Positions 1-64,000 of a stretch of 64,000 nt of DNA are shown here, one piece after another (positions within the stretch are counted from its first letter, which is position 1; each line of letters starts with the position of its first letter). Under the pieces are notes generated by a model. It was given only the letters and a program-made list of their open reading frames with translations. It did not search any database and was not told the origin of the DNA. The stretch is taken from positions 8,829-72,828 of the IMG/VR virus record IMGVR_UViG_3300014039_000016; one strand, 5' to 3'. The position numbers were made by a program, and so were the translations under genes. This stretch comes from a virus.

Positions 1-200
1 TCTAACTACAGTTAGTTTGAATTAACAAGGGTTAGCTTAATCTAACTAGGGTTATAAAATCCTAACTACAGTTAGTTTGAATTAACAACTGTTAGAAATT
101 GCTAACTTTACTTTTATAAAACGAACTTTGATTCGTCTTCTCTAACTTTAATTTTATACAGCTAACTACAGATAACTACAACTAATTAAAATTAGAGAAC
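1..200. repeat. Cluster of CTAACT/AGTTAG hexamers, including 27-bp direct repeats at 2-28 and 62-88 (ctaactacagttagtttgaattaacaa) and palindromic CTAACT-N2-3-AGTTAG units
   Basis: Direct reading. There are at least 12 copies of CTAACT or its complement in 200 bp. A third copy of the 27-mer lies at about 1594-1621. Confidence 0.8.
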
Positions 201-226
201 GCAAATCAAATTTTGGAGGATTGCCG

Positions 227-508
227 CTACTTGGCAACCCAAACCTTTAACAATATGTCGTCATATTTAGACGACTGGTCATTTACATCAAATAACATTT
301 TGACGCTTTGACCCTCGGCTATCTGGCAACCATCAAACTCCCAGATATCACCTGCCTTATCAGCAATCCGCACAAATCCGTTGTCGTTGCTGATAACCCT
401 GCCCTCTCTTGTGCAGTGACCCTCAAGGTATACCGCACCTAAGAATAATATACTTATACTTAATCCCAGGGCTATTTTCTTAACTATTCTCTTACTATTA
501 TTTTTCAT
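227..508 (-). CDS. Hypothetical secreted or membrane-anchored protein (N-terminal signal-peptide-like hydrophobic segment)
   Basis: ORF track 227..523. The ATG at 508 lies 8 nt downstream of a GAGGT. The annotated first codon is GTG. N-terminus KKIALGLSISILFLGAV. Confidence 0.5.
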   Translation of the reverse strand: MKNNSKRIVKKIALGLSISILFLGAVYLEGHCTREGRVISNDNGFVRIADKAGDIWEFDGCQIAEGQSVKMLFDVNDQSSKYDDILLKVWVAK

Positions 509-569
509 AATTTTAAACCTCACTTTTCATTTTTATTTTATGCGGGCTTGGTTTCCCAAGCCCTAATCA

Positions 570-878
570 TTAACAATATATCAAGGACATGTCTGCCCAC
601 TTGAGAATAGATATCTGTGCGCACTGTCTGCCAAGTGCCAAAGCGTCTCTTTTTGTAGACACTCTGTGGCTCTTGTCTACAAAGTAGACACCATTCTCAA
701 GCCAAAGTCCGCAATTACCGCCGTATGCCCTAACGGCTTTGATTGCTTCCTCGGGAGTTGTAACCATTACTCCCTCGGTGGCTACTTGATAACCACTCTT
801 GTATGTGATTATCTTACCATTCTTGAGTGTTAAACCGCCACACTCTTCAATCTTTCTTATTGTCCTAACATTAATCAT
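570..878 (-). CDS. Hypothetical protein
   Basis: ORF with a GAGGT RBS 9 nt upstream. No recognisable motif. Confidence 0.5.
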   Translation of the reverse strand: MINVRTIRKIEECGGLTLKNGKIITYKSGYQVATEGVMVTTPEEAIKAVRAYGGNCGLWLENGVYFVDKSHRVSTKRDALALGRQCAQISILKWADMSLIYC

Positions 879-918
879 ACTTATAATACCTCGCTTTCTT
901 TCTTGGGGAAGTCCCGGC

Positions 919-1185
919 TTAATAGCCGAGACTTATTAACTTACTGATATAAGTGTTTAAGACAGCCACCAACTGCTTATTTGAAAGATTTTTAAATCTT
1001 TCGGCAGTGAAGTCGATAGGTGGAAGTTCCACACCTTCGACCTTGATGATGTAAACGCTTGGACAAGCCTTGATAGCGTTTACAAGGTGGAAGATATTAA
1101 TATCTTCATATGCGTATGTCTTATCTGTATATTCCTCAAATCTGATTGAGAAGAGTTCTTTTGTAAATGCACTTAATTTTTTCAT
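919..1185 (-). CDS. Hypothetical protein
   Basis: ORF with a GAGGT RBS 7 nt upstream. Confidence 0.5.
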   Translation of the reverse strand: MKKLSAFTKELFSIRFEEYTDKTYAYEDINIFHLVNAIKACPSVYIIKVEGVELPPIDFTAERFKNLSNKQLVAVLNTYISKLISLGY

Positions 1186-1289
1186 GGTTAATACCTCACT
1201 TTATTTTTATTTTACGGCTTCGCTCACCGTACCTATATACTATCATACCCAGTTTTTGATGTCAATACCTTTTTGAAAAATTTTTGAAA

Positions 1290-1450
1290 TTTTTTTCATG
1301 CCCTACTTTCAAGGCTTCCAACGCACCTAAACACACGCAGCAGATGATGATGTGACTACATTTTTAGTCAACAATAGTGACGATGTGTCTACTTTTGTAG
1401 TCAGATAGTCACCAATTATGGGATAAGACTAGGCTTGTAGTCACACGCAA
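1290..1450. repeat. Iteron-like cluster of TGTAGTCAC / GTGACTACA motifs in both orientations
   Basis: Copies of gtgactaca, tgtagtcagatagtcacc and cttgtagtcacacgc lie within about 100 bp of non-coding DNA. Confidence 0.6.
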
Positions 1451-1530
1451 TGCGAGTTTGAAAAGTTTAATTAAGTAGTCAGATAGGCAAAATGCGGTGC
1501 GCTTTATGGGAGGAAGCGCGCCGTTCAAAA
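1400..1530. repeat. Copy A of a ~130-bp duplicated non-coding element, with a TAGTCACnnATTATGGGA box and a TTTGAAAnGTTTAA...AAAATGCGGnGCGCTTTATGGGAGnAAGCGC box containing a GCGCTT/AAGCGC palindrome
   Basis: Aligns with 2555-2685. The ends are conserved and the middle has diverged. Confidence 0.7.
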
Positions 1531-1660
1531 TAACTAACCAAAGTTAGTCAAGCCTAACAATAGTTAGACTAAACTAATTAGATTTCGGGAAGACTAACTT
1601 GAGTTAGTTTGAATTAACAAGTATTAAGCTTGGCTAACTCAAGTTAGTTTCCCAAAACCA
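1530..1660. repeat. Second CTAAC/GTTAG motif cluster, including a third copy of gttagtttgaattaacaa
   Basis: actaaccaaagttagtcaagcctaacaatagttagact...ctaacttgagttagtttgaattaacaag...ctaactcaagttag. Confidence 0.75.
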
Positions 1661-1845
1661 GATGAGTGCGGATTAGCGGTTTCCGCACTCATCTAATAAA
1701 CTAGACAAGAAGCCAATGATAAACTCCATAAGACTAAGAAGTTCATCATCAGATATGACTATGTGTGTAAGCACAAAGTCAATCTGACTATTGGCTTCTG
1801 TGACAGTGGAGCATTGCTCCACCATCACTATAGCTTCTATAAAAT

Positions 1846-2325
1846 TCATTCTATCACCTCCCCTGTTTTCTCATTTACCAAGTCACATCTAAGACCTAGT
1901 ATTCTGCAGGCTTTAGCTGTGTTATAGAACACTGCCTGTGCCTTGGCAAAACTCTCAATCCCTGTAAAGATTGGAGTATCACCATTATAAACTCCATAGG
2001 TTATTCCCTGGAGTTCAAACTCCGCTATTGCGGAGTTCACACAATCTGTTATTACTTCAAGAAGCTCTCCCTCGAAATACTCCTGAAGCTGATTCACTTC
2101 CTCAAGGCAGTTGAGATACATATCCCACTCACCCCAAGCTTCTGCCAGCTCATCATAGATTGCGCCAGTCACAAGGACTGTACAATCACTCCTAGTGCTT
2201 CTGTTGTAGATACCCTTAATAACTATAAGGGCATTCTTAGCCTTTGTATCAACGGCAACCCAGTTGCCTATTTCTAATTTCATGCCCATAAGTGACTGGG
2301 CATTTGTCTTGAATCCTTTTATCAT
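1846..2325 (-). CDS. Hypothetical protein. The start was reassigned to the internal MIKGF ATG
   Basis: The longer ORF 1846..2475 runs through the repeat/promoter region. The ATG at 2325 follows GAGG (gaggtaaatATG). Confidence 0.5.
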   Translation of the reverse strand: MIKGFKTNAQSLMGMKLEIGNWVAVDTKAKNALIVIKGIYNRSTRSDCTVLVTGAIYDELAEAWGEWDMYLNCLEEVNQLQEYFEGELLEVITDCVNSAIAEFELQGITYGVYNGDTPIFTGIESFAKAQAVFYNTAKACRILGLRCDLVNEKTGEVIE

Positions 2326-2554
2326 ATTTACCTCTTTCTGCCTCTTCTCTTGAGGCTGTTTATTTTTATTTTGCCGCCATTGCCTTGCGACACTATTATA
2401 GTACACCCATTGCACACCCATTGCAATATGCAAAATGCACAAAGTTTGACAGATGTTTTTGTGCAAATTGTACAAAGTTTGAACGCACTAGTTGAGAGCA
2501 CCGAACATTTGTTCACCGCTTTGGTTAGCTCCGAGAATAGTTTAGTTTTTTAGT

Positions 2555-2685
2555 CACATGATTATGGGAAGTTTTATTTGACTACTTGATTAGACTTTTG
2601 GAATTTGAAATGTTTAAATAACTAGAAATATAGTAAAATGCGGAGCGCTTTATGGGAGTAAGCGCACCGGCGATTTGAAATTGTA
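2555..2685. repeat. Copy B of the ~130-bp duplicated element (TAGTCACatgATTATGGGA ... AAAATGCGGaGCGCTTTATGGGAGtAAGCGC)
   Basis: Direct alignment with 1400-1530. A fifth TTATGGGA lies at about 2806-2814. Confidence 0.7.
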
Positions 2686-2903
2686 CGGGACTGTACTCTT
2701 GATGTATGCCATTTATTTTTTGATAAAGCTACAGACCGTACACAAGAGGTAGTCATCAGTTTAAAATAAAAAAAATTTTTCTTGTTTGTTTACTTTTACC
2801 CGGGGATATATTATGGGAAAATGAAAAATTAATTCTATAAAATCATATTTAGCTGGTACATTCACACACCCCAAATTTTTTGAAATTTAAAATACGAAAA
2901 GAT

Positions 2904-3209
2904 TTAATTCCGTACAACTCTTCCGTGCTTCCCTGTTTGCTTATATGCCATAAATAAATTATTTAATTTAATATTATTTCCATCTCCTAAATTAATTAAT
3001 AGGAAATCACAATTTTTTATAATATCTGCGGTTTCTGCATTTTTTATGTATCGGGTCGGTGCACCAACCGATTCAGCCCACTTTGCGGCAATACTATCCT
3101 TATTTGTTACTAACATATAAAATAAATAGCATTGACTTTCCGCAATTAATTTCTGCATTTCCGCATCAATATCTTCAATTTTATTAAAACCAATTGCCGC
3201 GACTACCAT
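2904..3209 (-). CDS. Hypothetical protein, possibly a small Rossmann-like fold
   Basis: ORF with an AAGGAG RBS. N-terminus MVVAAIGFNK. Confidence 0.45.
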   Translation of the reverse strand: MVVAAIGFNKIEDIDAEMQKLIAESQCYLFYMLVTNKDSIAAKWAESVGAPTRYIKNAETADIIKNCDFLLINLGDGNNIKLNNLFMAYKQTGKHGRVVRN

Positions 3210-3275
3210 TTTACCACTCCTTTATAATAATTATATCAAAAAATTTTTTTCTTTTCAAATTATCTACTTTTGTCC

Positions 3276-3304
3276 TTGACTTATGAAAATTTTTTTGGTA
3301 TAAT
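3276..3304 (+). promoter_or_regulatory. Sigma-A-type promoter: TTGACT, a 17-nt spacer ending in TGG, then TATAAT
   Basis: tccTTGACTtatgaaaatttttttgGTATAATtatt sits about 30 nt upstream of the RBS of the 3335 gene. Both hexamers are near-consensus with an extended -10 TG. Confidence 0.75.
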
Positions 3305-3334
3305 TATTATAAGAATAAGAATAAGGAGAGACTA

Positions 3335-4417
3335 ATGGAGCAACAAAAAGAAAATAGTGATTATATTAAAATGGATTTTAATATTGAATCACCTGCGGAA
3401 AGAGTAGAAAAAGTAAAAGAAATTATTGCCAACACTCCTCCTGAAAGATTAACTCATTCTTACTTAGAAAAATTAAGTAACTACATAATTTTTGCTATGG
3501 ATAAAGAAGAAAGAAAACAAAATAAAATCTTAACAGATAACCATATGCAAACAGTAAATGTAAGAGAGACATCTTTTGAAGGACTTGTAGGCAGATTAGA
3601 AAATGGCGAAGATGGTATATATAATATGATTGCGAATGACAAAAATATCATATTTAAGCCAAAATTTGAAATCACAGACGCGGATGTCGCGGAAATGCCT
3701 GAGTTAAGGGAACTCCGCAAGGGTATAGAAGAATTAAAGGAACAGTTAAAAGCAGCAAGAGGCAAAAAGGCATATCAAATAAAAAAACATATCATAGAAG
3801 CAAGTCAAGACCAGTATGTAATAAAAAATTCTTATAAAAAACCTATCTATTGTATAAATCCCCTTAAAAGTGTAGCAAAATTAGATTTAGATGAACATGT
3901 AACTATTGATGAAAATGATGAAATTCATACTGATGGTATTTTAAGTTTACTCGTGCCGCAACATATTTGCGCGGTATTGTGTAATTATGAAAAATTAAGA
4001 ATTCAAACTTGGGATAAATTAAATAGTGATGTTAAATGGTTTCTTGTAGATTTAGACAATCTTATAGATGAGACCTTAAAATATGATTATCCGATATATT
4101 ATGATATAACTCTCTTAAAGATTCGCGGCTATCAAAATACAGATATTCAAGAGTATTTAGAAAAAGAATATAATGTAAATCATTCTGTTGAATATATTTC
4201 TTCTCTTTGGAGAAACAAAATACCCAAACTACTTGCGGAAAAGGCTCAAGAAAAGTGGTTAGTTTGGTATTATACTAATAAAGCAGAAGGAAAATGGAAA
4301 AAATGTTCAAGGTGTGGGCAAATTAAGTTAGCTAGTAATAGATTCTTTTCAAAAAATAATACAAGCAAAGATGGTTTCTATAGTATATGTAAATGTTGTA
4401 GAAATAAAAGAAAATAA
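3335..4417 (+). CDS. Hypothetical protein with a C-terminal CxxC...CKCC zinc ribbon. It is the first gene of the rightward operon
   Basis: ORF with an AAGGAGAG RBS. C-terminus CSRCGQIKLASNRFFSKNNTSKDGFYSICKCC. Confidence 0.55.
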   Translation: MEQQKENSDYIKMDFNIESPAERVEKVKEIIANTPPERLTHSYLEKLSNYIIFAMDKEERKQNKILTDNHMQTVNVRETSFEGLVGRLENGEDGIYNMIANDKNIIFKPKFEITDADVAEMPELRELRKGIEELKEQLKAARGKKAYQIKKHIIEASQDQYVIKNSYKKPIYCINPLKSVAKLDLDEHVTIDENDEIHTDGILSLLVPQHICAVLCNYEKLRIQTWDKLNSDVKWFLVDLDNLIDETLKYDYPIYYDITLLKIRGYQNTDIQEYLEKEYNVNHSVEYISSLWRNKIPKLLAEKAQEKWLVWYYTNKAEGKWKKCSRCGQIKLASNRFFSKNNTSKDGFYSICKCCRNKRK

Positions 4418-4435
4418 TATAAAGGAGTTGACAAA

Positions 4436-5731
4436 ATGGGCGCACAAGAAGTAGAGCCAGGGAAATATTACTGTGAAAAATGTCGTAAGACAATGGGCGC
4501 AGTACAATTTTTTACCTATAAAGATGGTAGTAAAAGCGAATTGTGTAAGCAATGCTTAACTATGCATATTAACAACTGGGAGCCAGAAACATTCAAATGG
4601 CTATTGGAAAAATTTGATGTTCCATATCTCCCTTGGGAATGGGATAAAATTAGGGATAAACAATATGCGAAAGACCCCTATAAAATGACTGGAAATAGTG
4701 TTTTTGGTCGCTATCTCGCAAAAATGAAATTAAATCAATGGAATAAATATCATTGGTCTGATACTGAGCGGCTGGTGCGGGAGGCAGATGAACTTGCGAA
4801 TAGAGCGGCAGCGGCAAAAGAAGAAGATGAAAAACTTGAAAATATGCGAAAGCTCGCAGATGAAGGTGCAATTAGTGAATCTCAATATCAAACATACGCG
4901 GAAACGCAGATTGAGAAACCTATACCTAAGCCAGAGAGCTTACCCAACCCATATGAGAATGGGCAAGCCAATCCTGCATATCGAGCTGCCGCGCGAGCAT
5001 CTGTTTACCCTGTAAATAATAATCCATTTGAAGAGATTGATTTACCAGATGTCGGAAATGATTTAACGCAAGAGGATAAAATTTACTTAGCTACAAAATG
5101 GGGCAGATTTTATTCTGCGGAAGAGTGGGTAACTTTAGAAAAGAAATACAATGATTTCACAAATTCATTTGACATACATTCCGCGGCAACTATAGATACT
5201 TTAATTTTTATTTGTAAAACTTCATTAAAAATGAATCAGGCTCTTGATAGCGGAGATATTGAGTCTTATCAAAAATTATCAAGGGTTTATGATGCGCAGA
5301 TGAAAGCTGCGAAGTTCACAGAAGCGCAGAATAAAGAAGATAAAAGTAATGACTTTGATGCTATTGGTTGCATCGTTGAGTTCTGTGAAAAAGAAGGCGG
5401 CTTCATTCCAAGATTCTATACAGAGACTCCGCAAGATAAGGTTGATGTTGTTATTGCGGATGAAAAATCTTATGTTAAGTCTCTTGTTGATGGTGACTCT
5501 GGATTAGCACAACAGATAGAACAATATCTTAAGAAGCGTGAAATCCTTGAAGAACAAAAGAGAAATAAGGAAAAAGCAAAATTAGAAGGTAAAGAGCAGA
5601 TTGAATTAACAGATAAAGATATTCAAGAATATATAGAGCATCAGCAAAAAGAAAAAGAAAAAGATATTATCGCGGAAGATGATGATAATGAAGATAGTTT
5701 TGGAAGTCTTTTTAGCGTGGAGGTTGAATAA
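4436..5731 (+). CDS. Hypothetical protein with an N-terminal zinc ribbon, a coiled-coil and an acidic tail. It may be a small-terminase-like or DNA-binding packaging protein
   Basis: N-terminus CEKCRKTMGAVQFFTYKDGSKSELCKQC. It sits immediately upstream of terL. The function was not identified. Confidence 0.4.
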   Translation: MGAQEVEPGKYYCEKCRKTMGAVQFFTYKDGSKSELCKQCLTMHINNWEPETFKWLLEKFDVPYLPWEWDKIRDKQYAKDPYKMTGNSVFGRYLAKMKLNQWNKYHWSDTERLVREADELANRAAAAKEEDEKLENMRKLADEGAISESQYQTYAETQIEKPIPKPESLPNPYENGQANPAYRAAARASVYPVNNNPFEEIDLPDVGNDLTQEDKIYLATKWGRFYSAEEWVTLEKKYNDFTNSFDIHSAATIDTLIFICKTSLKMNQALDSGDIESYQKLSRVYDAQMKAAKFTEAQNKEDKSNDFDAIGCIVEFCEKEGGFIPRFYTETPQDKVDVVIADEKSYVKSLVDGDSGLAQQIEQYLKKREILEEQKRNKEKAKLEGKEQIELTDKDIQEYIEHQQKEKEKDIIAEDDDNEDSFGSLFSVEVE

Positions 5732-6354
5732 TGAGTTTACAAAGTATACTAGACCTTTCTGCGGAAAGAGATAATAAAAAAGTAGGCTGTTCAGAAGAAA
5801 GATTAAGAGAATGCCTTCCTGAATTGCGGAAGGCTATTGCTTTTTATCGTGAATATCCAGATATCTTTGTTGATGATATTAAAGGACCGGATTGTAACTT
5901 TCAATTTTATTTTTATCAGAGAGTTTTCTTAAGGTCGGTTATGCGACATCGTCGAGTTTATGCAGTATTTCCTCGTGCCTATAGTAAATCATTTCTAACT
6001 ATGATGGCTTTAATGCTGCGTGCGATTCTTTATCCAGGTGCAGCGTTATTTGTAACTACGGGCGGAAAAGAGCAAGCTGCAAGTATCACAATCGCGAAGA
6101 TTGAAGAAATTTGTCGACTTATTCCCGCGCTGAATAAAGAAATTAATTGGGATAGAGGAGCTTCAAAAAAATCAAAAGATAATGTAAAATACATCTTTAA
6201 GAATGGCTCTACTATTGATATTCTTGCGGCAAGGGAATCATCCAGAGGTCAGCGTCGTACTGGCGGAGCTATGGAAGAATGTGTACTTATTGATGGAACC
6301 GCCTTGAACGAAATAATTATTCCTAGACTTATAAGGTTGTGGGACCTAATTTAG
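5731..6354 (+). CDS. terL: Terminase large subunit, N-terminal ATPase part (exon 1). It carries a deviant Walker A, PRAYSKS
   Basis: The motif YAVFPRAYSKSF, the downstream ECVLID segment and synteny with the nuclease half and the portal. The ORF tail after VLID is probably intron read-through. Confidence 0.6.
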   Translation: MSLQSILDLSAERDNKKVGCSEERLRECLPELRKAIAFYREYPDIFVDDIKGPDCNFQFYFYQRVFLRSVMRHRRVYAVFPRAYSKSFLTMMALMLRAILYPGAALFVTTGGKEQAASITIAKIEEICRLIPALNKEINWDRGASKKSKDNVKYIFKNGSTIDILAARESSRGQRRTGGAMEECVLIDGTALNEIIIPRLIRLWDLI

Positions 6355-7399
6355 TAATAAATTAGTGCATGAACGGTGTGAACCCATTGGTTATGGGGTG
6401 TAGTATAAAGATATACTGCTAACGGTTAGGCTATAAATAAAGTGAGACCGTGCTAAGTTTATATTTTGTTATAAAAAAGTGTAGAGACTATCCAGAGGAG
6501 AAATACGCCTGGTTAGGGCTGAGAATAACCACAGCTCGAAGCGCACCGCAACTTTTTAAAATTTTTGGTCAAAAATATACAATAAAATTGTTCATTTTTT
6601 AATTTTATTGAGGGTATGTATATCCCGGGATAAAACTGAGTTATAGAAAGGAATTAAGAAAATGATTCAATGGAAAAAAAATTTTTATAGATGAAAAAGA
6701 GACTAATTACAGTGTTTCTAGCACTGGAGAGGTCAGAAATGATATAACTAAAAAAATATTATCACAAAGAATTCAACAAGGGTATAAACATGTAACTTTA
6801 TCATTACCAAATAAAATAAAATCATGTCGAGTTCACAGGCTTGTAGCACAAGCCTTTATTGAGAATCCTGAAAACAAACCCTATGTGAATCATATTGATT
6901 GTGATAGAAGTAATAATAATGTTGAAAATTTAGAATGGGTAACACCAAAAGAGAATTCTCAAAAAGCGGTTCTAGAAGGTAAATTTTTAAATAGTTCCCA
7001 TTTAAGACCTGTTGTTCAGTATAGTTTAGCAGGAAAAAAGATTAGAACTTTTGAAAGTGCCATTGAGGCAGCAAGACAGTTAAATTTACAACAATCTAAA
7101 ATAACAGAATGTTGTAGAAGAAATAGAAAAAGAACCGGAGAATATCAATGGAGATATGCAGATGAAGAATGTCTTCAATTAGAACCTATTCAAAAACAAA
7201 ATCGCCCTGGAGTGAAAGTTGCAAGATGCAACGATGATTTAGTTATATTAGAAATTTATAATTCCTATAAAGAAGCAGCAAATGCAATAAAAGGTAGTTA
7301 TCAAGCTATTGCTGCAATATGTAATGGAACAACTATAAATATTCATCATAAAGGCTGGAGATGGAAAAAAGTTGATGATATAGTCCAATCAAACAATGA
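6355..7399 (+). mobile_element. Intervening sequence splitting terL. I interpret it as a putative group I intron carrying an HNH homing endonuclease ORF
   Basis: About 300 nt of structured non-coding sequence (aaagatatactgc and agagactatcc resemble group I S/R elements; tatcccgggata is palindromic) precedes the HNH ORF. The downstream terL frame opens exactly at 7400 with no RBS or ATG. Confidence 0.5.
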
Positions 7400-7403
7400 T
7401 TGA
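6662..7403 (+). CDS. HNH homing endonuclease of the HNH_3 type. The ATG at 6662 with its RBS is in a different frame from the HNH core, and the two frames are separated by an A8 run at 6674-6681
   Basis: VNHIDCDRSNNNVENLEWVTPKEN HNH motif. The upstream in-frame peptide ...YSVSSTGEVRND matches the conserved N-terminus of this family. The track ORF 6885..7403 is the in-frame core. Confidence 0.8.
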
Positions 7404-8551
7404 CAACGAATGTTGATAGACGACTTGCAGACGGAAGTAGAGACCCTAAAGAAACAGTAAATAAAAGTCAGGTATATATTACAACCGCGGGATGGAAGAA
7501 TTCATTTGCATATGAACATCTGATTGAGATGTTAATTGATTCAATTCTAGACCCAGGTGAAGTAATGATACTAGGTGGAACATATGAAGTTCCAGTTGAA
7601 GCGGGCTTATTAAGTGAAGACTTTGTAGACCAGCTAAAATTGCAAGGTACATTCAATGATGCCTCCTTTGACCGAGAATATAGGAGTATTTGGTCAGGAG
7701 ACGCGGAAAATGCTTTCTTCTCCAATGAATTATTTGATAAATATCGTCAATTACTTCAACCAGAATATGAATTCAGTTCAAGAAGTTCAAAAAATGCATA
7801 CTATATACTTTCAGTCGATGTAGGTCGTTTTGGTTGTACAACTGAAGTTATGGTTATAAAAGTAACGCCGCAAGTGCAGGGAACAGCATTGAAGACTCTT
7901 GTTAATATTTATAGCTATGATGAAGAGCATTTTGGAGTTCAAGCTATAAATATAAAAAAACTTTATTACAAATATCGTGCGAGAACCGTGGTTATAGATG
8001 CCAATGGTCTAGGTGCTGGACTTGTGGACTTTATGATAATAGGTCAAGAAGACCCGAAAACAGGAGAATATTATCCACCTTTTGGAGTAGAAGGCGGAAC
8101 TTTCGATGATTGGTATGACCAGTATAAGAAATTTAAAACAGATGATATGGTTAGAGATGCGATGTATTTAATTAAGGCTAATGCGCCAATTAACACTGAA
8201 GCTCATAGTTATTGTCAAACTCAAATATCTAGTGGGAAAATTAAATTTTTAATTGATGAAAGAGATGCAAAAATAAAATTAATGTCCACAAAAGTTGGTC
8301 AAGAAATGACTCCAGAACAACGTGCGGAAAGGTTGATACCATTCACCTTAACCACGATACTGAAGGAACAAATGCTGAATCTGGTGGAAGAGAACGAGGG
8401 TGTAAATATTATTCTTAAGCAAGCTAATAGAGGAATTAAGAAAGATAAATTCTCTGCTTTCGAGTATGGATTATACTATATAAAGCAGCAAGAAGATAGG
8501 AAAAAAGATAGACATAGTAGAGATGTTTCAAAAATGATGTTTTTCAGTTAA
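7400..8551 (+). CDS. terL: Terminase large subunit, C-terminal part (exon 2) with an RNase-H-like nuclease domain
   Basis: YITTAGW and the acidic motifs ILSVDVGRFG and VVIDANGLGAGL. The frame opens at 7400 with only a TTG codon and no SD. Confidence 0.6.
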   Translation: MTTNVDRRLADGSRDPKETVNKSQVYITTAGWKNSFAYEHLIEMLIDSILDPGEVMILGGTYEVPVEAGLLSEDFVDQLKLQGTFNDASFDREYRSIWSGDAENAFFSNELFDKYRQLLQPEYEFSSRSSKNAYYILSVDVGRFGCTTEVMVIKVTPQVQGTALKTLVNIYSYDEEHFGVQAINIKKLYYKYRARTVVIDANGLGAGLVDFMIIGQEDPKTGEYYPPFGVEGGTFDDWYDQYKKFKTDDMVRDAMYLIKANAPINTEAHSYCQTQISSGKIKFLIDERDAKIKLMSTKVGQEMTPEQRAERLIPFTLTTILKEQMLNLVEENEGVNIILKQANRGIKKDKFSAFEYGLYYIKQQEDRKKDRHSRDVSKMMFFS

Positions 8552-8556
8552 AAAAT

Positions 8557-8593
8557 GCGGGCAGATTTATATAATTTGCCCGTACTTATTTTT
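8557..8593 (+). terminator. Possible intrinsic terminator (gcgggca...tgcccgt followed by acttattttt)
   Basis: A 6-7 bp GC stem with a 13-nt loop and a T-run. Confidence 0.4.
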
Positions 8594-8629
8594 AATTAAT
8601 ATAGTAAGGATTACATCATTGCACTTAAT

Positions 8630-9001
8630 GTGGAGGTGAGTAATTTGAGAAGTTCTCGTGGAGAAATAAAAATTGAAGAAATTTTAACAATGGCAAACTT
8701 ACCTTTTCAAGAGGAGTATAGTTTTCCAGACTTAGTAAGTTCGAGTGGAAGACCATTGCGTTTTGACTTCTGTGTATTCGATGACAATGGAGATATAGAT
8801 TTCTTAATCGAGTATCAAGGCATCCAACACTACGAGGCCAAGTCGAAATTTGGAGGTACTAAAGGATTGTATCGCCAGCAATATAATGATAAGATGAAAA
8901 GAATTTATTGCCAGCAACATAATTATACTTTAGTTATTATTCCTTATTGGGAAGAAGGACTAGTAGATTACGATTATTTATTAAAAGCCGCAGGTTATTG
9001 A
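8630..9001 (+). CDS. Vsr/DUF559-like protein with a PD-(D/E)xK endonuclease fold. It may be a free-standing nuclease
   Basis: RFDFCVFDDNGDIDFLIEYQGIQHYE resembles the DUF559 l.IE.DG.QH signature. Confidence 0.4.
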   Translation: MEVSNLRSSRGEIKIEEILTMANLPFQEEYSFPDLVSSSGRPLRFDFCVFDDNGDIDFLIEYQGIQHYEAKSKFGGTKGLYRQQYNDKMKRIYCQQHNYTLVIIPYWEEGLVDYDYLLKAAGY

Positions 9002-9052
9002 CTTTTAACGAAAATTTTGATATAATAAGAAAGTAAAGGGGGCGAAAGATTA

Positions 9053-10657
9053 GTGACTGAAAGAACCAAGGAGATTAGAGAAAAAGGTTTTGATATGTTT
9101 AATAAAGAACCTTCAGCTCCGACAACCTTTTACAAAGATATGTTTTCTGAAGATAAATCAGATATCTATTTTAGTAGTGTAAAAGTAGGTCAAAAGAAAC
9201 TTGATGATGCAACTTTAACACTTAGTGATTTAAAGAAAGCGAATCCAAGATTAGCTGATAAAAATACTATTTTACAAGCAATAGATAGATATGATTTAAA
9301 ACAAATGAGAGAAATCTCTGATTTCTTTTATCGAACAAGTGGAATTTATTCCAGAATATTAAGATATATGGCATTTATGTATAGATATGATTATTTTATT
9401 ACTCCTTATGTTAATGACTCAAATATGAATAAAGAAAAACTGTTAAAAGGTTTTTATAATTCAATGTCAACTTTAGATAATTTTAAAGTTAAAAAAACAT
9501 TAGGCGAAATCGCATTAAAAGTATTAAGACATGGATGTTATTATGGATATAAAGTTGAACAAAGCGGCGGGGTTGTGTTACAAGAATTACCACCAAATTA
9601 TTGCAGAAGCAGATTCTCAGCTAATGGTAAGCCCGCAGTTGAATTTAATATGAAATTTTTTGATGATAATTTTAGAGACATTCAACAAAGATTACAGGTA
9701 TTAAATATATTCCCTAAAGAGTTTTCTAAGGGATATGTAAAATATAAAAAAGGTTTATTACCACCACAATTCTCAGGTGATACAAATGGTTGGTATTTAT
9801 TAGACCCAAAACAAACAGTTAGATTTACTGCGAATGGAGAAGAATATCCTGCTTTCATTTCTGTAATTCCTTTAATATTAGATTTAGATGAAGCACAAGG
9901 TCTTGATAGAAAGAAAACTTTACAAAGATTATTAAAGCTTGTCGTTCAAAAAATGCCTTTAGACAAGAATGGAGAAATGATTTTTGATATTGATGAAATG
10001 AGAGCTTTTCATAATAATGCAGTTATGATGTTAAAAAATGCTTTAGGCTTAGAGGTTTTAACAACACTTGCGGATGTTAGTGTAGAAGATATGACTGACA
10101 GTAACGCATCCGCGCAAACAGATGATTTACAAAGAGTTGAGCGTCAATTGTATAATGAGGCGGGCGTATCTCAAATGCAATTTAATACAGATGGTAATAT
10201 TGCATTAGAGAAATCTATCTTAAATGATGAAGCTACAATGTATAATATGCTTTTACAATTTGAAGATTTTTTAAATGAATTGTTAGAGCCTTATAATAAA
10301 AGTCCTAAGAAAGTTCAATATAAAGTACAATTATTAACTACAACTATTTACAATTACAAAGAACTTTCAAAAGCATATAAAGAACAAACTCAATTAGGTT
10401 ATTCTAAAATGTTGCCGCAAATAGCCTTAGGTCAAACTCAAAGTAGTATTTTAGCTACTGCTTATTTTGAGAATGAAGTTCTTGATTTGGTTAGTTTATT
10501 CATTCCGCCTATGCAAAGTAGTGTAATGAATGCAGATATGTTAGATAGAACATCTAAAAAAGTTGCAAGCGGAAACGAAAAAGAGGCGGGAAGACCTGAA
10601 AAAGAAGATGACCAAAAATCAACTAAAACTATACAGAACAAAGAAAGTATGAGCTAG
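9053..10657 (+). CDS. Portal protein. The assignment rests on position and size
   Basis: A 534-aa ORF directly after terL. It has a GTG start with a strong RBS (aaagggggcgaaag). Confidence 0.55.
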   Translation: MTERTKEIREKGFDMFNKEPSAPTTFYKDMFSEDKSDIYFSSVKVGQKKLDDATLTLSDLKKANPRLADKNTILQAIDRYDLKQMREISDFFYRTSGIYSRILRYMAFMYRYDYFITPYVNDSNMNKEKLLKGFYNSMSTLDNFKVKKTLGEIALKVLRHGCYYGYKVEQSGGVVLQELPPNYCRSRFSANGKPAVEFNMKFFDDNFRDIQQRLQVLNIFPKEFSKGYVKYKKGLLPPQFSGDTNGWYLLDPKQTVRFTANGEEYPAFISVIPLILDLDEAQGLDRKKTLQRLLKLVVQKMPLDKNGEMIFDIDEMRAFHNNAVMMLKNALGLEVLTTLADVSVEDMTDSNASAQTDDLQRVERQLYNEAGVSQMQFNTDGNIALEKSILNDEATMYNMLLQFEDFLNELLEPYNKSPKKVQYKVQLLTTTIYNYKELSKAYKEQTQLGYSKMLPQIALGQTQSSILATAYFENEVLDLVSLFIPPMQSSVMNADMLDRTSKKVASGNEKEAGRPEKEDDQKSTKTIQNKESMS

Positions 10658-10669
10658 GAGGATTAAATA

Positions 10670-12016
10670 ATGAAACGAGCTTTTAATCGTAGTGTTGCTA
10701 CTATTGATGAGCCAGAGTTTATAAATGTCACTTCAATTAATCCTCTTATCTCCCAATGTGAAGTAAAGGTTTTATATGTAGGTGAAAACCGCAATAAATC
10801 TTTAATCACAAAAGAAGTTGCTAGGAATATGGCGGAAACCCTTCCAGGCTGTCCTATTGTTGGATATTATAGAGCAGATAAAGAAGATTTTTTTGACCAT
10901 GGCGATATTCTTACTATTGATGGAGATGGGATAAAATTTAGTGATGCAACAAGACCTTACGGTTTTGTAGCTCCAAATGCGAAGATTTGGTTTCAGAAAT
11001 TTATTGATACTGATGAAAATGGAGTAGAAACGGAAAGAGAATATTTAATGACGACAGCTTATTTATGGACTGGCTCTTATCCAGAGTGTGAACAAGCTTT
11101 AGACAATGGCAATCCGCAATCTATGAAATTAGAAAAAGACAGTTTAAAAGGAAATTGGGCAAAAACGGAAAATTCTAATGTTGAATTTTTCATAATAAAT
11201 GACGCGATAATTCAAAACTTATGTATTTTAGGAAAAGATGTTGAGCCTTGTTTTGAAGGTGCAAATGTATCTGAGCCAGATATAAGTGCTAATTTTAGTA
11301 AAGAAGATAATAATATTATTACTTTATTTACTATGATGGAGCAATTAAAAGAATTATTAACTACTCAAAAAGAAGGAGGACAAAGTTCAATGAGTATGGT
11401 CGAAGAGACTAAGCTTGATGATATTTCTGTTGAAAAATTTTCAAAAGAGCAGGACAAAAATGATGAAACTGTTCAAGAGAAAAATGAAAATACAATAGAA
11501 GAGTTCAAGAAACAGGATGAAGAAGAGAAACCTTCTGATAACAAAGAAGATGAATCTAAGGATAATAAAGAAGAGAAGTCTTCTGATAATAAAGACGAAA
11601 AAGATAGTGAAGACAAAGATGAAGATAAAAAGAAAAATGAGAATTTTGAATTACTTCAATCAGAGTTTGATGCCCTTCAGGCTAAATATACTTCATTAGA
11701 GGAGTCTTATAACGAACTCGTAGCTTTCAAGAAAAGCATCGAAGATAAGCAGAAAGATGAATTAATTCAGTCTTTTTATATGCTTAGCGATGAAGATAAG
11801 AAAGATGTCATTGAAAATAAGTCTAATTATAGTTTAGATGATATTGAGAAGGAACTTTCAGTTATTTGCGTAAGAAAGAAAGTTAATTTCAATTTAGATG
11901 ATGACAAAGAAGATTCTAAAGATGTTTCAACAACATTTAATTTAGATTCTTTAGAATCTGATAGTGATTTACCAGCTTGGTTAAAAGCGGTAGAGTCTAC
12001 AGCTAAAAAGCATTAA
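10670..12016 (+). CDS. Scaffolding-like protein with a globular N-terminal domain, a long acidic Lys/Asp/Glu repeat and a C-terminal coiled-coil. It may include a prohead protease domain
   Basis: Composition, and its position between the portal and capsid genes. Confidence 0.45.
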   Translation: MKRAFNRSVATIDEPEFINVTSINPLISQCEVKVLYVGENRNKSLITKEVARNMAETLPGCPIVGYYRADKEDFFDHGDILTIDGDGIKFSDATRPYGFVAPNAKIWFQKFIDTDENGVETEREYLMTTAYLWTGSYPECEQALDNGNPQSMKLEKDSLKGNWAKTENSNVEFFIINDAIIQNLCILGKDVEPCFEGANVSEPDISANFSKEDNNIITLFTMMEQLKELLTTQKEGGQSSMSMVEETKLDDISVEKFSKEQDKNDETVQEKNENTIEEFKKQDEEEKPSDNKEDESKDNKEEKSSDNKDEKDSEDKDEDKKKNENFELLQSEFDALQAKYTSLEESYNELVAFKKSIEDKQKDELIQSFYMLSDEDKKDVIENKSNYSLDDIEKELSVICVRKKVNFNLDDDKEDSKDVSTTFNLDSLESDSDLPAWLKAVESTAKKH

Positions 12017-12038
12017 TTAAAATAGGAGGAATATAAAA

Positions 12039-12746
12039 ATGGCATTTACTAGAATTGGTTTTGGTCAGGTTGAAGAAAACCAGATGTCTTACTACCATAC
12101 AGGTCAGATGTTTGCTAGTTTACCTCTTGATACATCAGTACAGTTACTTCAGAATGGTGAATTTATGTACTATGATTATGCAAGTGGAAAGGTAACAGCA
12201 GAACCTACAGTTGAGGGTGTGGAACCTATGTTGGTATTAAATGAAATTAAGGTTTATGAAGATTACCTTGCAAATAAAGATTTTGCTATGATGAGAGTAG
12301 GAGAGAACTATGTTACTAATCCTGCGGCAATCGGTAGAATTACTTCTGTAGTTATTGACCCTGCAACAGGTGAGGCAGCTAATCCTTACGGTGATGGTTC
12401 AAGAACTGTAAGCGCAACAATTGACCCAGCTCACACAGAGTATGGTTATAGAATGGATGGTATGGCTCCAAGAGTTGTAAAGACTAATATTGGAGACATT
12501 TATACAACAAACATGGTAGTTACAGGTGTTGATTATACAGTTGGCAATATCTTAGTTCCAACAAAGACACAGACAACAGTTAATGATTTAACTAATGGTG
12601 GAACAACACAGCAGTATACTTTAGTTCTTGCAAAGAACTCAGAAGGCGATAACACATTACCTGCTAAGGGTATGGCTTGGGCAGTAGTTAAGGTTTACAC
12701 AATGCCAGACGGACAGCCTGGATTAAAGTTACAAAGAGTACAGTAA
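12039..12746 (+). CDS. Head protein, either a decoration or minor capsid protein
   Basis: Its position before the major capsid gene, its higher GC and its strongly biased codon usage. Confidence 0.4.
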   Translation: MAFTRIGFGQVEENQMSYYHTGQMFASLPLDTSVQLLQNGEFMYYDYASGKVTAEPTVEGVEPMLVLNEIKVYEDYLANKDFAMMRVGENYVTNPAAIGRITSVVIDPATGEAANPYGDGSRTVSATIDPAHTEYGYRMDGMAPRVVKTNIGDIYTTNMVVTGVDYTVGNILVPTKTQTTVNDLTNGGTTQQYTLVLAKNSEGDNTLPAKGMAWAVVKVYTMPDGQPGLKLQRVQ

Positions 12747-12764
12747 TAGGAGGAAAAGATAATA

Positions 12765-13799
12765 ATGGCATTACAGTATAGTGATATGTTAGCATTATGT
12801 AAGACAGTTGCTAAAGCTAATCCAGCTTCTCCTGTTGCTTATAGCTTCGGAGATAAAAAGTTTGGTTATGAAGATATGCATGAAACACTTCGTTCAGAGT
12901 TTCAGGCTTTAGCTCCAGATTACAGAACTTATGTAGAGAATCAGAATACAATATTCAGATTATTAGAAGAAACTTTCGATGATGTTTTACCAGAGAGAGT
13001 TATGCAGCAATATTCTCAGTTTGCTGAAATTAAGACATTTGCGCAGGGAGATAGGCCTATTTTCTTACAGAGAATTACAACAGCTTCTCGTAGAAGAGCA
13101 AAGCAGTTCATCGGTAAGGTTGGCTTAAATGGTATGTACGAGGCATTCAGACTTGATGGCCGTGCTTACGAAGTAACAACTAACGCTATTGGTGGCGCTG
13201 CTAGAATCGGTTTCGAGGAATTTCTTGATGGTCGTGTAAATATGGCAGATGTCCTTGATATCGTTCTTGAAGGTCTTGATGAGTGCATTTATGTTGAGAT
13301 TGAGAAGCAATTAATCGGAGCTGCTAAGAACGTTCAGGCAGCAAATAAGCATTCAGATAGTAAATTCAATGAATCACAGATGGATAGATTACTTTCTATT
13401 GCTGATTCTTATGGAAAATCAACAATTTATTGCACTTTTGAATTTGCAGCAACAATGATTCCTTCAGAAGGTTGGATTTCAGATGAAATGAGAAATCAGA
13501 AATGGAATAATGGTTACCTTGGTAACTATAAGGGACATACAGTAATTGTATTACCACAGTCTTTTGAAGATGAAACAAATACAACAAAGGTTATTGACCC
13601 ATCATATGCATTTATTATTCCTACTGGTGCTGAGAAGCCAGTTAAGATTGCATTTGAAGGTGGTACAATCGCTAAGAGCTTCACAGGATATGATAACTCA
13701 GAAGAGATTCATATTTATAAGAAGGTCGGTGTAAGAGCTATATTCTCTAACGCAATTTGCGTATATCAGAATACAACTCTTAAGAGAAAAGTAGCCTAA
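12765..13799 (+). CDS. Major capsid protein
   Basis: A 344-aa ORF in a highly expressed context, followed by a strong terminator. Its position follows the scaffold gene. Confidence 0.6.
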   Translation: MALQYSDMLALCKTVAKANPASPVAYSFGDKKFGYEDMHETLRSEFQALAPDYRTYVENQNTIFRLLEETFDDVLPERVMQQYSQFAEIKTFAQGDRPIFLQRITTASRRRAKQFIGKVGLNGMYEAFRLDGRAYEVTTNAIGGAARIGFEEFLDGRVNMADVLDIVLEGLDECIYVEIEKQLIGAAKNVQAANKHSDSKFNESQMDRLLSIADSYGKSTIYCTFEFAATMIPSEGWISDEMRNQKWNNGYLGNYKGHTVIVLPQSFEDETNTTKVIDPSYAFIIPTGAEKPVKIAFEGGTIAKSFTGYDNSEEIHIYKKVGVRAIFSNAICVYQNTTLKRKVA

Positions 13800-13812
13800 G
13801 TAAAATTTAATA

Positions 13813-13846
13813 GGGGAGATAATTAATTTTATCTCCCCATTTTTTT
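13813..13846 (+). terminator. Rho-independent terminator (ggggagata / tatctcccc followed by T8)
   Basis: A perfect 9-bp stem followed by attttttttt. Confidence 0.85.
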
Positions 13847-13871
13847 TAGAGATAAAAGGAGAATAAAAGTA

Positions 13872-14465
13872 ATGGACGGAAATAAGTTAATTTCAGTTAG
13901 AAATAGAAATAATGGTTCTACAGGATATTCTATTCCAGATAGAAATATTACTAGACTTTGGAATGTACCAGGAGAAACAAAAAATATTCCTTTTGCGGAA
14001 TTACAGAGTTTACAGTATGTTCCTGGCGGAGAGTACATTCTTGAGAATCTTTTAACTGTTGAAGATGATGAAGCTTTAAATGCATTAAATATGCATGTTG
14101 AGCCAGAATATAAATATACAGAAGAAGATATTAAGAGTATACTTTTATCTGTAGATAATGATAGTTTAGATAGACTTGAAGATTTCTTAAACTTCAGTCC
14201 CGCAGGTGGAATTGATTTAGCTCAAAAATTAGCAGTTGAGTTAGAGATTCCAGATACAAGAAAAAGAAAAATGATTTCTGAAAAAACAGGATTAAATATA
14301 GATAATGCTATTATGATTAATCATATGATGAATGATGATGATAACGAAGAAGAGAAAGCTGATGCTCCAAAAAGAAAGACAACTCCATTAGGAGAAGAAA
14401 AGAAAAGCACAGCTCCAGTAAGAAAGACAACTCCTAAGTATGTTGTGACATCAATGGGAAAATAG
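13872..14465 (+). CDS. Hypothetical head-tail region protein
   Basis: ORF with an RBS. Its C-terminus is acidic and Lys-rich. Confidence 0.5.
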   Translation: MDGNKLISVRNRNNGSTGYSIPDRNITRLWNVPGETKNIPFAELQSLQYVPGGEYILENLLTVEDDEALNALNMHVEPEYKYTEEDIKSILLSVDNDSLDRLEDFLNFSPAGGIDLAQKLAVELEIPDTRKRKMISEKTGLNIDNAIMINHMMNDDDNEEEKADAPKRKTTPLGEEKKSTAPVRKTTPKYVVTSMGK

Positions 14466-14495
14466 TATATAGGAAAGAGAGGTGCTTTATTTATA

Positions 14496-15098
14496 ATGAG
14501 CGGAATATACACCTCATTCTCGACCATATATGATAATTTTTTAACAAGAGTAACTTCTGATATGTACATGGAATGGACTGAATTAGATACCTATAGTCAT
14601 TTACAAGATTTATTAACAGTATCAATTCCTAGATTCGAGTTTCCGCGATTTAATATCTTTGATTATGAAGAAGGATATTATGATAGTTTAGGTATATATT
14701 CTGGAGTTGAAAGTAATAATATTGAAGTGCCTGCGGCTGGATGGGTCGGAGGCACTTTTCATAATAATCTGACTCTTGAAGAAATTAATATTATTGCATT
14801 AAATATGGTTATAGAATGGTTAGGACAGCAATTATCAACAACTGATAATACTGTTATGAAATACAGTGGAAGTGATTTTAAATTTTCATCACAAGCAAAT
14901 CATATGGCGAAAATTAAAAATTTACTTGAAAAATATGAACAAGAATCTAACCATCTTCAAAAGTTATATAAAAGAAGAATTGTTGATAAAGATGGTTCTA
15001 TAAAAACTACTATTTCTACATTAATGATGCCTTTCTCTTCTCCGGAAGAAGAACAAATGAAAGGAGTGTTTTTCAATGGTTATGAAATACGACATTGA
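14496..15098 (+). CDS. Hypothetical protein, a candidate head-tail connector
   Basis: ORF, placed by synteny. Confidence 0.45.
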   Translation: MSGIYTSFSTIYDNFLTRVTSDMYMEWTELDTYSHLQDLLTVSIPRFEFPRFNIFDYEEGYYDSLGIYSGVESNNIEVPAAGWVGGTFHNNLTLEEINIIALNMVIEWLGQQLSTTDNTVMKYSGSDFKFSSQANHMAKIKNLLEKYEQESNHLQKLYKRRIVDKDGSIKTTISTLMMPFSSPEEEQMKGVFFNGYEIRH

Positions 15099-15387
15099 TA
15101 TTAGTGTTAAAGCAGTTGAAAAGAACTTAGATAGAATTACAAATCGTATTTTTAAACTACTTCCTTCAAGAGAAGAAGGAGATGATTGGCAAACTCCTTT
15201 AAAAAATTTAATTGTGGAAATTGGTGGAATGTCAAGTTTGTTGTACGACCAAACAGACTTATTACATTTATTATGTAAATTAGAAGGTTTACTAGTCTTA
15301 ACTGAAGATGCTGATTTTTTAGTGTTTAGAGCAACAATATTTGAATGTTTAGGATTAGTAAGTAAAATAAAACAATGTCTGGCTTAG
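15076..15387 (+). CDS. Hypothetical head-tail joining protein
   Basis: A short ORF that overlaps its neighbours. Confidence 0.45.
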   Translation: MVMKYDIDISVKAVEKNLDRITNRIFKLLPSREEGDDWQTPLKNLIVEIGGMSSLLYDQTDLLHLLCKLEGLLVLTEDADFLVFRATIFECLGLVSKIKQCLA

Positions 15388-16325
15388 ATAATATGAAACA
15401 AAGACTTGATAGTCGCGGTGGTTTTCTTAATGGTCGTAATGTAAAAGGAAAATTAAATTCTTTTCATGCCGCACTTAATAATTCCTATCAGTCAGAATGG
15501 GTTACAGTTAATAAGGGAAAAGAGAATGAACAAAAAGTACATTGTCTTATAAACCCTAGTAGATTAACAGAGGAGTTTGATAAGAAAGTTATTTCTGTCG
15601 ATTTTGATAAAGGTATAACTGAAGGAACTGTGTTCTATTGGGATAGGACAGAAAAATATTGGATTGTAAATTTACAACAACATACTGAAGAAGCTTACTT
15701 TAGAGGAGATATTACAAGATGTGATTATCAAGTTGATATTGATGGAGAGCATTATTGGGTTTATCTTCGAGGTCCAATAGAAACAGATATATCTTGGAGT
15801 CAAAAACATGATATATATTTTAATAATCTTAATTATTCTATGTTAATGCATATAACAAAGAATAAAAAAACTTTAGATTATTTTTCACGATTTAATGTAG
15901 TTAAAGTAAGTTTTTCTTATATAGATGAAAATGGTGAAAAACAAGAAGAATGGCATAGATGGCAAGTTGCGGCAACGGATAAATATTCCAATAATAATAT
16001 TATTGAAGTGTATTTGAATGAATATGCGGATAATCCGATTGAAGAAGATAAAACCAAGGAAGAGGAGAAAGAATTCTCACCTGAGGAAGCCTATATCGAC
16101 GGTCCGCAATTTATAAACCCTTATGATGAAAATATCGTTTATACTATTAAAAATAGTGTTGGCGGAAGCTTTGTAGTTAATTCTAATAAAGTTAAAATTG
16201 TTAAATCGAATGATAATTCATTAACATTAAATGTTTTAACAGGAAAATCTGCAAAGTTTGATATTATATATCGGAAACCTGATGAAGATGATATTATTCT
16301 TAATGTAACCATTAAATCATTATAG
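15375..16325 (+). CDS. Hypothetical structural protein
   Basis: ORF. Confidence 0.45.
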   Translation: MSGLDNMKQRLDSRGGFLNGRNVKGKLNSFHAALNNSYQSEWVTVNKGKENEQKVHCLINPSRLTEEFDKKVISVDFDKGITEGTVFYWDRTEKYWIVNLQQHTEEAYFRGDITRCDYQVDIDGEHYWVYLRGPIETDISWSQKHDIYFNNLNYSMLMHITKNKKTLDYFSRFNVVKVSFSYIDENGEKQEEWHRWQVAATDKYSNNNIIEVYLNEYADNPIEEDKTKEEEKEFSPEEAYIDGPQFINPYDENIVYTIKNSVGGSFVVNSNKVKIVKSNDNSLTLNVLTGKSAKFDIIYRKPDEDDIILNVTIKSL

Positions 16326-16343
16326 AGATAAAAGGAGAATAGA

Positions 16344-16952
16344 ATGGGAGTTAGAAGTCAGAAAATGAACTCGACTCTTCAAGGAGAGCCAAAGTCTTCT
16401 TTTCTTTCATGCGAAAAGGATTTGGAAGCAATTATTCATAAACTTTTTGTTGAAGACAGAACTGTAAGTAACTATTTAAAACGATTACTTGCAGTAAACA
16501 CTTCAGATTGTTTAATTGATAAAACAAATCCTGCTTATATAGATAAGATAAATAAATTATCTATAAAAAAATTATTAGATGACAAATATATTAGAATAAG
16601 TCCAAAGATTGAAAGAAAAGAAAATGAAGAAGTAAAATCATATATTAGAATTAATTTTGATAATTTTACTGAATCTAGTAATCCAGAATATAGAGATTGT
16701 ATAGTTGAAATAGATGTTTTATGTCACACTGATTACTGGGAGTTAGAAAATTATCAATTAAGACCAATAAAAATTGTTGGATATATAGACGCCATTTTAA
16801 ATAAAGCAAAACTTTCGGGAATAGGAACACTAAACTTTTTTGGTTGTACTGAAGTAACTTTAAGTAATGATTTATCTGGTTATTGCTTAATGTATCAAGC
16901 AACACATGGAAGTGATGATTCAATTCCTGAAGAAGATGAAGATAATGATTAA
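16344..16952 (+). CDS. Hypothetical structural protein
   Basis: ORF with an AAAGGAG RBS. Confidence 0.45.
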   Translation: MGVRSQKMNSTLQGEPKSSFLSCEKDLEAIIHKLFVEDRTVSNYLKRLLAVNTSDCLIDKTNPAYIDKINKLSIKKLLDDKYIRISPKIERKENEEVKSYIRINFDNFTESSNPEYRDCIVEIDVLCHTDYWELENYQLRPIKIVGYIDAILNKAKLSGIGTLNFFGCTEVTLSNDLSGYCLMYQATHGSDDSIPEEDEDND

Positions 16953-17694
16953 TGAGTTATTATTATTATCAAAGAACGATGTTCCTTTTATTGAAGGACA
17001 TGCAGTAATCCATAATCCAACAATGAATGAAATTGCTCTTATAGGAGAACGAGCTTTTAATATTGGTACACAATTTTTAAATTTTTCTAAAGAACTTTTA
17101 TCTTCTAAGGACAAAAATGATTTAGAGGATAAAAGCGATTTTGATATATTTATGTCAGTAATGAATAGCCATGAGCGCTATGAATATAGAACTGACGCGA
17201 TGCTAGTATTAGCATTATTATTTCCAAACTGTCAATTAAAGATAGATAAAGATAAACTTATTTTGAAAGACCAGAATGGTGAAATCTTTATGGAAATAAA
17301 TAATGATAATTTTACTTCTTTTAGAGATAAAATAAGTGATTTATTTTGTCTTAAAAAAGTTACAACTACTGCGGCGGTCTATGACCCTGCAGATAAGCAA
17401 GCCCGCAAGATAGCTGAGAAATTAAAAAAGAGACATGAGACTCTTGATAAGAAAAAGAATAATGGGGAAAATGAGAACCAAAAAGTTTCGATATTTGTTC
17501 GATACATTTCTATTCTTTCTGTTGGTAATCATAAAGATATAAATGAACTTATGAATTACACAGTTTATCAACTATTAGATGAGTTTACTCGTTTTCAAAA
17601 GAAACAAAGTTTTGATGCTTATGTTCAAGCTAAAATTGCAGGAGCTAAAGATTTAGAAGAAGTTGAAAATTGGATGGAAGATATCCATTCATAG
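16936..17694 (+). CDS. Hypothetical structural protein. The start is uncertain between 16906, 16936 and 16945
   Basis: An ORF that overlaps the previous stop. Confidence 0.4.
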   Translation: MKIMINELLLLSKNDVPFIEGHAVIHNPTMNEIALIGERAFNIGTQFLNFSKELLSSKDKNDLEDKSDFDIFMSVMNSHERYEYRTDAMLVLALLFPNCQLKIDKDKLILKDQNGEIFMEINNDNFTSFRDKISDLFCLKKVTTTAAVYDPADKQARKIAEKLKKRHETLDKKKNNGENENQKVSIFVRYISILSVGNHKDINELMNYTVYQLLDEFTRFQKKQSFDAYVQAKIAGAKDLEEVENWMEDIHS

Positions 17695-17723
17695 TAAATT
17701 ATTTATTTAAGGAGGAAAATATA

Positions 17724-18689
17724 ATGAAGTTCGGTGTCCGCGAGATATGCGATGTAACTTTTAAGGCTACATCTAATAACCAAAAAATCGGAAAGAAAAC
17801 TTTCAAAGCTGGACAGCCAGCATTTTTCATTGATAGTGCAAAAACATCTACTTTAGAGCAGGCTACAACAACAGTATATGCTCAAGGTGGTAAAGGTAAT
17901 TCTCGTCTTATTGCTTGGGAAGGTGAGAAGACTATGACTTTTACAGTTGAAGATGCTTTAATTTCTCCACAGGGTCTTGCTGTACTTTCAGGTGCAGGAT
18001 TACTTGAAGCTGGTGAAAATGCAATTCAGCATGTTCATGTTACTATTGATGCAACAGTTGGCGAAGATGGCAAAGCAGAAGTAAGTTTAGATGAACTTAA
18101 TGATGAATTAGGCACAAACGAAGAAGAGCTTACTATTTGCGGAGATATCCCAGTATACGCTACAAAGCTTGATGGTTCAGGCGCAGGTATTGATTATTAT
18201 TCAGATGTTACACTTACAGGTGCAACAGGAACAAGTAATGATTATCTTGTAAAGGTTAGTGATAACGCTGAATTTACAATTAAAGATGACACATCTTCAG
18301 CAGTTGCTAAGGGTACTATTGTTAAGTTAGACTTCTATGTAGCAATGAAGAAAGGTGTATCTGAAATCACTATTGCTCCAGAAGATTTCGGTGGATATTA
18401 CTATGTTGAAGCTGATACTTTATTCAGAAGTGAAGCTACTGGTAAAGATATGGCAGCTACAATTACAATTCCTAAGGCTAAAGTACAGTCAGCAATGACA
18501 TTTACAATGGCTTCTAGTGGAGACCCAAGTACATTTACATTCACAATGGATGCATTCCCTGGATATACTTACTTTGATAGAACAAAAAAAGTTATGTGTA
18601 CTATCCAGGTTGTAGGCACAGATGGAACAACAGAGGATGAAACATACCATAAAGATGTTCCAGCAGATACTCACAAAGCTACACCCTAA
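17724..18689 (+). CDS. Major tail (tube) protein in its frame-0 form
   Basis: An AAGGAGGA RBS. Its position before the chaperone and TMP genes. High GC and biased codon usage. It ends ...KATP at CCC_UAA. Confidence 0.6.
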   Translation: MKFGVREICDVTFKATSNNQKIGKKTFKAGQPAFFIDSAKTSTLEQATTTVYAQGGKGNSRLIAWEGEKTMTFTVEDALISPQGLAVLSGAGLLEAGENAIQHVHVTIDATVGEDGKAEVSLDELNDELGTNEEELTICGDIPVYATKLDGSGAGIDYYSDVTLTGATGTSNDYLVKVSDNAEFTIKDDTSSAVAKGTIVKLDFYVAMKKGVSEITIAPEDFGGYYYVEADTLFRSEATGKDMAATITIPKAKVQSAMTFTMASSGDPSTFTFTMDAFPGYTYFDRTKKVMCTIQVVGTDGTTEDETYHKDVPADTHKATP

Positions 18690-18987
18690 AGAAGAGCCGG
18701 CAGAGCCGGTATACACTATTTCATTAGGAGAACCTGATAATAGTGTTGTAGGAAAAGTATCGTGGGATGTTACAGTTCAGAAAGATGGTAAAACAGAAGG
18801 AACTTATGCATTAGTAAGTTCTACTGTAAATGCTCTTGATGCAACAGATAACACAACAGTAGTAGGAAATAAGGTAACAGTTGACTATACAACAGCAGGA
18901 GGAACTTCTGATGAAGAAGTTAAGATTGTTGTTAAATGTGTAGAAGATAACAGCAAGACTGTTACTGGAACTTATACAATCGCGTAA
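18616..18987 (+). other. +1-frame C-terminal extension encoding an Ig-like (Big_2-like) domain, reached by programmed +1 frameshifting at CCC_UAA (18684-18689)
   Basis: The +1 frame is open from 18616 to 18987 with no RBS. The extension VYTISLGEPDNSVVGKVSWDVTVQ...TVTGTYTIA resembles phage Ig-like decoration domains. A terminator follows. Confidence 0.6.
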
Positions 18988-19014
18988 GCGGGAATCCCGG
19001 TCAAGGATTTCTAT

Positions 19015-19053
19015 AGCGGGGTCGGGTTATTATACTCGACCCCGCATTTTTTT
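19015..19053 (+). terminator. Rho-independent terminator (gcggggtcgggt / cgaccccgc followed by T7)
   Basis: A GC-rich stem followed by attttttt. Confidence 0.8.
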
Positions 19054-19072
19054 GTTTATGGGAGGTGAGACA

Positions 19073-20335
19073 ATGCGTAATTATTCTACCCTTTTTACAG
19101 AGGATGAAGTAACATCAATAATAAAAGAATTAGATGATGTTTTTCAAACCGAAGATATTCAACAAATGGGTCAAAAAATTTTAACAAATTTAAAGTCTAT
19201 GCAAGATAAACTTAAAAATTTATTAAAAGATTTAGAGACTCTTGATTCTTTACAAGATGTTCAAAATCAAAAAAAGCAAATTGAAACAAAATGGAAAAAT
19301 GAAGGACATGAGAAAGAAATGACTTCAGCTAAATTGAAAACAGCATTAGGTTCACTCGCATTAAAAAAATCAGATATGAACCAATTTAAAAGTATACAAC
19401 AAGGAACTTCAGCAACATATGGAGCTGTAAATAAAACAATTTCAACGAAGAGAGCGCAAATATATGGAAAAGCCTATGTTTATGTTATGAAAATAAGAGA
19501 AATACTTACTGACCAAAAAGTAGATTACCATATTTATGCAAAAACAGATGGCGGCGATACGATTTTAGTAGAATTAGATGATTATGAAGTTTTATACGCA
19601 ATGAAAGAAAATGATGACAAAATCGGAGTGGCTTGTTATACTGCTTTAAATGCAATTAATGAAGCTAAAATGAAGAACAATGCACAACTTCGCGAAAAAC
19701 AATCAGGGTTAAATGAACAAGCAAAAAAAGGTTTTGACTTATTTAAACAAGCTGTAGATAAAAAAGTCTTAGTAGAAACCAAAGTAGAAGATGAAAACGG
19801 TAGAATGAAAACGATGTACCAAGTTGCGTATAATGGTAATAAAAAATGGTATAAAGATAAAGACCTGTCTGATGAAAAAGCAAAATTTAATAAGGGACAT
19901 TTCTTTGAAGCTTTTGATATAATTGCTTCAAAAATGACAAGAAATCAAACTTTTGGGTCGATAAAATATAATAATGTTATAAATAATTTGGAACATGATA
20001 ATGTAGATGCATGGGCTGGCGGAGATAATGCTGAAGATTTTTATTTACAACATTCTGTTAAAGCTATTATAGGACAATCTAGTGCTACTATTAAATCATA
20101 TAAATCTGTTCAGAATATCCTTAATATTCTTATAAATTTAATAGATGGTATAACTACAAAAGACTTTTCAAAAGAAGAAATTAAAAAACAATTAGAAAAG
20201 AATTTCTTTGATAAAAATAAATATGATGCTTTAGGAAAAACAACTACAGCAATGAATAAGGATGTAGAAAAAGCAGTAGATAGAATGTTAGAAATATTTA
20301 CACCACGACAAGTTGACAATTCAAAAAAAATATGA
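19073..20335 (+). CDS. Hypothetical Lys/Asn-rich protein of about 420 aa, lying between the tail tube gene and the chaperone gene
   Basis: A GGAGGTGAG RBS. The start was reassigned to the internal ATG. Confidence 0.5.
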   Translation: MRNYSTLFTEDEVTSIIKELDDVFQTEDIQQMGQKILTNLKSMQDKLKNLLKDLETLDSLQDVQNQKKQIETKWKNEGHEKEMTSAKLKTALGSLALKKSDMNQFKSIQQGTSATYGAVNKTISTKRAQIYGKAYVYVMKIREILTDQKVDYHIYAKTDGGDTILVELDDYEVLYAMKENDDKIGVACYTALNAINEAKMKNNAQLREKQSGLNEQAKKGFDLFKQAVDKKVLVETKVEDENGRMKTMYQVAYNGNKKWYKDKDLSDEKAKFNKGHFFEAFDIIASKMTRNQTFGSIKYNNVINNLEHDNVDAWAGGDNAEDFYLQHSVKAIIGQSSATIKSYKSVQNILNILINLIDGITTKDFSKEEIKKQLEKNFFDKNKYDALGKTTTAMNKDVEKAVDRMLEIFTPRQVDNSKKI

Positions 20336-20370
20336 TATACTATAATTAAGAAATAAAAGGAGGGCTAATA

Positions 20371-20898
20371 ATGCCAAGTTTTAAAGAGTTAGATATATCA
20401 ATAAATTCTGATTTATATTACGAGGGAGCAACTATAAATAATCACCCTATAAAAGTAAAACAATATATTCCTATTGAAGAGAAAATAGAGATTGCAACAA
20501 ATGTATTAAAAAATTCTTTTGATGAAAAGAATAGTTTTGCCAATCCTTTTAAAGTATCTGTTTATTTTGCTTTAGAGGTTGTATATCATTATACAGATAT
20601 CTTCTTTACAGATGAAGAAAAAGAAGACCCTACTAATTTATATAATATTCTTGAAAGTAATGATGTTATAAGTGCAATTATTTCATTAATACCAAAAGAT
20701 GAATATGATTATTTAAAATCAACCACAGATGAGTTAATTAAAAATTTTTATACTTATCGTAATTCTGTTTTAGGTATTTTAGAAGCTGTTAACGAAGATT
20801 ATGCTACTACACAGGCAGATTTAGATAATATCATTAAGGAAGTTGAAGACCCTAATTCATTAGGATTATTAAAAGAAATTATGACAAAATTGGGCTAA
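20371..20898 (+). CDS. Tail assembly chaperone (gpG-like), assigned by position
   Basis: A small acidic protein immediately upstream of the TMP gene. Confidence 0.4.
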   Translation: MPSFKELDISINSDLYYEGATINNHPIKVKQYIPIEEKIEIATNVLKNSFDEKNSFANPFKVSVYFALEVVYHYTDIFFTDEEKEDPTNLYNILESNDVISAIISLIPKDEYDYLKSTTDELIKNFYTYRNSVLGILEAVNEDYATTQADLDNIIKEVEDPNSLGLLKEIMTKLG

Positions 20899-20956
20899 AA
20901 TGTTCTATCGGTTCATAAGTTTCTCGAAATATTTTAGAAAAAGAAAATTATAATGG

Positions 20957-20990
20957 GAATGTGATATTCGTATCGCATTCCCATTTTTTA
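20957..20990 (+). terminator. Terminator or attenuator (gggaatgtgata / tatcgcattccc followed by T6)
   Basis: A 12-bp stem with one G-U pair, followed by attttttag. Confidence 0.65.
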
Positions 20991-21015
20991 GTATAGAGAA
21001 AAAGGAGAAAAATGA

Positions 21016-24000
21016 ATGGCAGGAAGAAAAAGAATTGATATTGATATAGGTTTCAATACCGATACCTCAAGAGCAAAAGCTCAAATTCAAGATTTACAGA
21101 AACAGATAGTTAATTTATCAGTTGCCGCAAAACAGAATACAGCAACTAATACTTTATCTTCTGATATTTCCAAAGCTGTAATAGAAGCTAGTAAATTAAA
21201 TGGTATATTATCACAATCAATGACTTTCAAGGGAGATAATCTTGACTTATCTAAATTTGTTACAAACTTAAATAAGTCTGGTACTACTATTTCTCAAGTT
21301 CGTAAGAATTTAGAATCATTAGGTCCTCAAGGTCAAAAAGCATTTACATCTTTAGCGCAATCTATTATGTCTGCGGAAGTTCCTTTAAGACAGTCTGAAG
21401 GACTTTTAAAGAGTTTTTCTACTACTCTTACAAATAGTGCGAAATGGACTGTAGCTTCAGGTGCCGTTCATCAAGTACAGACAGAATTTAGTAAAGCTTT
21501 TGAATATAGTAGAAAGCTTGATAAATCATTAAATGAAATTAGAATAGTATCTGGAGAAAGTTCAGATAATATGGCTAAATTTGCTAAACAAGCAAATGAA
21601 TCTGCCAAAGCTTTAAATACAACAACAACTGCATATACAAATGCGGCATTAATCTTCTATCAGCAAGGTCTTGATACTGCCGCAGTTAAAGAGCGTACTG
21701 ATGCAGTTACAAAGATGGCAAGTGTTACAGGAGAGACTGCTGCAGATGTATCTTCTTACATGACTGCTATTTGGAATAACTTTAATGATGGTTCAAAAAG
21801 CGTAGAATATTTTGCAGATGTTCTTACTGCATTAGGTGCGGCAACTGCATCTAGTACAGATGAAATCGCAGAAGGTCTTGAAAAGTTTGCTTCTATTGGT
21901 AATACTGTAGGTTTATCATATGAATATGCTACTTCTGCTCTTGCAACTGTTGTTGCAGAAACTCGTCAGTCCGCAGATACTGTAGGTACTGCATTTAAAA
22001 CATTATTCGCGCGTATCCAGGACTTAGAGTTAGGCAATACATTAGATGATGGAACAACATTAGGTCAGTATTCTAAGGCTCTTGAAGCTATTGGGGTAAA
22101 TATCAAAGATTCAAAGGGCGAAATTCGTGATATGGACGATATCTTAGACGATATGGGTTCTAAATGGAAGACTATCTCTAAGGATACTCAGATTGCGGTT
22201 GCACAAGCAGTTGCAGGTACTCGTCAGTATAGTCAATTAATTGCCTTAATGGATAAGTGGGATGTTTTCCAAGAGAACTTAAATACAGCTAAAGGTGCGG
22301 AAGGTTCTTTACAACAGCAAGCTGATATTTATGCAGAATCATGGGATGCCGCATCTAAGAAAATAAAAACTTCATTAGAAGAAATTTATTCAAATCTTAT
22401 TGATAGTAAAACTATGGTTGATTTAATGAAATTCCTTAGTAAAGCTATTGAAGGTTTTGGTCATTTTGTTGATTCTGTTGGTGGAGTTAGAACTGCTTTT
22501 ATTTTATTAGCAAATACTATAATTTCTAATCAAGGTCCTCAAATAAGCAAATATGTTGATAAAGTTGTTGATAACTTTAAAATCAAATTTGGTATTATGG
22601 GCAAAGAGATTGAGGCAACTAGAGAGAAAGCTCAAAAAGAATATAAAGCTATGATTGCAGGAATGGATATAAAGACTCCAGAAGACCGTGCACAAGTAGC
22701 TAATATGAAAGCAAATTATGATATTGAAAATGCTATTTTTGAGAAGAAAAAAGAGTTAGCCAAAATAAATGCAAATTTAACTGAATCTCAAATAGAACAA
22801 ATAGCCAATGAAAAAGCTCAATTAAAACAATTAACAGAAGAAGCTGAAGTTACAGCTCAGATTTATGATACTAAAAATAAAGCTAGACATGCTGCGTCTG
22901 ACGATATTTCATCTATTGGTCAGAGATTTAAAAGCACTAATTTATCTTTAGACAATGTAGACAGTAAAAAAATTCGTGAAAAAATTACTTCAGAAGTAAA
23001 TAAAGCTTATTATGCAAAAAATTTACCTGAGAATACTTTACAAGAGCTTTATGCAAAAAAAGTATTATTAGGTGAAGCAGATGAATTACCTAGTGAATAT
23101 TATCTTAGTCAAAACTATAAAGGTATAGATAAGACTAGAGCAAGAAATAGCCGCTATTGGGATATGATACATCAAGTTGACCCTGCAGATGAGAATGGTA
23201 ATTATAGATTCTCAGAAAAAGAACGAAGACCAACAAATAGTGCAAATATTAATAAAGCGGTATATAAATCATACCTTGAAAAATATCGGGATACTAAAAA
23301 GTTAGCTGAAGGTATGGTTAATCCTAATTTTGATGAAGAAGCACAGGAAGCTCTTCAGAATCAATTTTTTGAAGACTACAATGCTGCAGAATTAGCATAT
23401 GCTGGAAATGAAACTAATATTTCTACTAGTAATAAAGTTTTAAATTTATTTGATATGAATAAAGTTAAATCAGGTAAGTTTTCTTTAAAAGATATGCAAG
23501 AAACATTATCTACTCTTTATAATTCTTCAAATGAAAATAAGCGAATGATTGATGACCTTATGAAGTTAAATGAATATAAAAAAGAAGGTAATATTAAAAA
23601 ACTTATTACTGGTCAGAATGTAGCAGGTGTAGATAAAACAGACTATGCTCATATGCTACAGATGATTGAAAATAATAGAACGAGTTATCTTACAAATCGT
23701 GATACTCTTAGCGGTAATCTCAGAGGCGTTTTACAAAATTATGGTTTTGAAGCTACAGATGTTACAAAGATATCTGATGCGCTTGATGAACAACATAAAG
23801 CAATAGAGGCTTCAGATAAGTCTTTAGCAGATTATGTAAAATCTTTATTAGATGTTCAAAATCATTCTAAATCAGTAGTTGACTCTATTAATGAGATGGG
23901 ATTTTCTGTAGGTAGTATCGGCGAGAATTTTGCTAATGGTGCAAATGCTATGAGTAATTTCGCGATGACTGCTAATAGTGCTTATTCTGTTTTTGAATCT

Positions 24001-27000
24001 ATAGAAGAATTATTCTCTGGAGATTTAAAATTAAGTATTGGTTCTATAATTGGACTTTTTACTCAATTAGGTTTTAGTGTGTCTGGTTTTCTTCAAACAA
24101 AGAAATCATTTAATCAATTTTCAAATATGCTTTCAGGAACTATTGGAAATAGAGCCACTTTAAAAGACCAAAAAGCATTAGAAGATAGAAAATATAATTT
24201 AGCAGAAACAAAAGATAATATTGATGCTTCATTTAAAGAATATCTTGAAAAGAAAAGTACATTTGGAAAAGATAAAGGCAAACAAAAGAGATTATCAGAT
24301 TTTACAAGTCTTATAGGTGAAAGTCAAACAATTGATTTGCCAGACAATTTATCTAAGATGAGTGTTGATGAAAGAAAAGATTGGCTTTCTAAAATAAGTG
24401 GCGCGAAAATTGATTCACAATATAGAACTAGAGATTCTAGACTTACAGGAATTACAAAGGGTCTTATTACAAATGATGATGAATGGGCAAACTTTACTGA
24501 AAGTTTGAAGCAGAGAAAAGCTGCTGCGCAAGAAGAACAAGATATTGTAGCAACAACTCAAGCAGTTGAAGGTCGTGGAATTCAAATCGCAAGTAAAGTT
24601 TCAAAGGCTATGGGTGCGATTGGTATCGCGGTTCAGGTTGCAACAACAGCGTATGCCGCTTATAATCTTATTCATAAAGCAGTTGTAGCTAATTTACAAA
24701 AAGAAGCAGAAGAAAGTCTTAGAGTAGCACAAAATACAACAGAAAAGACAAAACAATATAAAGAAGAATCAGATAAAGTTAGTGAATTAAAGAAAGCTTA
24801 TGATGAATTATATAATAAATATAATGATGGAGAATTATCAGCTTCTGCATTAAAGAGACAAAGTTATGACCTTTGTATGCAATATGGTGAAGAAGAGCTT
24901 GCAGTAAAAGCATTAAGTGGAGAGTATAAGAGTCTTGAAGAGGCTATGAAGTCTATTGAAAGTAAAAAGACAGAGAAAACACTTAATTCTGCAAAACAAG
25001 AACAGAAAAACTATGAAGTAGCTCTTAGAGACCAATTAAGTGCAAGTGCCGAAGAAGACGCGGGTAGAAGAGATTTTGTTAATGGAACTGAGACTATTGA
25101 CTTAAGAGGTATGGTTGCAAGAAATTCTAAAGAAAAGAATTTAGCTAGTCAACTTCAAGAATTAGGAGTTCAATTCCTTACAAATGATAAGATTAGTCTT
25201 CAAAGTTTAGCTACTGCAATTAAGACAGATGCAGAAGCAGTTCAATCTGTATTGAATGATTCTGATACTACTGCGGCAAAACAATTAAGACAATATTTAT
25301 CAAGTGCAAAAGACCAGATTGATGGCTTAACAGAATCTATAGATACTGCGCACGAAGCACAAAAGACTATGATTGTAGATGCTCAAAACTTTGATGCTAT
25401 TGATTCTATTGAAGACTATACTACAACATGGCGGAATATGGTTCATGAAGCATTGAGTAAAGGTGTTTATGATTCTATTGAAGATGCTTCAAAATGGGCA
25501 AACTCATATATGTCTGCTATTGATAGTATAAAAGAATATGCTCAAACTGCAACAGTTGCTGATACTATTATGTCTAACACTTCTAAAGATATATTTAAAG
25601 ATATTCAAAATCAGAAGAATGAAATTGATTATACAAGTATTGAAGAGTGGGCAGCAGAGAAGTATGGCGCAGAAGTTCATTATATGAATGTAAAAGACCT
25701 TACTGATGAATTTGAACAAGAAAAAGCAGCAAAGAAAACTGGATTAGAATTAAATAGCTTACAATACTATGAATCTATGACGAAAGCCTTAAATAATTAT
25801 TCTACTTATGAGCAAAGTTTCTTTAGTGATAATTTTTCTCAGTTGCTTAGTGAAGCAATGGAGAAAAACAACAATAATACAGAAAAAGCTTTAGCTTCAT
25901 TAGCAGAAAAGCTTCCTAATGTATTTGAAGGAAGTGCAGAAAAAGGTGAAGCTGATTATGCACAAACTTTAATTGATGGTTTAATTACTGATAAAACAGA
26001 ATTAACAGATAAACAAAAGAAACAAGTTCTTAATACTCTTGATTTTTCAGGTGTTACATCTGAAGGCGTATCAGTTGATGAAAAAACTTTAAATAATATG
26101 GATTATTCTTCTCAAGCTACTCTTATGGCAGCCTTTTATGGCGAGAAGTTAAAATTGATTGAAGAGACTGGTGATGCCGCAAGAGAAGAAGCTCAGTTAG
26201 AAGCTGAGACATATAAGAAAACATATGAATCTCAAATAAATGATTATAAAGATGCTCAAAAAGAGTTAGAATTATTATCAGAAGACTCAGATGCTAATTT
26301 CACTCAAGAGGATATTACTAAATTAGTTGATAAATTTAATGGCAATGATTTAAGTGGTCTTAATGATGATACTATTAAGAACTTAAAAGAGGTTATGGCT
26401 AGTCAAGGTTATGGAAGTGATAATAATGATGTTATAGACTTCTTTAAAAAGCTTAGTAATAAGAAATATGCAGACCAATTAGAGAAACTTGATGATTTAG
26501 TTAAAGACCTTACTGTTGATTCAGATGATTGGAATAAAGTTGTTAAAGCTGGGGAGAAAGCACAAGAGGCTAATAGTAGTGTTATTGATGATATTCAAGC
26601 TGGATATAAGACTTTAACATCTGCCATGAAGGATTATAATGCTAATGGTTACTTTACTATGGATAATCTTCAAGCTATTCTTGAACTTGAACCTAAATAT
26701 CTTTCAGCATTAGAGTGGGATGGAAGTCAATTTAAGTTAAACACTGCTGACTTAAAAGAGATGACTAAAGCTAAACTTGCGGATATGGCAGTAAGTCAAG
26801 CAAGAATTACTGTAGCTAAGGTTGAATCTATTTTATCAAGTGATAATGTAGTTAATGCGGCTATGGAACTAGAGATGACTCAAAAGTTGACTACATCAAC
26901 AATGAGTTATGCAGAGACTTTAATTGCAGAAGCTAGAGGTTTAGCTGCTGCAAATACAGAGCTTCAAAATAATGCCGCAGCAATGCAACAAGTTACCATG

Positions 27001-30000
27001 TACATTGATGCGCAGGAAAATGCAATTGCCGCAATAGGTAATGTTTATGATAATATAGACGCGCATTTTGATAAGATTATGGGTAGTTCTGCTTCATCTT
27101 CAAAGAAGAAATATTTTGAAGATGAGTTCGATAGATATTGGGAGTTTAAGAAGGCTATTGATGAAGTTGCTCATGCAATGGAGCGCCTTGAAGATGAACA
27201 AGATAATTTATATGGACAAGAATTAATTGATAATCTTAATCAAGTAAATGATTTATTAGTAACTCAAAAAGCTAACTATGAAGCTTTATATGAAGCACAA
27301 AAAGTTGAAGCAGAAGAGTTAAGAAGTTCATTAAGTGCATATGGTGCATTATTTGATGAAGAAGGTCGTCTCACAAACTACGCAGATATTACGACATCTA
27401 TGTTTGCTCAGTATGGTAATGTTGATGATTCAGAAACATATGAAGAATTTAAAAAGTATCTTGAGAGATATGATACTCTTTATTATTCTGAAATGGTTGA
27501 TACTACGGATAAGATTGTAGAAGAATCTAAGAAGATACTTGAGAATAATCTTAAGATTTGGGAAACAGATATTCAGATTAATTTAGATTTAAAACAAGCT
27601 GAAAGAGACTGGAATGATTTCTTAAAAGAGATTAACAGAAACTTTAAATCAACATTTAGTGACGCAGGACAAGAGATTGAGTATGCTTTAAAGAAAGCTC
27701 AAACATTTAACTTAGATGATGGAACTCTTGCGAGTGATATTCAGAAAGTTGAAAATATTAATTATGAGATAAATCAATTACAAAATGGCGGAACTAGTGA
27801 TTTATTTAGCTCTTTATCAGAAGCAGAAAATGCTTTAAAAGAAGCTAATAAGACACTTCAAGATGATGCTGAGGAATTATTCTCAACATACGAAGAAGGT
27901 TGGAACGCTTATTTAGAATATATTGATGATGTAGGAACTCATCTTGATAATATCAATAAAAAATATGAAGAATTAAATGAAGAACTTGAACATCAAGCTA
28001 ATTTAATTAGTCTTTTATACGGAGATACAGCTTATGATAAACTTGCTAAATTATATGACACTCAACAAAAGAGTAATTTAGCTCAATTAAAATCTTTAAG
28101 ACAGCAGACAGACTTTTATCAAGCACAATATGAAAAAGCTGTTCAATTAGATGGCGAAGATAGTAAGTCCGCAGAGAAGTGGCTTGAAAAGAAGAGACAG
28201 GCTATGCAGGACCTTCGTTCAGAAGAAGAGACTTACATTAAGACTATTCAAAGTAAATATAATAATACTATTGATAGTATTATTCAAAAAGCTAGAATGG
28301 CTACAAATGGCGGAGTTGATACTGATTGGGCTAGAACTATGTATGATTTAACAAAGACTAAATCAGAAGGTAACTATGATGATGTTGAAAGAGTATATCA
28401 ATTAACTTCATTACAGTCTAAGTGGAATAAATTAATTGCGGATACCACAGGAACTAAGAATCAAGAGAAATTAAAGAAGATTATGGATGAGCAATTAGCT
28501 AATCTTGAAAAGAAAGCTACTTTAACAGAATATGATATTGGTCTCGCGGAAAAGGCACTCGCAGTAGAGCAAGCTAGAATAGCACTTGAGCAAGCTCAAA
28601 ACTCAAAAGATAGTATGAAACTTACTAGAAATGCAGAAGGTAATTGGTCTTATCAATATGTAGCAGATGAAGATAATGTTGCGGAAAAACAACAAGATTT
28701 ATTAGATGCTATTAATGATAAGTATGAATATGTTAAATCCGCAAACCAACAAGCTTTAGAAGATTTACTCCAATATGAAGAAGACTTCTGGAATAAGTAT
28801 GCGGAGATTATGAAAGATGTTTCTTTATCTGATGAAGAAAGACAAAGTAGAATAGCTCAACTTTATGATATGTATTATGGAGAAGAAGGTATTCTTACTC
28901 AAGCTTATCAAGATTCTGCGCAAACACAACAAGATTTAAACCTTGTTACAGCAGAGCAGTTATGGGCGATTTATGAATCAGACCAAGAGAAGTATGCTAC
29001 CATGACTGCCGCAGAACAAGAATTAATAGATGGTTTAAAGAACGGAACTATTAAATCTTATGAAGATATACAAGAAGCTGGTCAAAGAGTTAATGATGAA
29101 AGTCTTGACTATTGGAATACAACTGCACAAGCTATGGCAGACGCATGGAACGCAGATGACGGAATGAGTATTAAATCTCAAGTTAATGAAGCATTAAAAG
29201 ATTGCTCAACCGCATTAGCTGATTATGGCGCAGATGTAGATGTAGGATGCGCAGCCGCAGGTGAAGATTTTACAGATGTAGGTAATGCAATAGATGATGT
29301 ATCTAATGCTATTGACGACTTAGATGGAACAACTGAAGATTATATTGATAATGCAGAAAAATTAATTGATGATTATATAGATAGTTTAAAAGAGTTAGAA
29401 TCTCAATGGAAAGAAGTTAAGTCTATTGTTGAACAAAATATTGAAACTATGAAGAAGTATGAGCTAGCTGCAAAGAGTGCTTCTACTGCTTATAGTCCAG
29501 CTGCTGCAACACCATCAAGTGGAGGTAGCGGAGGTGGAAGTGCAACTGATATTGCAGATAATAATCCTCCGGAAGAGACAGTCCATTATTATTCTGTAGA
29601 TACTGCACCAGATGGAGATGGCTTAGTAGTAACAGTATATGAAAGAACAGGAAATAGTGAAAAAGCAATAGGACGAGATGGGGAAGAACCAAAAGATTAT
29701 AAAGACCATAGAATCAGTTCTGTTTGGGAAGCTAGAGATTATATAAATCAAGTTTTATCCGATAATGGATATGATGAAGAATTAGACCCTAATGTAAATG
29801 TCCAAACAAGTGGTTATAAATATTATTTAGATAATGCACGAGTAAATACATATTCTTTTGATACTGGCGGTTATACAGGAGAATGGGATAATTCAGGCAG
29901 ACTTGCGATATTACATCAAAAAGAATTAGTTTTAAACAAGGATGATACAGAAAACATTCTTAATGCAGTTGAATTTGTTCGTGGAATTGCAAGCTCTATA

Positions 30001-30225
30001 GGAGCTTCATTATTATCTCAACTTGCGGGAATGACAAATGCTACTTCTAGTATTCGTCCTGTTAGTGCCGATTACTTATCTTCTAGTGTTAGTAATGCTT
30101 CTAATAATAATGTTTACAATGTTACTGCGGAATTCCCTAATGCAGAAAGTGTTCAAGATATTAGAGAAGCTTTATTAAGTTTACCTAATTTAGTTAGCCA
30201 AAAAGTTAATGAAAAAAATATTTAA
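21016..30225 (+). CDS. Tail tape measure protein, 3069 aa
   Basis: The N-terminal region matches the conserved TMP core (…AAVKERTDAVTKMASVTGE…FKTLFARIQDLELG…AVAQAVAGTRQYSQLIAL). It has a long coiled-coil and a Gly-rich hinge near the C-terminus. Confidence 0.9.
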   Translation: MAGRKRIDIDIGFNTDTSRAKAQIQDLQKQIVNLSVAAKQNTATNTLSSDISKAVIEASKLNGILSQSMTFKGDNLDLSKFVTNLNKSGTTISQVRKNLESLGPQGQKAFTSLAQSIMSAEVPLRQSEGLLKSFSTTLTNSAKWTVASGAVHQVQTEFSKAFEYSRKLDKSLNEIRIVSGESSDNMAKFAKQANESAKALNTTTTAYTNAALIFYQQGLDTAAVKERTDAVTKMASVTGETAADVSSYMTAIWNNFNDGSKSVEYFADVLTALGAATASSTDEIAEGLEKFASIGNTVGLSYEYATSALATVVAETRQSADTVGTAFKTLFARIQDLELGNTLDDGTTLGQYSKALEAIGVNIKDSKGEIRDMDDILDDMGSKWKTISKDTQIAVAQAVAGTRQYSQLIALMDKWDVFQENLNTAKGAEGSLQQQADIYAESWDAASKKIKTSLEEIYSNLIDSKTMVDLMKFLSKAIEGFGHFVDSVGGVRTAFILLANTIISNQGPQISKYVDKVVDNFKIKFGIMGKEIEATREKAQKEYKAMIAGMDIKTPEDRAQVANMKANYDIENAIFEKKKELAKINANLTESQIEQIANEKAQLKQLTEEAEVTAQIYDTKNKARHAASDDISSIGQRFKSTNLSLDNVDSKKIREKITSEVNKAYYAKNLPENTLQELYAKKVLLGEADELPSEYYLSQNYKGIDKTRARNSRYWDMIHQVDPADENGNYRFSEKERRPTNSANINKAVYKSYLEKYRDTKKLAEGMVNPNFDEEAQEALQNQFFEDYNAAELAYAGNETNISTSNKVLNLFDMNKVKSGKFSLKDMQETLSTLYNSSNENKRMIDDLMKLNEYKKEGNIKKLITGQNVAGVDKTDYAHMLQMIENNRTSYLTNRDTLSGNLRGVLQNYGFEATDVTKISDALDEQHKAIEASDKSLADYVKSLLDVQNHSKSVVDSINEMGFSVGSIGENFANGANAMSNFAMTANSAYSVFESIEELFSGDLKLSIGSIIGLFTQLGFSVSGFLQTKKSFNQFSNMLSGTIGNRATLKDQKALEDRKYNLAETKDNIDASFKEYLEKKSTFGKDKGKQKRLSDFTSLIGESQTIDLPDNLSKMSVDERKDWLSKISGAKIDSQYRTRDSRLTGITKGLITNDDEWANFTESLKQRKAAAQEEQDIVATTQAVEGRGIQIASKVSKAMGAIGIAVQVATTAYAAYNLIHKAVVANLQKEAEESLRVAQNTTEKTKQYKEESDKVSELKKAYDELYNKYNDGELSASALKRQSYDLCMQYGEEELAVKALSGEYKSLEEAMKSIESKKTEKTLNSAKQEQKNYEVALRDQLSASAEEDAGRRDFVNGTETIDLRGMVARNSKEKNLASQLQELGVQFLTNDKISLQSLATAIKTDAEAVQSVLNDSDTTAAKQLRQYLSSAKDQIDGLTESIDTAHEAQKTMIVDAQNFDAIDSIEDYTTTWRNMVHEALSKGVYDSIEDASKWANSYMSAIDSIKEYAQTATVADTIMSNTSKDIFKDIQNQKNEIDYTSIEEWAAEKYGAEVHYMNVKDLTDEFEQEKAAKKTGLELNSLQYYESMTKALNNYSTYEQSFFSDNFSQLLSEAMEKNNNNTEKALASLAEKLPNVFEGSAEKGEADYAQTLIDGLITDKTELTDKQKKQVLNTLDFSGVTSEGVSVDEKTLNNMDYSSQATLMAAFYGEKLKLIEETGDAAREEAQLEAETYKKTYESQINDYKDAQKELELLSEDSDANFTQEDITKLVDKFNGNDLSGLNDDTIKNLKEVMASQGYGSDNNDVIDFFKKLSNKKYADQLEKLDDLVKDLTVDSDDWNKVVKAGEKAQEANSSVIDDIQAGYKTLTSAMKDYNANGYFTMDNLQAILELEPKYLSALEWDGSQFKLNTADLKEMTKAKLADMAVSQARITVAKVESILSSDNVVNAAMELEMTQKLTTSTMSYAETLIAEARGLAAANTELQNNAAAMQQVTMYIDAQENAIAAIGNVYDNIDAHFDKIMGSSASSSKKKYFEDEFDRYWEFKKAIDEVAHAMERLEDEQDNLYGQELIDNLNQVNDLLVTQKANYEALYEAQKVEAEELRSSLSAYGALFDEEGRLTNYADITTSMFAQYGNVDDSETYEEFKKYLERYDTLYYSEMVDTTDKIVEESKKILENNLKIWETDIQINLDLKQAERDWNDFLKEINRNFKSTFSDAGQEIEYALKKAQTFNLDDGTLASDIQKVENINYEINQLQNGGTSDLFSSLSEAENALKEANKTLQDDAEELFSTYEEGWNAYLEYIDDVGTHLDNINKKYEELNEELEHQANLISLLYGDTAYDKLAKLYDTQQKSNLAQLKSLRQQTDFYQAQYEKAVQLDGEDSKSAEKWLEKKRQAMQDLRSEEETYIKTIQSKYNNTIDSIIQKARMATNGGVDTDWARTMYDLTKTKSEGNYDDVERVYQLTSLQSKWNKLIADTTGTKNQEKLKKIMDEQLANLEKKATLTEYDIGLAEKALAVEQARIALEQAQNSKDSMKLTRNAEGNWSYQYVADEDNVAEKQQDLLDAINDKYEYVKSANQQALEDLLQYEEDFWNKYAEIMKDVSLSDEERQSRIAQLYDMYYGEEGILTQAYQDSAQTQQDLNLVTAEQLWAIYESDQEKYATMTAAEQELIDGLKNGTIKSYEDIQEAGQRVNDESLDYWNTTAQAMADAWNADDGMSIKSQVNEALKDCSTALADYGADVDVGCAAAGEDFTDVGNAIDDVSNAIDDLDGTTEDYIDNAEKLIDDYIDSLKELESQWKEVKSIVEQNIETMKKYELAAKSASTAYSPAAATPSSGGSGGGSATDIADNNPPEETVHYYSVDTAPDGDGLVVTVYERTGNSEKAIGRDGEEPKDYKDHRISSVWEARDYINQVLSDNGYDEELDPNVNVQTSGYKYYLDNARVNTYSFDTGGYTGEWDNSGRLAILHQKELVLNKDDTENILNAVEFVRGIASSIGASLLSQLAGMTNATSSIRPVSADYLSSSVSNASNNNVYNVTAEFPNAESVQDIREALLSLPNLVSQKVNEKNI

Positions 30226-30230
30226 AAAAT

Positions 30231-30259
30231 GGGGCAGGAAACTGCCCCAATATTTTTTT
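30231..30259 (+). terminator. Rho-independent terminator (ggggcag gaaa ctgcccc followed by T7)
   Basis: Direct reading. Confidence 0.8.
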
Positions 30260-30329
30260 GGTCAGTTTTAAATAATTTTGCCCAAAGAAAAATTAATTAT
30301 TGTAAGAGATTAAAAGGAGGTTTTACAGA

Positions 30330-33300
30330 ATGTCAAATAAGAATAGTCAAGATATTTCTTCAGCTTTATTAGCGGCATTTGAAACTTATAGTAAAAGCAC
30401 TGCCGCATCAGTAAAAGCATCTGTTACTATTGAATGTACAATTACTAGTATTGTAGATAGAGCTGCGGGCATCTATACTGTTAAATATCAAAATAATATA
30501 TTTAATGTATATTCTAATAATGCTGACTACTCTATTAAAGATATTGTCTATGTTTTAGTTCCAGAAAATGATTTCTCAAAAAAGAAAATGATTGTAGGAC
30601 TAATAAAACATAATACGGATGAATCAGCGTCTTCCGCGGAAGAAGATTCTACAGCTAGTCAATATCTTGTAATTGCAGACAATGTTTTAGATATTAACTC
30701 AAAAGAAGTTATAAACCTTTGTTCTTTTCATACAGAAACTAAAGATGTTTTTTCAAGTAATGTGGATTCCGCGGACCAGGTTTTAATGCCAAAATATTTA
30801 AAACATTATAAAACTTATGCTTTATCTATGAAAGTAAAAACTTCATTAATAGATAGTCAAAGAGTTGGCGGAGATTATGGTATTACATTACAGCTTCCAT
30901 TCTTCAGATATAGTGAAGATAATGATAAAATGATTAATGATAAAACTTTAACATTTGATATTCATAAGATGTTAGGTAATCCATATAATTATCAAGTTTG
31001 GACACAGCAAACTTATTATTTTACATTAGAAGAAAATGATGAAGAATTTTATGATAGCCGCAGAAGTCCTATTATTTCTGCTTTTGTAAGAGACTTTAAT
31101 CAAGATGAAAATATTGATACAAATGATATTTTTATTAAAGATGTTCAATTCTTAGTTGTTCAAGCTTTAACAGAAACAGAGATGCAAGGTAATTATTTAA
31201 AAATAAAATCTGATACTGGAGAATACTTTTTAAAGAATTATTTTGAAACAAAGAAAACTTTAAAACCAATTTTAAAGATAAAAGGACAAGAGAAGAATAT
31301 CAATGGATATGATTGCTATTGGTTTGTAAAAGATGCTTCAGTTAATGCAACTAACAATCCTAACTATTGTACAAAAGGCGGACTTGGTTGGAAATGTCTT
31401 AATGAGAAAACTAAAGTTAATACAAATGACAATGGAGATACTTCTTATCAATATGTTACAAATATATACAGTTATCAAGTAAAGATAGAAGATGTTAAAA
31501 CATCATTGATTTATAAGTGTGTATTAACAAAAGATACAGAAAGAATTTCTGGTGAATTAGAAATTGTAAATCTTAATTCAGATATTAAGTTTAGTTTATA
31601 TTCAACAACAGGAAGTAATAATTTTGTAAAAAATATAGGTAAAGTAAGTCTTGCGGCAGACCTTTATTATCCAGGCATTACAGATAATGAAAATTCAACA
31701 AGTAATTTTAAATATTACTGGGATAGATACGCAAAAGACGGAACTTATTTAGATAGTAATTTCTTAACTTTTAGTGATATAAATATTAAAGAAAACGGAC
31801 ATTACATTACTAAAGGTACTTATCCAACTTCAAAAATGCAGGATAGTAATTTAATTACTTGTACCGTATTTGAAGAAAAACAGCGCGCGGATGGTAGCAT
31901 AGAGAGCATTAACCTTGGTAGTGCGGATTTAGCGGTTTCCGCAATAGATACTTATGAATATGTAACCTACTTGTATAATGCAACTAGATTATATAATTAT
32001 GATTCAGATGGAGATTCTCCTTTTTCAGAATATTATGATAAAGATACAACAAACTTAAATGAAATTGAACCAATTACATTTAAAATATATAAAGCAAATG
32101 GAAATGAATTAACAGAAACAGAATATTTAGCTGTTAATATCATTTGGAGAATACCAAAGAAATCTTTAATTAATATTAATCCTATTTTAGTTAGTGAGGA
32201 AGATGATAATTATTATTATGTTCGTGGTGAGAGAAGTCTTCCTTATACTATTGATAGTACATACAATCCTTCAAAAAGTAATAATGAGATTACTCTATAT
32301 ACTATTTTTGCAGGCGTGGAGATGTTAAATAATACATCGTTTACTTTTGTTAAAGATGGCGGAAATGGCACTAATGGTACGAACTATAGTGCAGAAATCA
32401 TTATTGATGGATATGCATATGGACAGAAAAATCCAACTACTAATGGAGTATATAAACTTTGTTATGTTTATTTTGCAGATAGCGCTAAATGGATGCTATA
32501 TGATATGCAGAATAATCAGCTAATTGATGATACAACATTAAGGACTCTTGATGTAAGAGTATTTAGTAAAGGCGAAGTAATTACCGATGATACACAATAT
32601 AGTGTAAAATGGAGCATGTTTGATGATAAAGCAACTAATCCTTGTTTTACTTTTGATGATACAAAGAATCAGTTAATTCCATCAAAAGCATTTGACCCCT
32701 CGGAAGTATATTGTAATATTCTTCAAGCAGAAGTGACAGTTACAGATACAAGTGTTGCTAATAAAAACTGGATAATTTATGCTTATTATCCTATTGAAAT
32801 TACTTATTGTGCAAAAGAGTCTGATATTATTTATACAGATGAAAATGGTAATAAGAGATGCGCAGTTCCAGTGCTTAATGGCGGATATTCAGAAGTATTA
32901 TTTGCTTCAGATGGTACAAATCCAAAATGGGATAATAGTTCTAATTTTACTATTGTAGATAACTTATATAGTATAGATAGTTCAAATGTCTATGACTATG
33001 AATGGGAAACATCAGAGAACTTAAACATTTCAGAATATAGAAGTGCAGATTTACCAGAGAATCAGAAAGTCATTGAACCTACTTCAAAATTTGATAGTGG
33101 TATTAGTAAAAACTATGTAAAAACAACACTTACTCTTGATTCGGAAACTAAGGAGAAATTAACAAAAACAAAAGAAGAATATACTAAAGAAGCAGAAGAC
33201 TATCAAACTCAAATTACTGCTTTAACAACTAATTATTCAACTTTAAAAAATGTTTTAAGCTATTTTCAATATAAACCTTGGTTAAATGTTTTAACAGAAG

Positions 33301-35765
33301 TAAAAGATTATATGTCTCTTAATAATGATATGGTTAGAACTCTGAAAGAAAGTGGAAGTCTTTTAAGTGATGTTAGTAAATATTATCAACAGCATACTGA
33401 AATTGGTGGAATTGTAACTATTGATTTTGTTACTTATAATAATTATATTAATAGAGATATTACAAACGCATTATTAGGTAAGACTTTACCAGTTTCTTTT
33501 TCAACTAGAAAGATTGATTTAACAGATAGACAGCTTGCTAGATTAAAAGAAAAACTTGATATTGCTATTTATAATGTATTTGTAAATTATGTTAATATAT
33601 ATAATGATAAGATAGAAGTAGTTCTTCAATATAAGAATCAATTAATCGCGGAAGAAGGCGGTGCTAGGAAGTACGAAAGCAAAAGAGAAAAACTCTATAG
33701 CCTTTGCTCTGGAGATTCTACTAATGCAATTGCGGAAGGGGTATATCCTGTTTCCCGCATGATATCTACTTTTGATAAGATTAAAACAGCTTACAAAAAT
33801 TCTTACGATAATTTAGTCGCATTACAAAATCATTTCACAGAAGTAAGTTCTTATTCTGAATACAGTGATATTTTTGAAAATATGAAAAAGACACTGTTAG
33901 ATTATGGAAAATTATCAGATTCAGAAGAGAATATGGAAATTAAAGAAAATTTAACACTTGATTATAATAATAAGTTAAGTTTATTATATACAGATAAAGT
34001 AGCAGCCATCGTTCAAGCTAATGCCTATGATGTATTAATTGGTGTTGAGATGAATAGAATTATTCATATTAAACCAATTATTATGCTGTATAATAGATAT
34101 GCTATGTCTAATATTAATGGTTGGGATGGTAATAAGATATATACGGGTGATGAAGACAGCTTCTTATTAGCTCCGCAAGTAGGTGCAGGTAAGAAAGACA
34201 GCAATAATAAATTCACTGGTATGGTTATGGGACTTAGAAATTTGAATAAAACATCTGCCGCGGAAGATACTCAGGTAGGTCTTTTCGGATATAGCGGTGG
34301 CGCGCAATCACTTTTCTTAAATGCAGAAGATGGTTCTGCAATATTTGGTCTTCATAAAAGAGGACAAATTATTATTGACCCATCAACATCACAAGCCTTG
34401 TTATATAGTGGTAATTTTTATAAAGAATTTGGTAAAGATGGAAAGCCAACTGGTTATTCTTCTCAGAATAGGGATAATCAAGGTATGCAGATTGATTTAA
34501 CAACACCTAAAATTGAGTTTGGTTCTGGTAATTTCATAGTTACTCCTGAAGGACATGTAACTGCAAAAGGTGGAGGCTCAATCGCAGGTTGGCAAATTGG
34601 AGACACAACTTTAACAAGTTCTAATGGGAAAATTACTTTAGATTCTAAAGATACTAAAATCTGGGGTGGAGAAAGACATTCTACTCTTGATAATACTACT
34701 GATGGATTTTATTTAGGTCCGGATGGTATTAGTATAGGTTCTTGTTTTAGAGTAAATCAAGATACTTTATTATTAGGAAGGTTAAGGAGTGATAGCCGAC
34801 ATTGGGAATTAAAATATGACGCAGAAAATAGCTATCTAGGATACGGTACAAAAGGAAGTAGTAATTCTGTTTATGTAGGAACAGATGAGATTGCTTTAGG
34901 TCGAAAATTTAGTGTTAATAATGAAGGTGAATTAACTGCAACATCAGGACACATAGGCGGATGGGAAATTGGAGATAAGAGTTTATCTTGTGATAGTAGA
35001 AGTGCTTCTATGTATAGCGGCAGTCATACCACTTTAGATTCAACATCAGGCGGATTTTATTTAAGTTCAGATGGTTTTAGTCTTGGTAAACATTTTAAAG
35101 TTGATGATGATGGCTTATTGACTGCTTCTGATATAAGTGTATCCGGAAGAATAGAAGCGTCTAGTGGTAGTATTGGTAGCTTTGATATTTCTGATGGACA
35201 TATCAGTACTAATGGTAAGACATGGAGCGGAGAAGATAATGATAGAGATGGAGTTTATATTGGTTCAGAAGGTATCTATTTAGGTGCTAATTTCTGGGTT
35301 GATATAGAAGGTAACTTACATGCAAGTAATGCAACTGTAACAGGTAATGTTACTGCTAATAGCATTGATTTTGATACAGCTTCTATCTCGGGAACTTTAT
35401 CTGCCGGACACATTAACTGTCAAGGTGTCGTAGATGCCGCGACTATTTACTGTAGTGCTGCAAATGTTACGGGAACTCTTACTGCGGGTCAAATAGATTG
35501 TCAGGGCGTCATTGATGCTGGAACAATAAGCGCTGATAAAATAACAACTGGCTCATTAAGTGTTGAACGTATTGATACTCATCAGGTTACGGGGGCTTCT
35601 GGTTCTCCTGCATGGATACCTGCTTGGATTTGGGGCGGTTCATCATGGGCTCAATATTATGTTTTAGTATGCTCAGGAACTATTCCAGGTGGCGGAGGTA
35701 CTGCACCATCTTCATTAGATTCTTCAAGTTCTGATGACGGTGATGGTGGAGGCCATAGTTTCTAA
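30330..35765 (+). CDS. Giant tail-tip or baseplate protein (1811 aa), positioned like a distal tail protein (Dit), with a C-terminal triple G-x-I-G-G-W-x-I-G-D repeat and TGTLTAGxIDCQGV repeats
   Basis: An AAAGGAGG RBS, its position right after the TMP gene, and the internal repeats. Confidence 0.55.
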   Translation: MSNKNSQDISSALLAAFETYSKSTAASVKASVTIECTITSIVDRAAGIYTVKYQNNIFNVYSNNADYSIKDIVYVLVPENDFSKKKMIVGLIKHNTDESASSAEEDSTASQYLVIADNVLDINSKEVINLCSFHTETKDVFSSNVDSADQVLMPKYLKHYKTYALSMKVKTSLIDSQRVGGDYGITLQLPFFRYSEDNDKMINDKTLTFDIHKMLGNPYNYQVWTQQTYYFTLEENDEEFYDSRRSPIISAFVRDFNQDENIDTNDIFIKDVQFLVVQALTETEMQGNYLKIKSDTGEYFLKNYFETKKTLKPILKIKGQEKNINGYDCYWFVKDASVNATNNPNYCTKGGLGWKCLNEKTKVNTNDNGDTSYQYVTNIYSYQVKIEDVKTSLIYKCVLTKDTERISGELEIVNLNSDIKFSLYSTTGSNNFVKNIGKVSLAADLYYPGITDNENSTSNFKYYWDRYAKDGTYLDSNFLTFSDINIKENGHYITKGTYPTSKMQDSNLITCTVFEEKQRADGSIESINLGSADLAVSAIDTYEYVTYLYNATRLYNYDSDGDSPFSEYYDKDTTNLNEIEPITFKIYKANGNELTETEYLAVNIIWRIPKKSLININPILVSEEDDNYYYVRGERSLPYTIDSTYNPSKSNNEITLYTIFAGVEMLNNTSFTFVKDGGNGTNGTNYSAEIIIDGYAYGQKNPTTNGVYKLCYVYFADSAKWMLYDMQNNQLIDDTTLRTLDVRVFSKGEVITDDTQYSVKWSMFDDKATNPCFTFDDTKNQLIPSKAFDPSEVYCNILQAEVTVTDTSVANKNWIIYAYYPIEITYCAKESDIIYTDENGNKRCAVPVLNGGYSEVLFASDGTNPKWDNSSNFTIVDNLYSIDSSNVYDYEWETSENLNISEYRSADLPENQKVIEPTSKFDSGISKNYVKTTLTLDSETKEKLTKTKEEYTKEAEDYQTQITALTTNYSTLKNVLSYFQYKPWLNVLTEVKDYMSLNNDMVRTLKESGSLLSDVSKYYQQHTEIGGIVTIDFVTYNNYINRDITNALLGKTLPVSFSTRKIDLTDRQLARLKEKLDIAIYNVFVNYVNIYNDKIEVVLQYKNQLIAEEGGARKYESKREKLYSLCSGDSTNAIAEGVYPVSRMISTFDKIKTAYKNSYDNLVALQNHFTEVSSYSEYSDIFENMKKTLLDYGKLSDSEENMEIKENLTLDYNNKLSLLYTDKVAAIVQANAYDVLIGVEMNRIIHIKPIIMLYNRYAMSNINGWDGNKIYTGDEDSFLLAPQVGAGKKDSNNKFTGMVMGLRNLNKTSAAEDTQVGLFGYSGGAQSLFLNAEDGSAIFGLHKRGQIIIDPSTSQALLYSGNFYKEFGKDGKPTGYSSQNRDNQGMQIDLTTPKIEFGSGNFIVTPEGHVTAKGGGSIAGWQIGDTTLTSSNGKITLDSKDTKIWGGERHSTLDNTTDGFYLGPDGISIGSCFRVNQDTLLLGRLRSDSRHWELKYDAENSYLGYGTKGSSNSVYVGTDEIALGRKFSVNNEGELTATSGHIGGWEIGDKSLSCDSRSASMYSGSHTTLDSTSGGFYLSSDGFSLGKHFKVDDDGLLTASDISVSGRIEASSGSIGSFDISDGHISTNGKTWSGEDNDRDGVYIGSEGIYLGANFWVDIEGNLHASNATVTGNVTANSIDFDTASISGTLSAGHINCQGVVDAATIYCSAANVTGTLTAGQIDCQGVIDAGTISADKITTGSLSVERIDTHQVTGASGSPAWIPAWIWGGSSWAQYYVLVCSGTIPGGGGTAPSSLDSSSSDDGDGGGHSF

Positions 35766-35795
35766 TAAAGATAATTAAAAGGAGATAAAAGGATA

Positions 35796-35975
35796 ATGGA
35801 AAAACTAAGATTAAAATTAATAGAAGATATCAATGCAAGCGGACTTCCGCTTGAAGCGATTGTTTTTGTAGTTAGAGATGTATATAGGGACGCGCAAGAG
35901 ACATATCAGAAATATCAAATTGCACAACAATCTCAAACTACAGAAGAAAAGAAAGAAGATATAGACCACCAGTAA
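35796..35975 (+). CDS. Small hypothetical protein of 59 aa, absent from the ORF track
   Basis: aaaaggagataaaaggataATG. A terminator hairpin overlaps its stop codon. Confidence 0.4.
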   Translation: MEKLRLKLIEDINASGLPLEAIVFVVRDVYRDAQETYQKYQIAQQSQTTEEKKEDIDHQ

Positions 35976-35994
35976 TGGTGGTCTTATTTTTTTG
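35964..35994 (+). terminator. Terminator (agaccacca gtaa tggtggtct followed by T8)
   Basis: Direct reading. Confidence 0.7.
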
Positions 35995-36062
35995 GTCTAA
36001 AATATGTAATTTATATTTTTTAGATTTTAAATGTAATATAGGATAGGAGGTAGCTTATCTAA

Positions 36063-36515
36063 ATGTTAGCTTTATTGAAATCTTATTCTGTTGGAGAAAT
36101 TATTATCTTCATAGTGATACTTGCTTTGGCGGTAAAGGAAGTTATCTCATTGTATCAATACTTTGCAAAAGGACTTTCTGATAGTTTTAATAACAAATAT
36201 AAAAAACAAGAAAGTCTTAATGATTTAAGTGAAAAGATAAACCAACTAACAATAATGGTTAAACAACTTCAAGAAGATAATAAACAGCAAAATAAGAAAA
36301 TCGAGAACTTAATTGATTCTGATGTACAAGATATAAGAAGTTGGATTGTGCAGCAATATCATGCATGTCAACAAGGAAAACAGCTCGACCCATTTGAAAT
36401 GGATTGCGTTGAAAGAAGATACGCTTGCTATGATAAAGAAGGCGGCAATTCATATATTCACAATCTTGTAGATGAGATTAGAAAAATGAATAATAGTCAA
36501 GAACAAGAGAAATAA
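36063..36515 (+). CDS. Membrane protein with one N-terminal TM helix and a coiled-coil
   Basis: IIIFIVILALAV is a TM segment. A GGAGG RBS. Confidence 0.45.
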   Translation: MLALLKSYSVGEIIIFIVILALAVKEVISLYQYFAKGLSDSFNNKYKKQESLNDLSEKINQLTIMVKQLQEDNKQQNKKIENLIDSDVQDIRSWIVQQYHACQQGKQLDPFEMDCVERRYACYDKEGGNSYIHNLVDEIRKMNNSQEQEK

Positions 36516-36530
36516 AAGGAGGCATCTTCG

Positions 36531-39110
36531 ATGGCAAGTAATACTTTATATGCACCAACATTGAGTAGTTATATGCCAGCTTTTCTTGCAAGTAGTAATT
36601 CTTGCAGAATATATTTTTCTCTATCTAAATTTAATACCGCCGCAGATGTTAAGTCCGCTCATATTTCAGTTGTTAAGCAGCCGAGCGGACTTAGCGTTGT
36701 TGAAACAAATTCTGGGGCGAGAATAAATAATAGATATAGAAATACTGGTATTATAGTTAATGCGGAAGTACATGCCGCAGATAATGACTTATATTATGTT
36801 GAATTATTTGGAAATGAATTAAAGAATAATAATTATGATAAAGATTCTTCTTCAGGCATAACAGCTCTTGGTCGTGTAGGTTTTACAGCCGGATGGATTT
36901 ATAAAATTCAAATTCGATTATGCGGAACGGAGAATTATACAGCTTCTTCTATTGGTTTAGCGCAATGGCTTGTTGATAATTCAAATAGTTTTTCTGAATG
37001 GTCTACAGTAACTTTGACTAAGGCTATTGATGATACAAGAATTCAGATTAATACTTTAGATTTTGATTCTTCTGTTATCAATAATGTAAATGAAGACAAG
37101 AGTTTATATTTATCAACATTAGATTTAAAAGGCAAATATAGTTGTAAAGATACAACTGAATCACTTTATTCATATCAATTAAAATTATATGGAGAAGATT
37201 ATATTTCCGCGGATTCTGATGAAGGTTTGCTAGAAGATAGCGGAATTAAATATGGAAACCAATATGAGGCAAGTCAAAATGAATTTGGACATACTTTTAA
37301 AACAGAGCTAAAAGATGGACAAAATTATACATTAGTATTTTCATACATGACTACCAACAAATATGAAAAGCAACTAATTATTCCTTTTGATGTTATAGTA
37401 GATGAGTTACCTGAAGTTGATGCGGAAGTTTATACAATAGATAGTTTTAGCCCTTATAATCATCATAAGCCTGAAACTAAGAATTTTATGCGAGATATTA
37501 CAGATTTAGCAACAGAGGAAGAAGAAGGCTATATTTGTTTAAAATTACACACAACAAGTGAAAATTTATATAATGGAGTTATCTGTTTGCGCAGAGCGGA
37601 TAGTAAAGATAACTTTAAGACATGGCAAGATATTAAAATGATTTATGTTAAAAATCAAAATATCAATGATGTTTCTGAAATATATGATTTCGCTATTGAG
37701 AGTGGTGTTTGGTATAAATATGGTATTCAGACATATTCAGAATTAGGTCGTGGAATATTAAAGTCTATGTCTGTACCTATTATAAGGAATTTTGAACATA
37801 TGTTTCTTTTAGGAGAAAATAATCAGCAATTAAAGATTGAGTTTAATCCAAAGATAAATAGTTATAAATATAATGTATCAGATGGAAAAACTGATACTAT
37901 TGGCGGCAAGTATCCATTTATTACAAGAAATGGCGCAGTTCGATATAGGACAATTCCGCTTGAAGGTCTTATCTCTTTTAATATGGACGAGAATGGACAT
38001 TTTATAACAAAAAATGAAATATATGGAGAAGAAATCGCGGATTTACATAGAGCTTATGAACAGAAACACGGAATTGATTTTTATAACTATAATTATGAAA
38101 AAGATTTTCGTGAAGAAGTATTAAAGTTTTTATTAGATGGAAAGCCAAAACTTTTCAAGTCTCCAACTGAAGGAAATATTATTCTAAGATTAATGGATGT
38201 TAGTTGTACACCAAATCAGCAATTAGCAAGAATGATATACGCTTTTACCGCAAATGGACATGAGATTGCGGAGAATACTTTAGAGAATTATTTAAAATAT
38301 AATTTCTATGACCCAGGTCAATATGGAGAAGATGAGATGTCAACAGAGATAAGACTTGGACAATATTGCGGAACTGTTAAGTTAGGAGAAAATATTCTTA
38401 CAAAAATAAAAGAGAAATATAACTTTAAAAATGAAAGTTTAAATCTCCAAGAAGAACTTATTAAGTTATCAAATGTAAGAATTGAAATCCAAAATGGAAA
38501 AGGTATTACATCTAATATTCTTCAAAAGCCTGGATATACTTTAGTATATAATAATAATGTGCCTATTAATTTATTTGGACCTAATGAAGAATACCAGTTT
38601 GATGAAATGATAGAGATTTCCGCAGATGATGATTTACATATCGTATGCGCGGAAGCTACTAATCCAAATACTACAGTTACTATACAAATGGATTATTTAT
38701 ACACTGTTTCTGTTGGTGCTTATACTGCAAAGCCAGTAAAATCAAGAATTATTAGAAGAAATATTGGACAAATATATGATGTATTTGAACCGAATACTTC
38801 TTTATATAATAATATATATTATAAATACTATATTGATTGGGATAATCAATATAGAAAGCTATATAATTTAAGTTCTATCTCTATTGAGGCAGAACCTGGA
38901 GCAACTTTTAATATTAAAACTAAAGATAATAAAGATGCTAATAGATATATTATTGGCGCAAATGGACGATTAACATTAGGAGATATTACAACTATTACTG
39001 CAATAGATTTTATTGGATACACTGCCGCAGATGGTCAGATAGAAGAAAAAGCTATGCAGATTATGCTTGATTATGTTTATAGTGTAATATCTGGTGAGTA
39101 TATAGGATAG
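36531..39110 (+). CDS. Tail or baseplate structural protein (859 aa)
   Basis: Its size and synteny. Confidence 0.45.
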   Translation: MASNTLYAPTLSSYMPAFLASSNSCRIYFSLSKFNTAADVKSAHISVVKQPSGLSVVETNSGARINNRYRNTGIIVNAEVHAADNDLYYVELFGNELKNNNYDKDSSSGITALGRVGFTAGWIYKIQIRLCGTENYTASSIGLAQWLVDNSNSFSEWSTVTLTKAIDDTRIQINTLDFDSSVINNVNEDKSLYLSTLDLKGKYSCKDTTESLYSYQLKLYGEDYISADSDEGLLEDSGIKYGNQYEASQNEFGHTFKTELKDGQNYTLVFSYMTTNKYEKQLIIPFDVIVDELPEVDAEVYTIDSFSPYNHHKPETKNFMRDITDLATEEEEGYICLKLHTTSENLYNGVICLRRADSKDNFKTWQDIKMIYVKNQNINDVSEIYDFAIESGVWYKYGIQTYSELGRGILKSMSVPIIRNFEHMFLLGENNQQLKIEFNPKINSYKYNVSDGKTDTIGGKYPFITRNGAVRYRTIPLEGLISFNMDENGHFITKNEIYGEEIADLHRAYEQKHGIDFYNYNYEKDFREEVLKFLLDGKPKLFKSPTEGNIILRLMDVSCTPNQQLARMIYAFTANGHEIAENTLENYLKYNFYDPGQYGEDEMSTEIRLGQYCGTVKLGENILTKIKEKYNFKNESLNLQEELIKLSNVRIEIQNGKGITSNILQKPGYTLVYNNNVPINLFGPNEEYQFDEMIEISADDDLHIVCAEATNPNTTVTIQMDYLYTVSVGAYTAKPVKSRIIRRNIGQIYDVFEPNTSLYNNIYYKYYIDWDNQYRKLYNLSSISIEAEPGATFNIKTKDNKDANRYIIGANGRLTLGDITTITAIDFIGYTAADGQIEEKAMQIMLDYVYSVISGEYIG

Positions 39111-39120
39111 GAGGAACTGA

Positions 39121-41412
39121 ATGAATAGCAATGATTATTTACAAGATTATTCTTTCTTAAAAGAATTAGATAATGAAAGAATAAAAGTTTATTATGTTAA
39201 AATCATTGTCTTAACATTAGATGAACTTCCTATTAGAGCTATCGAGGGAAGAGTCGGGGTTGGCTCTTCTATCTCGATAGCCGCAAATTCTGCGGTTCGT
39301 AGAACATGTAGTTTAAATTTTGTCGCGGAAGATTCTGATAATGATTTAAGCGATATTGATAACTTACTAAGTATGAATAGAAAGATTAAAATACTTATAG
39401 GTTTTGAAAATACAATTAATGATAAATATGATAAAATAGTGTGGTTTCCGCAAGGAATTTATGTTATAAATCAAATTTCTTTAACACATAGTACAACAGG
39501 AATTAATGTTTCAATCTCTTGTAAAGATAAAATGTGTTTGCTAAATGGTGAGAGTGGCGGTAATTTCCCTACTTCAGTTACATTTAATCCATATGACCAG
39601 TTATATGGCTATATGAAAATTGATTATGATAGTAATGAGATACCATTTCCCGCAGATTATAATGATTATACAATTTATGGATTCTATAGTACTGTTACAA
39701 AAAGTATTTCTTATTATTATCATAGTAAAGATACCGGTTTATGGACTGAAGGCGGAGAAGACCTAATCAATTCTACAGTTTCTATTGAAACAAGAATATA
39801 TGATATTATTCAAACAGTTGTATGTAACTATGGAGGAGAGTCTATAGATAAAATTTTAATTACTGACATTCCGCTTAGAACAAAACAATTATCTCATTAT
39901 GGTGGTTCTAATGTTTTATATTATAATAGTAAAAACAATTATTATACCACTAATGAGAAGTATGTTGCAGAAGACACAAGAAGCAATACAGAGGAGACTT
40001 CCGCATGGCAGCAATTTTCTTTCAATGAAGATGTTGGATATGAATATGTCGATTTTGTTTATCCTAAAGAGCTTACTGGCGGAATGGGAGATAATGTTTG
40101 TACTATCTTAGACACTATTGCTTCCACACTAGGTAATTATGAATACTTTTATGATATAGATGGAAATTTTGTTTTTCAAGAGAAAAAGAATTATCTTAAT
40201 AATTCTTATACTCCTGATAATTATTATAGATTAGATAATGGAAAGCCAATGGCTTTAAATAGTTTAAATAATATGGTTGTATTAGATAATACTAATTATC
40301 AAGTTGATTTTACTGGAAATACTGAATCTGTATATACTTTTAATGAAGGTAACGGGTTAATATCATCTTATTCAAATAATCCTTCTTATACAAATATTAA
40401 GAATGATTATCATATTTGGGGTAAAGATGATAATTCTAATGCTATTCATTATCATTTAGTTATAAAAGAAAAACCTAAAATAGAAAATGAATATAAAGTT
40501 ATTTTCTTAAAAAATGAAGATGGTCAGTATAATGGTAAAATTAGATTAGCTTTACCTAATGAAATAAGTGCAATGTTAGAATATAACGAGAATCAAAAAT
40601 CACTTGATATGAGCGGCAATGCCTCATTCAAATATGATGAAGAAAGTGGTACTTATATTATTGATACTAATTATTATGGTCAAGTAGATAAATCTGCATT
40701 GCAAATTGATGGTAATACAATTTATAATTATATTCCGGACGATTGGCGCGCAGAGATATATTTACAAGGTTTAACGAAATTACAAGCCTCTCAGAGACCA
40801 GACATTTATGAACAAGAATTATTAGATAATTTTAATTCTATTTATGAGTTTTGCTATTATAATGAAGATAATGAATTCATTCCGCATGGTCGTTTTAAAG
40901 AAGATGTATTTAAACCAAATAATTTAAAATACTATATTGATTATTTAGAGCCAGTTGACAGTATGTATGATTTTTCTGTTGATGCTATCAATAGCAAGAT
41001 ATATACCTATCAGCAAGATAGTATTAAGAAAATTTATGATAGAGATGTTCCAAATGTTATTTTAATAGATATTAATGATGAACAAAGAGATTCTCTTATA
41101 AAAGAATGTGAATTAGCAGGACAAACCTATTCAAATATTGATTCTGCATTGTTTAAAAATATTATTCCAACAACAGTAGGATACTCTGCTGCGGAAATAG
41201 CTAGACAAGCATTATATCAATATATTACTTATAATGAATCAATTTCACTTCAAAGTAGACCTATTTACTATTTAGATGTAAATAGAAGAATTACAGTAGA
41301 AGATAAAGCATCAAAGATATCAGGAGATTATATTATATCATCTATCTCAATGCCATTAGATGCGTCTGGTAATATGTCTATAACAGCCACTCGCGCAGCA
41401 GATAGATTATAA
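39121..41412 (+). CDS. Tail or baseplate structural protein (763 aa)
   Basis: Its size and synteny. Confidence 0.45.
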   Translation: MNSNDYLQDYSFLKELDNERIKVYYVKIIVLTLDELPIRAIEGRVGVGSSISIAANSAVRRTCSLNFVAEDSDNDLSDIDNLLSMNRKIKILIGFENTINDKYDKIVWFPQGIYVINQISLTHSTTGINVSISCKDKMCLLNGESGGNFPTSVTFNPYDQLYGYMKIDYDSNEIPFPADYNDYTIYGFYSTVTKSISYYYHSKDTGLWTEGGEDLINSTVSIETRIYDIIQTVVCNYGGESIDKILITDIPLRTKQLSHYGGSNVLYYNSKNNYYTTNEKYVAEDTRSNTEETSAWQQFSFNEDVGYEYVDFVYPKELTGGMGDNVCTILDTIASTLGNYEYFYDIDGNFVFQEKKNYLNNSYTPDNYYRLDNGKPMALNSLNNMVVLDNTNYQVDFTGNTESVYTFNEGNGLISSYSNNPSYTNIKNDYHIWGKDDNSNAIHYHLVIKEKPKIENEYKVIFLKNEDGQYNGKIRLALPNEISAMLEYNENQKSLDMSGNASFKYDEESGTYIIDTNYYGQVDKSALQIDGNTIYNYIPDDWRAEIYLQGLTKLQASQRPDIYEQELLDNFNSIYEFCYYNEDNEFIPHGRFKEDVFKPNNLKYYIDYLEPVDSMYDFSVDAINSKIYTYQQDSIKKIYDRDVPNVILIDINDEQRDSLIKECELAGQTYSNIDSALFKNIIPTTVGYSAAEIARQALYQYITYNESISLQSRPIYYLDVNRRITVEDKASKISGDYIISSISMPLDASGNMSITATRAADRL

Positions 41413-41429
41413 TATTAGAAAGGAGAATA

Positions 41430-42179
41430 ATGAGCTATAGTATTGGACAATACAATAATATAAATGAATCTTTAGAGATTATGAGTCCTGTAAGCCAAAG
41501 CGGCGACCCATATGAAGTAGAGACTATAATTGAAGATACAGGTATTGTTTTTAAAGACCCCGCAGTTAAATTAAGTGGGGTTTTATCTAGTAATAACAAT
41601 TACTTTTTACATTGTAAAATAAAGCAACTTAGTACAGAACAAACTTTTTATGTTAAGCTAAGAACTGCGGACGATACAGAAACAAAAGAACAAAATATTA
41701 AAATTGTAACTGTAAAACAGGGTGCAGGATGGTTTGACCTTCAAATTGTTTTTAATCCGATTATAAATTCTTTTAATGAAATTTTATTTAGCTTAACAAG
41801 AAGTACGATTGATTATACAAGTACTCCAAGAAAACCAATTGTGATTTTTGAAGAATTATCTGAATTACAAAATCTATTAGGCGGAAGTGCGATTCCCGCG
41901 AGTGTGGTTTTAAAATTAGGAGTTCAAGCTGGACCTGGTCTTAATATGTGTATTAATGGAGAGGGCGTTATGGTTGGTAACAGCGGAAAGTATGAAGTTA
42001 ATAATGGAAAGGTTTATGTTACTTTCTTCTCTATTGTTACAACTGCAACAGATACAGATATAGAAGAGAAACAAGCTGAAAATAAAACAATTTGTTTATT
42101 CAATAGAGCAGATGGAGATAATAGAGTACGAAAAGTACGACCATTTACTATTGATTATATTTATGAGGAAGGAGAATAA
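41430..42179 (+). CDS. Hypothetical tail protein
   Basis: ORF with a GAAAGGAG RBS. Confidence 0.45.
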   Translation: MSYSIGQYNNINESLEIMSPVSQSGDPYEVETIIEDTGIVFKDPAVKLSGVLSSNNNYFLHCKIKQLSTEQTFYVKLRTADDTETKEQNIKIVTVKQGAGWFDLQIVFNPIINSFNEILFSLTRSTIDYTSTPRKPIVIFEELSELQNLLGGSAIPASVVLKLGVQAGPGLNMCINGEGVMVGNSGKYEVNNGKVYVTFFSIVTTATDTDIEEKQAENKTICLFNRADGDNRVRKVRPFTIDYIYEEGE

Positions 42180-42182
42180 TAA

Positions 42183-43862
42183 ATGGAAAGCTTTTATGGC
42201 GGAAGACAAGGTAAATCATTTATTTTAGTTGACCATTTTGATACAATCGCGGATATGGAAGAATGCTTTGCCGCAGGTGGTAGTACAACAGATAGAGTGA
42301 ATTATGGAGAATATGTTATTATTGATACCATCATAAATAGACATGATAAACAAGATTTAGATAATGGTAAAGTCTATATGCGTAAGATAGATAATACCGC
42401 AGAGTATATAGGTCAAATTGTAGGACCACAAGGTAATTGTCCTATTGTTGATTTTCAAGAGTTTAATGACCCAAATCATTATTTAACTGATGGTACACAA
42501 GTTTCTACTATTTCTAACACAGGGCTTGTACCAGGCAAAGATAGCGCGGGTAATTATAATGATAGTGTAACTACAAAATGGGGAATTATGAAAGACAAAT
42601 ATGGTAATGTAATAGGTTGTTATATTGGCTTAAAATTTCCTTATTTAGTTGAAGATTATACTGCAACAAGCGTTTCCGCATATGTAGATGCATCTATTGA
42701 TAAGATAGAAGATGAGCATCCATTTTATAAAAAATGGAGAATTAATGTTCCAAAGGGTATAAAAGGGGATGCTGTTACTGGAGTTGAAGTGGTAACAAAT
42801 AGCGGAAGACAGTATTATAGATTTACAATTACTAATTATGATAAGTCAACTCCAACAACAAGAACGGTTGATTTTGATTATAATATTATTAGCAATATCG
42901 CGGTTGCCGATAATGGTACTTTAACAATATCATTAACTTGCCATGATGATATTATATTTAGTAATAGATTAAGATGGATTGACCAAATGGCATTAAGTGA
43001 TGGTGGTGTCTTAAGCGTTAAGTATAATAATGTTAGTAGTTCAACAAATATTAATCAGAGTAATCCGATTAGATGGGTTAATAATATGAGCCTTGCGGCA
43101 GATGGTAAAGTTTCTACAGCATATAATACTTCATCAACACCTGTTGTTATTAATAATGATAATCCTATTAAGTGGATTGAATCTATATCATTTGCGCAAA
43201 ATGGTAAGGTTAGTGTAAAATACAATACACAAGAAACTGCAACAATAGTAAATAGTGAAAATCCTATTTTATGGATTGCCGCAATGTCGATTGATGATGA
43301 GGGTCATGTTGTTGCTACTATGAATGATAATAGTGAAAAGAAATCAACTGGTCATTTAAAATGGTTTGAGAATGTTACTCTCGCGGCAGATGGTACTCTT
43401 ACTTTTGTTTATCATAATTCAGAAGATGGTAATGTTACTTTTAGTAAGGCTATTAAATGGATTAGTGGTATTAAAGTTAATACAGGAGATAAGGAAGGAG
43501 AGGGAAATCAAAAACTTAATATAAGTTATAATAATGGAATTAATGAAGATGTTGGTAATCCTATTAACTATATTATGGAAGCTATTGTTTCTCAACCAGA
43601 TGTTGAAAATTCAACAGCGGAACCTTATCATTTATTGATTTTATACGCAGACCCCGCGTATCGTGCATCATTAACTTCGCCAGTTAGTTATCCAAGTAAG
43701 AAATTTAATACTTTAAGAACTGATTGGTTTGATGCTGGTATGATTCGTGGAGAAAAAGGAGAAGTGACTGGAGTTGTTCCAAGTCAGATTATCAGTGAAT
43801 CTGCGGATAGTCTAGTTGAAAATGGTATTTTATTAAATACAACAACAATAAAACATGCTTAA
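42183..43862 (+). CDS. Tail fibre or receptor-binding-like protein with a degenerate internal repeat of about 38 aa (NPI(R/K)W(V/I)...(L/F)AADGKVS)
   Basis: At least five repeat copies, and a terminator follows. Confidence 0.5.
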   Translation: MESFYGGRQGKSFILVDHFDTIADMEECFAAGGSTTDRVNYGEYVIIDTIINRHDKQDLDNGKVYMRKIDNTAEYIGQIVGPQGNCPIVDFQEFNDPNHYLTDGTQVSTISNTGLVPGKDSAGNYNDSVTTKWGIMKDKYGNVIGCYIGLKFPYLVEDYTATSVSAYVDASIDKIEDEHPFYKKWRINVPKGIKGDAVTGVEVVTNSGRQYYRFTITNYDKSTPTTRTVDFDYNIISNIAVADNGTLTISLTCHDDIIFSNRLRWIDQMALSDGGVLSVKYNNVSSSTNINQSNPIRWVNNMSLAADGKVSTAYNTSSTPVVINNDNPIKWIESISFAQNGKVSVKYNTQETATIVNSENPILWIAAMSIDDEGHVVATMNDNSEKKSTGHLKWFENVTLAADGTLTFVYHNSEDGNVTFSKAIKWISGIKVNTGDKEGEGNQKLNISYNNGINEDVGNPINYIMEAIVSQPDVENSTAEPYHLLILYADPAYRASLTSPVSYPSKKFNTLRTDWFDAGMIRGEKGEVTGVVPSQIISESADSLVENGILLNTTTIKHA

Positions 43863-43868
43863 TGCATA

Positions 43869-43897
43869 GGGCGGCTTAATTGCCGCCCATTTTTTTA
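43869..43897 (+). terminator. Rho-independent terminator (gggcggc ttaatt gccgccc followed by T7)
   Basis: Direct reading. Confidence 0.85.
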
Positions 43898-43909
43898 TTG
43901 GTCAAAGTT

Positions 43910-43939
43910 TTGTAATTTATTAATGAAGATTTTTATATT
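43910..43939 (+). promoter_or_regulatory. Candidate promoter (TTGTAA, an 18-nt spacer, TATATT)
   Basis: It lies between a terminator and the RBS of the 43966 gene. The match is weak. Confidence 0.3.
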
Positions 43940-43965
43940 ATATATAAATATGGAGGTGTTGTTTA

Positions 43966-44181
43966 ATGAGTAAAAGTGATTCATCTAAGTTCATCTCACA
44001 AATAACACTTGGAGAAGATAAAGTTGTATTAAAAGACCCAAATGCTATTGAGAGAGAAAAGGATAGTGATGTTGAAGCTGTTTTAAATTTTGTAAATGGT
44101 TTTAATATTTTTGGTATGAATATAACTTTAAACAAGGAAGATAATACAATTAATTTTGGAAAACAGGAGGGTGAAGAATGA
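43966..44181 (+). CDS. Small protein, paralogue 1 (KDPNAI...LNFVNG...FG...INFG)
   Basis: It shares a motif with the 44178..44522 protein. Confidence 0.5.
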   Translation: MSKSDSSKFISQITLGEDKVVLKDPNAIEREKDSDVEAVLNFVNGFNIFGMNITLNKEDNTINFGKQEGEE

Positions 44182-44522
44182 GCGATAAAGTAAGTACAAA
44201 AATTACTTTTGAGAATGAAGTTTATACTGTAAAAGACCCAAATGCAATAAATAAATATGAAGATAGCGCTGATTCTGATGAAGTACAAGGTCAGGGTGAT
44301 GTAACTGGAATTTTAAATTTTTCAAATGGAATGAAATTATTTGGAATTACCGGTGTTGACTATGATAAAGATACTGAAACAATTAATTTTGGAGAGTATA
44401 ATCCTAAAGATAATGCGCCAGTATATAAATTTAAGATAATGACAGAAAATGAATATTCTGCTTTAACTGATAAAGACCCTTATACTTTTTATTTATTAGA
44501 AAAAAGTAGTGAGGAGGAATAA
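44178..44522 (+). CDS. Small protein, paralogue 2, with a C-terminal EYSALTDKDPYTFYLL motif
   Basis: It shares the KDPNAI...LNFSNG...FG...INFG pattern. It overlaps the next start (ATGA). Confidence 0.5.
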   Translation: MSDKVSTKITFENEVYTVKDPNAINKYEDSADSDEVQGQGDVTGILNFSNGMKLFGITGVDYDKDTETINFGEYNPKDNAPVYKFKIMTENEYSALTDKDPYTFYLLEKSSEEE

Positions 44523-46426
44523 TGCAAGAATATTATTTAGATGGTAATGATAATAAAACTAAATCAAGTTTTTATCAAGATATCAATAGTGGAATATATA
44601 ATAATGTTGCTATTGGTAAAGTATATTTTGATAATAAATTACTGTGGACTGCACCAAAGAAAAAATATGCTATTATTAATATCTATCAGATGAGCAGAAT
44701 TAGGACAATAGAAAGTAATCAATATAATTATTTAACTTATGATATTAACTTTATAAAAGGTGTTCTACCAGAATATTACAATGTAGCAGAAAAAGGCTCT
44801 TCTGTTGCAATTTATGCAAAAGAAGGCAAATTTTATTCAACTGCAGATTATGCTTATTTTAGTGAATTGAGATTATTAAATTCATATATGGGGTTTGGTG
44901 GTGCTCCTGCAGAAGGGTCTATCACCAGTCAACCAATAGATATAGGTAATTCAAATATATGGTTTAATAAAAGTAATTATCATGGTAGTTATAATAATGA
45001 TGGATTTATGACTTTTTCAGATTGTTATTGGAATTATCAAAATATTACTTTTCCTAATACTGTAACTAATTTATTTTATACTTTTTCAAATGCTTGGGGA
45101 TTAACTTGGCAATTACCTCTTAAGTGTAGTGATTCTGTATTAAATATGTATTATACTTATTTTAATGCAGGTGGTGGTGTAGAAGTTATAGATAATAAGG
45201 TTCAAAGAAAATCAATAAATAATTGGAGTACTTTATGCTTAATGTATGAGGGCGGAATTGGCAATAATGTATTAGATATGCAAAGTACTTTTGAGGGTAG
45301 CTCTTTAACAACCCCACCTTGGCCTCATAGTATGAATAATTCATGGGGTTTTTTTGGTCCTAATACAGTAAAAGCAATAGCTACTTATCGAAGTTGTCCC
45401 GCTCTTAGGGAAGTAGGAATTGATTGGATGGGACATAGTGATTCTAATATTTTTCCTGCTAATTTAAAATATATTAGTCAAGTTTTTTATAACTGTCAAA
45501 ATTTAACAACTGCAGTAGTTGGAGTACAAGACCCGGCGAATACTTATATTTGGGAAGTATATCGTGATTGTCCAAATATAAAATTAATACTTATGGACCC
45601 AACAGTATCTAATTTTGGAGGCAGTATTTTTGGAGGTTGGAATTGGTGTATTGGCGGAGATTGTGCTTTACTTAAAGATAATATAATTTTTAGGGCTGGT
45701 GGCTGTGATAGCTTATTAAATGTTAGTGCTTTAGGTCCTAGTTTAGGTTATAATGCTAGAAAACAAGTTAATAATATGAGTTTTAGTATGTCATTGAATA
45801 TCGTAGATTTCTCTTATTGTGCAGATTCTTGCTCAAATCTAAACTATTTTGAATTTGAAGGCGAAAATGTTATTAATATAGCATGGTGCTTTAATGGTTG
45901 TAATAATTTAAGAAATGTATTTCAAAGACAGCCAATGCAAAATTGTAATACTGTAAATATGAGTTTTACTTTTTCTAATTGTCCTAAATTAGAATGTGAT
46001 GAAACTTTATTAATAACTTCAAAAAATTTAATGACTATTCAATGTTGTTATTTTGGCTGTACTAATTTAAAACATATTCATGACCGTTATATTACTAGTA
46101 ATTGGACAAGAATTGGCGGAGATAAATTAGTAAATGTAAGCGCTGCATTTCAATGGTGTCCATTATTAGGTGGTAATTATTATTTTGCTTCTGAAAATAT
46201 CATATATGGAGATTTATTAGGATATCAATCTTCACCTGGAAGAGGAAATATTTTAAATATTTATATTAAATCAAATACTTTAACGAATAATAGTTTTGCA
46301 AAACATTATGCAAAAAATATTTGGTCTAATGGAAATGGTTATGATGATGCTGCTAATAATATTTTTATATACTATGCTGAAAAACAACCAGAATATAATC
46401 GTTATAAAGAAGCTAATTGGGGATAA
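44522..46426 (+). CDS. Cys/Asn/Trp-rich leucine-rich-repeat-like protein (BspA-type LRR), probably a host-binding tail component
   Basis: About 22-aa C..L..(V/I)....F..C..L repeat units. Confidence 0.5.
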   Translation: MQEYYLDGNDNKTKSSFYQDINSGIYNNVAIGKVYFDNKLLWTAPKKKYAIINIYQMSRIRTIESNQYNYLTYDINFIKGVLPEYYNVAEKGSSVAIYAKEGKFYSTADYAYFSELRLLNSYMGFGGAPAEGSITSQPIDIGNSNIWFNKSNYHGSYNNDGFMTFSDCYWNYQNITFPNTVTNLFYTFSNAWGLTWQLPLKCSDSVLNMYYTYFNAGGGVEVIDNKVQRKSINNWSTLCLMYEGGIGNNVLDMQSTFEGSSLTTPPWPHSMNNSWGFFGPNTVKAIATYRSCPALREVGIDWMGHSDSNIFPANLKYISQVFYNCQNLTTAVVGVQDPANTYIWEVYRDCPNIKLILMDPTVSNFGGSIFGGWNWCIGGDCALLKDNIIFRAGGCDSLLNVSALGPSLGYNARKQVNNMSFSMSLNIVDFSYCADSCSNLNYFEFEGENVINIAWCFNGCNNLRNVFQRQPMQNCNTVNMSFTFSNCPKLECDETLLITSKNLMTIQCCYFGCTNLKHIHDRYITSNWTRIGGDKLVNVSAAFQWCPLLGGNYYFASENIIYGDLLGYQSSPGRGNILNIYIKSNTLTNNSFAKHYAKNIWSNGNGYDDAANNIFIYYAEKQPEYNRYKEANWG

Positions 46427-46439
46427 AAGGAGGGCTTAA

Positions 46440-48011
46440 ATGAAAAATTGGAACTTTAATGGTTCATTAAAAGAAAATAATAAAAGAGTTCTTACAGAAG
46501 CAGAAGGTTCTGTTAATATGATTAGTGCAAGAAAAGACCCCTCTGTATCTTTTAATAATGATAACGGTACATTAAAAATGACATTAAATATTCCCGGGGG
46601 TGGAGGTTCTGGCGGTGGAGGAGAAACTGAATCTGGAGTAGGTAGAACCTATGTTACTGAAAGTGGATGTAGCCGCGGAGAATATTTTAATGTTTATGAA
46701 GGTAGACATATAGGAAATGCTATAGGTAAATTTTCACATGCAGAAGGTGGAAATTTAATTAGAGAAAATTCAAGTTGTTGGCCGCATAATAATTGGGGCG
46801 GAAGAGATATTCAAATTGATAGAAACAAACCCGAATTTAAAAATCTTAGTTCATGTAAAATTTTTATAGAATCTTCTATTGCTAGTGGACTGAATTCTCA
46901 TGCAGAAGGATATGAAACAGCTGCGATTGGAGACCACTCTCATGCAGAAGGACAAGATACTGATGCAAAAGGACAAGCAAGTCATGCAGAAGGAAGACAA
47001 ACTGTAGCAGAAGGAGACTATTCACATTCTGAAGGACGCTATACGACAGCAAATGGAAATTGTTCTCATGCAGAAGGATATTATAGTTCTGCATCAGGTG
47101 TAGAATCTCATGCAGAAGGAACTTCTACTACTGCTAATGGTTATACTTCTCATGCAGAAGGAGGTTATACGACAGTGGAAGCTTCATATAGCCATGTAGA
47201 AGGTCGTAAAAACACTATCTCAGCATCTGGGTGCTCAAGTCATGTTGAAGGATTTAATAATAATCTTAAAGGTGCAAGGAACCATATTGAGGGTATGAAC
47301 AATACAATAAAAGATGATAACATTAAAGGTTCTCATATAGAAGGTGGCAATAATCAATATATTTTCGGTGTTTATAGCCATATTGAAGGATATAATAATG
47401 TGGGTGATGATTCTTATTATTCACACATTGAGGGTGAAAATAATAGAGATTATGGTAACCGTAATCATATTGAAGGATATAATAATGAATGTGATGATGC
47501 AACATGTTGTCATATTGAAGGAAAAGAGAATAGCACAGGCGATGGTGCTTCTGAAAATCATATAGAAGGTAGTTATAATAAATATAATTATCAAACTAGG
47601 TCTTTCCATATAGAAGGACAATATAATGATTTTTCTTATTGTAAAGGACCTGCGCATATAGAGGGTTATTCTAATAGCCCATCTATGTCTTCTTCACATA
47701 TAGATGATATAGATATGGATAGTACTCATATTCAAGGAAGATTTGCTAAAATAGATGAAACGATGTTTAAAACTCGTCCCTCATTTGATGAATGTAAAGA
47801 TTTTAAGTATGCTGATATCATAGGTGGTGGCACGAGTGGTTTAGATAGAAAAAATATTTCGCTTCTTGATTGGGATGGAAATCAAACAATAGCTGGTGAA
47901 TTATATATTAAGAATTCATCTCAACCTTTGATTAGATGCTTAACTCAATCAGAATATAATAGTTTAGAAACTAAAAATCCATATACTTTATATCTTATAA
48001 AGGAGGCTTAA
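46440..48011 (+). CDS. Tail fibre protein with a conserved N-terminal anchor (MKNWNFNGSLKEN...), a Gly-rich hinge, about 25 copies of a 13-residue His-containing repeat (xSHAEG / HIEG) and a C-terminal SEYNSLETKNPYTLYLI motif
   Basis: Direct reading of the translation. Confidence 0.6.
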   Translation: MKNWNFNGSLKENNKRVLTEAEGSVNMISARKDPSVSFNNDNGTLKMTLNIPGGGGSGGGGETESGVGRTYVTESGCSRGEYFNVYEGRHIGNAIGKFSHAEGGNLIRENSSCWPHNNWGGRDIQIDRNKPEFKNLSSCKIFIESSIASGLNSHAEGYETAAIGDHSHAEGQDTDAKGQASHAEGRQTVAEGDYSHSEGRYTTANGNCSHAEGYYSSASGVESHAEGTSTTANGYTSHAEGGYTTVEASYSHVEGRKNTISASGCSSHVEGFNNNLKGARNHIEGMNNTIKDDNIKGSHIEGGNNQYIFGVYSHIEGYNNVGDDSYYSHIEGENNRDYGNRNHIEGYNNECDDATCCHIEGKENSTGDGASENHIEGSYNKYNYQTRSFHIEGQYNDFSYCKGPAHIEGYSNSPSMSSSHIDDIDMDSTHIQGRFAKIDETMFKTRPSFDECKDFKYADIIGGGTSGLDRKNISLLDWDGNQTIAGELYIKNSSQPLIRCLTQSEYNSLETKNPYTLYLIKEA

Positions 48012-48013
48012 TA

Positions 48014-49174
48014 ATGATTTTTATGGGTACTTCTAATATACAAGATTTAAAATATGGTAATATAAATATTGCTTCTGCTTATTGGGGAAGTGATTTAATT
48101 TGGCAAAAAACACAACCAGATTATTCTAATTATAAAGCTTTTATTAATGTTGAAGCATTTGGAAATTTATTAAATGCGAATAATAATTTCCTTAGGCATA
48201 ATGTTGAAGCAATTCGCATGGTAAATGAATTAGGCGTTCAAACTGGAGAAACATCTTCTTTATTCTTTTTAGGTATGGAAAATAGAAGTAATTATTATGC
48301 AGTTGACAATAATATAACTAATATTATATATAAAAATGCAAAATATTATTATGATTCAAGAACAAAATTCTTAATTTTTCAAAAGCCTTCTTCTTTTGGA
48401 TATAAAAATATTTATTTTAGTACAAGCTATTTAGGCGGTTTATTTGAATGGTGTAGCAATTTAAAAGGACCTGTTACTTTTATAAATTATGATAGGGTAC
48501 TCTATATGGAAAATACATATCGAGGATGTACTAATCTAAGATATTCTGTCTGTGGGAATTATGTAAAAGATATGTATTATACCTATGAATATTGTACTTC
48601 TTTAGAAGAAGCAGTTTGCGGTCCAAGTGTAACTAATTTAGTAGGTACTTTTTCAGATTGTTATAGTTTAATAGAAGCTAAGTGTGGAGAGCGCGTAAAA
48701 GAAATGTTTCAAGCCTATAATAATTGCACCAATCTAGTAATCTCTGCATGCGGGAATAATGTTCGTAATATGACGTGGGCTTATAGAAATTGTAAAAATT
48801 TAGTAACTCCAACATGTGGAAATAATGTTGACATTTTTAATAGCGCATATACTAATTGTAGTAATTTAACAACAGCGGTTGTAGGTAAAAATGTAATTTG
48901 GTGGTCACAATGTTATCATTTTTGCGATAATATAACTGGAAATATTTATCTTGGAGACCACATTACTGGCATCGCGGCAGGTTTGAAGGAATGTTTTTAT
49001 CCTTATAATGACCGTTGGCTTATGAAGAATTTTTTCTTAAATTTTAATAGTTATACATATAATTCACTTATTCTTAATAGCCCTGATGGTATAGTTTGGA
49101 ATTACTGGGCTAATAATTTAGGTTGTGATAATGCTAAGTATAATATGTATGTATATTATTTAGATAAAATGTAA
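48014..49174 (+). CDS. LRR-like protein, with five consecutive 22-aa repeats of the form CGxxVxxMxxxYxxCxxLxxAx
   Basis: The repeats CGNYVKDMYYTYEYCTSLEEAV, CGPSVTNLVGTFSDCYSLIEAK, CGERVKEMFQAYNNCTNLVISA, CGNNVRNMTWAYRNCKNLVTPT and CGNNVDIFNSAYTNCSNLTTAV. Confidence 0.55.
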   Translation: MIFMGTSNIQDLKYGNINIASAYWGSDLIWQKTQPDYSNYKAFINVEAFGNLLNANNNFLRHNVEAIRMVNELGVQTGETSSLFFLGMENRSNYYAVDNNITNIIYKNAKYYYDSRTKFLIFQKPSSFGYKNIYFSTSYLGGLFEWCSNLKGPVTFINYDRVLYMENTYRGCTNLRYSVCGNYVKDMYYTYEYCTSLEEAVCGPSVTNLVGTFSDCYSLIEAKCGERVKEMFQAYNNCTNLVISACGNNVRNMTWAYRNCKNLVTPTCGNNVDIFNSAYTNCSNLTTAVVGKNVIWWSQCYHFCDNITGNIYLGDHITGIAAGLKECFYPYNDRWLMKNFFLNFNSYTYNSLILNSPDGIVWNYWANNLGCDNAKYNMYVYYLDKM

Positions 49175-49193
49175 AAGGAGGTTAAAATAATAA

Positions 49194-50063
49194 ATGAAGA
49201 ATTGGAATTTTAACGGCTCCTTAAAAGAAAATGGCACAAGAGTATTAACTGACGCGGAAGGTGTAGTTAATATGATTGGCGCTAGAGAAGATGCGGAATG
49301 CAAATTCACAAATGATAATGGAAAATTAAAAATGCTTCTTAAGATACCTGCGGGAGGCGGTACTGGTGGAAGCATAGATGTTGATGACGAAATTAGTGAC
49401 ATTTCTGAAAATCCAGTTCAAAACAAAGTTATTGCGGAAGCTTTAAAAAATGTAAAAATTCCAGTTGATGATGAAATTAATGCGGAATCTGAAAATCCAG
49501 TCCAGAATAAAGTGATTGCCGCGGAATTAGAAAAACTTTTTCAATCTGTCAGTGAAGGAAAACGGCTTATAGCACTCGCCATCACTGACAGAGGTGTTAT
49601 AACGAGTGCTACAGATAGTTTTGAACAAATGGCAAAGAATATTATGTCATTAAAGAGAAATGATTTAGATATTAGAATTTCTGATACATTCAAACCGGTG
49701 GCTCTTGGTGGTTTATCTACTACCAAGATGAAAGATTCTGTTAATGTTAAAACACAGATTCCTACTGGTGTATCATTTACAGAAGTATTTACTGGAATCA
49801 AGTTAGGTGGATTAAGTGTAGCTTCAATGACAGATACTGTTGCTATTAATGAAGTTATAAAGTACTATACTATTGATATTTCTAAGAAATCAAAGTATAC
49901 TTATGATAACAATTATGTTCTTACAGATACTAAGTATGAACTTAAAACAGATTATACTTATGTAGGAACAGAAGAAACTATTGATAGTGGTAGAATGGAA
50001 TATGTATCACTTGACTTCACTAAGTTTACAGAAGTTCAGGAGGTGAATATAACATGTGGTTAA
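49194..50063 (+). CDS. Tail fibre paralogue. It shares the N-terminal 55 aa with the 46440 protein and contains a 23-aa tandem repeat (DDEI.D.SENPVQNKVIA.EL)
   Basis: Alignment of the N-termini, and a 69-bp tandem DNA repeat at about 49381-49520. Confidence 0.55.
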   Translation: MKNWNFNGSLKENGTRVLTDAEGVVNMIGAREDAECKFTNDNGKLKMLLKIPAGGGTGGSIDVDDEISDISENPVQNKVIAEALKNVKIPVDDEINAESENPVQNKVIAAELEKLFQSVSEGKRLIALAITDRGVITSATDSFEQMAKNIMSLKRNDLDIRISDTFKPVALGGLSTTKMKDSVNVKTQIPTGVSFTEVFTGIKLGGLSVASMTDTVAINEVIKYYTIDISKKSKYTYDNNYVLTDTKYELKTDYTYVGTEETIDSGRMEYVSLDFTKFTEVQEVNITCG

Positions 50064-51046
50064 GATGGACAATTACTAAACTAAAAGGTTCTACTAATAT
50101 TTGTCAAATGGCAGAATTATACTTATATGATAAAGATGGTAATAAAATATCTTGGGCTTCGAGAACTACTGTTCATGCACCAAGTCAAGCTTCTTATTCG
50201 GGCAGTGAAGGTCCAGAAAAAATTATTGATGGAAATGTAAATACTAAGTTCTGTTTGTTAAATTTTAATATATATACTACAAGTGGTATGTCTATATTAA
50301 TTGAAATACCAGAAACAATAGATTTTACTTCTTATTCATATGTAACAGCTAATGACAGTTCAGAAAGAGACCCTATAAGCTGGATATTGGAATTAAGTTA
50401 TGACAATGAAACATGGTTCACAGTATCAGAGGTAACAGAAGACATCATCACTACCACAAGAAAAACAGAAACTCAAAAATGGGATATTAAAATGCCATTT
50501 GCTGTTAAATATTTAATTCAGTCTGATAATATATTATATACAATGGAAAACAATGAGCTTAAAGCATTAGAAGTCACTGAATTAACTTCAGAAACATTTA
50601 AAACATATGGTTCAGATATAGCACCAACATTTGATATTTTAAATGTGTTTATAAAACCAAAAATATATTGTTGGACAGATGACACACAACAACATGCATT
50701 AACTGCTTCAGTTAAAGCCACACCAAAACCACAGACTGTTATAACTAACGATATAGATTTATCAGACCCTAGTATAACAGGTATTGAAAAAGTTACTGCT
50801 GATTATACAGGTAATCCCACAATAGCTTGTAGCTTTGATAATGGAACTACTTGGAAATTATATAATGGTGTAGATTGGGTTGTATTAAGTGAAACTGAAA
50901 CAGGTATGACAATGGAAACACTATTAGCAATAACTACGGAAAACTGGACACAAATACTTCAAGGATTAACATCATTTAAAATGAGATTTACATTATCAAA
51001 TAAAGATGATACAGTTACTAATATAATCATAAACTTTACTAATTAA
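50054..51046 (+). CDS. F5/8 type C (discoidin) / CBM-like carbohydrate-binding protein
   Basis: The KIIDGNVNTKF motif, a beta-rich sequence, and an AGGAGGTG RBS. Confidence 0.45.
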   Translation: MWLRWTITKLKGSTNICQMAELYLYDKDGNKISWASRTTVHAPSQASYSGSEGPEKIIDGNVNTKFCLLNFNIYTTSGMSILIEIPETIDFTSYSYVTANDSSERDPISWILELSYDNETWFTVSEVTEDIITTTRKTETQKWDIKMPFAVKYLIQSDNILYTMENNELKALEVTELTSETFKTYGSDIAPTFDILNVFIKPKIYCWTDDTQQHALTASVKATPKPQTVITNDIDLSDPSITGIEKVTADYTGNPTIACSFDNGTTWKLYNGVDWVVLSETETGMTMETLLAITTENWTQILQGLTSFKMRFTLSNKDDTVTNIIINFTN

Positions 51047-51058
51047 AGGAGGATATAT

Positions 51059-52384
51059 ATGTTAAAAGGACATACTAAAATTGAATTGAAGAATGAAAAA
51101 ACTGGTGAAGTACAAGTTGTTGAGAAAGATAATATGATTACTAATGTACTAAATAAACAACTAACACTTATTCCATTACTTAATTCTATTTCAAATATTA
51201 ATTCTGAATATTTTCCATTAAATACTAATGGTATGGGAGGTATTGTTTTATTTCAGGAAACATTATCTGATGATTTAATAAATATACCTGATGAAAAAGA
51301 TAATCCTATTATTGGTTATGCTTCAAATGATGTTAATACCGAAACAGATACTAAAAGGGGTTCTCGCAATTTAACAGAAAGTGTGAAGTTAGATAATGGT
51401 TATAAATTTGTCTGGGATTTCACAACATCTCAAGCTAATGGACAAATATCAGCTTTAGGTTTAACACATGAAGGTGCTGGAAAAAATCCTAAAGGGACTG
51501 ATATTTTTGGATTATATATTAAACAAGATATAGCATCAGATAAAGAAACCCATCAGTATCTTAATTCAGCTATTTCATTTGATTGGGATAATTCCATTAT
51601 AACATGTATTAGGACTACAAGTACATCTCAGGTTACTATCCGAAAATATAAAATCGTATGTGGTTTAACTCCTTTAGGTATAAATGAAACTTTATATAGC
51701 CTTAAATTAGTATCTGAAGAAGCTATTGATATAGAAGGTATTATTAATGAACAAACAGTTTGGGTTGATAATTCCAGCAATAATTATTTATATGGTATAT
51801 ATTTGAATAGTAAAACTGGAAACATAGTACGAATAAATAAAGAAACTTATAAATTAGATACTTCTTATAATCTTAGTATAAGTATGTCTTCATATAACTA
51901 TTATATATATAATTCAGCAGATAAATTACCTATTGTAATAGTTGGAGACATGTTATATATATATCTGAATAATGCATTAGCCACTATAAATATAGTTACT
52001 GGAGATGCTAATGAAACTTTTGTCGAACTAAACGGAAGTAGGTCAAATACCATATCATTAGTATATAGAGGTGGATTAATACATGCTAATAATTTTTATT
52101 TGAACAAGGATTTGAATATAACTCGTAGAAAATCAACATCCTTAAATCATTCAGAAGATTTTTTTAGTAAGGGTAATGAAGGTGCAATGGGATACGAAGT
52201 TATATTTATTCGTGATGATGGAGTGGGTATAAGCATAACTGGACAAAATAATTATTCTACATTAGTCATAGGTAATTTGAGAGATTATCTTGCAACAATT
52301 AATAACCTTGATAGTCCAGTAGTTAAAACATCTGAACAAAGTATGAAGATTACTTATACAATTACAGAAGTGGAGGATAAATAA
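51059..52384 (+). CDS. Hypothetical tail-associated protein (441 aa)
   Basis: ORF with an AGGAGG RBS. Confidence 0.45.
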   Translation: MLKGHTKIELKNEKTGEVQVVEKDNMITNVLNKQLTLIPLLNSISNINSEYFPLNTNGMGGIVLFQETLSDDLINIPDEKDNPIIGYASNDVNTETDTKRGSRNLTESVKLDNGYKFVWDFTTSQANGQISALGLTHEGAGKNPKGTDIFGLYIKQDIASDKETHQYLNSAISFDWDNSIITCIRTTSTSQVTIRKYKIVCGLTPLGINETLYSLKLVSEEAIDIEGIINEQTVWVDNSSNNYLYGIYLNSKTGNIVRINKETYKLDTSYNLSISMSSYNYYIYNSADKLPIVIVGDMLYIYLNNALATINIVTGDANETFVELNGSRSNTISLVYRGGLIHANNFYLNKDLNITRRKSTSLNHSEDFFSKGNEGAMGYEVIFIRDDGVGISITGQNNYSTLVIGNLRDYLATINNLDSPVVKTSEQSMKITYTITEVEDK

Positions 52385-52818
52385 TGACAACAACTGTAAT
52401 AAATAGTTTAACTAAAAAAGCTAAAAATTCAGATATTACATATCAAATTGCGGCAAAGCAATTTCTAGTAGAGCCTTTAAGAGGTTCTACTGGAGTTAAT
52501 AATCTTGAAGAACAATTTTTATTAGGTGTTGATTGTGTAACAACAGAGCAAGAAGATTCTAGTACACATGTAAAGACAATAGTACAAGAATTTAGAAATG
52601 CAGATTCTGTTACAACTAATTATTATACAATCACTTCAACTATACAACCAGAACCAAGTGCGGGATACACTGCCGCATATACTGAGACAGAAAGACATGT
52701 TCTCTCTTTTGTTTCTGCGGCGGGTACTACTACTGTGGCAACTAAAGTTGTATCAAAAAAGAAAGAAAACAATATTACTTCTACTAAGACAGTAATTACA
52801 AACAGTTTGGCGGGTTAA
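52384..52818 (+). CDS. Thr/Ser-rich hypothetical protein
   Basis: ORF whose start overlaps the previous stop. Confidence 0.45.
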   Translation: MTTTVINSLTKKAKNSDITYQIAAKQFLVEPLRGSTGVNNLEEQFLLGVDCVTTEQEDSSTHVKTIVQEFRNADSVTTNYYTITSTIQPEPSAGYTAAYTETERHVLSFVSAAGTTTVATKVVSKKKENNITSTKTVITNSLAG

Positions 52819-52838
52819 AATAACCCGCCTTCTTTTTT
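52809..52838 (+). terminator. Rho-independent terminator (ggcgggtta aaa taacccgcc followed by ttcttttttg)
   Basis: Direct reading. This is the end of the structural operon. Confidence 0.85.
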
Positions 52839-53030
52839 GTAGTTAGCTGTAGTCTAATTTTCTTTGTCAATTCGGACAAGTTTTCACTTTAAAAAATAAT
52901 CGTATGTCTCCTGTTAAATTGCGATTTTCTACATGAATCAATTAAAATTTTCCAAAATTTCGTGACAATTCTACACAAAACACTTAACGCTATTTTTATA
53001 TAGTATTGCAAGGGAAAGGAGAAAAGAAAA

Positions 53031-53438
53031 ATGTATAATCAAATGCCTTATTTTGGTCAACAAGCTCAGTCGCCGTATAGCTTGCCACAATACTACCAGC
53101 AAGCACCAACGCCGCCGCAGTTTGTAGCACCACAACCACAACAACCTGCATTAAAGGGAAGACCGGTTTCATCAATAGATGAGGCTAAAGCCTCTCAGAT
53201 TGATTTTGATGGAAGTTTATATCTATTTCCAGATATCGCTAATAAAAGAATTTATACAAAACAAATAGGTGAAAATGGAATAGCTATAATGAATTCTTAT
53301 TCTTTGCAAGAAGAAATTTCCACCCTTCCGCAAGAGTATGTAACTAAGGAAGAGTTTGACAAGGTTGTTGCGCAATTAAAGTCTCTATTGGAAGAAAGAG
53401 ATAAAAAAGAAACACCAAAAGCAACTATGAGTTTTTAA
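53031..53438 (+). CDS. Protein with a Gln/Pro/Tyr-rich N-terminus
   Basis: ORF with an AAGGAGAAAAG RBS. It is the first gene of a terminator-flanked cassette. Confidence 0.5.
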   Translation: MYNQMPYFGQQAQSPYSLPQYYQQAPTPPQFVAPQPQQPALKGRPVSSIDEAKASQIDFDGSLYLFPDIANKRIYTKQIGENGIAIMNSYSLQEEISTLPQEYVTKEEFDKVVAQLKSLLEERDKKETPKATMSF

Positions 53439-53450
53439 TAGGAGGTTTTA

Positions 53451-53687
53451 ATGAGTAATGGAATAAATCCAATGCAACTACTTGGAATGATTAAAAATGG
53501 TTCTAACCCACAGCAATTAATGCTGTCAATTTTAGAACAGAATCCTAACATGAAGACATTAACAGATTTAGCAAAAGCCAATAATGCAAGTGGTATTGAG
53601 AATTTTGTTAGAAACTATGTTAATAGTCAAGGTGGAGATTTTGATAAAGATTTTAATGCCTTTAAACAAATGTTGGGCGTTAAATAA
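53451..53687 (+). CDS. Small hypothetical protein
   Basis: ORF with an AGGAGG RBS. Confidence 0.45.
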   Translation: MSNGINPMQLLGMIKNGSNPQQLMLSILEQNPNMKTLTDLAKANNASGIENFVRNYVNSQGGDFDKDFNAFKQMLGVK

Positions 53688-53714
53688 ATAAATTTTATAA
53701 GGAGGACAAAAGAA

Positions 53715-54497
53715 ATGTTCAATTCAAACAGTGGTTATTCATTAGCCGATATTGCTGCGGCAACCGGCAATAATAACTGTAACAATGGTGGATGGGGCGA
53801 CGGGAACGCCTGGTGGATTATCATCTTGTTCTTATTCTGCTTTGCTGGCGGATGGGGAAATGGACGAGGTGGACTCTTCGGAGGTTCAGATTCTACAGGT
53901 AGTGGTATAACAGATGGTTATATCTTAACTTCAGATTTCGCTAACCTTGAGAGGAAATTAGATGGAGTAAACAATGGTATCTGCGATGGATTCTATGCTA
54001 TGAATACTGGTATGTTAAATGGCTTTGGTCAGGTAAATAATAATATTACACAGCAAACAATAGCAGACATGCAGAACACTAACGCCGTAACTGCTCAAAT
54101 TACAGCGTTAAGTAATCAGATGAGTCAGTGCTGCTGCGACAATAGGTTCCAGTCTGCGACGCAATCAGCTGACTTAAATTATCGCTTAGCTGAACAGAGT
54201 TGCCAGACTCGCCAGGCTATAGCGGATGCCGCACAGGCAGTAACATTAGGAAATGATGCTAATACTCGTAGCATCTTAGCTGCTATCCAGGATATGAATA
54301 CTCAAGCATTACAAGATAAGATTGCTACTCTTACAGCAGACAATCAGGCTCTTAAGTTTGCTGCTTCTCAGCAAGCTCAGAACGCTTACCTTGTTCATAC
54401 TTTAGCACCAAGTCCAAATCCTGCATATATTGTTCCTAATCCTTATACAGGAAATTATGGATATAATAACTGCGGTGGATGCGCATGTGTAGGTTAA
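53715..54497 (+). CDS. Gly/Trp-rich single-pass membrane protein with a YjcZ-like N-terminal segment, a Gln/Ala/Asn-rich coiled region and a Cys-rich C-terminus (CCC, NCGGCACVG)
   Basis: GGWGDGNAWWIIILFLFCFAGGWGNGRGG. GC is markedly higher than in the surrounding sequence. Confidence 0.5.
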   Translation: MFNSNSGYSLADIAAATGNNNCNNGGWGDGNAWWIIILFLFCFAGGWGNGRGGLFGGSDSTGSGITDGYILTSDFANLERKLDGVNNGICDGFYAMNTGMLNGFGQVNNNITQQTIADMQNTNAVTAQITALSNQMSQCCCDNRFQSATQSADLNYRLAEQSCQTRQAIADAAQAVTLGNDANTRSILAAIQDMNTQALQDKIATLTADNQALKFAASQQAQNAYLVHTLAPSPNPAYIVPNPYTGNYGYNNCGGCACVG

Positions 54498-54513
54498 TTT
54501 AAGGAGGTCTATA

Positions 54514-54936
54514 ATGGAGATTACAGCAAATGCAGTTCAGACAGTAACAGCAAATTCAAATGTAATATTTACAGACACTCCGGTGTCAGGTAATTGCTCT
54601 ATTGTTCACAGAGAAGGCTCAGGTCTCGTAAAATTACGCGGCCTGACTTCTACTCAATGTAGAGCAAGGTTTAGAGCTAGTTTTGGAGCAAATATCGCAT
54701 TGCCAGATGGCGGTACTGCTGGTCCAATTTCAGTAACTATCTCTCTTGATGGAGAACCAATCTCCGCTACTAGGATGATTGTTACACCAGCCGCAGTCGA
54801 TAATTATTTTAATGTTTCTGCGGATATCTTTATAGATGTACCTAAAAATTGTTGTGCTACAATAGCAGTTACAAATACAAGTGGAGTAACTATTTTAGTA
54901 CAAAATGCTAATTTAATTGTTGAGCGAGTAGCTTAA
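54514..54936 (+). CDS. Beta-rich protein of 140 aa with paired cysteines. It may adopt a BclA-CTD/ExsF-like (TNF/C1q-like) fold
   Basis: A loose pattern match (ISLDGEP, TILVQNANLIVERVA) to the exosporium ExsF/BxpB family. High GC. Confidence 0.35.
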   Translation: MEITANAVQTVTANSNVIFTDTPVSGNCSIVHREGSGLVKLRGLTSTQCRARFRASFGANIALPDGGTAGPISVTISLDGEPISATRMIVTPAAVDNYFNVSADIFIDVPKNCCATIAVTNTSGVTILVQNANLIVERVA

Positions 54937-54950
54937 AGAAAGGAGTCCTT

Positions 54951-55496
54951 ATGAATAACTTAAAAAGTATGAAAGAGCAATTAACCAGTGTTGTCCAAGC
55001 ACAAATGGGAAATATGCAAAATGTAAGTGCTAAAGAGTTAGGCGAAGCTGTTGATATGATAAAGGACCTCTCTGAAGCTATTTACTATTGTACAATTACG
55101 GAAGCTATGGAAACAAAAGAAAAGGAAGAAATGCATTATTATACAGACAAGAGATATCCAGATTACTATAGAGATGTAGATAGGGAATACGGAAGAATGT
55201 ATTATGATGATAAACCTAGCGCGGGAACTGGATACACTGGTACACGAATGATGTATACAGAACAAATTCCAAAGACAATGATGCGTGATTCTAGAGAGGG
55301 TAGAAGCGGTATGAGCCGCCGCATGTATATGGAATCTAAAGAAATGCACAAAGATAGTGCTACCCAAATGCATGAGTTAGATAATTATATTAAAGAATTA
55401 GGTAGTGATATCACAGAAATGATAAAAGATTCTACTCCAGAAGAAAAACAAGTTCTTCAACAGAAAATAGCTAATCTCGCTGCGAAGATAAAATAA
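54951..55496 (+). CDS. Tyr/Met/Arg-rich protein
   Basis: The sequence RYPDYYRDVDREYGRMYYDD...RMMYTEQ. Confidence 0.45.
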   Translation: MNNLKSMKEQLTSVVQAQMGNMQNVSAKELGEAVDMIKDLSEAIYYCTITEAMETKEKEEMHYYTDKRYPDYYRDVDREYGRMYYDDKPSAGTGYTGTRMMYTEQIPKTMMRDSREGRSGMSRRMYMESKEMHKDSATQMHELDNYIKELGSDITEMIKDSTPEEKQVLQQKIANLAAKIK

Positions 55497-55813
55497 TGAA
55501 AATAAACGGTATTGATTGGAGGGTCTATTTTGTTGAAAAAGATAATGAAAAATTACAAAGAAGTGATGGCTCATATACCCTCGGTTCATGCGATAATAAT
55601 ACTAATATTATTTATCTTAGAGAGGATTTGTATGGAAGGTCATTAAAGAAAGTCTTATGTCATGAGTTAGCGCATGCGGCAATGTTTTCGTATCAAATTA
55701 ATTTGACATTAGACCAAGAAGAACTAATTGCAGATTTTATTGCAACCTATGGGGAAGAAATTATTGATATTACAAATTTTCTTTTTAATAAGTTAAAGGA
55801 GAGGTCTTATTGA
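55496..55813 (+). CDS. Small HEXXH zinc metallopeptidase-like protein (ImmA/IrrE / SprT-like)
   Basis: The LKKVLCHELAHAAMFSY motif. Confidence 0.5.
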   Translation: MKINGIDWRVYFVEKDNEKLQRSDGSYTLGSCDNNTNIIYLREDLYGRSLKKVLCHELAHAAMFSYQINLTLDQEELIADFIATYGEEIIDITNFLFNKLKERSY

Positions 55814-55829
55814 CCTCTCCTATTTTTTT
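55798..55829. terminator. Terminator hairpin between convergent genes (ggagaggtc ttatt gacctctcc followed by tattttttt)
   Basis: Direct reading. The T-run lies on the + side. Confidence 0.8.
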
Positions 55830-55832
55830 GCT

Positions 55833-56357
55833 TTAAAAAGCAGATTTACTAGGTATAGTATTAGCTTTAACTTTCTGAGCGCTTGTAGTTCCATTTACTA
55901 AGTAGGCATCTAAGATACAAATAGCATCTGCTTCATCATCATTAACTATTTTACCATAGTTATTTTTTACATATTCTATGCCTGCCGCTTTTAACTTATC
56001 TCTTGTGATTCCGCGTCCAGTATGAATACCAATAGCACTTCTCCAAGAGCTTGGCAATATAGTTTCAATTTTTATATTCTTATCATATTCCCAAACCGCA
56101 ACTCTTAAGCACCCTTGTAGCCAATTTAATTTCTGATTAACTGTTGAATTGTGCGTATATTCTGCGTGAACCTCTTCTATTACTATTGTATCTATATCAT
56201 ATTTTTTTATAAGTTTTAGTATTTCATCTCGCATATACGCGATTCTTTTTTCTATTGATGTACTTGCGGAAACTATACATCCTGATTCTCTTGCTTCTTC
56301 ATTTTTAATACTCCAACCTGTTGATTTAGTACTGGCATCTAATGCTAATATATTCAT
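55833..56357 (-). CDS. ruvC: RuvC-like Holliday junction resolvase
   Basis: ILALDASTKSTGWS (motif I with a catalytic Asp), the IVIEEV segment (catalytic Glu) and the C-terminal DEADAICI segment. Confidence 0.8.
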   Translation of the reverse strand: MNILALDASTKSTGWSIKNEEARESGCIVSASTSIEKRIAYMRDEILKLIKKYDIDTIVIEEVHAEYTHNSTVNQKLNWLQGCLRVAVWEYDKNIKIETILPSSWRSAIGIHTGRGITRDKLKAAGIEYVKNNYGKIVNDDEADAICILDAYLVNGTTSAQKVKANTIPSKSAF

Positions 56358-56460
56358 TGTTTTTTCTCCTATCTAAAATTTGATTTAAAAAAATCCAAAA
56401 CCTAATTTTGTTTTCTATTTACGAGTGTCTGCAACCTGAGCAGACCTTTTCTCTTACATT

Positions 56461-56489
56461 TAGTATATCAAATTTTTTCTTTGGAGTCA
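56461..56489 (-). promoter_or_regulatory. Promoter for ruvC on the minus strand (TTGACT, a 17-nt spacer, TATACT)
   Basis: The reverse complement of 56461-56489 reads TTGACTccaaagaaaaaatttgaTATACT. Confidence 0.6.
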
Positions 56490-56508
56490 ATGATTCTAAT
56501 GTAGAAAA

Positions 56509-56538
56509 TAAAAAAAGGAGAGTGAATTAACACTCTCC
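56509..56538 (-). terminator. Rho-independent terminator on the minus strand (ggagagtg ttaattc actctcc followed by T7)
   Basis: The hairpin overlaps the stop of the 56527 gene. It ends the dut operon. Confidence 0.75.
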
Positions 56539-56724
56539 ATCAAACATGCAAGTAAAATTTTTATTTTCTTTATTTATTGTATTCATCAGTTTATTATGAT
56601 AATATTCTAAATCTCTAAAAGTAATAAACTTTTCTCCAATATCATCACATATATCATTAGCAACAATTTTCTTTGCTGTTATTGTTCCAGTTTTTAGATT
56701 ATTTGCATTAATAATAGTTGACAT
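56527..56724 (-). CDS. Small hypothetical protein. The start was reassigned so that it abuts the dut stop
   Basis: The longer ORF 56527..56775 overlaps dut by 50 nt. Confidence 0.4.
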   Translation of the reverse strand: MSTIINANNLKTGTITAKKIVANDICDDIGEKFITFRDLEYYHNKLMNTINKENKNFTCMFDGEC

Positions 56725-56725
56725 A

Positions 56726-57184
56726 TTATTTATTTCCGGAAGAGCCAAAACCGCCATCTCCTCTATCTGTTTCACTCAAATCATTAACTTCTGTGAACTC
56801 CATTGACTGATATGGTAATAAAATCATCTGCGCGATTCTATCTCCAGGCGCGATAACTGCATTTCTATTCGAGTCATTATGAATAGCTACGATAACCTCG
56901 CCTCGATAGTCACAATCAACTACGCCTACACAATTAGCTGGTCTAAGTCCCTGCTTAGTAGCTAATCCGCTTCTAGCGAAGATTCCCGCGAAGAACCCCT
57001 CCGGTAACTCAAAAGCTAAACCAGTTCCAATCTTAACAGTTTCTTCAGACTTGATTGTAATTGGAGTATCAATAGCTGCGTAAAGGTCGTATCCAGCAGC
57101 ATACTGTGAACCTTGAGTAGGAATAATAGCGTCATCACGCATTTTCTTAACATTAACCATAAATGTATTACTTAAAAGACTCAT
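56726..57184 (-). CDS. dut: dUTP diphosphatase
   Basis: The motifs AGYDL, RSGLA, GVVDCDYRGE, GDRIAQ and RGDGGFGSSG. Confidence 0.95.
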   Translation of the reverse strand: MSLLSNTFMVNVKKMRDDAIIPTQGSQYAAGYDLYAAIDTPITIKSEETVKIGTGLAFELPEGFFAGIFARSGLATKQGLRPANCVGVVDCDYRGEVIVAIHNDSNRNAVIAPGDRIAQMILLPYQSMEFTEVNDLSETDRGDGGFGSSGNK

Positions 57185-57477
57185 TAATCTTCATCCTCCT
57201 CATCATCTCTTGTTACTGTTGGAAAACTACCAAATCTTCTCGAATAATCCACTGAAATAGTAGAATCTGGCTCTTTTTCTTCCTGGAATACTCTATTAAG
57301 AGTAACGCGATACCATGATTGAACAACTTCGCCTTTAACTTTCTGTTCTTTATATTCTGATGAATACTTTGCTAAGATAGAAGTTTTTTCATTCTTAGCT
57401 TCTTCAATAAGAGCTTTTGCTTCAGATTCTGAATCTACTCTCCACTGTTCTTGTGTTTTTATTAAATACTTTGACAT
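57184..57477 (-). CDS. Hypothetical protein with an acidic C-terminus
   Basis: An AAGGAG RBS precedes the internal ATG. Its TAATG junction overlaps dut. Confidence 0.5.
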   Translation of the reverse strand: MSKYLIKTQEQWRVDSESEAKALIEEAKNEKTSILAKYSSEYKEQKVKGEVVQSWYRVTLNRVFQEEKEPDSTISVDYSRRFGSFPTVTRDDEEDED

Positions 57478-57491
57478 TTTATTAACTCCTT

Positions 57492-57752
57492 TTATCTCGA
57501 AACAATATTTATATTCAAATCTCCGCAATCATACTTAGTAAAGAAATCTTTCTTATATTTTTCAAGATAAGCTGTATTTCCTACTAAGTCTATATCATTT
57601 ATTGAATATTCTTTACAAAAACCAATTATAGCATCTACTAAAGAATCAGTAGGCGCAGATTGTAATTCTACGCCTCTACCGTGTTTATAGATAGCTATTG
57701 GTTGGTCATAATCTCCTATATTAAACAATACAATTATCTTATCCATTAGCAC
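57492..57752 (-). CDS. Hypothetical protein
   Basis: ORF. Confidence 0.4.
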   Translation of the reverse strand: MLMDKIIVLFNIGDYDQPIAIYKHGRGVELQSAPTDSLVDAIIGFCKEYSINDIDLVGNTAYLEKYKKDFFTKYDCGDLNINIVSR

Positions 57753-58114
57753 TCAATTACTCCTTGTGACCAGTCTGCTAAGTAATATACAAAGCTATCA
57801 TTTAACTGCGGGTTTCTTATCCATATCTCATAGGCATCGCCTTCAGACTGTTTAATAATATCCATAACTTCTCCAAGAGAATGAAGAATTTCTGATAATT
57901 TTAAAGTGATATTATCCCAATCTGCGTTTTTACAATTAAACAATGTATAATAATGAGTTTCATTATTTACAAGTATAAAGTATGTCTGTTTATCACTCAT
58001 ATATCCTGAAACTTGATTAAGCTTTTTATTATATTCAATAGGGTCTAAAGGCTGACCTTGATTTATAATCTGCTTATTAATCTCGTATATAGTTCCTAAC
58101 TGAACTTTTGCCAT
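57746..58114 (-). CDS. Hypothetical protein
   Basis: ORF. Confidence 0.45.
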   Translation of the reverse strand: MAKVQLGTIYEINKQIINQGQPLDPIEYNKKLNQVSGYMSDKQTYFILVNNETHYYTLFNCKNADWDNITLKLSEILHSLGEVMDIIKQSEGDAYEIWIRNPQLNDSFVYYLADWSQGVIEC

Positions 58115-58149
58115 TCTTTTTCTTACCTTTCTTCTTTTTATTAATTATA

Positions 58150-60450
58150 TCATAATTTTTTATGATTTTCAAATTCCATTAAATCTATTTTAGAATAGTG
58201 TTTTACTCTTTGTTCTGCTTCTTGTCTTTTACCTGGGTTAAATGCAGTTTTATAATCTCCTGTTAGATATCCTGTTACTCTACGGAGTCTTTGTATCTTA
58301 TTACTTTTACAAATAGGACATTCATCTTCAGGTATATATCCGCAATAGCCGCAATCTAAACAAGTGTCATTAGGAACATTAACTGCAAAGTAAGGAATAT
58401 CATGGTCCATTGCATAACTAACTATTGCATCTAACACATAAATATGGTCTTTAATATCTTCTTCTAATTCTACATATGTTATACATCCCGCAGAAGAATA
58501 TCCAGTCAATTGACCTTCTATATCAATTTTATCAAAAGGAGATAATTTTTTCCAAACTGGTACATGAATAGAATTTGTAAAATAATCTCTATCAGAAACA
58601 TTTGGAATTACTCCATATTCTTTCTTAAATTTTTGCATTGCAGTATAACAAAGATTTTCTGCGGGTGTATAATAAACTCCAAAATTTAATTTATATTCTT
58701 CTTTAAATTCATCACATCTTGTTCTAAAAAGTTGTTCTATCTTTTTTGCTAAAGACATACCCTTTTCTGTAGTATGGTCACATCCAATAAGGATTTGTAA
58801 TGTTTCTGCTAATCCAATTTGTCCAATAGCAAGAGTTCCATGTTTTAAAGCACTTCTAATACCTTCTTCTGGAACATATCCTGCCATAACATTATTTTCA
58901 TATACGAATTTTGCAGATGCGGGATTCTGAGAACAAATCCACTCAAATCTTTCAATCAGCATATCCTTTGCTTCATAGATTTTTTTATCTAATAAAGATA
59001 TAAATTGTCTTATATTTTCTTTAATTTTTTCTTCATTATCATCATCTAATTTCTTATATACAGGTAGGTTATTTGTTCTTTCTTTTGCTATCATGGCTAA
59101 AGTTGGTAAAATAATAGTTACAGGACATATATTGCCTCTTCCATCCTTTAACTGACCGAATCCGTTAATATCCCAGCCATTGGCAGTCCTACATCCCATT
59201 GTAGAGAAATAAGTTCTAGGGTCATTGATATCATATCCAGCATTTCCGCTCCAATCAACATTTGCATAATTTGGATATAATCTCTTAGCTGTAGACTTTA
59301 AAGCTAATTGATACAAGTCATAATTTGGCTCTCCTTCTGCTCTATTAACCCCCTTCATGCATTGAAATATGCCACAAGGGAAAATTGGAGTTTTATGTAA
59401 TTTTCCTACTCCTTTTAAGCTACCTTCTAGTAAAGCTTTAATAACCATTCTACCTTCTGGAAGCGTACAAGTACCATAATTAATTGAAGTAAACGGTAAT
59501 TGATTACCTGAACGAGATTGTAATGTATTCAGATTATGATACATTCCTTCAACAGATTGTTGAATTTCTTTTTCTGTCATATCTATTGCATATTTATATG
59601 CTTTAGGAAAACTATTTTCCCAAAACTCATTATAAATACTTCTTTCACCATCAGTTTTCTTCATAGTAAAAATTTCTGAATCTGTTCCATCATTTTCGCA
59701 ATAAACAACTCCATCTCTATAATGCTTCCAAAAACTCTTTCTTACATATGGAACCATTGTCCAATCTAGGTGGGTCGCGCTGACACCTCCAAATTGCTGT
59801 AGAGACTGAAGCTGAAAAATAACAGCAAGTAATTGAAATGCTGTACTTATACTATTTGCAGGTCTAATATCTGTTTGACGAGTATTAAAACCATTTGCAA
59901 GTAAATCATCAAAAGGAATTGATAAACAATTAGGATTACCAACAGCATAACTTCCTAAATCATGAATATATATTTCATTATTTAAATGATTTTCCCTTGA
60001 TTTCTTTGACACGATTTCATTTAGTGCTATATCTTTAGTTTGAACTTCATTAGCTTCGCCCATTCGTCCACCAAAAGAATGTTCATCTACATTTGCATTT
60101 TGATTAAGTACTTCATCAGCCATTAATTTTTTAATAACTGCTTTTCTTAATTCTGTTTTTTTAGTTCTTTCTATATTTCTTTTTTCACGAAATAGTATAT
60201 AAGATTTTGCCACATCTTTTCTTTTTGTTGACATAAGACCTTTTTCAACATAATCTTGAATTTCTTCTATTGTTAAAGTTTTTTCTTCTGCAATATCACT
60301 GATATAGTCTGCGATATTACCAGCTTTTTCAATAGCATAATCATCTACATTACCATTGTCAACATCTTTAAATGCGGCAAGTACAGCATCAATAATCTTA
60401 TTTCTATCAAATTTCTGTACTCTTCCATCTCTTTTTATAATAGTTTTCAT
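58150..60450 (-). CDS. nrdD: Anaerobic ribonucleoside-triphosphate reductase (class III, NrdD)
   Basis: An N-terminal ATP-cone, the C-terminal Zn-ribbon CLDCGYCG...CPIC and the glycyl radical motif RRVTGYLTG. The GGAGG RBS selects the ATG at 60450. Confidence 0.9.
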   Translation of the reverse strand: MKTIIKRDGRVQKFDRNKIIDAVLAAFKDVDNGNVDDYAIEKAGNIADYISDIAEEKTLTIEEIQDYVEKGLMSTKRKDVAKSYILFREKRNIERTKKTELRKAVIKKLMADEVLNQNANVDEHSFGGRMGEANEVQTKDIALNEIVSKKSRENHLNNEIYIHDLGSYAVGNPNCLSIPFDDLLANGFNTRQTDIRPANSISTAFQLLAVIFQLQSLQQFGGVSATHLDWTMVPYVRKSFWKHYRDGVVYCENDGTDSEIFTMKKTDGERSIYNEFWENSFPKAYKYAIDMTEKEIQQSVEGMYHNLNTLQSRSGNQLPFTSINYGTCTLPEGRMVIKALLEGSLKGVGKLHKTPIFPCGIFQCMKGVNRAEGEPNYDLYQLALKSTAKRLYPNYANVDWSGNAGYDINDPRTYFSTMGCRTANGWDINGFGQLKDGRGNICPVTIILPTLAMIAKERTNNLPVYKKLDDDNEEKIKENIRQFISLLDKKIYEAKDMLIERFEWICSQNPASAKFVYENNVMAGYVPEEGIRSALKHGTLAIGQIGLAETLQILIGCDHTTEKGMSLAKKIEQLFRTRCDEFKEEYKLNFGVYYTPAENLCYTAMQKFKKEYGVIPNVSDRDYFTNSIHVPVWKKLSPFDKIDIEGQLTGYSSAGCITYVELEEDIKDHIYVLDAIVSYAMDHDIPYFAVNVPNDTCLDCGYCGYIPEDECPICKSNKIQRLRRVTGYLTGDYKTAFNPGKRQEAEQRVKHYSKIDLMEFENHKKL

Positions 60451-60536
60451 TAGAACCTCCATTATTTTTATATTTTTGAGTCTATAAATATATAACTTTT
60501 ATATAATAAAAGTTATATACTTTTGACCAATGGAAA

Positions 60537-60809
60537 CTATTCTGTATAACCGAATTTCACATCATCACTAAGTCTTGGGATATCACATAATTCTTTATAT
60601 TTATTGATATACCAATCAGATTTTTTCATATCTTCTTCTCCATTTTTATAAAGCGCTCTTTTTCTATATTTCCAAGCATTTAATTTACAAAAAGATTTAA
60701 CTTCTTCTTTTCCAAAAAGTAAAATCATTTCATCTATACACTCCACAGACCCTTCTCTACAATAGTGAGAAGGGTGATTTACAACATCATGCTTCTGTGA
60801 TTCTGACAT
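60537..60809 (-). CDS. DUF3310-like phage protein (NHPSHY...ECID motif)
   Basis: VNHPSHYCREGSVECIDEM, and an AAGGAG RBS. Confidence 0.5.
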   Translation of the reverse strand: MSESQKHDVVNHPSHYCREGSVECIDEMILLFGKEEVKSFCKLNAWKYRKRALYKNGEEDMKKSDWYINKYKELCDIPRLSDDVKFGYTE

Positions 60810-60820
60810 TTTTATCTCCT

Positions 60821-63800
60821 TTAATCATAATATTCTTCTTCCTCGAAGGCGTCTACAGACGTCCATCTCTCGTGGGTGATTTGCATTTTGTCTCCCATAA
60901 CATTTGTGATTTTATACAGTTGATGTGCATTTGTTGATTTATAAGTTTTTCCAACAAAAGTATCTTCTCTTCTGAAGCCTGTTATCATTAACATTGTTCC
61001 TCTTGTAAACCAACCTTTTTCCATAACTGTTTTAGTTCCATCAGGGTTTCTTCTACTAATCTGCTTTTTAAACATTGCATAATACTCTCTTGTAAATTTT
61101 ACATTTACAACACCTGTTGTTGTTAATAAAGAAATTGATGATTTACTATCATTCTTTGCAACTACAGTACCAATAATAGTAGAAAGTTTAAAGATTGGGA
61201 TTCGAGATTTTCCTCTTCTGAAGAAATAATCTACTTCTGGTTCTGAACTTAAATCATTAAAATCACTTAATCCATAAGTATATTTATTTATATTACTTAA
61301 TTCATGTGGATGAAAGTAGAAGCATAAAGATTGCATTTCCCAATGCGCAACTGTTCCCAATGCGTACTTATTCCACATTTGCTTAAATAATAATAAATTA
61401 TAATCATACAATAATTGATTTTGATTTTCAGATAACCACGCTCTTACCATATCCATTTTCTTTTTATAATAATTGTCCCAAACTGTTTGCTTAAAACAAA
61501 TATAATTATTTATATTTTCTGTATCATTCATAGCTTCAGGAATAAATTTTTCTATAAAGCTAATACAACTTCCATCTAAAACATAATATAAACCTGTGCG
61601 ATGAGTTTTTAAGTACTTATTAAAATTATATATTCTTACATATAACTCTAAATCTTTTGGAACTAAATTATTTTGTATCAATCCATTAAAGTTCTGCAAT
61701 GTTAATTTCTTTTTAGGTTCACAAACTTGACTAATATAATATATCATAATAGATTGTCTATTAGGAAAATCTTTATCAACTTCATCAAAAGCTCCACTCT
61801 TAATTAAATTAATCATTGCAGTTTTTGGTAGTTGTACTTTAAACATAAAGTCTTTTATACCATAAAATGGTCTTAATTGTTTAATTATGTCTATTGTATT
61901 TTTATTAATTCCACTAATAGCTTTTAATCCATACAAAATTCGATTATTTTCAACATCTGGTTTAAAACCATAATCTGAAGTGTTTATATTAACAAGAGAT
62001 ACTTCAATTCCTTTTGAGGTAATTGCGCCAATGGCTTTTGCTATTTTTGTATAATCTGTACCTTTTTCTTTTTTCTTTAACTCATCTTCATTATTATATT
62101 CATACTCTATATCTTCATCTTCTTCAAGAGACCCACTATTTACAACTAAACATGCGGCATCCCAATATATAGGATTCCAGCGGGTAGCGATATAAGCGGT
62201 TTGAAACCCGATAAAAGAGTATGATAACGAGTGAATGTCTGAGAAAGAATAACCAAGTCCAGGCGCTACTACATAATCCCAAACATAATCAGCACAGTTT
62301 TTGCTTTTTGCTTCTTTATACACTTTTTCTTTGAAAGAAGGTATCTCATTCATCTTTTTCTTTGAAACTATTTTTCTAGCTTTATTAGCTTCTTTTAAAC
62401 TAAAACCGCATATATTTTCATCCATAAGAACTCGCATCATTTGTTCTTGGGAAATACCAATACCATAAGTATGCTCTAAATATTTATTTAAAGCTTTTTT
62501 CTCATTCTCTTCTAAATGATATTTTTCTATTTCTTTAATTAATTGTGACTTGTCATTTTTAAATCTTACATATTTATCTATCCAAGTTTCTTGTCCTTCT
62601 CCTGCATTCATTAATCGAATAAGACCATTTACAGAGCTCAATTCGATAATTGATTCTGGTTTAACTTTCTTAGCTCCTTGGCGACCAATCTCACTGTCTA
62701 GCTGAAAAAGGTCTATAGTTGAAGTTTCTTGAATTGCTTTCCAAGTAGCTTTGTCTTGAAGCGGTAAAACATCAGGATGTAAATACTTATCATATGCTTC
62801 TTTTAAAGATAAATCTTTTTCAATGAGACCATCTTCTTGTAAAAATTTAATTGTTTGAACAATTTTATCTTGTATTTCAGTAACCAAGATATCCATTTTT
62901 ACTGCTCCACACCATTCAGCATCATGTAAATCATATTGGGATACAATTTCTCCACTTGGCGTTTTCATATAAGCATTAAATTCAAAGGGGTCTTCACCAT
63001 TAAACAACACTCCTGAAGCATGACGTCCACGACGAGAAATGCATCCTTCAATACCTAGTAAAATTTCTAATAACCCAGGATATTTGTCTATTTCAGTTTT
63101 AAATGCAGAAACTGGCTTTCTATCTTTATCCGGATTTCCATAATAAGCATCTGAAGAAGACCATACAAACCCTCTTTCTTGAGGAATTAAGGAAGATAAA
63201 TATTGCGCTACATCTACATCAATTCCATCTGGAAAATCTTCTGAACGATATCCTCGACAAGCTGTTTGAATAGCACTTTTAGAAGACTCTGTTCCAAAAG
63301 TGCATACATAAGTTGCTCCAAGAGATTCACGAATAAGCGGGTCGTTAATATCTTTATTAAATTTTTGACCTCGTTCTTCTCTTATTCGAGCTACAATAGT
63401 TTGTACTTTACTAGGACAAACATCAATATCTATATCTCCAAGACCATCAGTATCTCGGTTCATATATCTGAAAAATGGAAAGTTCCATTCAATTGGGTCT
63501 AACTGAGTAATACCCCACAGATAATGATTAAGAGCAGAACAAGCTGAACCTCTTCCTACTCCAACTGAACTTCCGCAATCCCACATCATCTTAATATAAT
63601 GGGCTAAACAGATAGGATAAGCAAACATATTAGTATTTAATTTTTCCCCTATTGTCATTTTTACATCAGCTTCTTCTTCTAATTCTGACAAATAAACATC
63701 ATTAAATTTGCCGATTTCCTTTAATTTATTTATGCATACATTGACCCAACATCTTTCTATTTTGTCTTTTGAAGAGTACATCTGAAAAAGATGAGGATAA

Positions 63801-64000
63801 CTTTTAATCTTTTCATCTATATTCATAATAATTGGATAATCTGGAACATCTACTTTAGGCACTTGTTGTGGATGGAATAAAGAATAAGAAGTTATTTTAT
63901 CATAAATCTCCATTGAGTTTTTAAACATTTTTTTAACGAATAATTTATCAAATCCACTTAAAGCAAATTTTTCAATCATCTCTTCGTCAGTGTGTAAATA
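60821..64000 (-). CDS. dnaE: DNA polymerase III alpha-like replicative polymerase (DnaE family). The CDS is partial and its N-terminus lies beyond the window
   Basis: GRGSACSALNHYLWGITQLDPIEWNFPFFRYMNRDTDGLGDIDIDVC matches the DnaE polymerase core. The ORF is open to the window edge. Confidence 0.8.
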   Translation of the reverse strand, partial: YLHTDEEMIEKFALSGFDKLFVKKMFKNSMEIYDKITSYSLFHPQQVPKVDVPDYPIIMNIDEKIKSYPHLFQMYSSKDKIERCWVNVCINKLKEIGKFNDVYLSELEEEADVKMTIGEKLNTNMFAYPICLAHYIKMMWDCGSSVGVGRGSACSALNHYLWGITQLDPIEWNFPFFRYMNRDTDGLGDIDIDVCPSKVQTIVARIREERGQKFNKDINDPLIRESLGATYVCTFGTESSKSAIQTACRGYRSEDFPDGIDVDVAQYLSSLIPQERGFVWSSSDAYYGNPDKDRKPVSAFKTEIDKYPGLLEILLGIEGCISRRGRHASGVLFNGEDPFEFNAYMKTPSGEIVSQYDLHDAEWCGAVKMDILVTEIQDKIVQTIKFLQEDGLIEKDLSLKEAYDKYLHPDVLPLQDKATWKAIQETSTIDLFQLDSEIGRQGAKKVKPESIIELSSVNGLIRLMNAGEGQETWIDKYVRFKNDKSQLIKEIEKYHLEENEKKALNKYLEHTYGIGISQEQMMRVLMDENICGFSLKEANKARKIVSKKKMNEIPSFKEKVYKEAKSKNCADYVWDYVVAPGLGYSFSDIHSLSYSFIGFQTAYIATRWNPIYWDAACLVVNSGSLEEDEDIEYEYNNEDELKKKEKGTDYTKIAKAIGAITSKGIEVSLVNINTSDYGFKPDVENNRILYGLKAISGINKNTIDIIKQLRPFYGIKDFMFKVQLPKTAMINLIKSGAFDEVDKDFPNRQSIMIYYISQVCEPKKKLTLQNFNGLIQNNLVPKDLELYVRIYNFNKYLKTHRTGLYYVLDGSCISFIEKFIPEAMNDTENINNYICFKQTVWDNYYKKKMDMVRAWLSENQNQLLYDYNLLLFKQMWNKYALGTVAHWEMQSLCFYFHPHELSNINKYTYGLSDFNDLSSEPEVDYFFRRGKSRIPIFKLSTIIGTVVAKNDSKSSISLLTTTGVVNVKFTREYYAMFKKQISRRNPDGTKTVMEKGWFTRGTMLMITGFRREDTFVGKTYKSTNAHQLYKITNVMGDKMQITHERWTSVDAFEEEEYYD

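Follow-up and report, generated by a model that had tools for sequence, protein, structure and literature searches.

Tandem palindrome arrays in a large gut-type phage as candidate operators for a host DtxR/MntR-family repressor

Introduction

The 64,000-nucleotide stretch of viral DNA analysed here (the window) derives from a large, gut-type phage, and two of its non-coding stretches are tandem palindrome arrays. This organization raises the question of which protein would occupy such closely spaced palindromes, and what the phage might gain from its binding. An initial sequence-only reading regarded the clusters as a multi-site protein-binding locus, and offered a parS-like centromere, an origin, repressor operators, a packaging site or a genome terminus as possible explanations. 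The dense and phased palindromes described below support the core of that proposal, and repressor operators prove to be the closest of its options. Specifically, our sequence comparisons lead us to propose, with moderate confidence, that the two arrays are operator arrays for a host metal-dependent repressor of the DtxR/MntR family, and that they would form roadblocks or insulators when bound. The metal sensed by this putative repressor would be iron, or possibly manganese.

Anatomy of the two arrays

The hexamer CTAACT is not by itself enriched across the window (47 copies versus 41 expected), and 14 of the 47 copies fall in the two clusters. The palindrome CTAAC-N4-GTTAG, permitted one mismatch at most, is present nine times in the window versus 1.5 times expected from shuffled sequences, and 0 of 100 shuffles attain nine copies. 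These begin at 2, 22, 42, 62 and 82, and again at 1534, 1554, 1594 and 1634. The other register, GTTAG-N6-CTAAC, occurs eight times in the window versus 1.6 expected and is confined to both arrays. Every good palindrome copy of the window lies inside 2-106 or 1534-1647, units in both arrays keep a strict 20-bp period, and a 73.4-kb composite of the window and the overlapping contig L044 holds no copy beyond the two arrays. A uniform motif density throughout the genome, which the sequence-only reading had named as grounds for abandoning its proposal, is not what we observe in either the window or the composite. The clusters that it placed at 1-200 and 1530-1660 are both real, although only about 1-106 of the first is composed of good copies and 107-213 is decayed. 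The 27-mer that it reported recurs exactly at 2-28 and 62-88 and with two mismatches at 1594-1620. Its motif CTAACT-N2-3-AGTTAG holds in the N2 form, but no N3 form was found.

Comparison with related phages shows the basic unit to be the 16-mer GTTAG-N6-CTAAC, and CTAACT-N2-AGTTAG is the junction of adjacent units. Information content among the 16 units of the source genome is restricted to the pentamers GTTAG and CTAAC, wherein TT and AA are invariant in 16 of 16; the N6 and N4 segments are variable. The part of array 1 within the window (1..106, no strand assigned) has units at 11, 31, 51, 71 and 91, and its left edge (2-6) is the right half of a unit beginning at -9. With the 3.5 additional units present in L044 upstream of the window edge, the entire array comprises nine good units, begins 69 bp upstream of the window and occupies 10773-10948 of L044. 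Decayed units follow at 107..213 (minus strand), where CTAAC remains at 142 and 162 and CGAAC at 122. Array 2 (1534..1647, no strand assigned) has 12 half-site positions with a 20-bp unit period. These form four perfect CTAAC-N4-GTTAG pairs (1534, 1554, 1594 and 1634) or, read otherwise, six to seven GTTAG-N6-CTAAC units of which two are decayed.

L044 is a 150-kb contig that is identical to the window and runs on past position 1. Because array 1 is located mid-contig in L044 (at about 74 kb of 150 kb), and also in two relatives, position 1 is no genome terminus, and the suggestion that the window edge marks one must be given up.

Genetic setting of the arrays

A leftward three-gene operon (227..1185, minus strand) occupies the space between the arrays. 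Its genes encode proteins of 88 aa (919-1185), 102 aa (570-878) and 98 aa (227-523, with an N-terminal hydrophobic segment), all on the minus strand, and none of the three has a match in Pfam, PHROG or PDB-sequence searches. The operon is preceded by a sigma-70-type promoter (1237..1265, minus strand; TTGACA-17-TAGTAT plus a TG extension), and about 270 bp separate this promoter from array 2, which is on its upstream side. At the opposite end, a long imperfect inverted repeat with 30-bp arms (124-213, minus strand) overlaps the decayed units of array 1. Its minus-strand RNA forms a hairpin followed by UUUUAU (z = -4.75), and it is likely to be the terminator of the operon. A second terminator-like hairpin, with a perfect 13-bp stem (1660..1694, minus strand), overlaps the stop codon of the leftward gene 1673-1849, and array 2 starts 13 bp past this hairpin in the direction of leftward transcription.

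Just outside the window, a perfect sigma-70 promoter (found in L044 and in the related contigs L002 and L003) points rightward into array 1, and thus faces against the operon. It is accompanied by a 5' GC hairpin before array 1, and a long hairpin follows the array. Promoters of this phage agree with the consensus at 11-12 of 12 positions. Throughout the early region, perfect sigma-A promoters are extremely dense and yield tiny transcripts only.

No neighbouring gene stands out as the source of a binding protein. The 102-aa protein has 1678 homologues, 0 of which are named, and its AlphaFold model is confident (pLDDT 92). It was dropped as a candidate binder when the PDB matches from Foldseek did not improve on E = 0.3 and included nothing that binds DNA. 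Pfam and PHROG searches revealed no regulators among the early ORFs that precede the window or among those at 53.7-56.4 kb. The replication genes seen, DnaE and NrdD (the anaerobic ribonucleotide reductase, 58150-60462), are at least 55 kb from the arrays. A megablast search of positions 1-6000 against GenBank phages yielded no match.

Arrays in related phages

The source phage is distantly SPbeta-like, as judged by YonG_N and YonD_N domains and by homologues of terminase, tape measure, dUTPase and the YorL DnaE. In SPbeta-like relatives, early gene cassettes are bordered by such units, which come either in pairs or in arrays that reach about 25. The string CTAAC-N4-GTTAG-N6-CTAAC-N4-GTTAG is found in 28 viral contig stretches, and arrays reach 48 half-sites. 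Across 0.49 Mb of phage loci, which were retrieved via the 102-aa gene or the motif itself, a GTTAG-to-CTAAC offset of 11 is seen 261 times and the 20-bp period of GTTAG 149 times. The closest relative (145 kb) has the two-unit pattern only in two arrays, both within the stretch L001, according to a scan of all viral contigs. Other relatives are far richer: L016 has at least 16 arrays or modules in 16 kb with at least 32 units, L027 has 10 in 14 kb with more than 50 half-sites, and L035 has one array of about 25 units. A further array-bearing contig, L098, belongs to an Oscillospiraceae MAG bin. Several short contigs terminate in arrays, which would be the expected outcome of assembly breaks in repeats.

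Promoters and terminators recur near these elements. A near-consensus promoter fires away from 40 of 73 arrays or modules (55%), with unphased gaps of 23-78 bp, and a promoter fires into 20 of the 73. In L016, modules begin about 8-12 nt past the T-run of a terminator. Cassette swaps among L044, L002 and L003 are delimited by paralogous intergenic modules of 200-290 bp. The neighbours of arrays that are conserved in the phage loci are a HAD-type nucleotidase and a protein that resembles a nuclease; neither is DNA-binding. The source genome itself has only two arrays and most of its early promoters lack one, so the arrays are not a general trait of its early transcription.

The elements are also evolutionarily labile. 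Units are gained and lost quickly, and close relatives differ by the decay of individual half-sites (from GTTAG to ATTAG or GTTAA), which indicates that single sites are not under strong constraint. In some relatives the neighbouring genes are the same but the motif is missing or a different palindrome is present, as in L011, where TGTAAATTACA occupies the same kind of position. In L035, four perfect DnaA boxes with 12-bp spacing lie beside the array; perfect boxes are present in this contig only, and not in the window or its close relatives.

The same site in bacterial genomes

The two-unit string GTTAG-N6-CTAAC-N4-GTTAG-N6-CTAAC has at least 120 bacterial matches spread over many phyla. Among the matches listed, most loci have one lone 36-bp (two-unit) site, and distances between a -35-like hexamer and the site form sharp peaks at 10, 21 and 30-31 bp. 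The bacterial site therefore spans the -10/start region. Genes leading away from the site include FeoA at 42 and FeoB at 31 of the 117 loci among the matches listed, while a DtxR-family regulator is downstream at 20 of the 117 and parts of Fe ABC transporters number about 30. Pfam confirms FeoA, Fe_dep_repress and Fe_dep_repr_C domains at bacterial loci. The phage and bacterial sites are identical in their pentamers, N6 spacing and N4 junction; the bacterial matches were chosen by the pentamers themselves, and the independent evidence is gene context alone. For feoAB under DtxR-family control, a layout of two tandem dimer sites with a 20-bp period, as seen here in many phyla, would represent an apparently undescribed type of operator.

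A probable host-supplied binder

The geometry of the unit agrees with what is known of this repressor family. Each monomer of IdeR or DtxR reads a single CCTAA pentamer. The repeats contacted by one dimer are numbers 1 and 3, corresponding to TTAG-N6-CTAA, as in the phage unit (PMC8464063). MntR binds as four cooperating dimers to four 18-bp sites that are 1 bp apart, with each dimer spanning 20 bp (PMC11882963). The resulting period at mneP is 19 bp, compared with 20 bp in the phage arrays.

Since the motif matches a bacterial DtxR-family operator, the predicted binder is probably supplied by the host; a DtxR/MntR-like regulator of roughly 125-140 aa would be expected there. Neither the window nor 46 phage loci contain a DtxR homologue (the DNA sampled is roughly half of the phage genome), which likewise makes the host the most likely source of the repressor. 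DtxR-like genes of viral contigs reside in other contigs, where the motif is absent. The sequence-only reading saw no obvious gene for a binding protein and neither do we, as would be expected of a binder that is probably host-supplied.

Discussion

Our proposal is that each 16-bp GTTAG-N6-CTAAC unit binds one repressor dimer. The 4-bp gaps, and hence the 20-bp period, would pack dimers side by side such that cooperative binding might be possible, with a load of about nine dimers on array 1 and six to seven on array 2. Core promoters lie clear of the phage arrays, which occupy the boundaries of early cassettes, following one terminator and preceding the next promoter. In the mechanism that we prefer, the metal-loaded repressor would turn each array into a row of roadblocks that would insulate adjacent early transcription units and, ahead of array 1, would halt the antisense promoter. 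The many sites of a replicating phage might also sequester a large share of the host repressor. One observation counts against the roadblock model: arrays of 20-25 units exceed what a roadblock needs.

It is possible, although we advance this tentatively, that the arrays mainly titrate the metal-loaded DtxR-family repressor of the host off its few chromosomal operators, in which case their genome position would be largely irrelevant. Derepression of feoAB and other iron-uptake genes during infection would then furnish iron for phage metalloenzymes such as NrdD, whose gene is in the window. Sites are many and their number varies, with 16 units in the source genome, about 25 in the single L035 array, at least 32 in L016 and more than 50 half-sites in L027, as opposed to one two-unit site per bacterial locus. 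Furthermore, distances between phage arrays and promoters are unphased, in contrast to those in bacteria, and the gain, loss and decay of units are rapid. The DnaA boxes beside the L035 array could be viewed as a second cluster of sites for a host protein. Decoy repeats in a synthetic yeast system reportedly sequester transcription factors in this manner. However, titration leaves unexplained both the constant 8-12 nt offset of L016 modules from terminators and the perfect promoters that fire straight into arrays, and we found no phage precedent in the literature searched.

In its broadest form, this idea holds that SPbeta-like phages, a large family found in metagenomes of animal-associated and other origin, wield non-coding DNA as a weapon: amplified operator arrays would be a sponge that, during genome replication, strips a DtxR-family repressor from the host chromosome, thereby switching on host iron uptake to the advantage of the phage. 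We regard this as doubtful but worth stating. If true, an 'auxiliary metabolic function' would be carried by binding sites and not by a gene. The L035 DnaA boxes and the dense sigma-A promoters hint that the early region may soak up other host DNA-binding proteins too.

Another role for a host repressor at these sites seems unlikely. The arrays might regulate adjacent early promoters by metal-dependent activation or repression, thus coupling early genes to host iron, through cooperative recruitment as by MntR at mneP or classical repression as by DtxR at the corynephage beta tox promoter. MntR does activate mneP from an upstream four-site array, and more than half of the phage arrays and modules (the 55% noted above) are upstream of a near-consensus promoter firing away. 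However, the gap between array and -35 varies from 23 to 78 bp without helical phasing and reaches 137 bp and 270 bp in the source genome. Site 1 of mneP overlaps the -35 element and the bacterial operator covers the -10 element, whereas phage arrays do neither. Moreover, promoters this close to the consensus (11-12 of 12 positions) should find activation superfluous.

Equally, we find it improbable that the arrays are operators of a phage-encoded master regulator, with the likeness to feoAB operators being convergent or a DtxR-like gene lying in the unsampled half of the genome. The distant kinship of the source phage to SPbeta lends this some appeal: in SPbeta, MrpR binds an operator that recurs at about 10 promoters (PMC10516654). 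A different palindrome at the same kind of position, as in L011, is also to be expected of co-evolving regulator-operator pairs. Nevertheless, neither an MrpR/YopR homologue (E below 1e-3) nor a DtxR homologue is encoded in the window; the MrpR/YopR search also covered 9.4 kb upstream (in total roughly half of the genome), and the DtxR search the 46 phage loci. Viral DtxR-like genes are on motif-free contigs. The early ORFs tested have no DNA-binding domain, and the 102-aa neighbour folds confidently without a DNA-binding match. The pentamers, N6 spacing and N4 junction also all equal those of the bacterial operator.

Phased palindromic repeats near AT-rich DNA recall the iterons of lambdoid origins and plasmid centromeres, and an origin could be activated by transcription into array 1. 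The DnaA boxes of L035 and the contigs that end in arrays could be cited in the same spirit. However, it is very improbable, and already largely refuted, that the arrays are a single-copy landmark such as an iteron origin, a parS/parC-type centromere, a packaging site or a genome end. A single-copy centromere, origin or packaging site, as the sequence-only reading had entertained, does not fit because relatives carry many arrays or modules per genome, in successive intergenic regions. No initiator or partition ATPase gene is among the ORFs tested: ParA, ParM, TubZ, ParB and ParR are all absent from those of the window and about 9 kb upstream in L002, and precomputed Pfam marks for L044 include no partition genes. 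The window and close relatives have no perfect DnaA box, the window edge is interior to a 150-kb contig, and GC skew in the window mirrors gene orientation (the coding strand) and is thus uninformative.

Least probable of all is an RNA element in which the perfect rightward promoter and 5' GC hairpin before array 1, together with the long hairpin after it, would produce a multi-hairpin ncRNA acting as a protein sponge or antisense regulator: array regions are indeed far more stable at the RNA level than shuffled sequence (z = -10) and 20 of 73 arrays have a promoter firing in, but most do not, strong folding is automatic in repeated palindromes, stems are kept by sequence and not by covariation, the L011 palindrome cannot form a stable hairpin because its centre is 1 nt, the same site in bacteria is located on promoters, and the only Rfam matches were sub-threshold chance ones to hairpins of plant miRNAs, at E 0.08-0.8 and with scores far short of the gathering cut-offs.

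Several specific identities were also considered and rejected. N4-like hairpin promoters for a virion RNA polymerase were ruled out when the 3069-aa protein proved to be the tape measure. The pentamers resemble RYYYAAC/GTTRRRY, as in integron attC-like or recombinase core sites, but no recombinase turned up, and the promoter setting of the motif in bacteria accounts for it better. The known sites of LexA (the Cheo-box-like CGAAC-N4-GTTCG), Rok and KorB/ParB do not match the N6 unit. SPBRE, the SPbeta element bound by MrpR, is unrelated in sequence to GTTAG-N6-CTAAC.

If the reading of the arrays as operators for a host metal sensor holds, a widespread group of large phages of anaerobic Firmicutes-type hosts would have copied such an operator and amplified it to arrays of 7-25 sites, and phage early development would be tied directly to host iron status. 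To our knowledge, links between phages and host iron have so far come mainly from single toxin-gene operators (DtxR-tox and Fur-stx). The arrays therefore offer a testable case of either a virus-borne transcription-factor sink or an insulator between phage cassettes that is based on a host protein. They might also serve as a sequence-only clue for host prediction, because the host must possess a regulator of matching specificity.

Comparison with known systems

A close parallel is the iron box of DtxR and IdeR. Its pentamers are of the TTAGG/CCTAA type (the inner repeats of TTAGGTTAGSCTAACCTAA are GTTAG and CTAAC), its one-dimer site is TTAG-N6-CTAA, and its targets include bacterial iron-uptake promoters (PMC8464063). 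In the classical iron box, however, a 19-bp site takes two overlapping dimers, one on either face and offset by 5 bp, whereas the phage arrays would place dimer sites end to end at a 20-bp period, in 7-25 units, off the core promoter. The DtxR-controlled tox operator of corynephage beta provides a precedent for a host metal repressor acting on phage DNA.

Similar arrangements are the MntR arrays at Bacillus subtilis mneP/mneS and the paired MntR sites at E. coli mntS, where a DtxR-family dimer occupies each palindromic unit, units abut (18 bp plus 1 bp), and dimers make cooperative contacts upstream of a sigma-A promoter (PMC11882963). Unlike the phage arrays, the mneP sites are four in number, weak and fixed in position (site 1 falls on the -35 element), and the outcome is activation of one host gene. 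The phage arrays are longer, have near-consensus units at variable promoter distances, and are virus-borne. SPBRE, the target of MrpR/YopR, is likewise a short dyad-symmetric element repeated in intergenic regions of the early part of an SPbeta-type genome (PMC10516654). As recovered from SPbeta it reads about AAATACAAAwAATATGTATA, and it differs in being present as single copies at promoters, without phased arrays, and in having a phage-encoded, recombinase-like binder.

We found no description of a virus-borne sink for a host metal sensor in the literature searched. The stoperators of cluster A mycobacteriophages (bound by L5 gp71) are numerous sites at intergenic boundaries that block elongation rather than promoters, but they are asymmetric, orientation-dependent single sites of 13 bp that are bound in lysogeny by the phage's own repressor. 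PeSL cassettes of T4-type phages are repeated modules of promoter and terminator that lie on either side of small early genes and coincide with the breakpoints at which cassettes are exchanged. They lack arrays of transcription-factor sites, and the likeness thus covers the setting of our arrays, not the arrays themselves. Finally, the datA locus of E. coli is a cluster of high-affinity sites that sequesters DnaA. Both datA and the yeast decoys are host or synthetic elements, whereas the arrays described here are carried by a virus.

Architecture and position of the arrays

The dense palindromes described in the sequence-only reading as CTAACT-N2-AGTTAG (that is, CTAAC-N4-GTTAG) are present in the sequence, although the alternative N3 spacer that it allowed has zero occurrences. 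With at most one mismatch, CTAAC-N4-GTTAG is found nine times in the 64-kb window versus 1.5 expected (0 of 100 shuffles reach nine), and every copy lies inside one of two clusters, with starts at 2, 22, 42, 62 and 82 in cluster 1 and at 1534, 1554, 1594 and 1634 in cluster 2. The hexamer CTAACT alone is not enriched window-wide (47 copies versus 41 expected), and 14 of these 47 fall within the clusters. Copy starts inside each cluster are spaced by exact multiples of 20 bp, the period also reported by Tandem Repeats Finder, and the previously noted 27-mer recurs exactly at 2-28 and 62-88 and with two mismatches at 1594-1620.

Across 0.49 Mb of phage loci recovered through the 102-aa gene or the motif, CTAAC follows GTTAG at offset 11 (N6) 261 times, GTTAG follows CTAAC at offset 9 (N4) 174 times, and GTTAG repeats with a 20-bp period 149 times. 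From these counts we take the basic unit to be the 16-mer GTTAG-N6-CTAAC and CTAAC-N4-GTTAG to be the junction where two adjacent units meet. Among the 16 units found in this genome, TT and AA never change, N6 and N4 vary, and information content is restricted to the pentamers.

A 150,367-bp ENA contig (L044) encodes a protein identical to the window's 102-aa protein, is identical to the window across their overlap and runs on past position 1. This continuity contradicts the proposals of a genome terminus or packaging site. In the resulting 73.4-kb composite, which covers about half of this phage genome, all units with at most one mismatch lie at -69 to 106 (array 1, which starts 69 bp upstream of the window) or 1534-1647 (array 2). 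Cluster 1, once drawn as 1-200, is a good array only to about 106, and 107-213 holds decayed units. These overlap an inverted repeat with 30-bp arms (124-213) whose minus-strand RNA forms a long hairpin with UUUUAU after it (z = -4.75); the leftward operon probably terminates here. Upstream of array 1, a perfect sigma-70 promoter (TTGACA-17-TGGTATAAT) fires rightwards into the array and is followed by a GC hairpin (CCGGCggggCCGG); the same arrangement occurs mid-contig in two relatives of ~90% identity.

Genes run leftwards at 227-3209 and late genes rightwards from 3335, and GC skew mirrors this orientation and nothing more. Three small genes between the arrays (88, 102 and 98 aa) are served by a minus-strand promoter at 1265-1237. 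Array 2 sits between this promoter and a terminator-like hairpin of the gene upstream of the array (1660-1694), and array 1 between the operon terminator and the next leftward promoter. Since each array separates a terminator from the next promoter, each is an element of its own cassette boundary, rather than half of a pair bracketing one operon.

Other elements occupy the same region. The palindrome TGACTA-N6-TAGTCA is present at 1353-1370, 1386-1403 and 1426-1443 (spacing 33-40 bp), in the interval from array 2 to the operon promoter, as well as at 2579-2596 and, as a perfect copy within a terminator hairpin, 2.4 kb before the window starts (-2439, L044 coordinates). Another DNA-binding protein could use this palindrome as its operator. 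A conserved element of ~70 nt (1458-1524 and 2605-2670, duplicated also in the related locus L001) has promoter-like TTGAAA-18-TATAGT (GATAGG in the first copy), then AAAATGCGG and a hairpin with a 9-12-bp stem, GCGCTT-TATGGGAGG-AAGCGC. Possible readings are a small RNA and a degenerate version of the back-firing promoter module.

Phage background

Precomputed Pfam marks (YonG_N, YonD_N) and BLASTP comparison with SPbeta identify a distant SPbeta-like phage, which shares with SPbeta the terminase, tape measure protein and dUTPase and also has a homologue of YorL at 37% identity across 1040 aa. The window encodes a phage sigma factor (3335-4417), a portal protein, a 3069-aa tape measure protein, NrdD and a DnaE-type polymerase. 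An HNH/NUMOD homing-endonuclease ORF (6885-7403) interrupts its large terminase (5731-8551), leaving pieces at 5731-6354 and 7400-8551 and suggesting an intron or intein-like insertion. The 102-aa protein (570-878, minus strand) has 1678 metagenome homologues and neither Pfam family nor name. Those listed are nearly all 102 aa long and 65-75% identical, and 35 positions, including two cysteines, are invariant. AlphaFold models the protein confidently (pLDDT 92), and the model matches no solved fold in the PDB, DNA-binding or other.

Arrays in related phages

Fifteen loci recovered through the 102-aa gene and 28 stretches recovered through the four-half-site pattern CTAAC-N4-GTTAG-N6-CTAAC-N4-GTTAG reveal that a large group of related phages uses the same half-sites. 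The sequences themselves show the motif, its phasing, its restriction to two loci in the 73.4-kb composite and its amplification in a phage family. A scan of all viral contigs yielded a single stretch (L001) from the 145-kb relative, where the two-unit pattern is confined to the two arrays. Locus L016 has a 50-bp module, GTTAG-N6-CTAAC-N6-GCCGGC-N6-GTTAG-N6-CTAAC, in ~16 successive intergenic regions; the module starts ~8-12 nt past a terminator T-run and lies 23-50 bp ahead of the -35 of a consensus promoter. GCCGGC is conserved exactly midway between the two units, and in L005 and L009, grouped here with L016 and L014, TTACAA-N4-GTTAA takes the place of the promoter-proximal unit. Arrays of 3 to ~22 units occupy the same position in L027, and L035 has ~25 units across 540 bp, with AAGTCAAAG repeats between sub-arrays. 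Directly after the L035 array, at 4865-4909, perfect DnaA boxes (TTATCCACA) occur four times with a spacing of exactly 12 bp; no other locus has such a cluster, and neither the window nor its close relatives contain perfect DnaA boxes. Locus L011 (5558-10275) carries the 102-aa gene without GTTAG units and instead has 12 copies of TGTAA-N-TTACA, often paired around a central CCGG and ending 10 bp upstream of a consensus-promoter -35; this palindrome may serve as operator for another regulator, in another host.

We surveyed 73 arrays or modules in 28 loci for promoters that lie within 160 bp and agree with the consensus at 11-12 of 12 positions. A promoter fires away from the array in 40 of the 73 (gaps of 23-78 bp, unphased) and into it in 20, and 26 have neither kind. 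Locus L016 alone has 24 perfect 12/12 promoters within 16 kb. Long early intergenic regions each carry a perfect or near-perfect sigma-70 promoter directed against the genes (L044 ~10950-11017 and ~12140-12210; L002 10968-10996, 12489-12517, 13824-13852 and 15651-15679), with only a CCGGC-NNN-GCCGG hairpin and terminator downstream, so transcripts would be ~45 nt. Such promoters may act through divergent-promoter supercoiling, through tiny RNAs or by capturing RNA polymerase.

Close relatives have gained and lost 20-bp units, and single half-sites have decayed. Small early cassettes are swapped or inserted between phages ~90% identical (L044 11084-12365 versus L002 11064-11476; L003 11087-12341), with breakpoints inside intergenic promoter modules, paralogues of 200-290 bp that share ~70% identity and recur several times in each genome. 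This exchange resembles the PeSL-mediated shuffling of T4-type phages.

A bacterial counterpart and the candidate binder

The pattern GTTAG-N6-CTAAC-N4-GTTAG-N6-CTAAC has more than 120 matches in bacterial genomes, versus roughly one by chance. Those listed are nearly all lone 36-bp sites, at GC contents of 0.31-0.74, in Oscillospiraceae, Lachnospiraceae, Christensenellales, Gastranaerophilales, Actinomycetota, Treponema, Succinivibrio, Fibrobacter and others. Among them, the distance separating a -35-like hexamer from the site has sharp maxima at 10 bp (31 loci), 21 bp (17 loci) and 30-31 bp (17 loci), which places the site over the -10 and transcription start. Genes transcribed away from the site at 117 listed loci encode FeoA (26 + 16 loci), FeoB (31), a DtxR-family regulator of ~120-140 aa (20) and Fe(III) ABC transporter components (~30); a Pfam check of neighbours returned FeoA (1.4e-20) and Fe_dep_repress with Fe_dep_repr_C. 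This context is the signature of a predicted autoregulated metal-dependent-repressor operator. In eight Gastranaerophilales loci (L061, L069, L078, L099, L120, L136, L144, L158), the 36-bp operator precedes an operon with a ~350-aa multi-pass membrane protein lacking a Pfam family, perhaps an undescribed metal transporter, and a DtxR-family regulator lies ~1070 nt downstream.

The phage unit and junction are identical to this feoAB/dtxR promoter site, which favours the earlier view of the clusters as multi-site protein-binding loci, such as repressor operators. That no partner gene was obvious also stands, as none was found among the phage ORFs tested, and no DNA-binding domain among the genes between the arrays or the early ORFs tested; however, the bacterial DtxR-family context points to a host regulator. 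The window and 46 phage loci contain no DtxR or FeoA homologue, and DtxR-like genes in viral contigs are on other contigs, all without the motif. The binder is thus most likely the host's regulator, and it probably belongs to the DtxR/MntR-type family.

Proposed function

Our functional statements on the arrays rest on sequence inference. We propose that the metal-loaded host repressor would occupy each unit as a single dimer and bind cooperatively over the length of the array. Whereas the bacterial site is fixed and helically phased over the core promoter, phage units are never over a core promoter and their promoter distance is unphased, which argues against both classical repression and MntR-type activation. 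Two position-tolerant, mutually compatible roles merit consideration. Tentatively, the arrays may act primarily as metal-dependent barriers: bound dimers lined up just past a terminator would block readthrough, and those facing a very strong back-firing promoter would block antisense transcription into the neighbouring cassette. Here, the perfect promoter points through array 1 at the 227-1185 operon. Such a barrier would account for the constant terminator-to-module distance in L016, the promoters firing into arrays and the placement at cassette boundaries.

It is possible, if rather doubtful as the primary role, that arrays multiplied by genome replication act as a sink that titrates the repressor, releasing host iron uptake from repression. 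Titration would account for the very large, fast-evolving arrays (16 units in this genome and up to 50 or more in relatives, versus one two-unit site per bacterial locus), and the four DnaA boxes beside the L035 array fit. A phage carrying an anaerobic ribonucleotide reductase would profit from derepressed iron uptake.

An RNA-level element is unlikely: the stems show conservation of sequence, promoters fire into only a minority of arrays, the centre of the L011 palindrome is a single nucleotide, and bacterial copies are on promoters; an Rfam search of the arrays found nothing above chance. The many arrays per relative genome, the lack of partner genes among ORFs tested and the absence of perfect DnaA boxes from the window and its close relatives contradict a parS-like centromere or origin. 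An SPBRE-like phage-repressor operator is unlikely: SPBRE as recovered from SPbeta has a sequence unrelated to that of the unit, and no MrpR homologue was found in the window and 9.4 kb further upstream.

Comparison with known systems

DtxR-family operators, cooperative MntR arrays and control of the phage gene tox by a host repressor are already known. Neither a tandem operator layout with a 20-bp period for feoAB control nor host metal-sensor operator arrays amplified on phage genomes were found in the searchable literature, and the finding would be more novel if titration proved true. The SPBRE of SPbeta is a fair analogy to the phage arrays despite its unrelated sequence. In IdeR/DtxR complexes each monomer contacts one CCTAA pentamer, and one dimer on repeats 1 and 3 reads TTAG-N6-CTAA, a half operator that can take a single dimer (PMC8464063); the geometry of the phage unit fits this one-dimer site. 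For the tandem packing of units, a direct precedent is MntR at Bacillus subtilis mneP, where four dimers, each spanning 20 bp, cooperatively occupy four 18-bp sites separated by 1 bp (PMC11882963).

Follow-up and report, generated by a model that had tools for sequence, protein, structure and literature searches.

What is the role of a short non-coding element that occurs twice between the leftward early genes of a phage? In the 64,000-nucleotide stretch of viral DNA analysed here (the window), an initial annotation described positions 1400-1530 (copy A) and 2555-2685 (copy B) as diverged copies of one element with five TTATGGGA boxes and a palindrome, and considered a phage-specific promoter, an operator or a small RNA. 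The duplication is real and both copies are kept in five related genomes. The copies have order and spacing in common but little overall sequence: ungapped over 140 nt they match at 63 positions (45%), close to the 61/140 of the best unrelated stretch, so that the boxes are the carriers of the similarity signal. The view that the boxes are selectively conserved cis elements while the middle drifts was supported. The sequence TTATGGGA occurs eight times in the window against 2.7 expected, a count that none of the shuffles reached. Five occurrences lie on the + strand within 1416-2818 (starts 1416, 1504, 2562, 2650 and 2811), and those at 19056 and 34225 fall inside ORFs. The number five was correct, but the five are not one kind of site: three are upstream boxes, with the family consensus TTnYGGGA, and two are hairpin loops. 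Box 1 of copy A (1416-1423) lies 34 nt 5' of a -35-like hexamer and box 1 of copy B (2562-2569) 35 nt 5' of the -35. Box 1 of copy B reads TTATGGGA in the window only and TTGTGGGA in the five relatives, which reduces the invariant core to TTnTGGGA; this core is unchanged in 12 of 12 copies from six genomes. Box 2 follows box 1 at a distance of exactly 88 nt in copy A and copy B alike, an equality that survives +1/-1 indels which offset each other on the way from box 1 past the -35-like hexamer to the hairpin. The fifth occurrence (TTATGGGAAAAT), originally placed at about 2806, is found at 2811-2818 on the + strand; it is of the upstream-box type by sequence and identical in L001 and L002, and neither a promoter nor a hairpin was found 3' of it.

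The leftward genes next to the elements have their start codons at 1185 and 2328, 215-357 nt away, in agreement with the 300 bp first estimated. Copy A is located 150-290 nt upstream of a leftward early promoter (TTGACA-17-TAGTAT, 1237-1265, minus strand) serving the operon from 1185 to 227, and copy B 155-290 nt upstream of a TATAAT -10 (2395-2400, minus strand) of the operon from 2328 to 1673, for which no -35 was found at 16-18 nt. The latter operon has a terminator hairpin on the minus strand at 1660-1695 (GATGAGTGCGGA...TCCGCACTCATC followed by GGUUUUGGG), which was read from the sequence and not flagged by the consensus scan. Three GACTA-N6-TAGTC palindromes (1353-1370, 1386-1403 and 1426-1443) lie around and across box 1 of copy A, resembling operator sites; arms of the form TAGTC(A)...(T)GACTA bracket box 1 of both copies in the window. 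Directly 3' of hairpin A, an array of CTAACY-NN-AGTTAG palindromes in a 20-bp register (1534-1647) adjoins the element but lies outside the duplication, and the same arrays were found at 11 other loci. Downstream of either copy, no + strand ORF of at least 30 aa was found before the next gene. The small early ORFs and the neighbouring 360-aa protein have no Pfam match. The window contains no tRNA or tmRNA, and searches for DNA similarity to deposited phages returned one unrelated 245-nt match and no annotated close relative.

Each copy is laid out as the box, about 34 nt, TTGAAA, 18 nt, a -10 region, AAAATG and a GC-clamped hairpin. In copy B, this arrangement contains a sigma-A-type promoter, TTGAAA-18-TATAGT (2605-2634, + strand, rightward), which matches the consensus at 10 of 12 positions, is also present in L003 at 7263-7292 and is invariant in -35, spacer and -10 in all six genomes; it appears usable. 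Copy A carries a promoter remnant on the + strand (1458-1488) with TTGAAA at 1458-1463, a spacer and a degenerate -10 (AGATAGGC). No hexamer in this region combines A at position 2 with T at position 6, and a usable -10 was found in copy A of none of the six genomes. The remnant aligns with the perfect promoter of a paralogous cassette at L003 4181 (TATAATAGGCAAATTCCGG against GATAGGCAAAATGCGG). The phage-specific promoter suggested at first is replaced by these ordinary sigma-A -35 and -10 elements, and near-consensus sigma-A promoters are also present 5' of structural genes. A promoter specific for the neighbouring 'sigma factor' (PHROG 5767) was rejected: TTATGGGA lies upstream of no structural gene, the protein has no Pfam sigma domain and the structural genes use sigma-A-type promoters.

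The block AAAATGCGGnGCGCTTTATGGGAGnAAGCGCnCCG following the promoter position is 32/35 identical between 1489-1523 and 2635-2669 and folds into a stem of 10 bp, one position of which is a wobble or mismatch, with a loop of 7-9 nt (RNA energies -12.9 to -20.2 kcal/mol, z -1.4 to -4.0). In copy A, the AAAATG leader and hairpin CGGTGCGCTT-TATGGGAGG-AAGCGCGCCG occupy 1489-1523 on the + strand, with the stem at 1495-1504/1514-1523 and the loop at 1505-1513; the + strand fold (-20.2 kcal/mol, z -4.0) is more stable than the minus-strand fold (-13.2). Hairpin and loop of copy A are perfectly conserved across the six genomes, and the stem carries one compensatory G-C to A-T change, in four of the six close genomes. 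In copy B, leader and predicted hairpin CGGAGCGCTT-TATGGGAGT-AAGCGCACCG occupy 2635-2669 on the + strand. By promoter geometry, the predicted start of the copy B transcript falls near 2638-2641, at the stem's foot. The palindrome had been thought to expose CCUCCC in a minus-strand loop; the window itself reads CCUCCCAUA in copy A and ACUCCCAUA in copy B, and CCUCCC is found in copy B of the other five genomes. On the + strand the hairpin loop contains the Shine-Dalgarno-like GGGAGG, and since the promoter is on this strand the RNA would display GGGAGG and not the anti-SD CCUCCC. No ATG, GTG or TTG follows GGGAGG at 5-12 nt in five of the six genomes; in copy B of L040 an ATG lies 10 nt past it and opens a frame of just two codons. 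Small peptides from the ATG in TTATGGGA were dismissed, their frames lacking an SD and differing in length and sequence between the copies.

By order, spacing and position, the element is a diverged member of a cassette that is widespread in large Firmicute siphophages. We defined the family by the order TTnYGGGA, 24-35 nt, -35, 17-18 nt, -10, 4-9 nt and a GC-rich hairpin, and found it in at least 24 related, more distant phage contigs, with 45 non-redundant copies. Family cassettes have near-perfect sigma-A promoters, typically 11-12/12 compared with 10/12 for copy B and no usable -10 for copy A, and these point away from the leftward early operons. The part order also recurs in phages with 55-63% identity in the neighbouring 360-aa protein. 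Both window copies fit the order and spacing of the family (box 34/35 nt before TTGAAA, hairpin 6-7 nt after the -10 position) as well as its placement between leftward early operons, oriented against them and without an ORF. When anchored on the -35, they align with four to five more cassettes in the close relatives L003 and L040, which have sigma-A promoters of 11-12/12 and a hairpin 7-9 nt after the -10; the CTAACT array lies 3' of both copy A and the L003 4181 cassette. In L004, the cassette at 1912 reads TATAAT-AAAA-GCGGTGCGC-loop-GCGCACCGC, its 5' arm being that of copy A and its loop a different one. The cultured Enterococcus phage VRE9_2 (PP680568.1) carries rightward promoter-hairpin units as well, whose -35 hexamers are near 123,261 and 125,790. 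Hairpin starts are present at 45 of 105 near-consensus promoters on the + strand, compared with 9 of 269 on the strand of the early genes. Of the 45 hairpin promoters, just 4 lead into an SD with a start codon and an ORF of 30 codons or more, leaving 41 cassettes without an ORF; of the 260 hairpin-less leftward promoters, 220 do. SD-like loops were present in about 8 of the 45 cassettes by our own reading of the loops. We also considered ATGGGnGG as an ancient loop motif, as it is present in the positionally equivalent cassettes of L013 and L044, and set it aside as weak because the equivalent L042 cassette reads GTGGG.

Covariation, one of the checks proposed at the outset, was found in the cassette alignment, where five of the eight stem pairs show changes on both sides. 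Doubly changed stem cells number 40 against 21.6 in shuffles (0 of 500 reached the observed value), and the covariation score is 0.265 compared with 0.04-0.10 for slid partners. A covariance model built only from the distant relatives retrieved 35 cassettes at E<=0.01, all 35 on the + strand, with members scoring 31-60 bits. In a 4-kb search it aligned copies A and B in the right register over the full 8-bp stem, at 8.0 bits (E 1.3) and 11.5 bits (E 0.29), respectively; as these scores are not significant, family membership of the two copies rests on shared order, spacing and position. Across 63 family hairpins, a count of G-U against A-C pairs gave no strand bias in the stems: the + strand permits 18 wobble pairs and the minus strand 21, and the mean energy difference between the strands is 0.2 kcal/mol. 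These unbiased stems are equally compatible with a structure formed by either strand or in DNA. In the equivalently placed cassette of L044, two G-U pairs can form on the + strand only, which, like the more stable + strand fold of copy A, hints at that strand.

As the best, though tentative, explanation, each copy would be a gene for a short non-coding + strand RNA with a stabiliser-like 5' hairpin, and would supply the rightward half of a divergent region of early control found repeatedly between leftward early operons. Among the initial suggestions, a promoter together with a small RNA is the best reading. On the + strand, the region would comprise the TTnTGGGA box bracketed by inverted arms, about 34 nt, the host sigma-A promoter and the hairpin at the predicted start, and its product would be a short untranslated RNA running opposite to the neighbouring early genes. 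RNA from copy A would cross the CTAACT/AGTTAG array and RNA from copy B the spacer at 2686-2900 before entering the gene at 2904-3209 in antisense direction; no terminator for either RNA is evident. In the A/B subfamily the loop would expose a Shine-Dalgarno sequence (UAUGGGAGG) left orphan by the lack of a following start codon. As a stem-loop combined with a start-less SD is the classical Firmicute stabiliser, the hairpin may protect the rightward RNA from 5'-end-dependent decay. This idea applies at most to the A/B subfamily, given the small share of cassettes with SD-like loops. Copy A lacks a usable -10 in all six genomes and yet keeps its hairpin with a perfectly conserved loop, which argues that the hairpin matters in its own right and may work without rightward transcription.

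Two known systems resemble this arrangement in part. In Bacilli, a 5' stem-loop and/or a strong start-less SD stabilises the downstream RNA (PMC3997798, section 16), as in the cryIIIA STAB-SD, the aprE and ermC leaders and the polypurine stabiliser of Hue et al. 1995 (reviewed in PMC3997798). The elements share with these a strong SD, GGGAGG, without a usable start codon, and their predicted stem-loop would likewise stand at the 5' end. They differ in that the SD lies inside the hairpin loop, that the 5' location is predicted from promoter geometry, that the SD-like loop is confined to the minority of cassettes noted above and that no ORF follows, whereas known stabilisers head long mRNAs. The promoter-early stem-loop (PeSL) cassettes of T4-like phages (Arbiol et al. 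2010, PMC2839356; Comeau et al. 2014, PMC4122927) are likewise small, multi-copy and non-coding, pair a strong promoter of the host sigma-70 type with a GC-rich stem-loop, carry an AT-rich stretch upstream of the promoter and are placed among small early ORFs of unknown function. Like PeSLs, the cassettes are far better conserved than the flanking ORFs (intergenic modules 85-98% identical versus 48-53% for flanking ORFs at the protein level) and may therefore serve as joints for modular exchange. However, the PeSL stem-loop is a terminator upstream of a gene-sense promoter, whereas the present hairpin stands at +1 of a gene-opposed promoter, has no U-tract, was not flagged as a terminator and drives no ORF; the hosts are Firmicutes here and Proteobacteria for PeSL. 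It is doubtful, though conceivable, that the cassettes form a previously undescribed class of phage small RNAs with a dedicated role and, in the A/B subfamily, a 30S-binding GGGAGG loop. Such RNAs would be made from near-perfect host promoters in three to six copies per genome, with the hairpin conserved in shape and not in sequence, and their genes would face the early operons head-on in every interval between them, in a widespread clade of large siphophages of Firmicutes. They might activate the CTAACT/AGTTAG iteron array as an origin, insulate the early operons head-on or act as a decoy for host RNases or ribosomes.

An unlikely alternative is that TTnTGGGA is bound by a phage or host protein, as an operator or as an accessory site of an origin or partition system, with the boxes bound jointly and the palindrome acting as DNA, perhaps as a cruciform or structure-specific site. 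This would account for TTnTGGGA being the sole invariant stretch of the left half in 12 copies, always on the same strand, for the retention of copy A despite its missing -10 and for the absence of strand bias in the family stems. The equal 88-bp spacing, kept despite compensating indels, would also fit joint binding, but it is based on two paralogues only. The neighbourhood is dense with repeats that resemble protein sites, namely GACTA-N6-TAGTC and CTAACT-NN-AGTTAG (20-bp register). In distant relatives, inverted arms enclose the box AAATTTCGGGATC, which lies 8 nt upstream of either -35 hexamer of a divergent pair, and in L042 and L044 the inverted arms are perfect DnaA-box sequences (TGTGGATAA). 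Against a sequence-specific duplex site, the stem sequences vary among cassettes, even inside one genome, yet stay complementary, and box 2 is the loop of this covarying hairpin. No candidate binding protein was found among the small early ORFs or in the 360-aa neighbour, judged by Pfam matches. A CodY site was discarded, the box matching the CodY consensus only in part, without the conserved GGGA.

It is quite improbable that the hairpins act on the minus strand, where hairpin and CAUUUU(G/A)C would stop or attenuate leftward transcription and insulate the next early promoter, comparable to T4 PeSL stem-loops, which are terminators ahead of early promoters (PMC2839356). In the leftward direction, both hairpins do come downstream of a leftward unit; hairpin B is the first stable hairpin past the stop codon of the gene at 2904-3209, no other minus-strand terminator-like site was flagged within 2640-2904, and the homologous L004 hairpin is followed by UUUUAUUAUA on the minus strand. 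The terminator scan, however, flagged neither hairpin (1495-1523, 2641-2669): the loop is 9 nt long and the minus-strand tails (CAUUUUG and CAUUUUA) contain only four U, which falls short of an intrinsic terminator. The operon from 2328 to 1673 already has the stronger terminator at 1660-1695 ahead of hairpin A, which is thus not its primary terminator. In the wider family the minus-strand U-tract lies upstream of the promoter hairpin as part of a separate second hairpin, an arrangement that is not terminator-like, and a terminator would not require base-for-base conservation of the loop across paralogues. A tRNA minihelix, suggested by 'CCA' after the stems, was also rejected; the 'CCA' is explained by an adjacent terminator A-tract and is absent in copies A and B.

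Firmicute sRNAs such as RsaE/RoxS typically target SD sequences through C-rich loops, and the minus strand of the elements repeats UCCC-type motifs in a similar manner (UCCCAUAA five times within 1.4 kb, loop-borne in the hairpin as CCUCCCAUA). The initial view of a minus-strand small RNA whose UCCC/CCUCCC motifs pair with Shine-Dalgarno sequences of target mRNAs is nevertheless very unlikely, because the promoter is on the + strand and no minus-strand promoter-like site was found between either hairpin and the next upstream gene promoter, the promoters of the family and its orientation are opposite (35/35 model hits; 45 versus 9 hairpin promoters), on the minus strand paralogous cassettes lack C-rich loops, and the Rfam search that had been recommended returned nothing relevant, neither in an E-value scan of 1-4000, with chance miRNA and CRISPR-repeat matches below threshold only, nor in a gathering scan that covered the window in full. 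Box 1 takes part in a single promoter-like site, a leftward one with CATAAT as its -10 (1444-1415, 9/12); this site is present in the window's copy A only, is lost in relatives and is impossible in the relatives' copy B, which reads CCCACAAC. The loop complement CTCCCATA, sought as a trans target, occurs nowhere else on a transcribed strand in the window.

Taken for the window alone, the finding is a modest one, namely two diverged and partly decayed members of a family. If the cassettes are transcribed as predicted, every early-operon gap of this phage group would encode a short hairpin RNA, made from one of the strongest promoters of the genome and aimed against the early genes. The early-gene organisation of Firmicute phages is not known to include such a layer. 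Cultured members of the group, phages of Enterococcus faecium and E. faecalis with therapeutic interest, make the prediction directly testable, and the layer would bear on the insulation, co-regulation and modular exchange of early operons.

Five TTATGGGA boxes lie on the plus strand of the window at 1416, 1504, 2562, 2650 and 2811, where the initial annotation had placed them, and the whole window holds 8 copies against 2.7 expected. The hairpin blocks (AAAATGCGGnGCGCTTTATGGGAGnAAGCGCnCCG) of the two elements, copy A (1489-1523) and copy B (2635-2669), are 32/35 identical to each other, and their predicted fold is a stem of 10 bp that includes one wobble or mismatch. The distance between the upstream box (box 1) and the box in the hairpin loop (box 2) is exactly 88 nt in both copies despite +1 and -1 indels in between. 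The initial description of A and B as diverged copies of one element is to be understood as common parts in common order, since they are little alike outside the boxes: without gaps the two match at 63/140 positions, compared with 61/140 for the best unrelated window. The element is conserved in related phages, as a pattern search recovered both copies with the gene order kept in two IMG/VR contigs of 145-147 kb and in four metagenome fragments. Among twelve copies from six genomes, TTnTGGGA, AAAATGCG, the loop with the inner stem (CGCTTTATGGGAG-AAGCG) and CCG were invariant (12/12), and box 1 of copy B reads TTGTGGGA in the five relatives. Copy A carries ACGCTT...AAGCGT in four genomes and GCGCTT...AAGCGC in the others, a single compensatory replacement of G-C by A-T; the adjoining stem position is variable and mostly unpaired.

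When sequences were anchored on the -35-like hexamer, copies A and B shared their layout with further units of relatives located just left of the window start, with -35 hexamers at 1249, 2793 and 4181 in the related locus L003 and at 1634, 2969 and 4490 in L040. The sigma-A promoters of these units (11-12/12) include TG extended -10 elements; a TTTYGGGA box precedes the -35 by 32 nt, and a GC-rich hairpin starts 7-9 nt past the -10. Around the -10, copy A matches the L003 4181 unit base for base (GATAGGCAAAATGCGG vs TATAATAGGCAAATTCCGG), and CTAACT/AGTTAG arrays follow both. The copy B promoter, TTGAAA-18-TATAGT, is invariant in the six genomes; in the -10 region of copy A, none of the six has a hexamer that combines the essential A2 and T6. 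The L003 units (1249-1325, 2793-2865 and 4181-4250) have perfect promoters (12/12, extended -10) and predicted RNAs of ~45 nt, each consisting of CCGGC-NNN-GCCGG and a second hairpin that carries a U-tract; the loops differ, and covariation is seen in the second stem (CGCCC/GGGCG vs CGCGC/GCGCG).

With the 360-aa protein encoded beside the elements as query, 45 IMG/VR loci were collected (51-98% identity, most 55-63%). The TTATGGGA boxes are absent from all more distant loci among the 45, yet the early regions of these loci carry the same cassette. Read on the plus strand, it comprises a leftward early promoter; the box AAATTTCGGGATC between inverted arms, which read TTGCACAAA ... TTTGTGCAA or, in L042 and L044, are perfect DnaA boxes; TTGACA-17/18-TATAAT; GGAAATTT; a hairpin whose stem opens with CGG and closes with CCG; CC and an A-tract; and often a second hairpin, the terminator of the convergent leftward operon. 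The 5' arm at L004 1912 is the same as in copy A (GCGGTGCGC), with a different loop, and the cultured Enterococcus phage VRE9_2 has two weaker examples. Near-consensus promoters were counted in the upstream early-gene stretch of 43 loci and the window, each sequence once. On the plus strand, 45 of 105 start with a hairpin, and an ORF lies behind only 4 of these 45, which derive from 24 loci; on the early-gene strand, 9 of 269 start with a hairpin and an ORF follows 220 of the 260 hairpin-less ones. At L006 2308-2411 and 2481-2563, L044 1368-1460 and L022 134-230, two perfect promoters converge on the hairpin from either side, their -10 hexamers only 25-45 nt apart, so that the two short RNAs would be complementary. 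tRNA-like T-arm sequences (GAGTTCGATTCTC) occur downstream of perfect leftward promoters on the minus strand (L042 ~2600, L044 ~2619), and GTTCGAT is found in or near the loop of two rightward cassettes, one in L013/L044 and one in L041.

Sequence comparison across the family indicates that the hairpin is selected as a structure. Of 676 positions in 63 hairpins, 614 were Watson-Crick pairs according to a strand-neutral stem finder, and a covariance model built from 26 distant cassettes matched 35 cassettes at E<=0.01, all of them (35/35) on the plus strand. Their structural alignment has changes on both sides in 5 of 8 pairs; it contains 40 doubly changed cells where column shuffles give 21.6, and none of 500 shuffles reaches the observed value. 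The covariation score is 0.265 vs 0.04-0.10 with slid partners; the alignment, being fitted to the model, favours structure, but the slid controls carry the same bias and are still far lower. Copies B (11.5 bits) and A (8.0 bits) score in the right register without significance under this model, which is dominated by TATAAT, AAATTTCG and the A-tract, all partly lost in both copies.

The stems alone do not decide the strand. Wobble pairs across the family fit the plus strand in 18 cases and the minus strand in 21; the window copy A folds at -20.2 kcal/mol on the plus strand vs -13.2 on the minus strand, and L040-type copy A has the opposite bias. The positionally equivalent cassette of L044 contains two G-U pairs allowed on the plus strand only. 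The promoter evidence points to the plus strand. No promoter-like site precedes either hairpin on the minus strand. A terminator scan flagged neither hairpin, and a separate terminator at 1660-1695 serves the operon from 2328 to 1673. That the boxes and palindrome act at the DNA level is improbable overall, and is given real weight because the hairpin of copy A is perfectly kept though its -10 is missing. In the favoured reading, for which the direction of transcription, the RNA ends and the role are all inferred, sigma-A would drive an untranslated plus-strand RNA with the hairpin at its start. The A/B loop UAUGGGAGG is a strong Shine-Dalgarno (SD) sequence with no start codon after it; in Bacilli, RNAs are known to be protected at the 5' end by a 5' stem-loop and/or an orphan SD (PMC3997798). 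The RNA from A would traverse the CTAACT/AGTTAG array, and that from B the spacer with the fifth box before running antisense into the gene at 2904-3209.

The leftward mRNAs of the clade likewise open with a small hairpin, behind which lies an A-rich stretch, so 5' hairpins seem to be a house style of the phage. The three leftward early units (526-544, 1200-1218 and 2359-2377) share a 5' UTR of a small hairpin, AAAATAAAAATAAA and an SD. At 2429-2482, the 21-nt TGCAAAATGCACAAAGTTTGA is directly repeated twice upstream of a TATAAT (2395-2400) that has no -35 at 16-18 nt, which may be an activator-dependent (middle-type) promoter of the operon from 2328 to 1673. The 14-bp palindromes CTAACY-NN-AGTTAG are arrayed in a 20-bp register (window 2-200 and 1534-1647; L003 4249-4500; L026 5218-5413; L033 6590-6715; L036 3161-3440) and share one genomic position across at least 12 related loci, distant ones included. 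They look like iterons for a dimeric protein and may act as origin, partition site or operator array. At this position, VRE9_2 has AATAACAAGTGTTATTT palindromes within a 1.2-kb non-coding stretch.

The source of the window is a large siphophage infecting an anaerobic Firmicute. Among the encoded proteins are a tape measure protein of 3069 aa, portal, NrdD, DNA polymerase and a prohead protease with 36-38% identity to large Bacillus phage counterparts; the genes use sigma-A-type promoters and strong SD sites. At 1-3250 lie small leftward operons of unknown function, whose genes have no PHROG or Pfam match, and structural genes run rightward from 3335. The "sigma factor" label of the 3335-4417 protein (PHROG 5767) is doubtful, since Pfam gives no sigma domain, the zinc ribbon at its C-terminus hits endonuclease VII and HNH PHROGs and its gene lies just ahead of the packaging genes. 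The terminase large subunit gene looks split into an N part (5731-6354) and a C part (7400-8551), with a 530-nt gap plus an HNH endonuclease ORF (6885-7403) between them. Another homing endonuclease (8630-9001) precedes the portal gene, and no intron family was detected.

The closest described system is the promoter-early stem-loop (PeSL) cassette of T4-like phages. PeSLs pair a strong sigma-70 promoter with a stem-loop, recur in many copies among small early ORFs and act as joints in modular exchange (PMC2839356, PMC4122927). As in PeSLs, the modules here are far better conserved (85-98% nt) than the intervening ORFs (48-53% protein identity for window 919-1185 and 1846-2328 vs L003 5239-5574 and 6193-6669). 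In contrast, the stem-loop of a PeSL precedes the promoter, is oriented with the genes and acts as a terminator, whereas the hairpin here lies downstream of a promoter facing the opposite way; with this defining geometry lacking, the cassette is not a PeSL. The divergent early ORFs amid conserved intergenic modules, together with an extra ORF in L003, point to early genes that are exchanged as mosaics or evolve fast between conserved joints. The element itself is real and looks functional, and the larger cassette pattern is of more interest than copies A and B alone.

Follow-up and report, generated by a model that had tools for sequence, protein, structure and literature searches.

A large terminase gene in two halves

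How does a phage make its large terminase when open-reading-frame inspection places the two halves of terL about 1 kb apart? In the window, the whole 64,000-nt stretch of viral DNA analysed here, the original prediction assigned the halves to 5731-6354 and 7400-8551 and attributed the gap to a group I intron. We reach the same reading with high confidence: 6325-7402 is, in all likelihood, a mobile, IA-like group I intron in terL, carrying an I-HmuI-like HNH gene in its P8 loop. The split and its size stood, and the end of exon 1 moved by 30 nt, to 6324. The locus is laid out as follows.

5731..6324, + strand: terL exon 1 (aa 1-198; ATPase N-terminal part with the Walker A-like PRAYSKS; ends ...NEIIIP)
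6325..7402, + strand: group I intron (1078 nt; boundaries from the intron-less allele L004 and the same insertion in L050)
6662..7403, + strand: I-HmuI-like HNH homing endonuclease gene (Pfam and PDB 1U3E; frameshifted in the window)
7403..8551, + strand: terL exon 2 (aa 199-580; TTNVDRR..., ATPase motif III region and nuclease domain)

A GGAGG sequence lies 8 nt 5′ of the terL ATG at 5731. The upstream frame runs over 5731-6354, of which only 5731-6324 is terL; its final 9 codons (RLIRLWDLI*) come from reading on into the intron, where the terL frame meets TAG 6352-6354, 10 codons in, and more stops after it. An ORF-free stretch of about 307 nt (6355-6661) follows, in agreement with the roughly 300 nt of structured DNA predicted ahead of an HNH_3 ORF, and folding of the intron's first 236 nt gave z = -3.97 relative to shuffled sequences. 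At the other end, TGA 7397-7399 closes the downstream terL frame, which reopens at 7400 and is overlapped, as had been noted, by the endonuclease stop TGA 7401-7403. The downstream half was also correctly described as having no start ATG and no Shine-Dalgarno sequence: an in-frame TTG at 7400 is its only candidate start, no GGAGG-type sequence occurs within 20 nt upstream, and the first in-frame Met of exon 2 comes about 43 codons in, beyond the conserved SQVYITTAGW motif.

Intron-less alleles fix the junction

Joining the exons gave a 580-aa protein that aligned gap-free with L001/MT836163.1 at 73% identity (tblastn), matched phrog_2 (terminase large subunit) across the junction and was 100% identical to the uninterrupted ORF of the intron-less allele L004. 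Removal of the insert therefore restores a frame that is colinear with intron-less homologues. The L004 DNA aligned to window positions 2860-6323 and 7403-11551 at 93-94% and skipped exactly 6325-7402, so that the alignment to intron-less terL that had been proposed as a check fixed the junction at 6324/7403. The two alleles encode the same TerL although their DNA has diverged by about 6% through synonymous changes, which indicates that purifying selection acts on the joined protein. On these alignments, the insertion site is between codons 198 and 199, in the part of an SPbeta-YonF-type terL that encodes the ATPase domain. The same insertion was found, at 96% identity, in L050, an independent contig.

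The last base of exon 1, U6324, is the 5′ splice-site U, and the 3′ terminal base of the intron is the omega-G, G7402, 4 nt from the G7398 first proposed as the 3′ splice site. Homologous introns, with or without an endonuclease gene, occupy the same terL site in at least 15 other phage sequences. Our core pattern matched 49 IMG/VR loci, 22 of them within terL homologues; every junction-mapped intron (15/15) was inserted at the window's terL codon, and the exon 1 match stopped at aa 198 in all same-site relatives. The U at -1 and the G at the 3′ end are shared by the window and 14 of these 15 introns; L096 is the exception, the other mapped introns having frame-consistent boundaries and a terminal G. 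Same-site insertions that are ORF-less (260-292 nt) have the same conserved, covarying RNA core and differ from the ORF-containing ones solely in the P8-loop cassette, in place of which they form a plain P8 hairpin.

A group I ribozyme core supported by covariation

The paired elements of the intron, from 5′ to 3′, are the following.

6321..6344, + strand: P1, exon UCCU 6321-6324 with the internal guide GGGA 6341-6344
6336..6340, + strand: P10 guide GUUGU, able to pair with ACAAC 7403-7407 at the start of exon 2 (read from the sequence)
6346..6365, + strand: P2 hairpin CUAAUUUA-GUAA-UAAAUUAG, in the minimum-free-energy fold
6374..6380, + strand: P3 5′ strand CGGUGUG, pairing with 6542-6548
6383..6419, + strand: hairpins A (6383-6397) and B (6400-6419), conserved extras between P3 and P4
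6422..6451, + strand: P4, ACGGUU 6422-6427 with GACCGU 6446-6451, around a weak or reduced P5 region
6452..6478, + strand: P6, UUUAUA 6458-6463 with UAUAAA 6470-6475
6479..6490, + strand: R element GUGUAGAGACUA, with the P7 5′ strand (G6484, bulged A6485, G6486-A6490)
6491..6541, + strand: P7.1 (CCAG 6492-6495/CUGG 6509-6512) and P7.2 (GGGCUG 6516-6521/CAGCUC 6532-6537)
6542..6548, + strand: P3 3′ strand CGCACCG, pairing with 6374-6380
6549..6557, + strand: P8 5′ strand CAACUUUUU, pairing with 7366-7374
7366..7386, + strand: P8 3′ strand (7366-7374), J8/7 AUGAUA (7375-7380) and P7′ UAGUCC (7381-7386)
7387..7402, + strand: P9 hairpin, AAUCA 7387-7391 with UGAUU 7397-7401, then the omega-G, G7402

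At the 5′ splice site, U6324 forms a wobble pair with G6341 of the internal guide, and A6325-U6340 extends the helix. P1 was canonical in 60/60 cells across the 15 same-site introns, with position -4 covarying among U-A, C-G and G-C. P10 was confined to the window/L050 lineage among the mapped same-site introns, and relatives have P2-equivalent hairpins of different sequence. All seven P3 pairs formed in 31 of 33 relatives, with compensatory changes at four positions; in the 15 same-site introns P3 was 98% canonical, compared with 26% when the partner strand was slid by one. P4 was 100% canonical, with two to three pair types at three positions, and the outer 6 pairs of P8 were 97% canonical, with up to four pair types. 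RNAalifold recovered both hairpins A and B with the window left out of the alignment, and hairpin B showed four covarying pairs. In per-sequence folds, most relatives had a P6-equivalent hairpin, and P5 was weak or absent in the window copy. P7.1 and P7.2 formed in the window fold, with counterparts of differing sequence in the relatives' folds, and every same-site intron ended in a terminal hairpin followed by G.

The R-like agagactatcc of the original prediction is real (6483-6493). The accompanying S box did not hold: aaagatatactgc at 6408-6420 comprises the loop and 3′ strand of hairpin B and lies 5′ of R, whereas the true S element, gatgatatagtcc, is at 7374-7386 within the endonuclease coding sequence. 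The R element is invariant within the subfamily and pairs with 7381-7386, and G6486-C7385 would constitute the guanosine-binding pair. P7 and R/S carry no covariation signal because they are invariant across relatives. The conserved group I core (the P3/P7 pseudoknot, P4-P6, P8 and R/S) is present, with P5 weak in the window. The architecture is IA-like as judged from P7.1 and P7.2, which follow the 5′ strand of P7 and precede the 3′ strand of P3.

A separate alignment of 25 relatives, excluding the window, paired in 97.5% of cells compared with 33-54% in slid controls. Its covariation score was 0.603 against 0.149 in shuffles, none of 500 shuffles reached 0.603, and double changes occurred in eleven pairs; across relatives, covariation is seen in P1, P3, P4, P8 and both extra hairpins. 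The covariance model R1, derived from these 25 sequences, gave a single match in the window, at 6374-6548, full length, with 100.8 bits (E 1.1e-20) and zero non-canonical pairs flagged. Moreover, the pattern running from R to the P3 3′ strand was expected 0.03 times in the window and was found once. Comparison establishes the exact intron boundaries and a paired core of P1, P2, P3, P4, P6, P7, P7.1, P7.2, P8 and P9.

The Rfam search that the original prediction had proposed returned no match to RF00028 in the window, nor did short sub-ranges searched at E<=10 yield one, and the window remained below the gathering threshold of 50 bits. The same codon in Enterococcus phage EF1 (L002 1875-2157) and in L076 holds a homologous ORF-less intron that passed it, with 52.1 and 51.1 bits respectively. 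Comparison also establishes homology of the window sequence to ORF-less same-codon introns, some of which pass the Rfam threshold. Since 5 of 7 ORF-less same-site homologues also fell below this threshold, the miss on the window reflects insensitivity of the model to the subfamily. Collectively, the junction, the U/G boundaries, the covariation, the R1 match and the same-codon EF1 intron support the view that a group I intron interrupts terL.

A frameshifted endonuclease gene in the P8 loop

The P8 loop (6558-7365) houses the endonuclease gene. Its product matched HNH_3 (4.5e-10), NUMOD1 (6e-11), NUMOD4 (1.5e-7) and I-HmuI_NUMOD-like (2e-9) in Pfam, and I-HmuI (PDB 1U3E) at E 1.7e-13, with HRLVA and NH.D...N...NL.WVT conserved. 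The HNH motif, NUMOD modules and similarity to I-HmuI together identify an I-HmuI-like HNH enzyme. The last 37 nt of the ORF double as ribozyme P8′, J8/7, P7′ and P9, and its stop, UGA 7401-7403, straddles the 3′ splice site (U7401 G7402 | A7403).

A frameshift that the earlier reading had overlooked interrupts this ORF. From ATG 6662, translation reads MIQWKKNFYR*, 10 codons and then a stop. The run at 6674-6681 holds one extra A (A8 in the window, A7 in L050 and five other relatives), and the ORF is intact in L050. Given this +1 frameshift, the window copy, which has no intact translatable ORF, is probably dead, unless the extra A is an assembly error; a sequencing error is possible. Current mobility of the window intron is doubtful since the endonuclease ORF is frameshifted. 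The lesion sits in the P8 loop, outside the ribozyme, which is unaffected.

Alternative explanations

An endonuclease gene between two terL halves also recalls a gene in pieces, as in Aeromonas phage Aeh1, where mobE splits nrdA. A free-standing endonuclease cassette would then have split terL into halves whose separately translated products combine as a functional terminase, and under direct translation the halves are indeed separate ORFs, the second with an in-frame TTG at 7400. We consider this very unlikely. The downstream half lacks both a start codon and a ribosome-binding site of its own, with no Shine-Dalgarno sequence before 7400 and its first in-frame Met past SQVYITTAGW. Furthermore, the boundaries follow the U/G rule, the identical-protein allele L004 is contiguous, and other phages carry ORF-less insertions of 260-292 nt with the same covarying core at the same codon, elements that endonuclease insertion cannot explain. 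Two independently translated halves, named beforehand as evidence against an intron, were not seen in homologues, which are contiguous or carry ORF-less introns with stops.

The frameshifted endonuclease, the weak P5 and the failure of Rfam to recognise the core could instead indicate a decayed, non-splicing remnant or pseudogene, with a non-functional terL in, for example, a defective phage or a mis-assembled contig. Such decay is highly improbable, as all core helices are intact in the window, where the R1 alignment flagged no non-canonical pair, and the frameshift is confined to the P8 loop. Both exons are open and encode the TerL of the intron-less allele despite the synonymous divergence, and L050 carries the same intron in an independent contig. 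For a group II intron, an intein or translational bypassing, the interrupted coding sequence is the sole and unspecific support, and we give these almost no weight. The insert is not an intein, because the terL frame meets a stop 10 codons in and no single open frame spans it; no group II family reached the Rfam threshold and there is no reverse-transcriptase ORF; and, at 1078 nt, the gap exceeds more than 20-fold the 50-nt hop of T4 gene 60, the only known bypass.

Proposed splicing pathway

With a group I intron as the preferred reading, we infer that the window intron splices. In the pre-mRNA, the end of exon 1 would pair with the guide GGGA 6341-6344, placing U6324 opposite G6341, and the attack after U6324 would come from a free guanosine docked at G6486-C7385 in P7. 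G7402 would then take the guanosine site, with P10 (6336-6340 with 7403-7407) helping positioning in the window/L050 lineage; exon 2 begins with ACAAC in the window, and the corresponding bases of the intron-less allele are ACUAC. The 3′-OH of exon 1 would attack after G7402, ligating ...AUUAUUCCU|ACAACGAAU... and restoring the 580-aa TerL. The expected mRNA junction is ...ATTATTCCT|ACAACGAAT..., and full-length TerL would be 66 kDa. Intact endonuclease copies, such as that of L050, would drive homing by nicking alleles that lack the intron, L004 for example.

A more speculative reading concerns the window/L050 lineage, in which the endonuclease ORF crosses P8′, J8/7, P7′ and P9 and the first base of exon 2 completes its stop. 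A ribosome on this ORF would unfold the catalytic core because of the overlap, and excised intron RNA would carry no endonuclease stop because A7403 completes it. Endonuclease expression and splicing could therefore be mutually exclusive on each transcript, the enzyme coming from unspliced precursor alone; if true, the element would contain its own switch, set either to selfish spread or to expression of the host gene. Another possibility is that the extra P3-P4 hairpins and shrunken P5 define a structural subclass missed by current Rfam-type models. Taken jointly, we regard these proposals as unlikely, although not negligible.

Comparison with known introns

Selfish elements of this type are well known from phage genes, and the window intron, resolved here to single-base precision, is no new phenomenon. 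Lactobacillus phage LL-H has a group I intron with a homing endonuclease in its large-terminase gene. Group I introns that carry a homing endonuclease are on record from phage terL, with splicing demonstrated for some (PMC11878797, PMC4599081, PMC12880540, PMC2504315); they occur in Bastillevirinae such as SIOphi (PMC11878797), Bacillus phage Silence (PMC4599081), the B. cereus prophage (term-IVS1/2; PMC2504315) and Jug phages (PMC12880540). Like the window intron, those of SIOphi, Silence, term-IVS1/2, Jug and LL-H combine an IA-type ribozyme in terL with, often, an HNH gene in a loop. In these published introns, the part on one side of the nuclease loop often escapes Rfam-type models, and splicing was shown for some in vitro or in metatranscriptomes. 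Unlike them, the window terL belongs to a YonF/SPbeta-like family, and the insertion site is presumably different.

Among phage ribozymes of subgroup IA2, Twort orf142-I2 and the T4 td, nrdB and nrdD introns share with the window the R/S consensus, the pair of hairpins P7.1 and P7.2 that separates P7 from P3′, and AA...AAUC on the flanks of P4; in the T4 nrdD (sunY) intron the 3′ splice site is likewise far from the core. The window subfamily differs in its two conserved P3-P4 hairpins, in a variable, often tiny P5, and in an ORF in P8 rather than in P6 or P9.1. The endonuclease resembles I-HmuI, from the SPO1 DNA-polymerase intron, in domain order (NUMOD4-like N-terminus, HNH, NUMOD repeats), with 163 aligned residues, and for each the gene lies within a loop of a group I intron in a phage. 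The two differ in host gene and target site; an extra C-terminal repeat brings the window protein to 246 aa, compared with 174 aa for I-HmuI, and the window copy is frameshifted, any nicking activity being putative.

Intron 1 of EF1 terL (MF001358.1; L002 1887-2157) has the same host gene family, insertion codon (...I(I/L)P|xxNV...) and P1 logic as the window, and a common core of GUGAACC, hairpin A, GUGU, hairpin B, GCUAACG...GUGUAGAGACUA...AAGCGC...AUAGUCC. It is 273 nt long with no ORF and a full P5, whereas the window intron carries the HNH gene in a P8-loop cassette of about 800 nt, its P5 is reduced, its P1 loop is longer and it has a 5-bp P10; EF1 terL holds three introns and the window terL one.

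Boundaries of the insert in terL

Direct translation revealed ORFs at 5731-6354 (207 aa) and 7400-8551 (383 aa) that lie in different frames and are separated by ~307 nt devoid of any ORF, followed by an endonuclease open frame closing at the TGA at 7401-7403. Together with the Pfam domains, this bore out the original prediction that the two halves of terL, the large terminase gene, are split by an insert carrying an HNH ORF behind ~300 nt of non-coding DNA. The downstream frame opens at 7400, past the TGA at 7397-7399, and is without a Shine-Dalgarno sequence, also as predicted; its sole start candidate is a TTG at 7400. The ATPase half proposed at 5731-6354 exists as an ORF, but its last 30 nt are intron read-through, and exon 1 ends at 6324.

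Since megablast of 5600-8700 against GenBank phages returned no matches, we turned to protein searches. Neither half alone matched a Pfam terminase family; tblastn against GenBank phages tied both to large terminases of the SPbeta YonF type in phages of Bacillus, Lactococcus, Enterococcus and Geobacillus and in gut phages, and the joined protein matched phrog_2 ('terminase large subunit') across the exon junction. In MT836163.1, the match to the first half (2576-3169) ends immediately before that to the second (3170-4315). Joining 5731-6324 to 7403-8551 yields a 580-aa product that aligns without gaps to MT836163.1 over 580 residues at 73% identity, reading ...NEIIIP/TTNVDRR... at the junction (slash) against ...NEVIIPTTNVDRL... 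in MT836163.1. Furthermore, an uninterrupted IMG/VR allele (L004) encodes a TerL 100% identical to the joined product, and its DNA is 93-94% identical to the window over 2860-6323 and 7403-11551 and lacks the insert; a second contig (L050), 96% identical, carries the same insert.

Alignment to these intron-less homologues, MT836163.1 and L004, fixed the boundaries at 6325-7402. The ambiguity is limited to a single A (6325 = 7403), and we placed the intron (1078 nt) at 6325-7402 because a U at -1 and a G at the intron end constitute the canonical arrangement. The predicted ligated-exon junction is ATTATTCCT/ACAACGAAT, and the corresponding site in L004 reads ...ATCATTATTCCAACTACAAATGTC.... Intron-plus alleles carry CCU + ACAAC where the intron-less allele has CCA + ACUAC, differences that fit the P1 and P10 pairings. 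The 3' splice site originally proposed at G7398 lies 4 nt too far upstream of the true site after G7402; splicing there would remove 4 nt from the sequence coding for the conserved TTNV and put exon 2 out of frame. We also considered a co-conversion tract or extra divergence at the insertion site, but 7 differences per 50 nt beside the junction versus ~4 elsewhere was not convincing.

Same-site relatives and the silence of Rfam

Rfam cmscan detected no group I match in the whole window at the gathering threshold, and the group I intron model RF00028 stayed silent on 6200-7600 and 6305-6575 even at E<=10, so the check suggested with the original prediction came back negative. However, terL of Enterococcus phage EF1 contains at the same codon (...ILP/MMNVS...) a 273-nt ORF-less insert that is visibly homologous to the window intron and scores 52.1 bits on RF00028 (threshold 50). 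A core pattern built from the window and EF1 (GTGAACC N85-115 GTGTAGAGACTA) occurred at 49 IMG/VR loci, 22 of them in terL homologues. The junction was mapped in 15 terL copies, all of which (15/15) are inserted after aa 198; seven (260-292 nt) have no ORF, and the remaining eight (about 1040-1078 nt) contain one of HNH type. EF1 and L076 are the only ORF-less same-site copies to reach the RF00028 threshold. Given the passing EF1 homologue, the recurrence of the core at one terL site and the failure of the other ORF-less copies, the silence of RF00028 on the window is a sensitivity problem.

Several introns are common in this terL family, which is an intron hot spot: EF1 has three, of which the two not yet described are also group I introns, one scoring 87.9 bits and the other 39.4 + 22.6 bits on the two sides of an annotated HNH gene. 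In L058, L071, L080 and L082, terL is broken into as many as four or five exon pieces. In one ORF-less same-site intron (L096, 5283-5564), a U at -1 and a 3' G put exon 2 one base out of frame; the frame is kept only with C at -1 or A at the intron end, pointing to an error or an unusual splice site.

Conserved ribozyme helices

Helices were scored by anchored extraction in the 15 same-site introns.

Elements of the intron core (window positions; pairing counts from the 15 same-site introns)
6321-6324 with 6341-6344: P1, exon UCCU with guide GGGA; 60/60 canonical cells; U-G wobble; position -4 U-A, C-G or G-C
6336-6340: P10 guide GUUGU in the P1 loop, complementary to ACAAC at 7403-7407
6346-6365: P2 hairpin, GUAA loop
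6374-6380 with 6542-6548: P3; 103/105 canonical, 26% when slid by one; 2-3 pair types at four positions
6383-6397 and 6400-6419: two subfamily-specific hairpins after the P3 5' strand
6422-6427 with 6446-6451: P4; 90/90 canonical cells; P5 nearly absent
Between P4 and R / P7 5' strand: P6
G6484, bulged A6485, G6486-A6490 with U7381-C7386: P7; 87/90 canonical cells
6492-6537: P7.1 and P7.2
6549-6557 with 7366-7374: P8; 87/90 canonical (outer 6 pairs); ~800-nt loop containing the endonuclease cassette
3' end of intron: J8/7, then P7 3' strand, P9 and omega-G (7402)

P7 is invariant and therefore uninformative for covariation, and P2, P6, P7.1, P7.2 and P9 exist as hairpins whose sequences vary by lineage. 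Among the same-site introns, P10 was not found in lineages other than that of the window and L050; nothing convincing was seen for P5 in the window, where at most 3 bp could form. An A-C mismatch in P7 (3' strand AUAGCCC) was observed in L057, L058 and L074, beside the presumed guanosine-binding pair.

A MAFFT alignment of ORF-deleted introns (A1) misaligned hairpin B and P4 of the window and was replaced by anchor-based extraction and an alignment, A2, that covers the P3-to-P3' domain in 25 relatives and excludes both the window and L050. RNAalifold on A2 recovered P3, P4 and the two hairpins between them, with 97.5% paired cells versus 33-54% for slid partners, double changes in 11 pairs, and a covariation score of 0.603 versus 0.149 in shuffles (0/500 reached 0.603). 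Moreover, a covariance model based on A2 gave a single, full-length match in the window, at 6374-6548 (100.8 bits, E 1.1e-20), and its alignment flagged no non-canonical pairs.

The R-like element had been recognized correctly (6483-6493). The S box proposed at 6408-6420 was rejected, as it sits 5' of R in hairpin B (6400-6419), supplying the loop plus the 3' strand. The real S element is gaugauauagucc at 7374-7386, within the final codons of the endonuclease ORF. We likewise rejected the notion that the extra hairpins are a rare novelty: the same core pattern is present in 107 stretches of diverse genomes (genome contigs L107-L186), among them Bacillus, Neobacillus, heterocystous cyanobacteria, Alistipes, Trinickia and two archaeal MAGs, indicating that this core type is widespread.

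Alternative explanations

Independent translation of the two terL halves is unlikely, for the downstream half has no ribosome-binding site, ORF-less inserts share the same covarying RNA core, and the contiguous allele encodes an identical protein. The stop codons within the insert, its size and the lack of matching RNA or protein signatures exclude an intein, a group II intron or translational bypassing. A decayed remnant that no longer splices is improbable in view of the intact helices and of the strong purifying selection acting on the joined protein. The exact junction, the covarying helices, the covariance-model match and the RF00028-passing EF1 homologue collectively support the predicted identity of the insert as a group I intron.

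In group I introns, an exogenous G attacks the 5' splice site and the exons are then ligated. By analogy with established introns of this class, attack would occur after U6324 and ligation would follow after G7402.

The endonuclease gene

The insert ORF contains NUMOD4, HNH_3, NUMOD1 and I-HmuI_NUMOD-like Pfam domains. Removing one A from the run at 6674-6681 gives a 246-aa endonuclease with a conserved HNH motif that matches I-HmuI (PDB 1U3E; E 1.7e-13). L050 and five further relatives have A7 in this run, and the window has A8; the additional A shifts the HNH gene out of frame after codon 6, so that ATG 6662 reads just 10 codons. This could be either a real inactivating mutation, leaving a dead endonuclease gene, or a homopolymer sequencing or assembly error. 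In the window lineage, the final 37 nt of the ORF double as P8', J8/7, P7' and P9, and the stop codon straddles the 3' splice site.

Homing endonuclease genes usually pass through a cycle of gain, decay and loss. Decayed ORFs in other lineages (L082, L045) and near-identical cores with and without the ORF (ORF-less L091 versus L099 and L062) fit this cycle. At two positions occupied by Gln or Glu in its relatives, the HNH ORF of L045 (2384-2992) has an in-frame TAG, and the annotation of the terL relative Phass-1 places that phage in the 'code 15 clade'. TAG may therefore be a sense codon in some relatives, and the L045 gene would not have to be regarded as decayed.

Upstream of the endonuclease start, the P8 loop (6558-6661) contains the blocks TTGGTCAA, TTGGACAA and AGGGCAAC and a TATA-rich block, kept in the window and, as equivalents, in the divergent lineages L045, L057, L062 and L082; they may represent a promoter or regulatory signal of the cassette.

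Neighbouring genes

Features flanking terL
4436-5731, +: 431-aa ORF overlapping the terL start (ATGA), with an N-terminal CxxC...CxxC zinc-ribbon-like motif
8556-8584, +: strong terminator-like hairpin (12 pairs, then a T run) directly 3' of the terL stop codon
8630-9001, +: 123-aa ORF between terL and the portal gene (9053-10657, phrog_2739)

The upstream ORF, whose sole match was phrog_3314 (unknown function) and which has a homologue in EF1, is a candidate small terminase or packaging partner. The 8630-9001 ORF had no Pfam matches and matched PHROGs labelled 'homing endonuclease' or 'intron encoded nuclease' (phrog_9084, 3.9e-28; phrog_559); because its EF1 homologue (4378-4746) is equally placed, it may be a fixed accessory nuclease rather than a mobile gene.

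Relation to known terL introns

These results correct the annotation of two 'hypothetical' fragments and an intervening gap to a single essential packaging gene. The phrog_15503 and phrog_24618 families, which match aa 8-232 and 349-578 of the joined TerL and are both labelled 'unknown function', may have been built from intron-split terL pieces. As the Rfam model is blind to the window intron and to the majority of the ORF-less copies related to it, gene callers and screens for introns will underestimate how many such elements metagenomes of gut phages contain. The intron-plus and intron-minus alleles with identical proteins are useful for homing studies, and the ORF-less, ORF-intact and ORF-decayed versions at one site form a natural allele series for the homing cycle.

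Biologically, nothing here is unexpected, given that phage terL genes are already known to harbour group I introns with HNH genes. Such introns with homing endonuclease genes have been described in terL of Bastillevirinae (PMC11878797), of Bacillus phage Silence (PMC4599081), of B. cereus prophages (PMC2504315), and of gut Jug phages with metatranscriptome support (PMC12880540). In the Bastillevirinae study, splicing of the SIOphi TerL intron was shown in vitro, and its authors noted that one side of the nuclease loop is often missed by models. That the window intron is one more case of this documented class is well supported.
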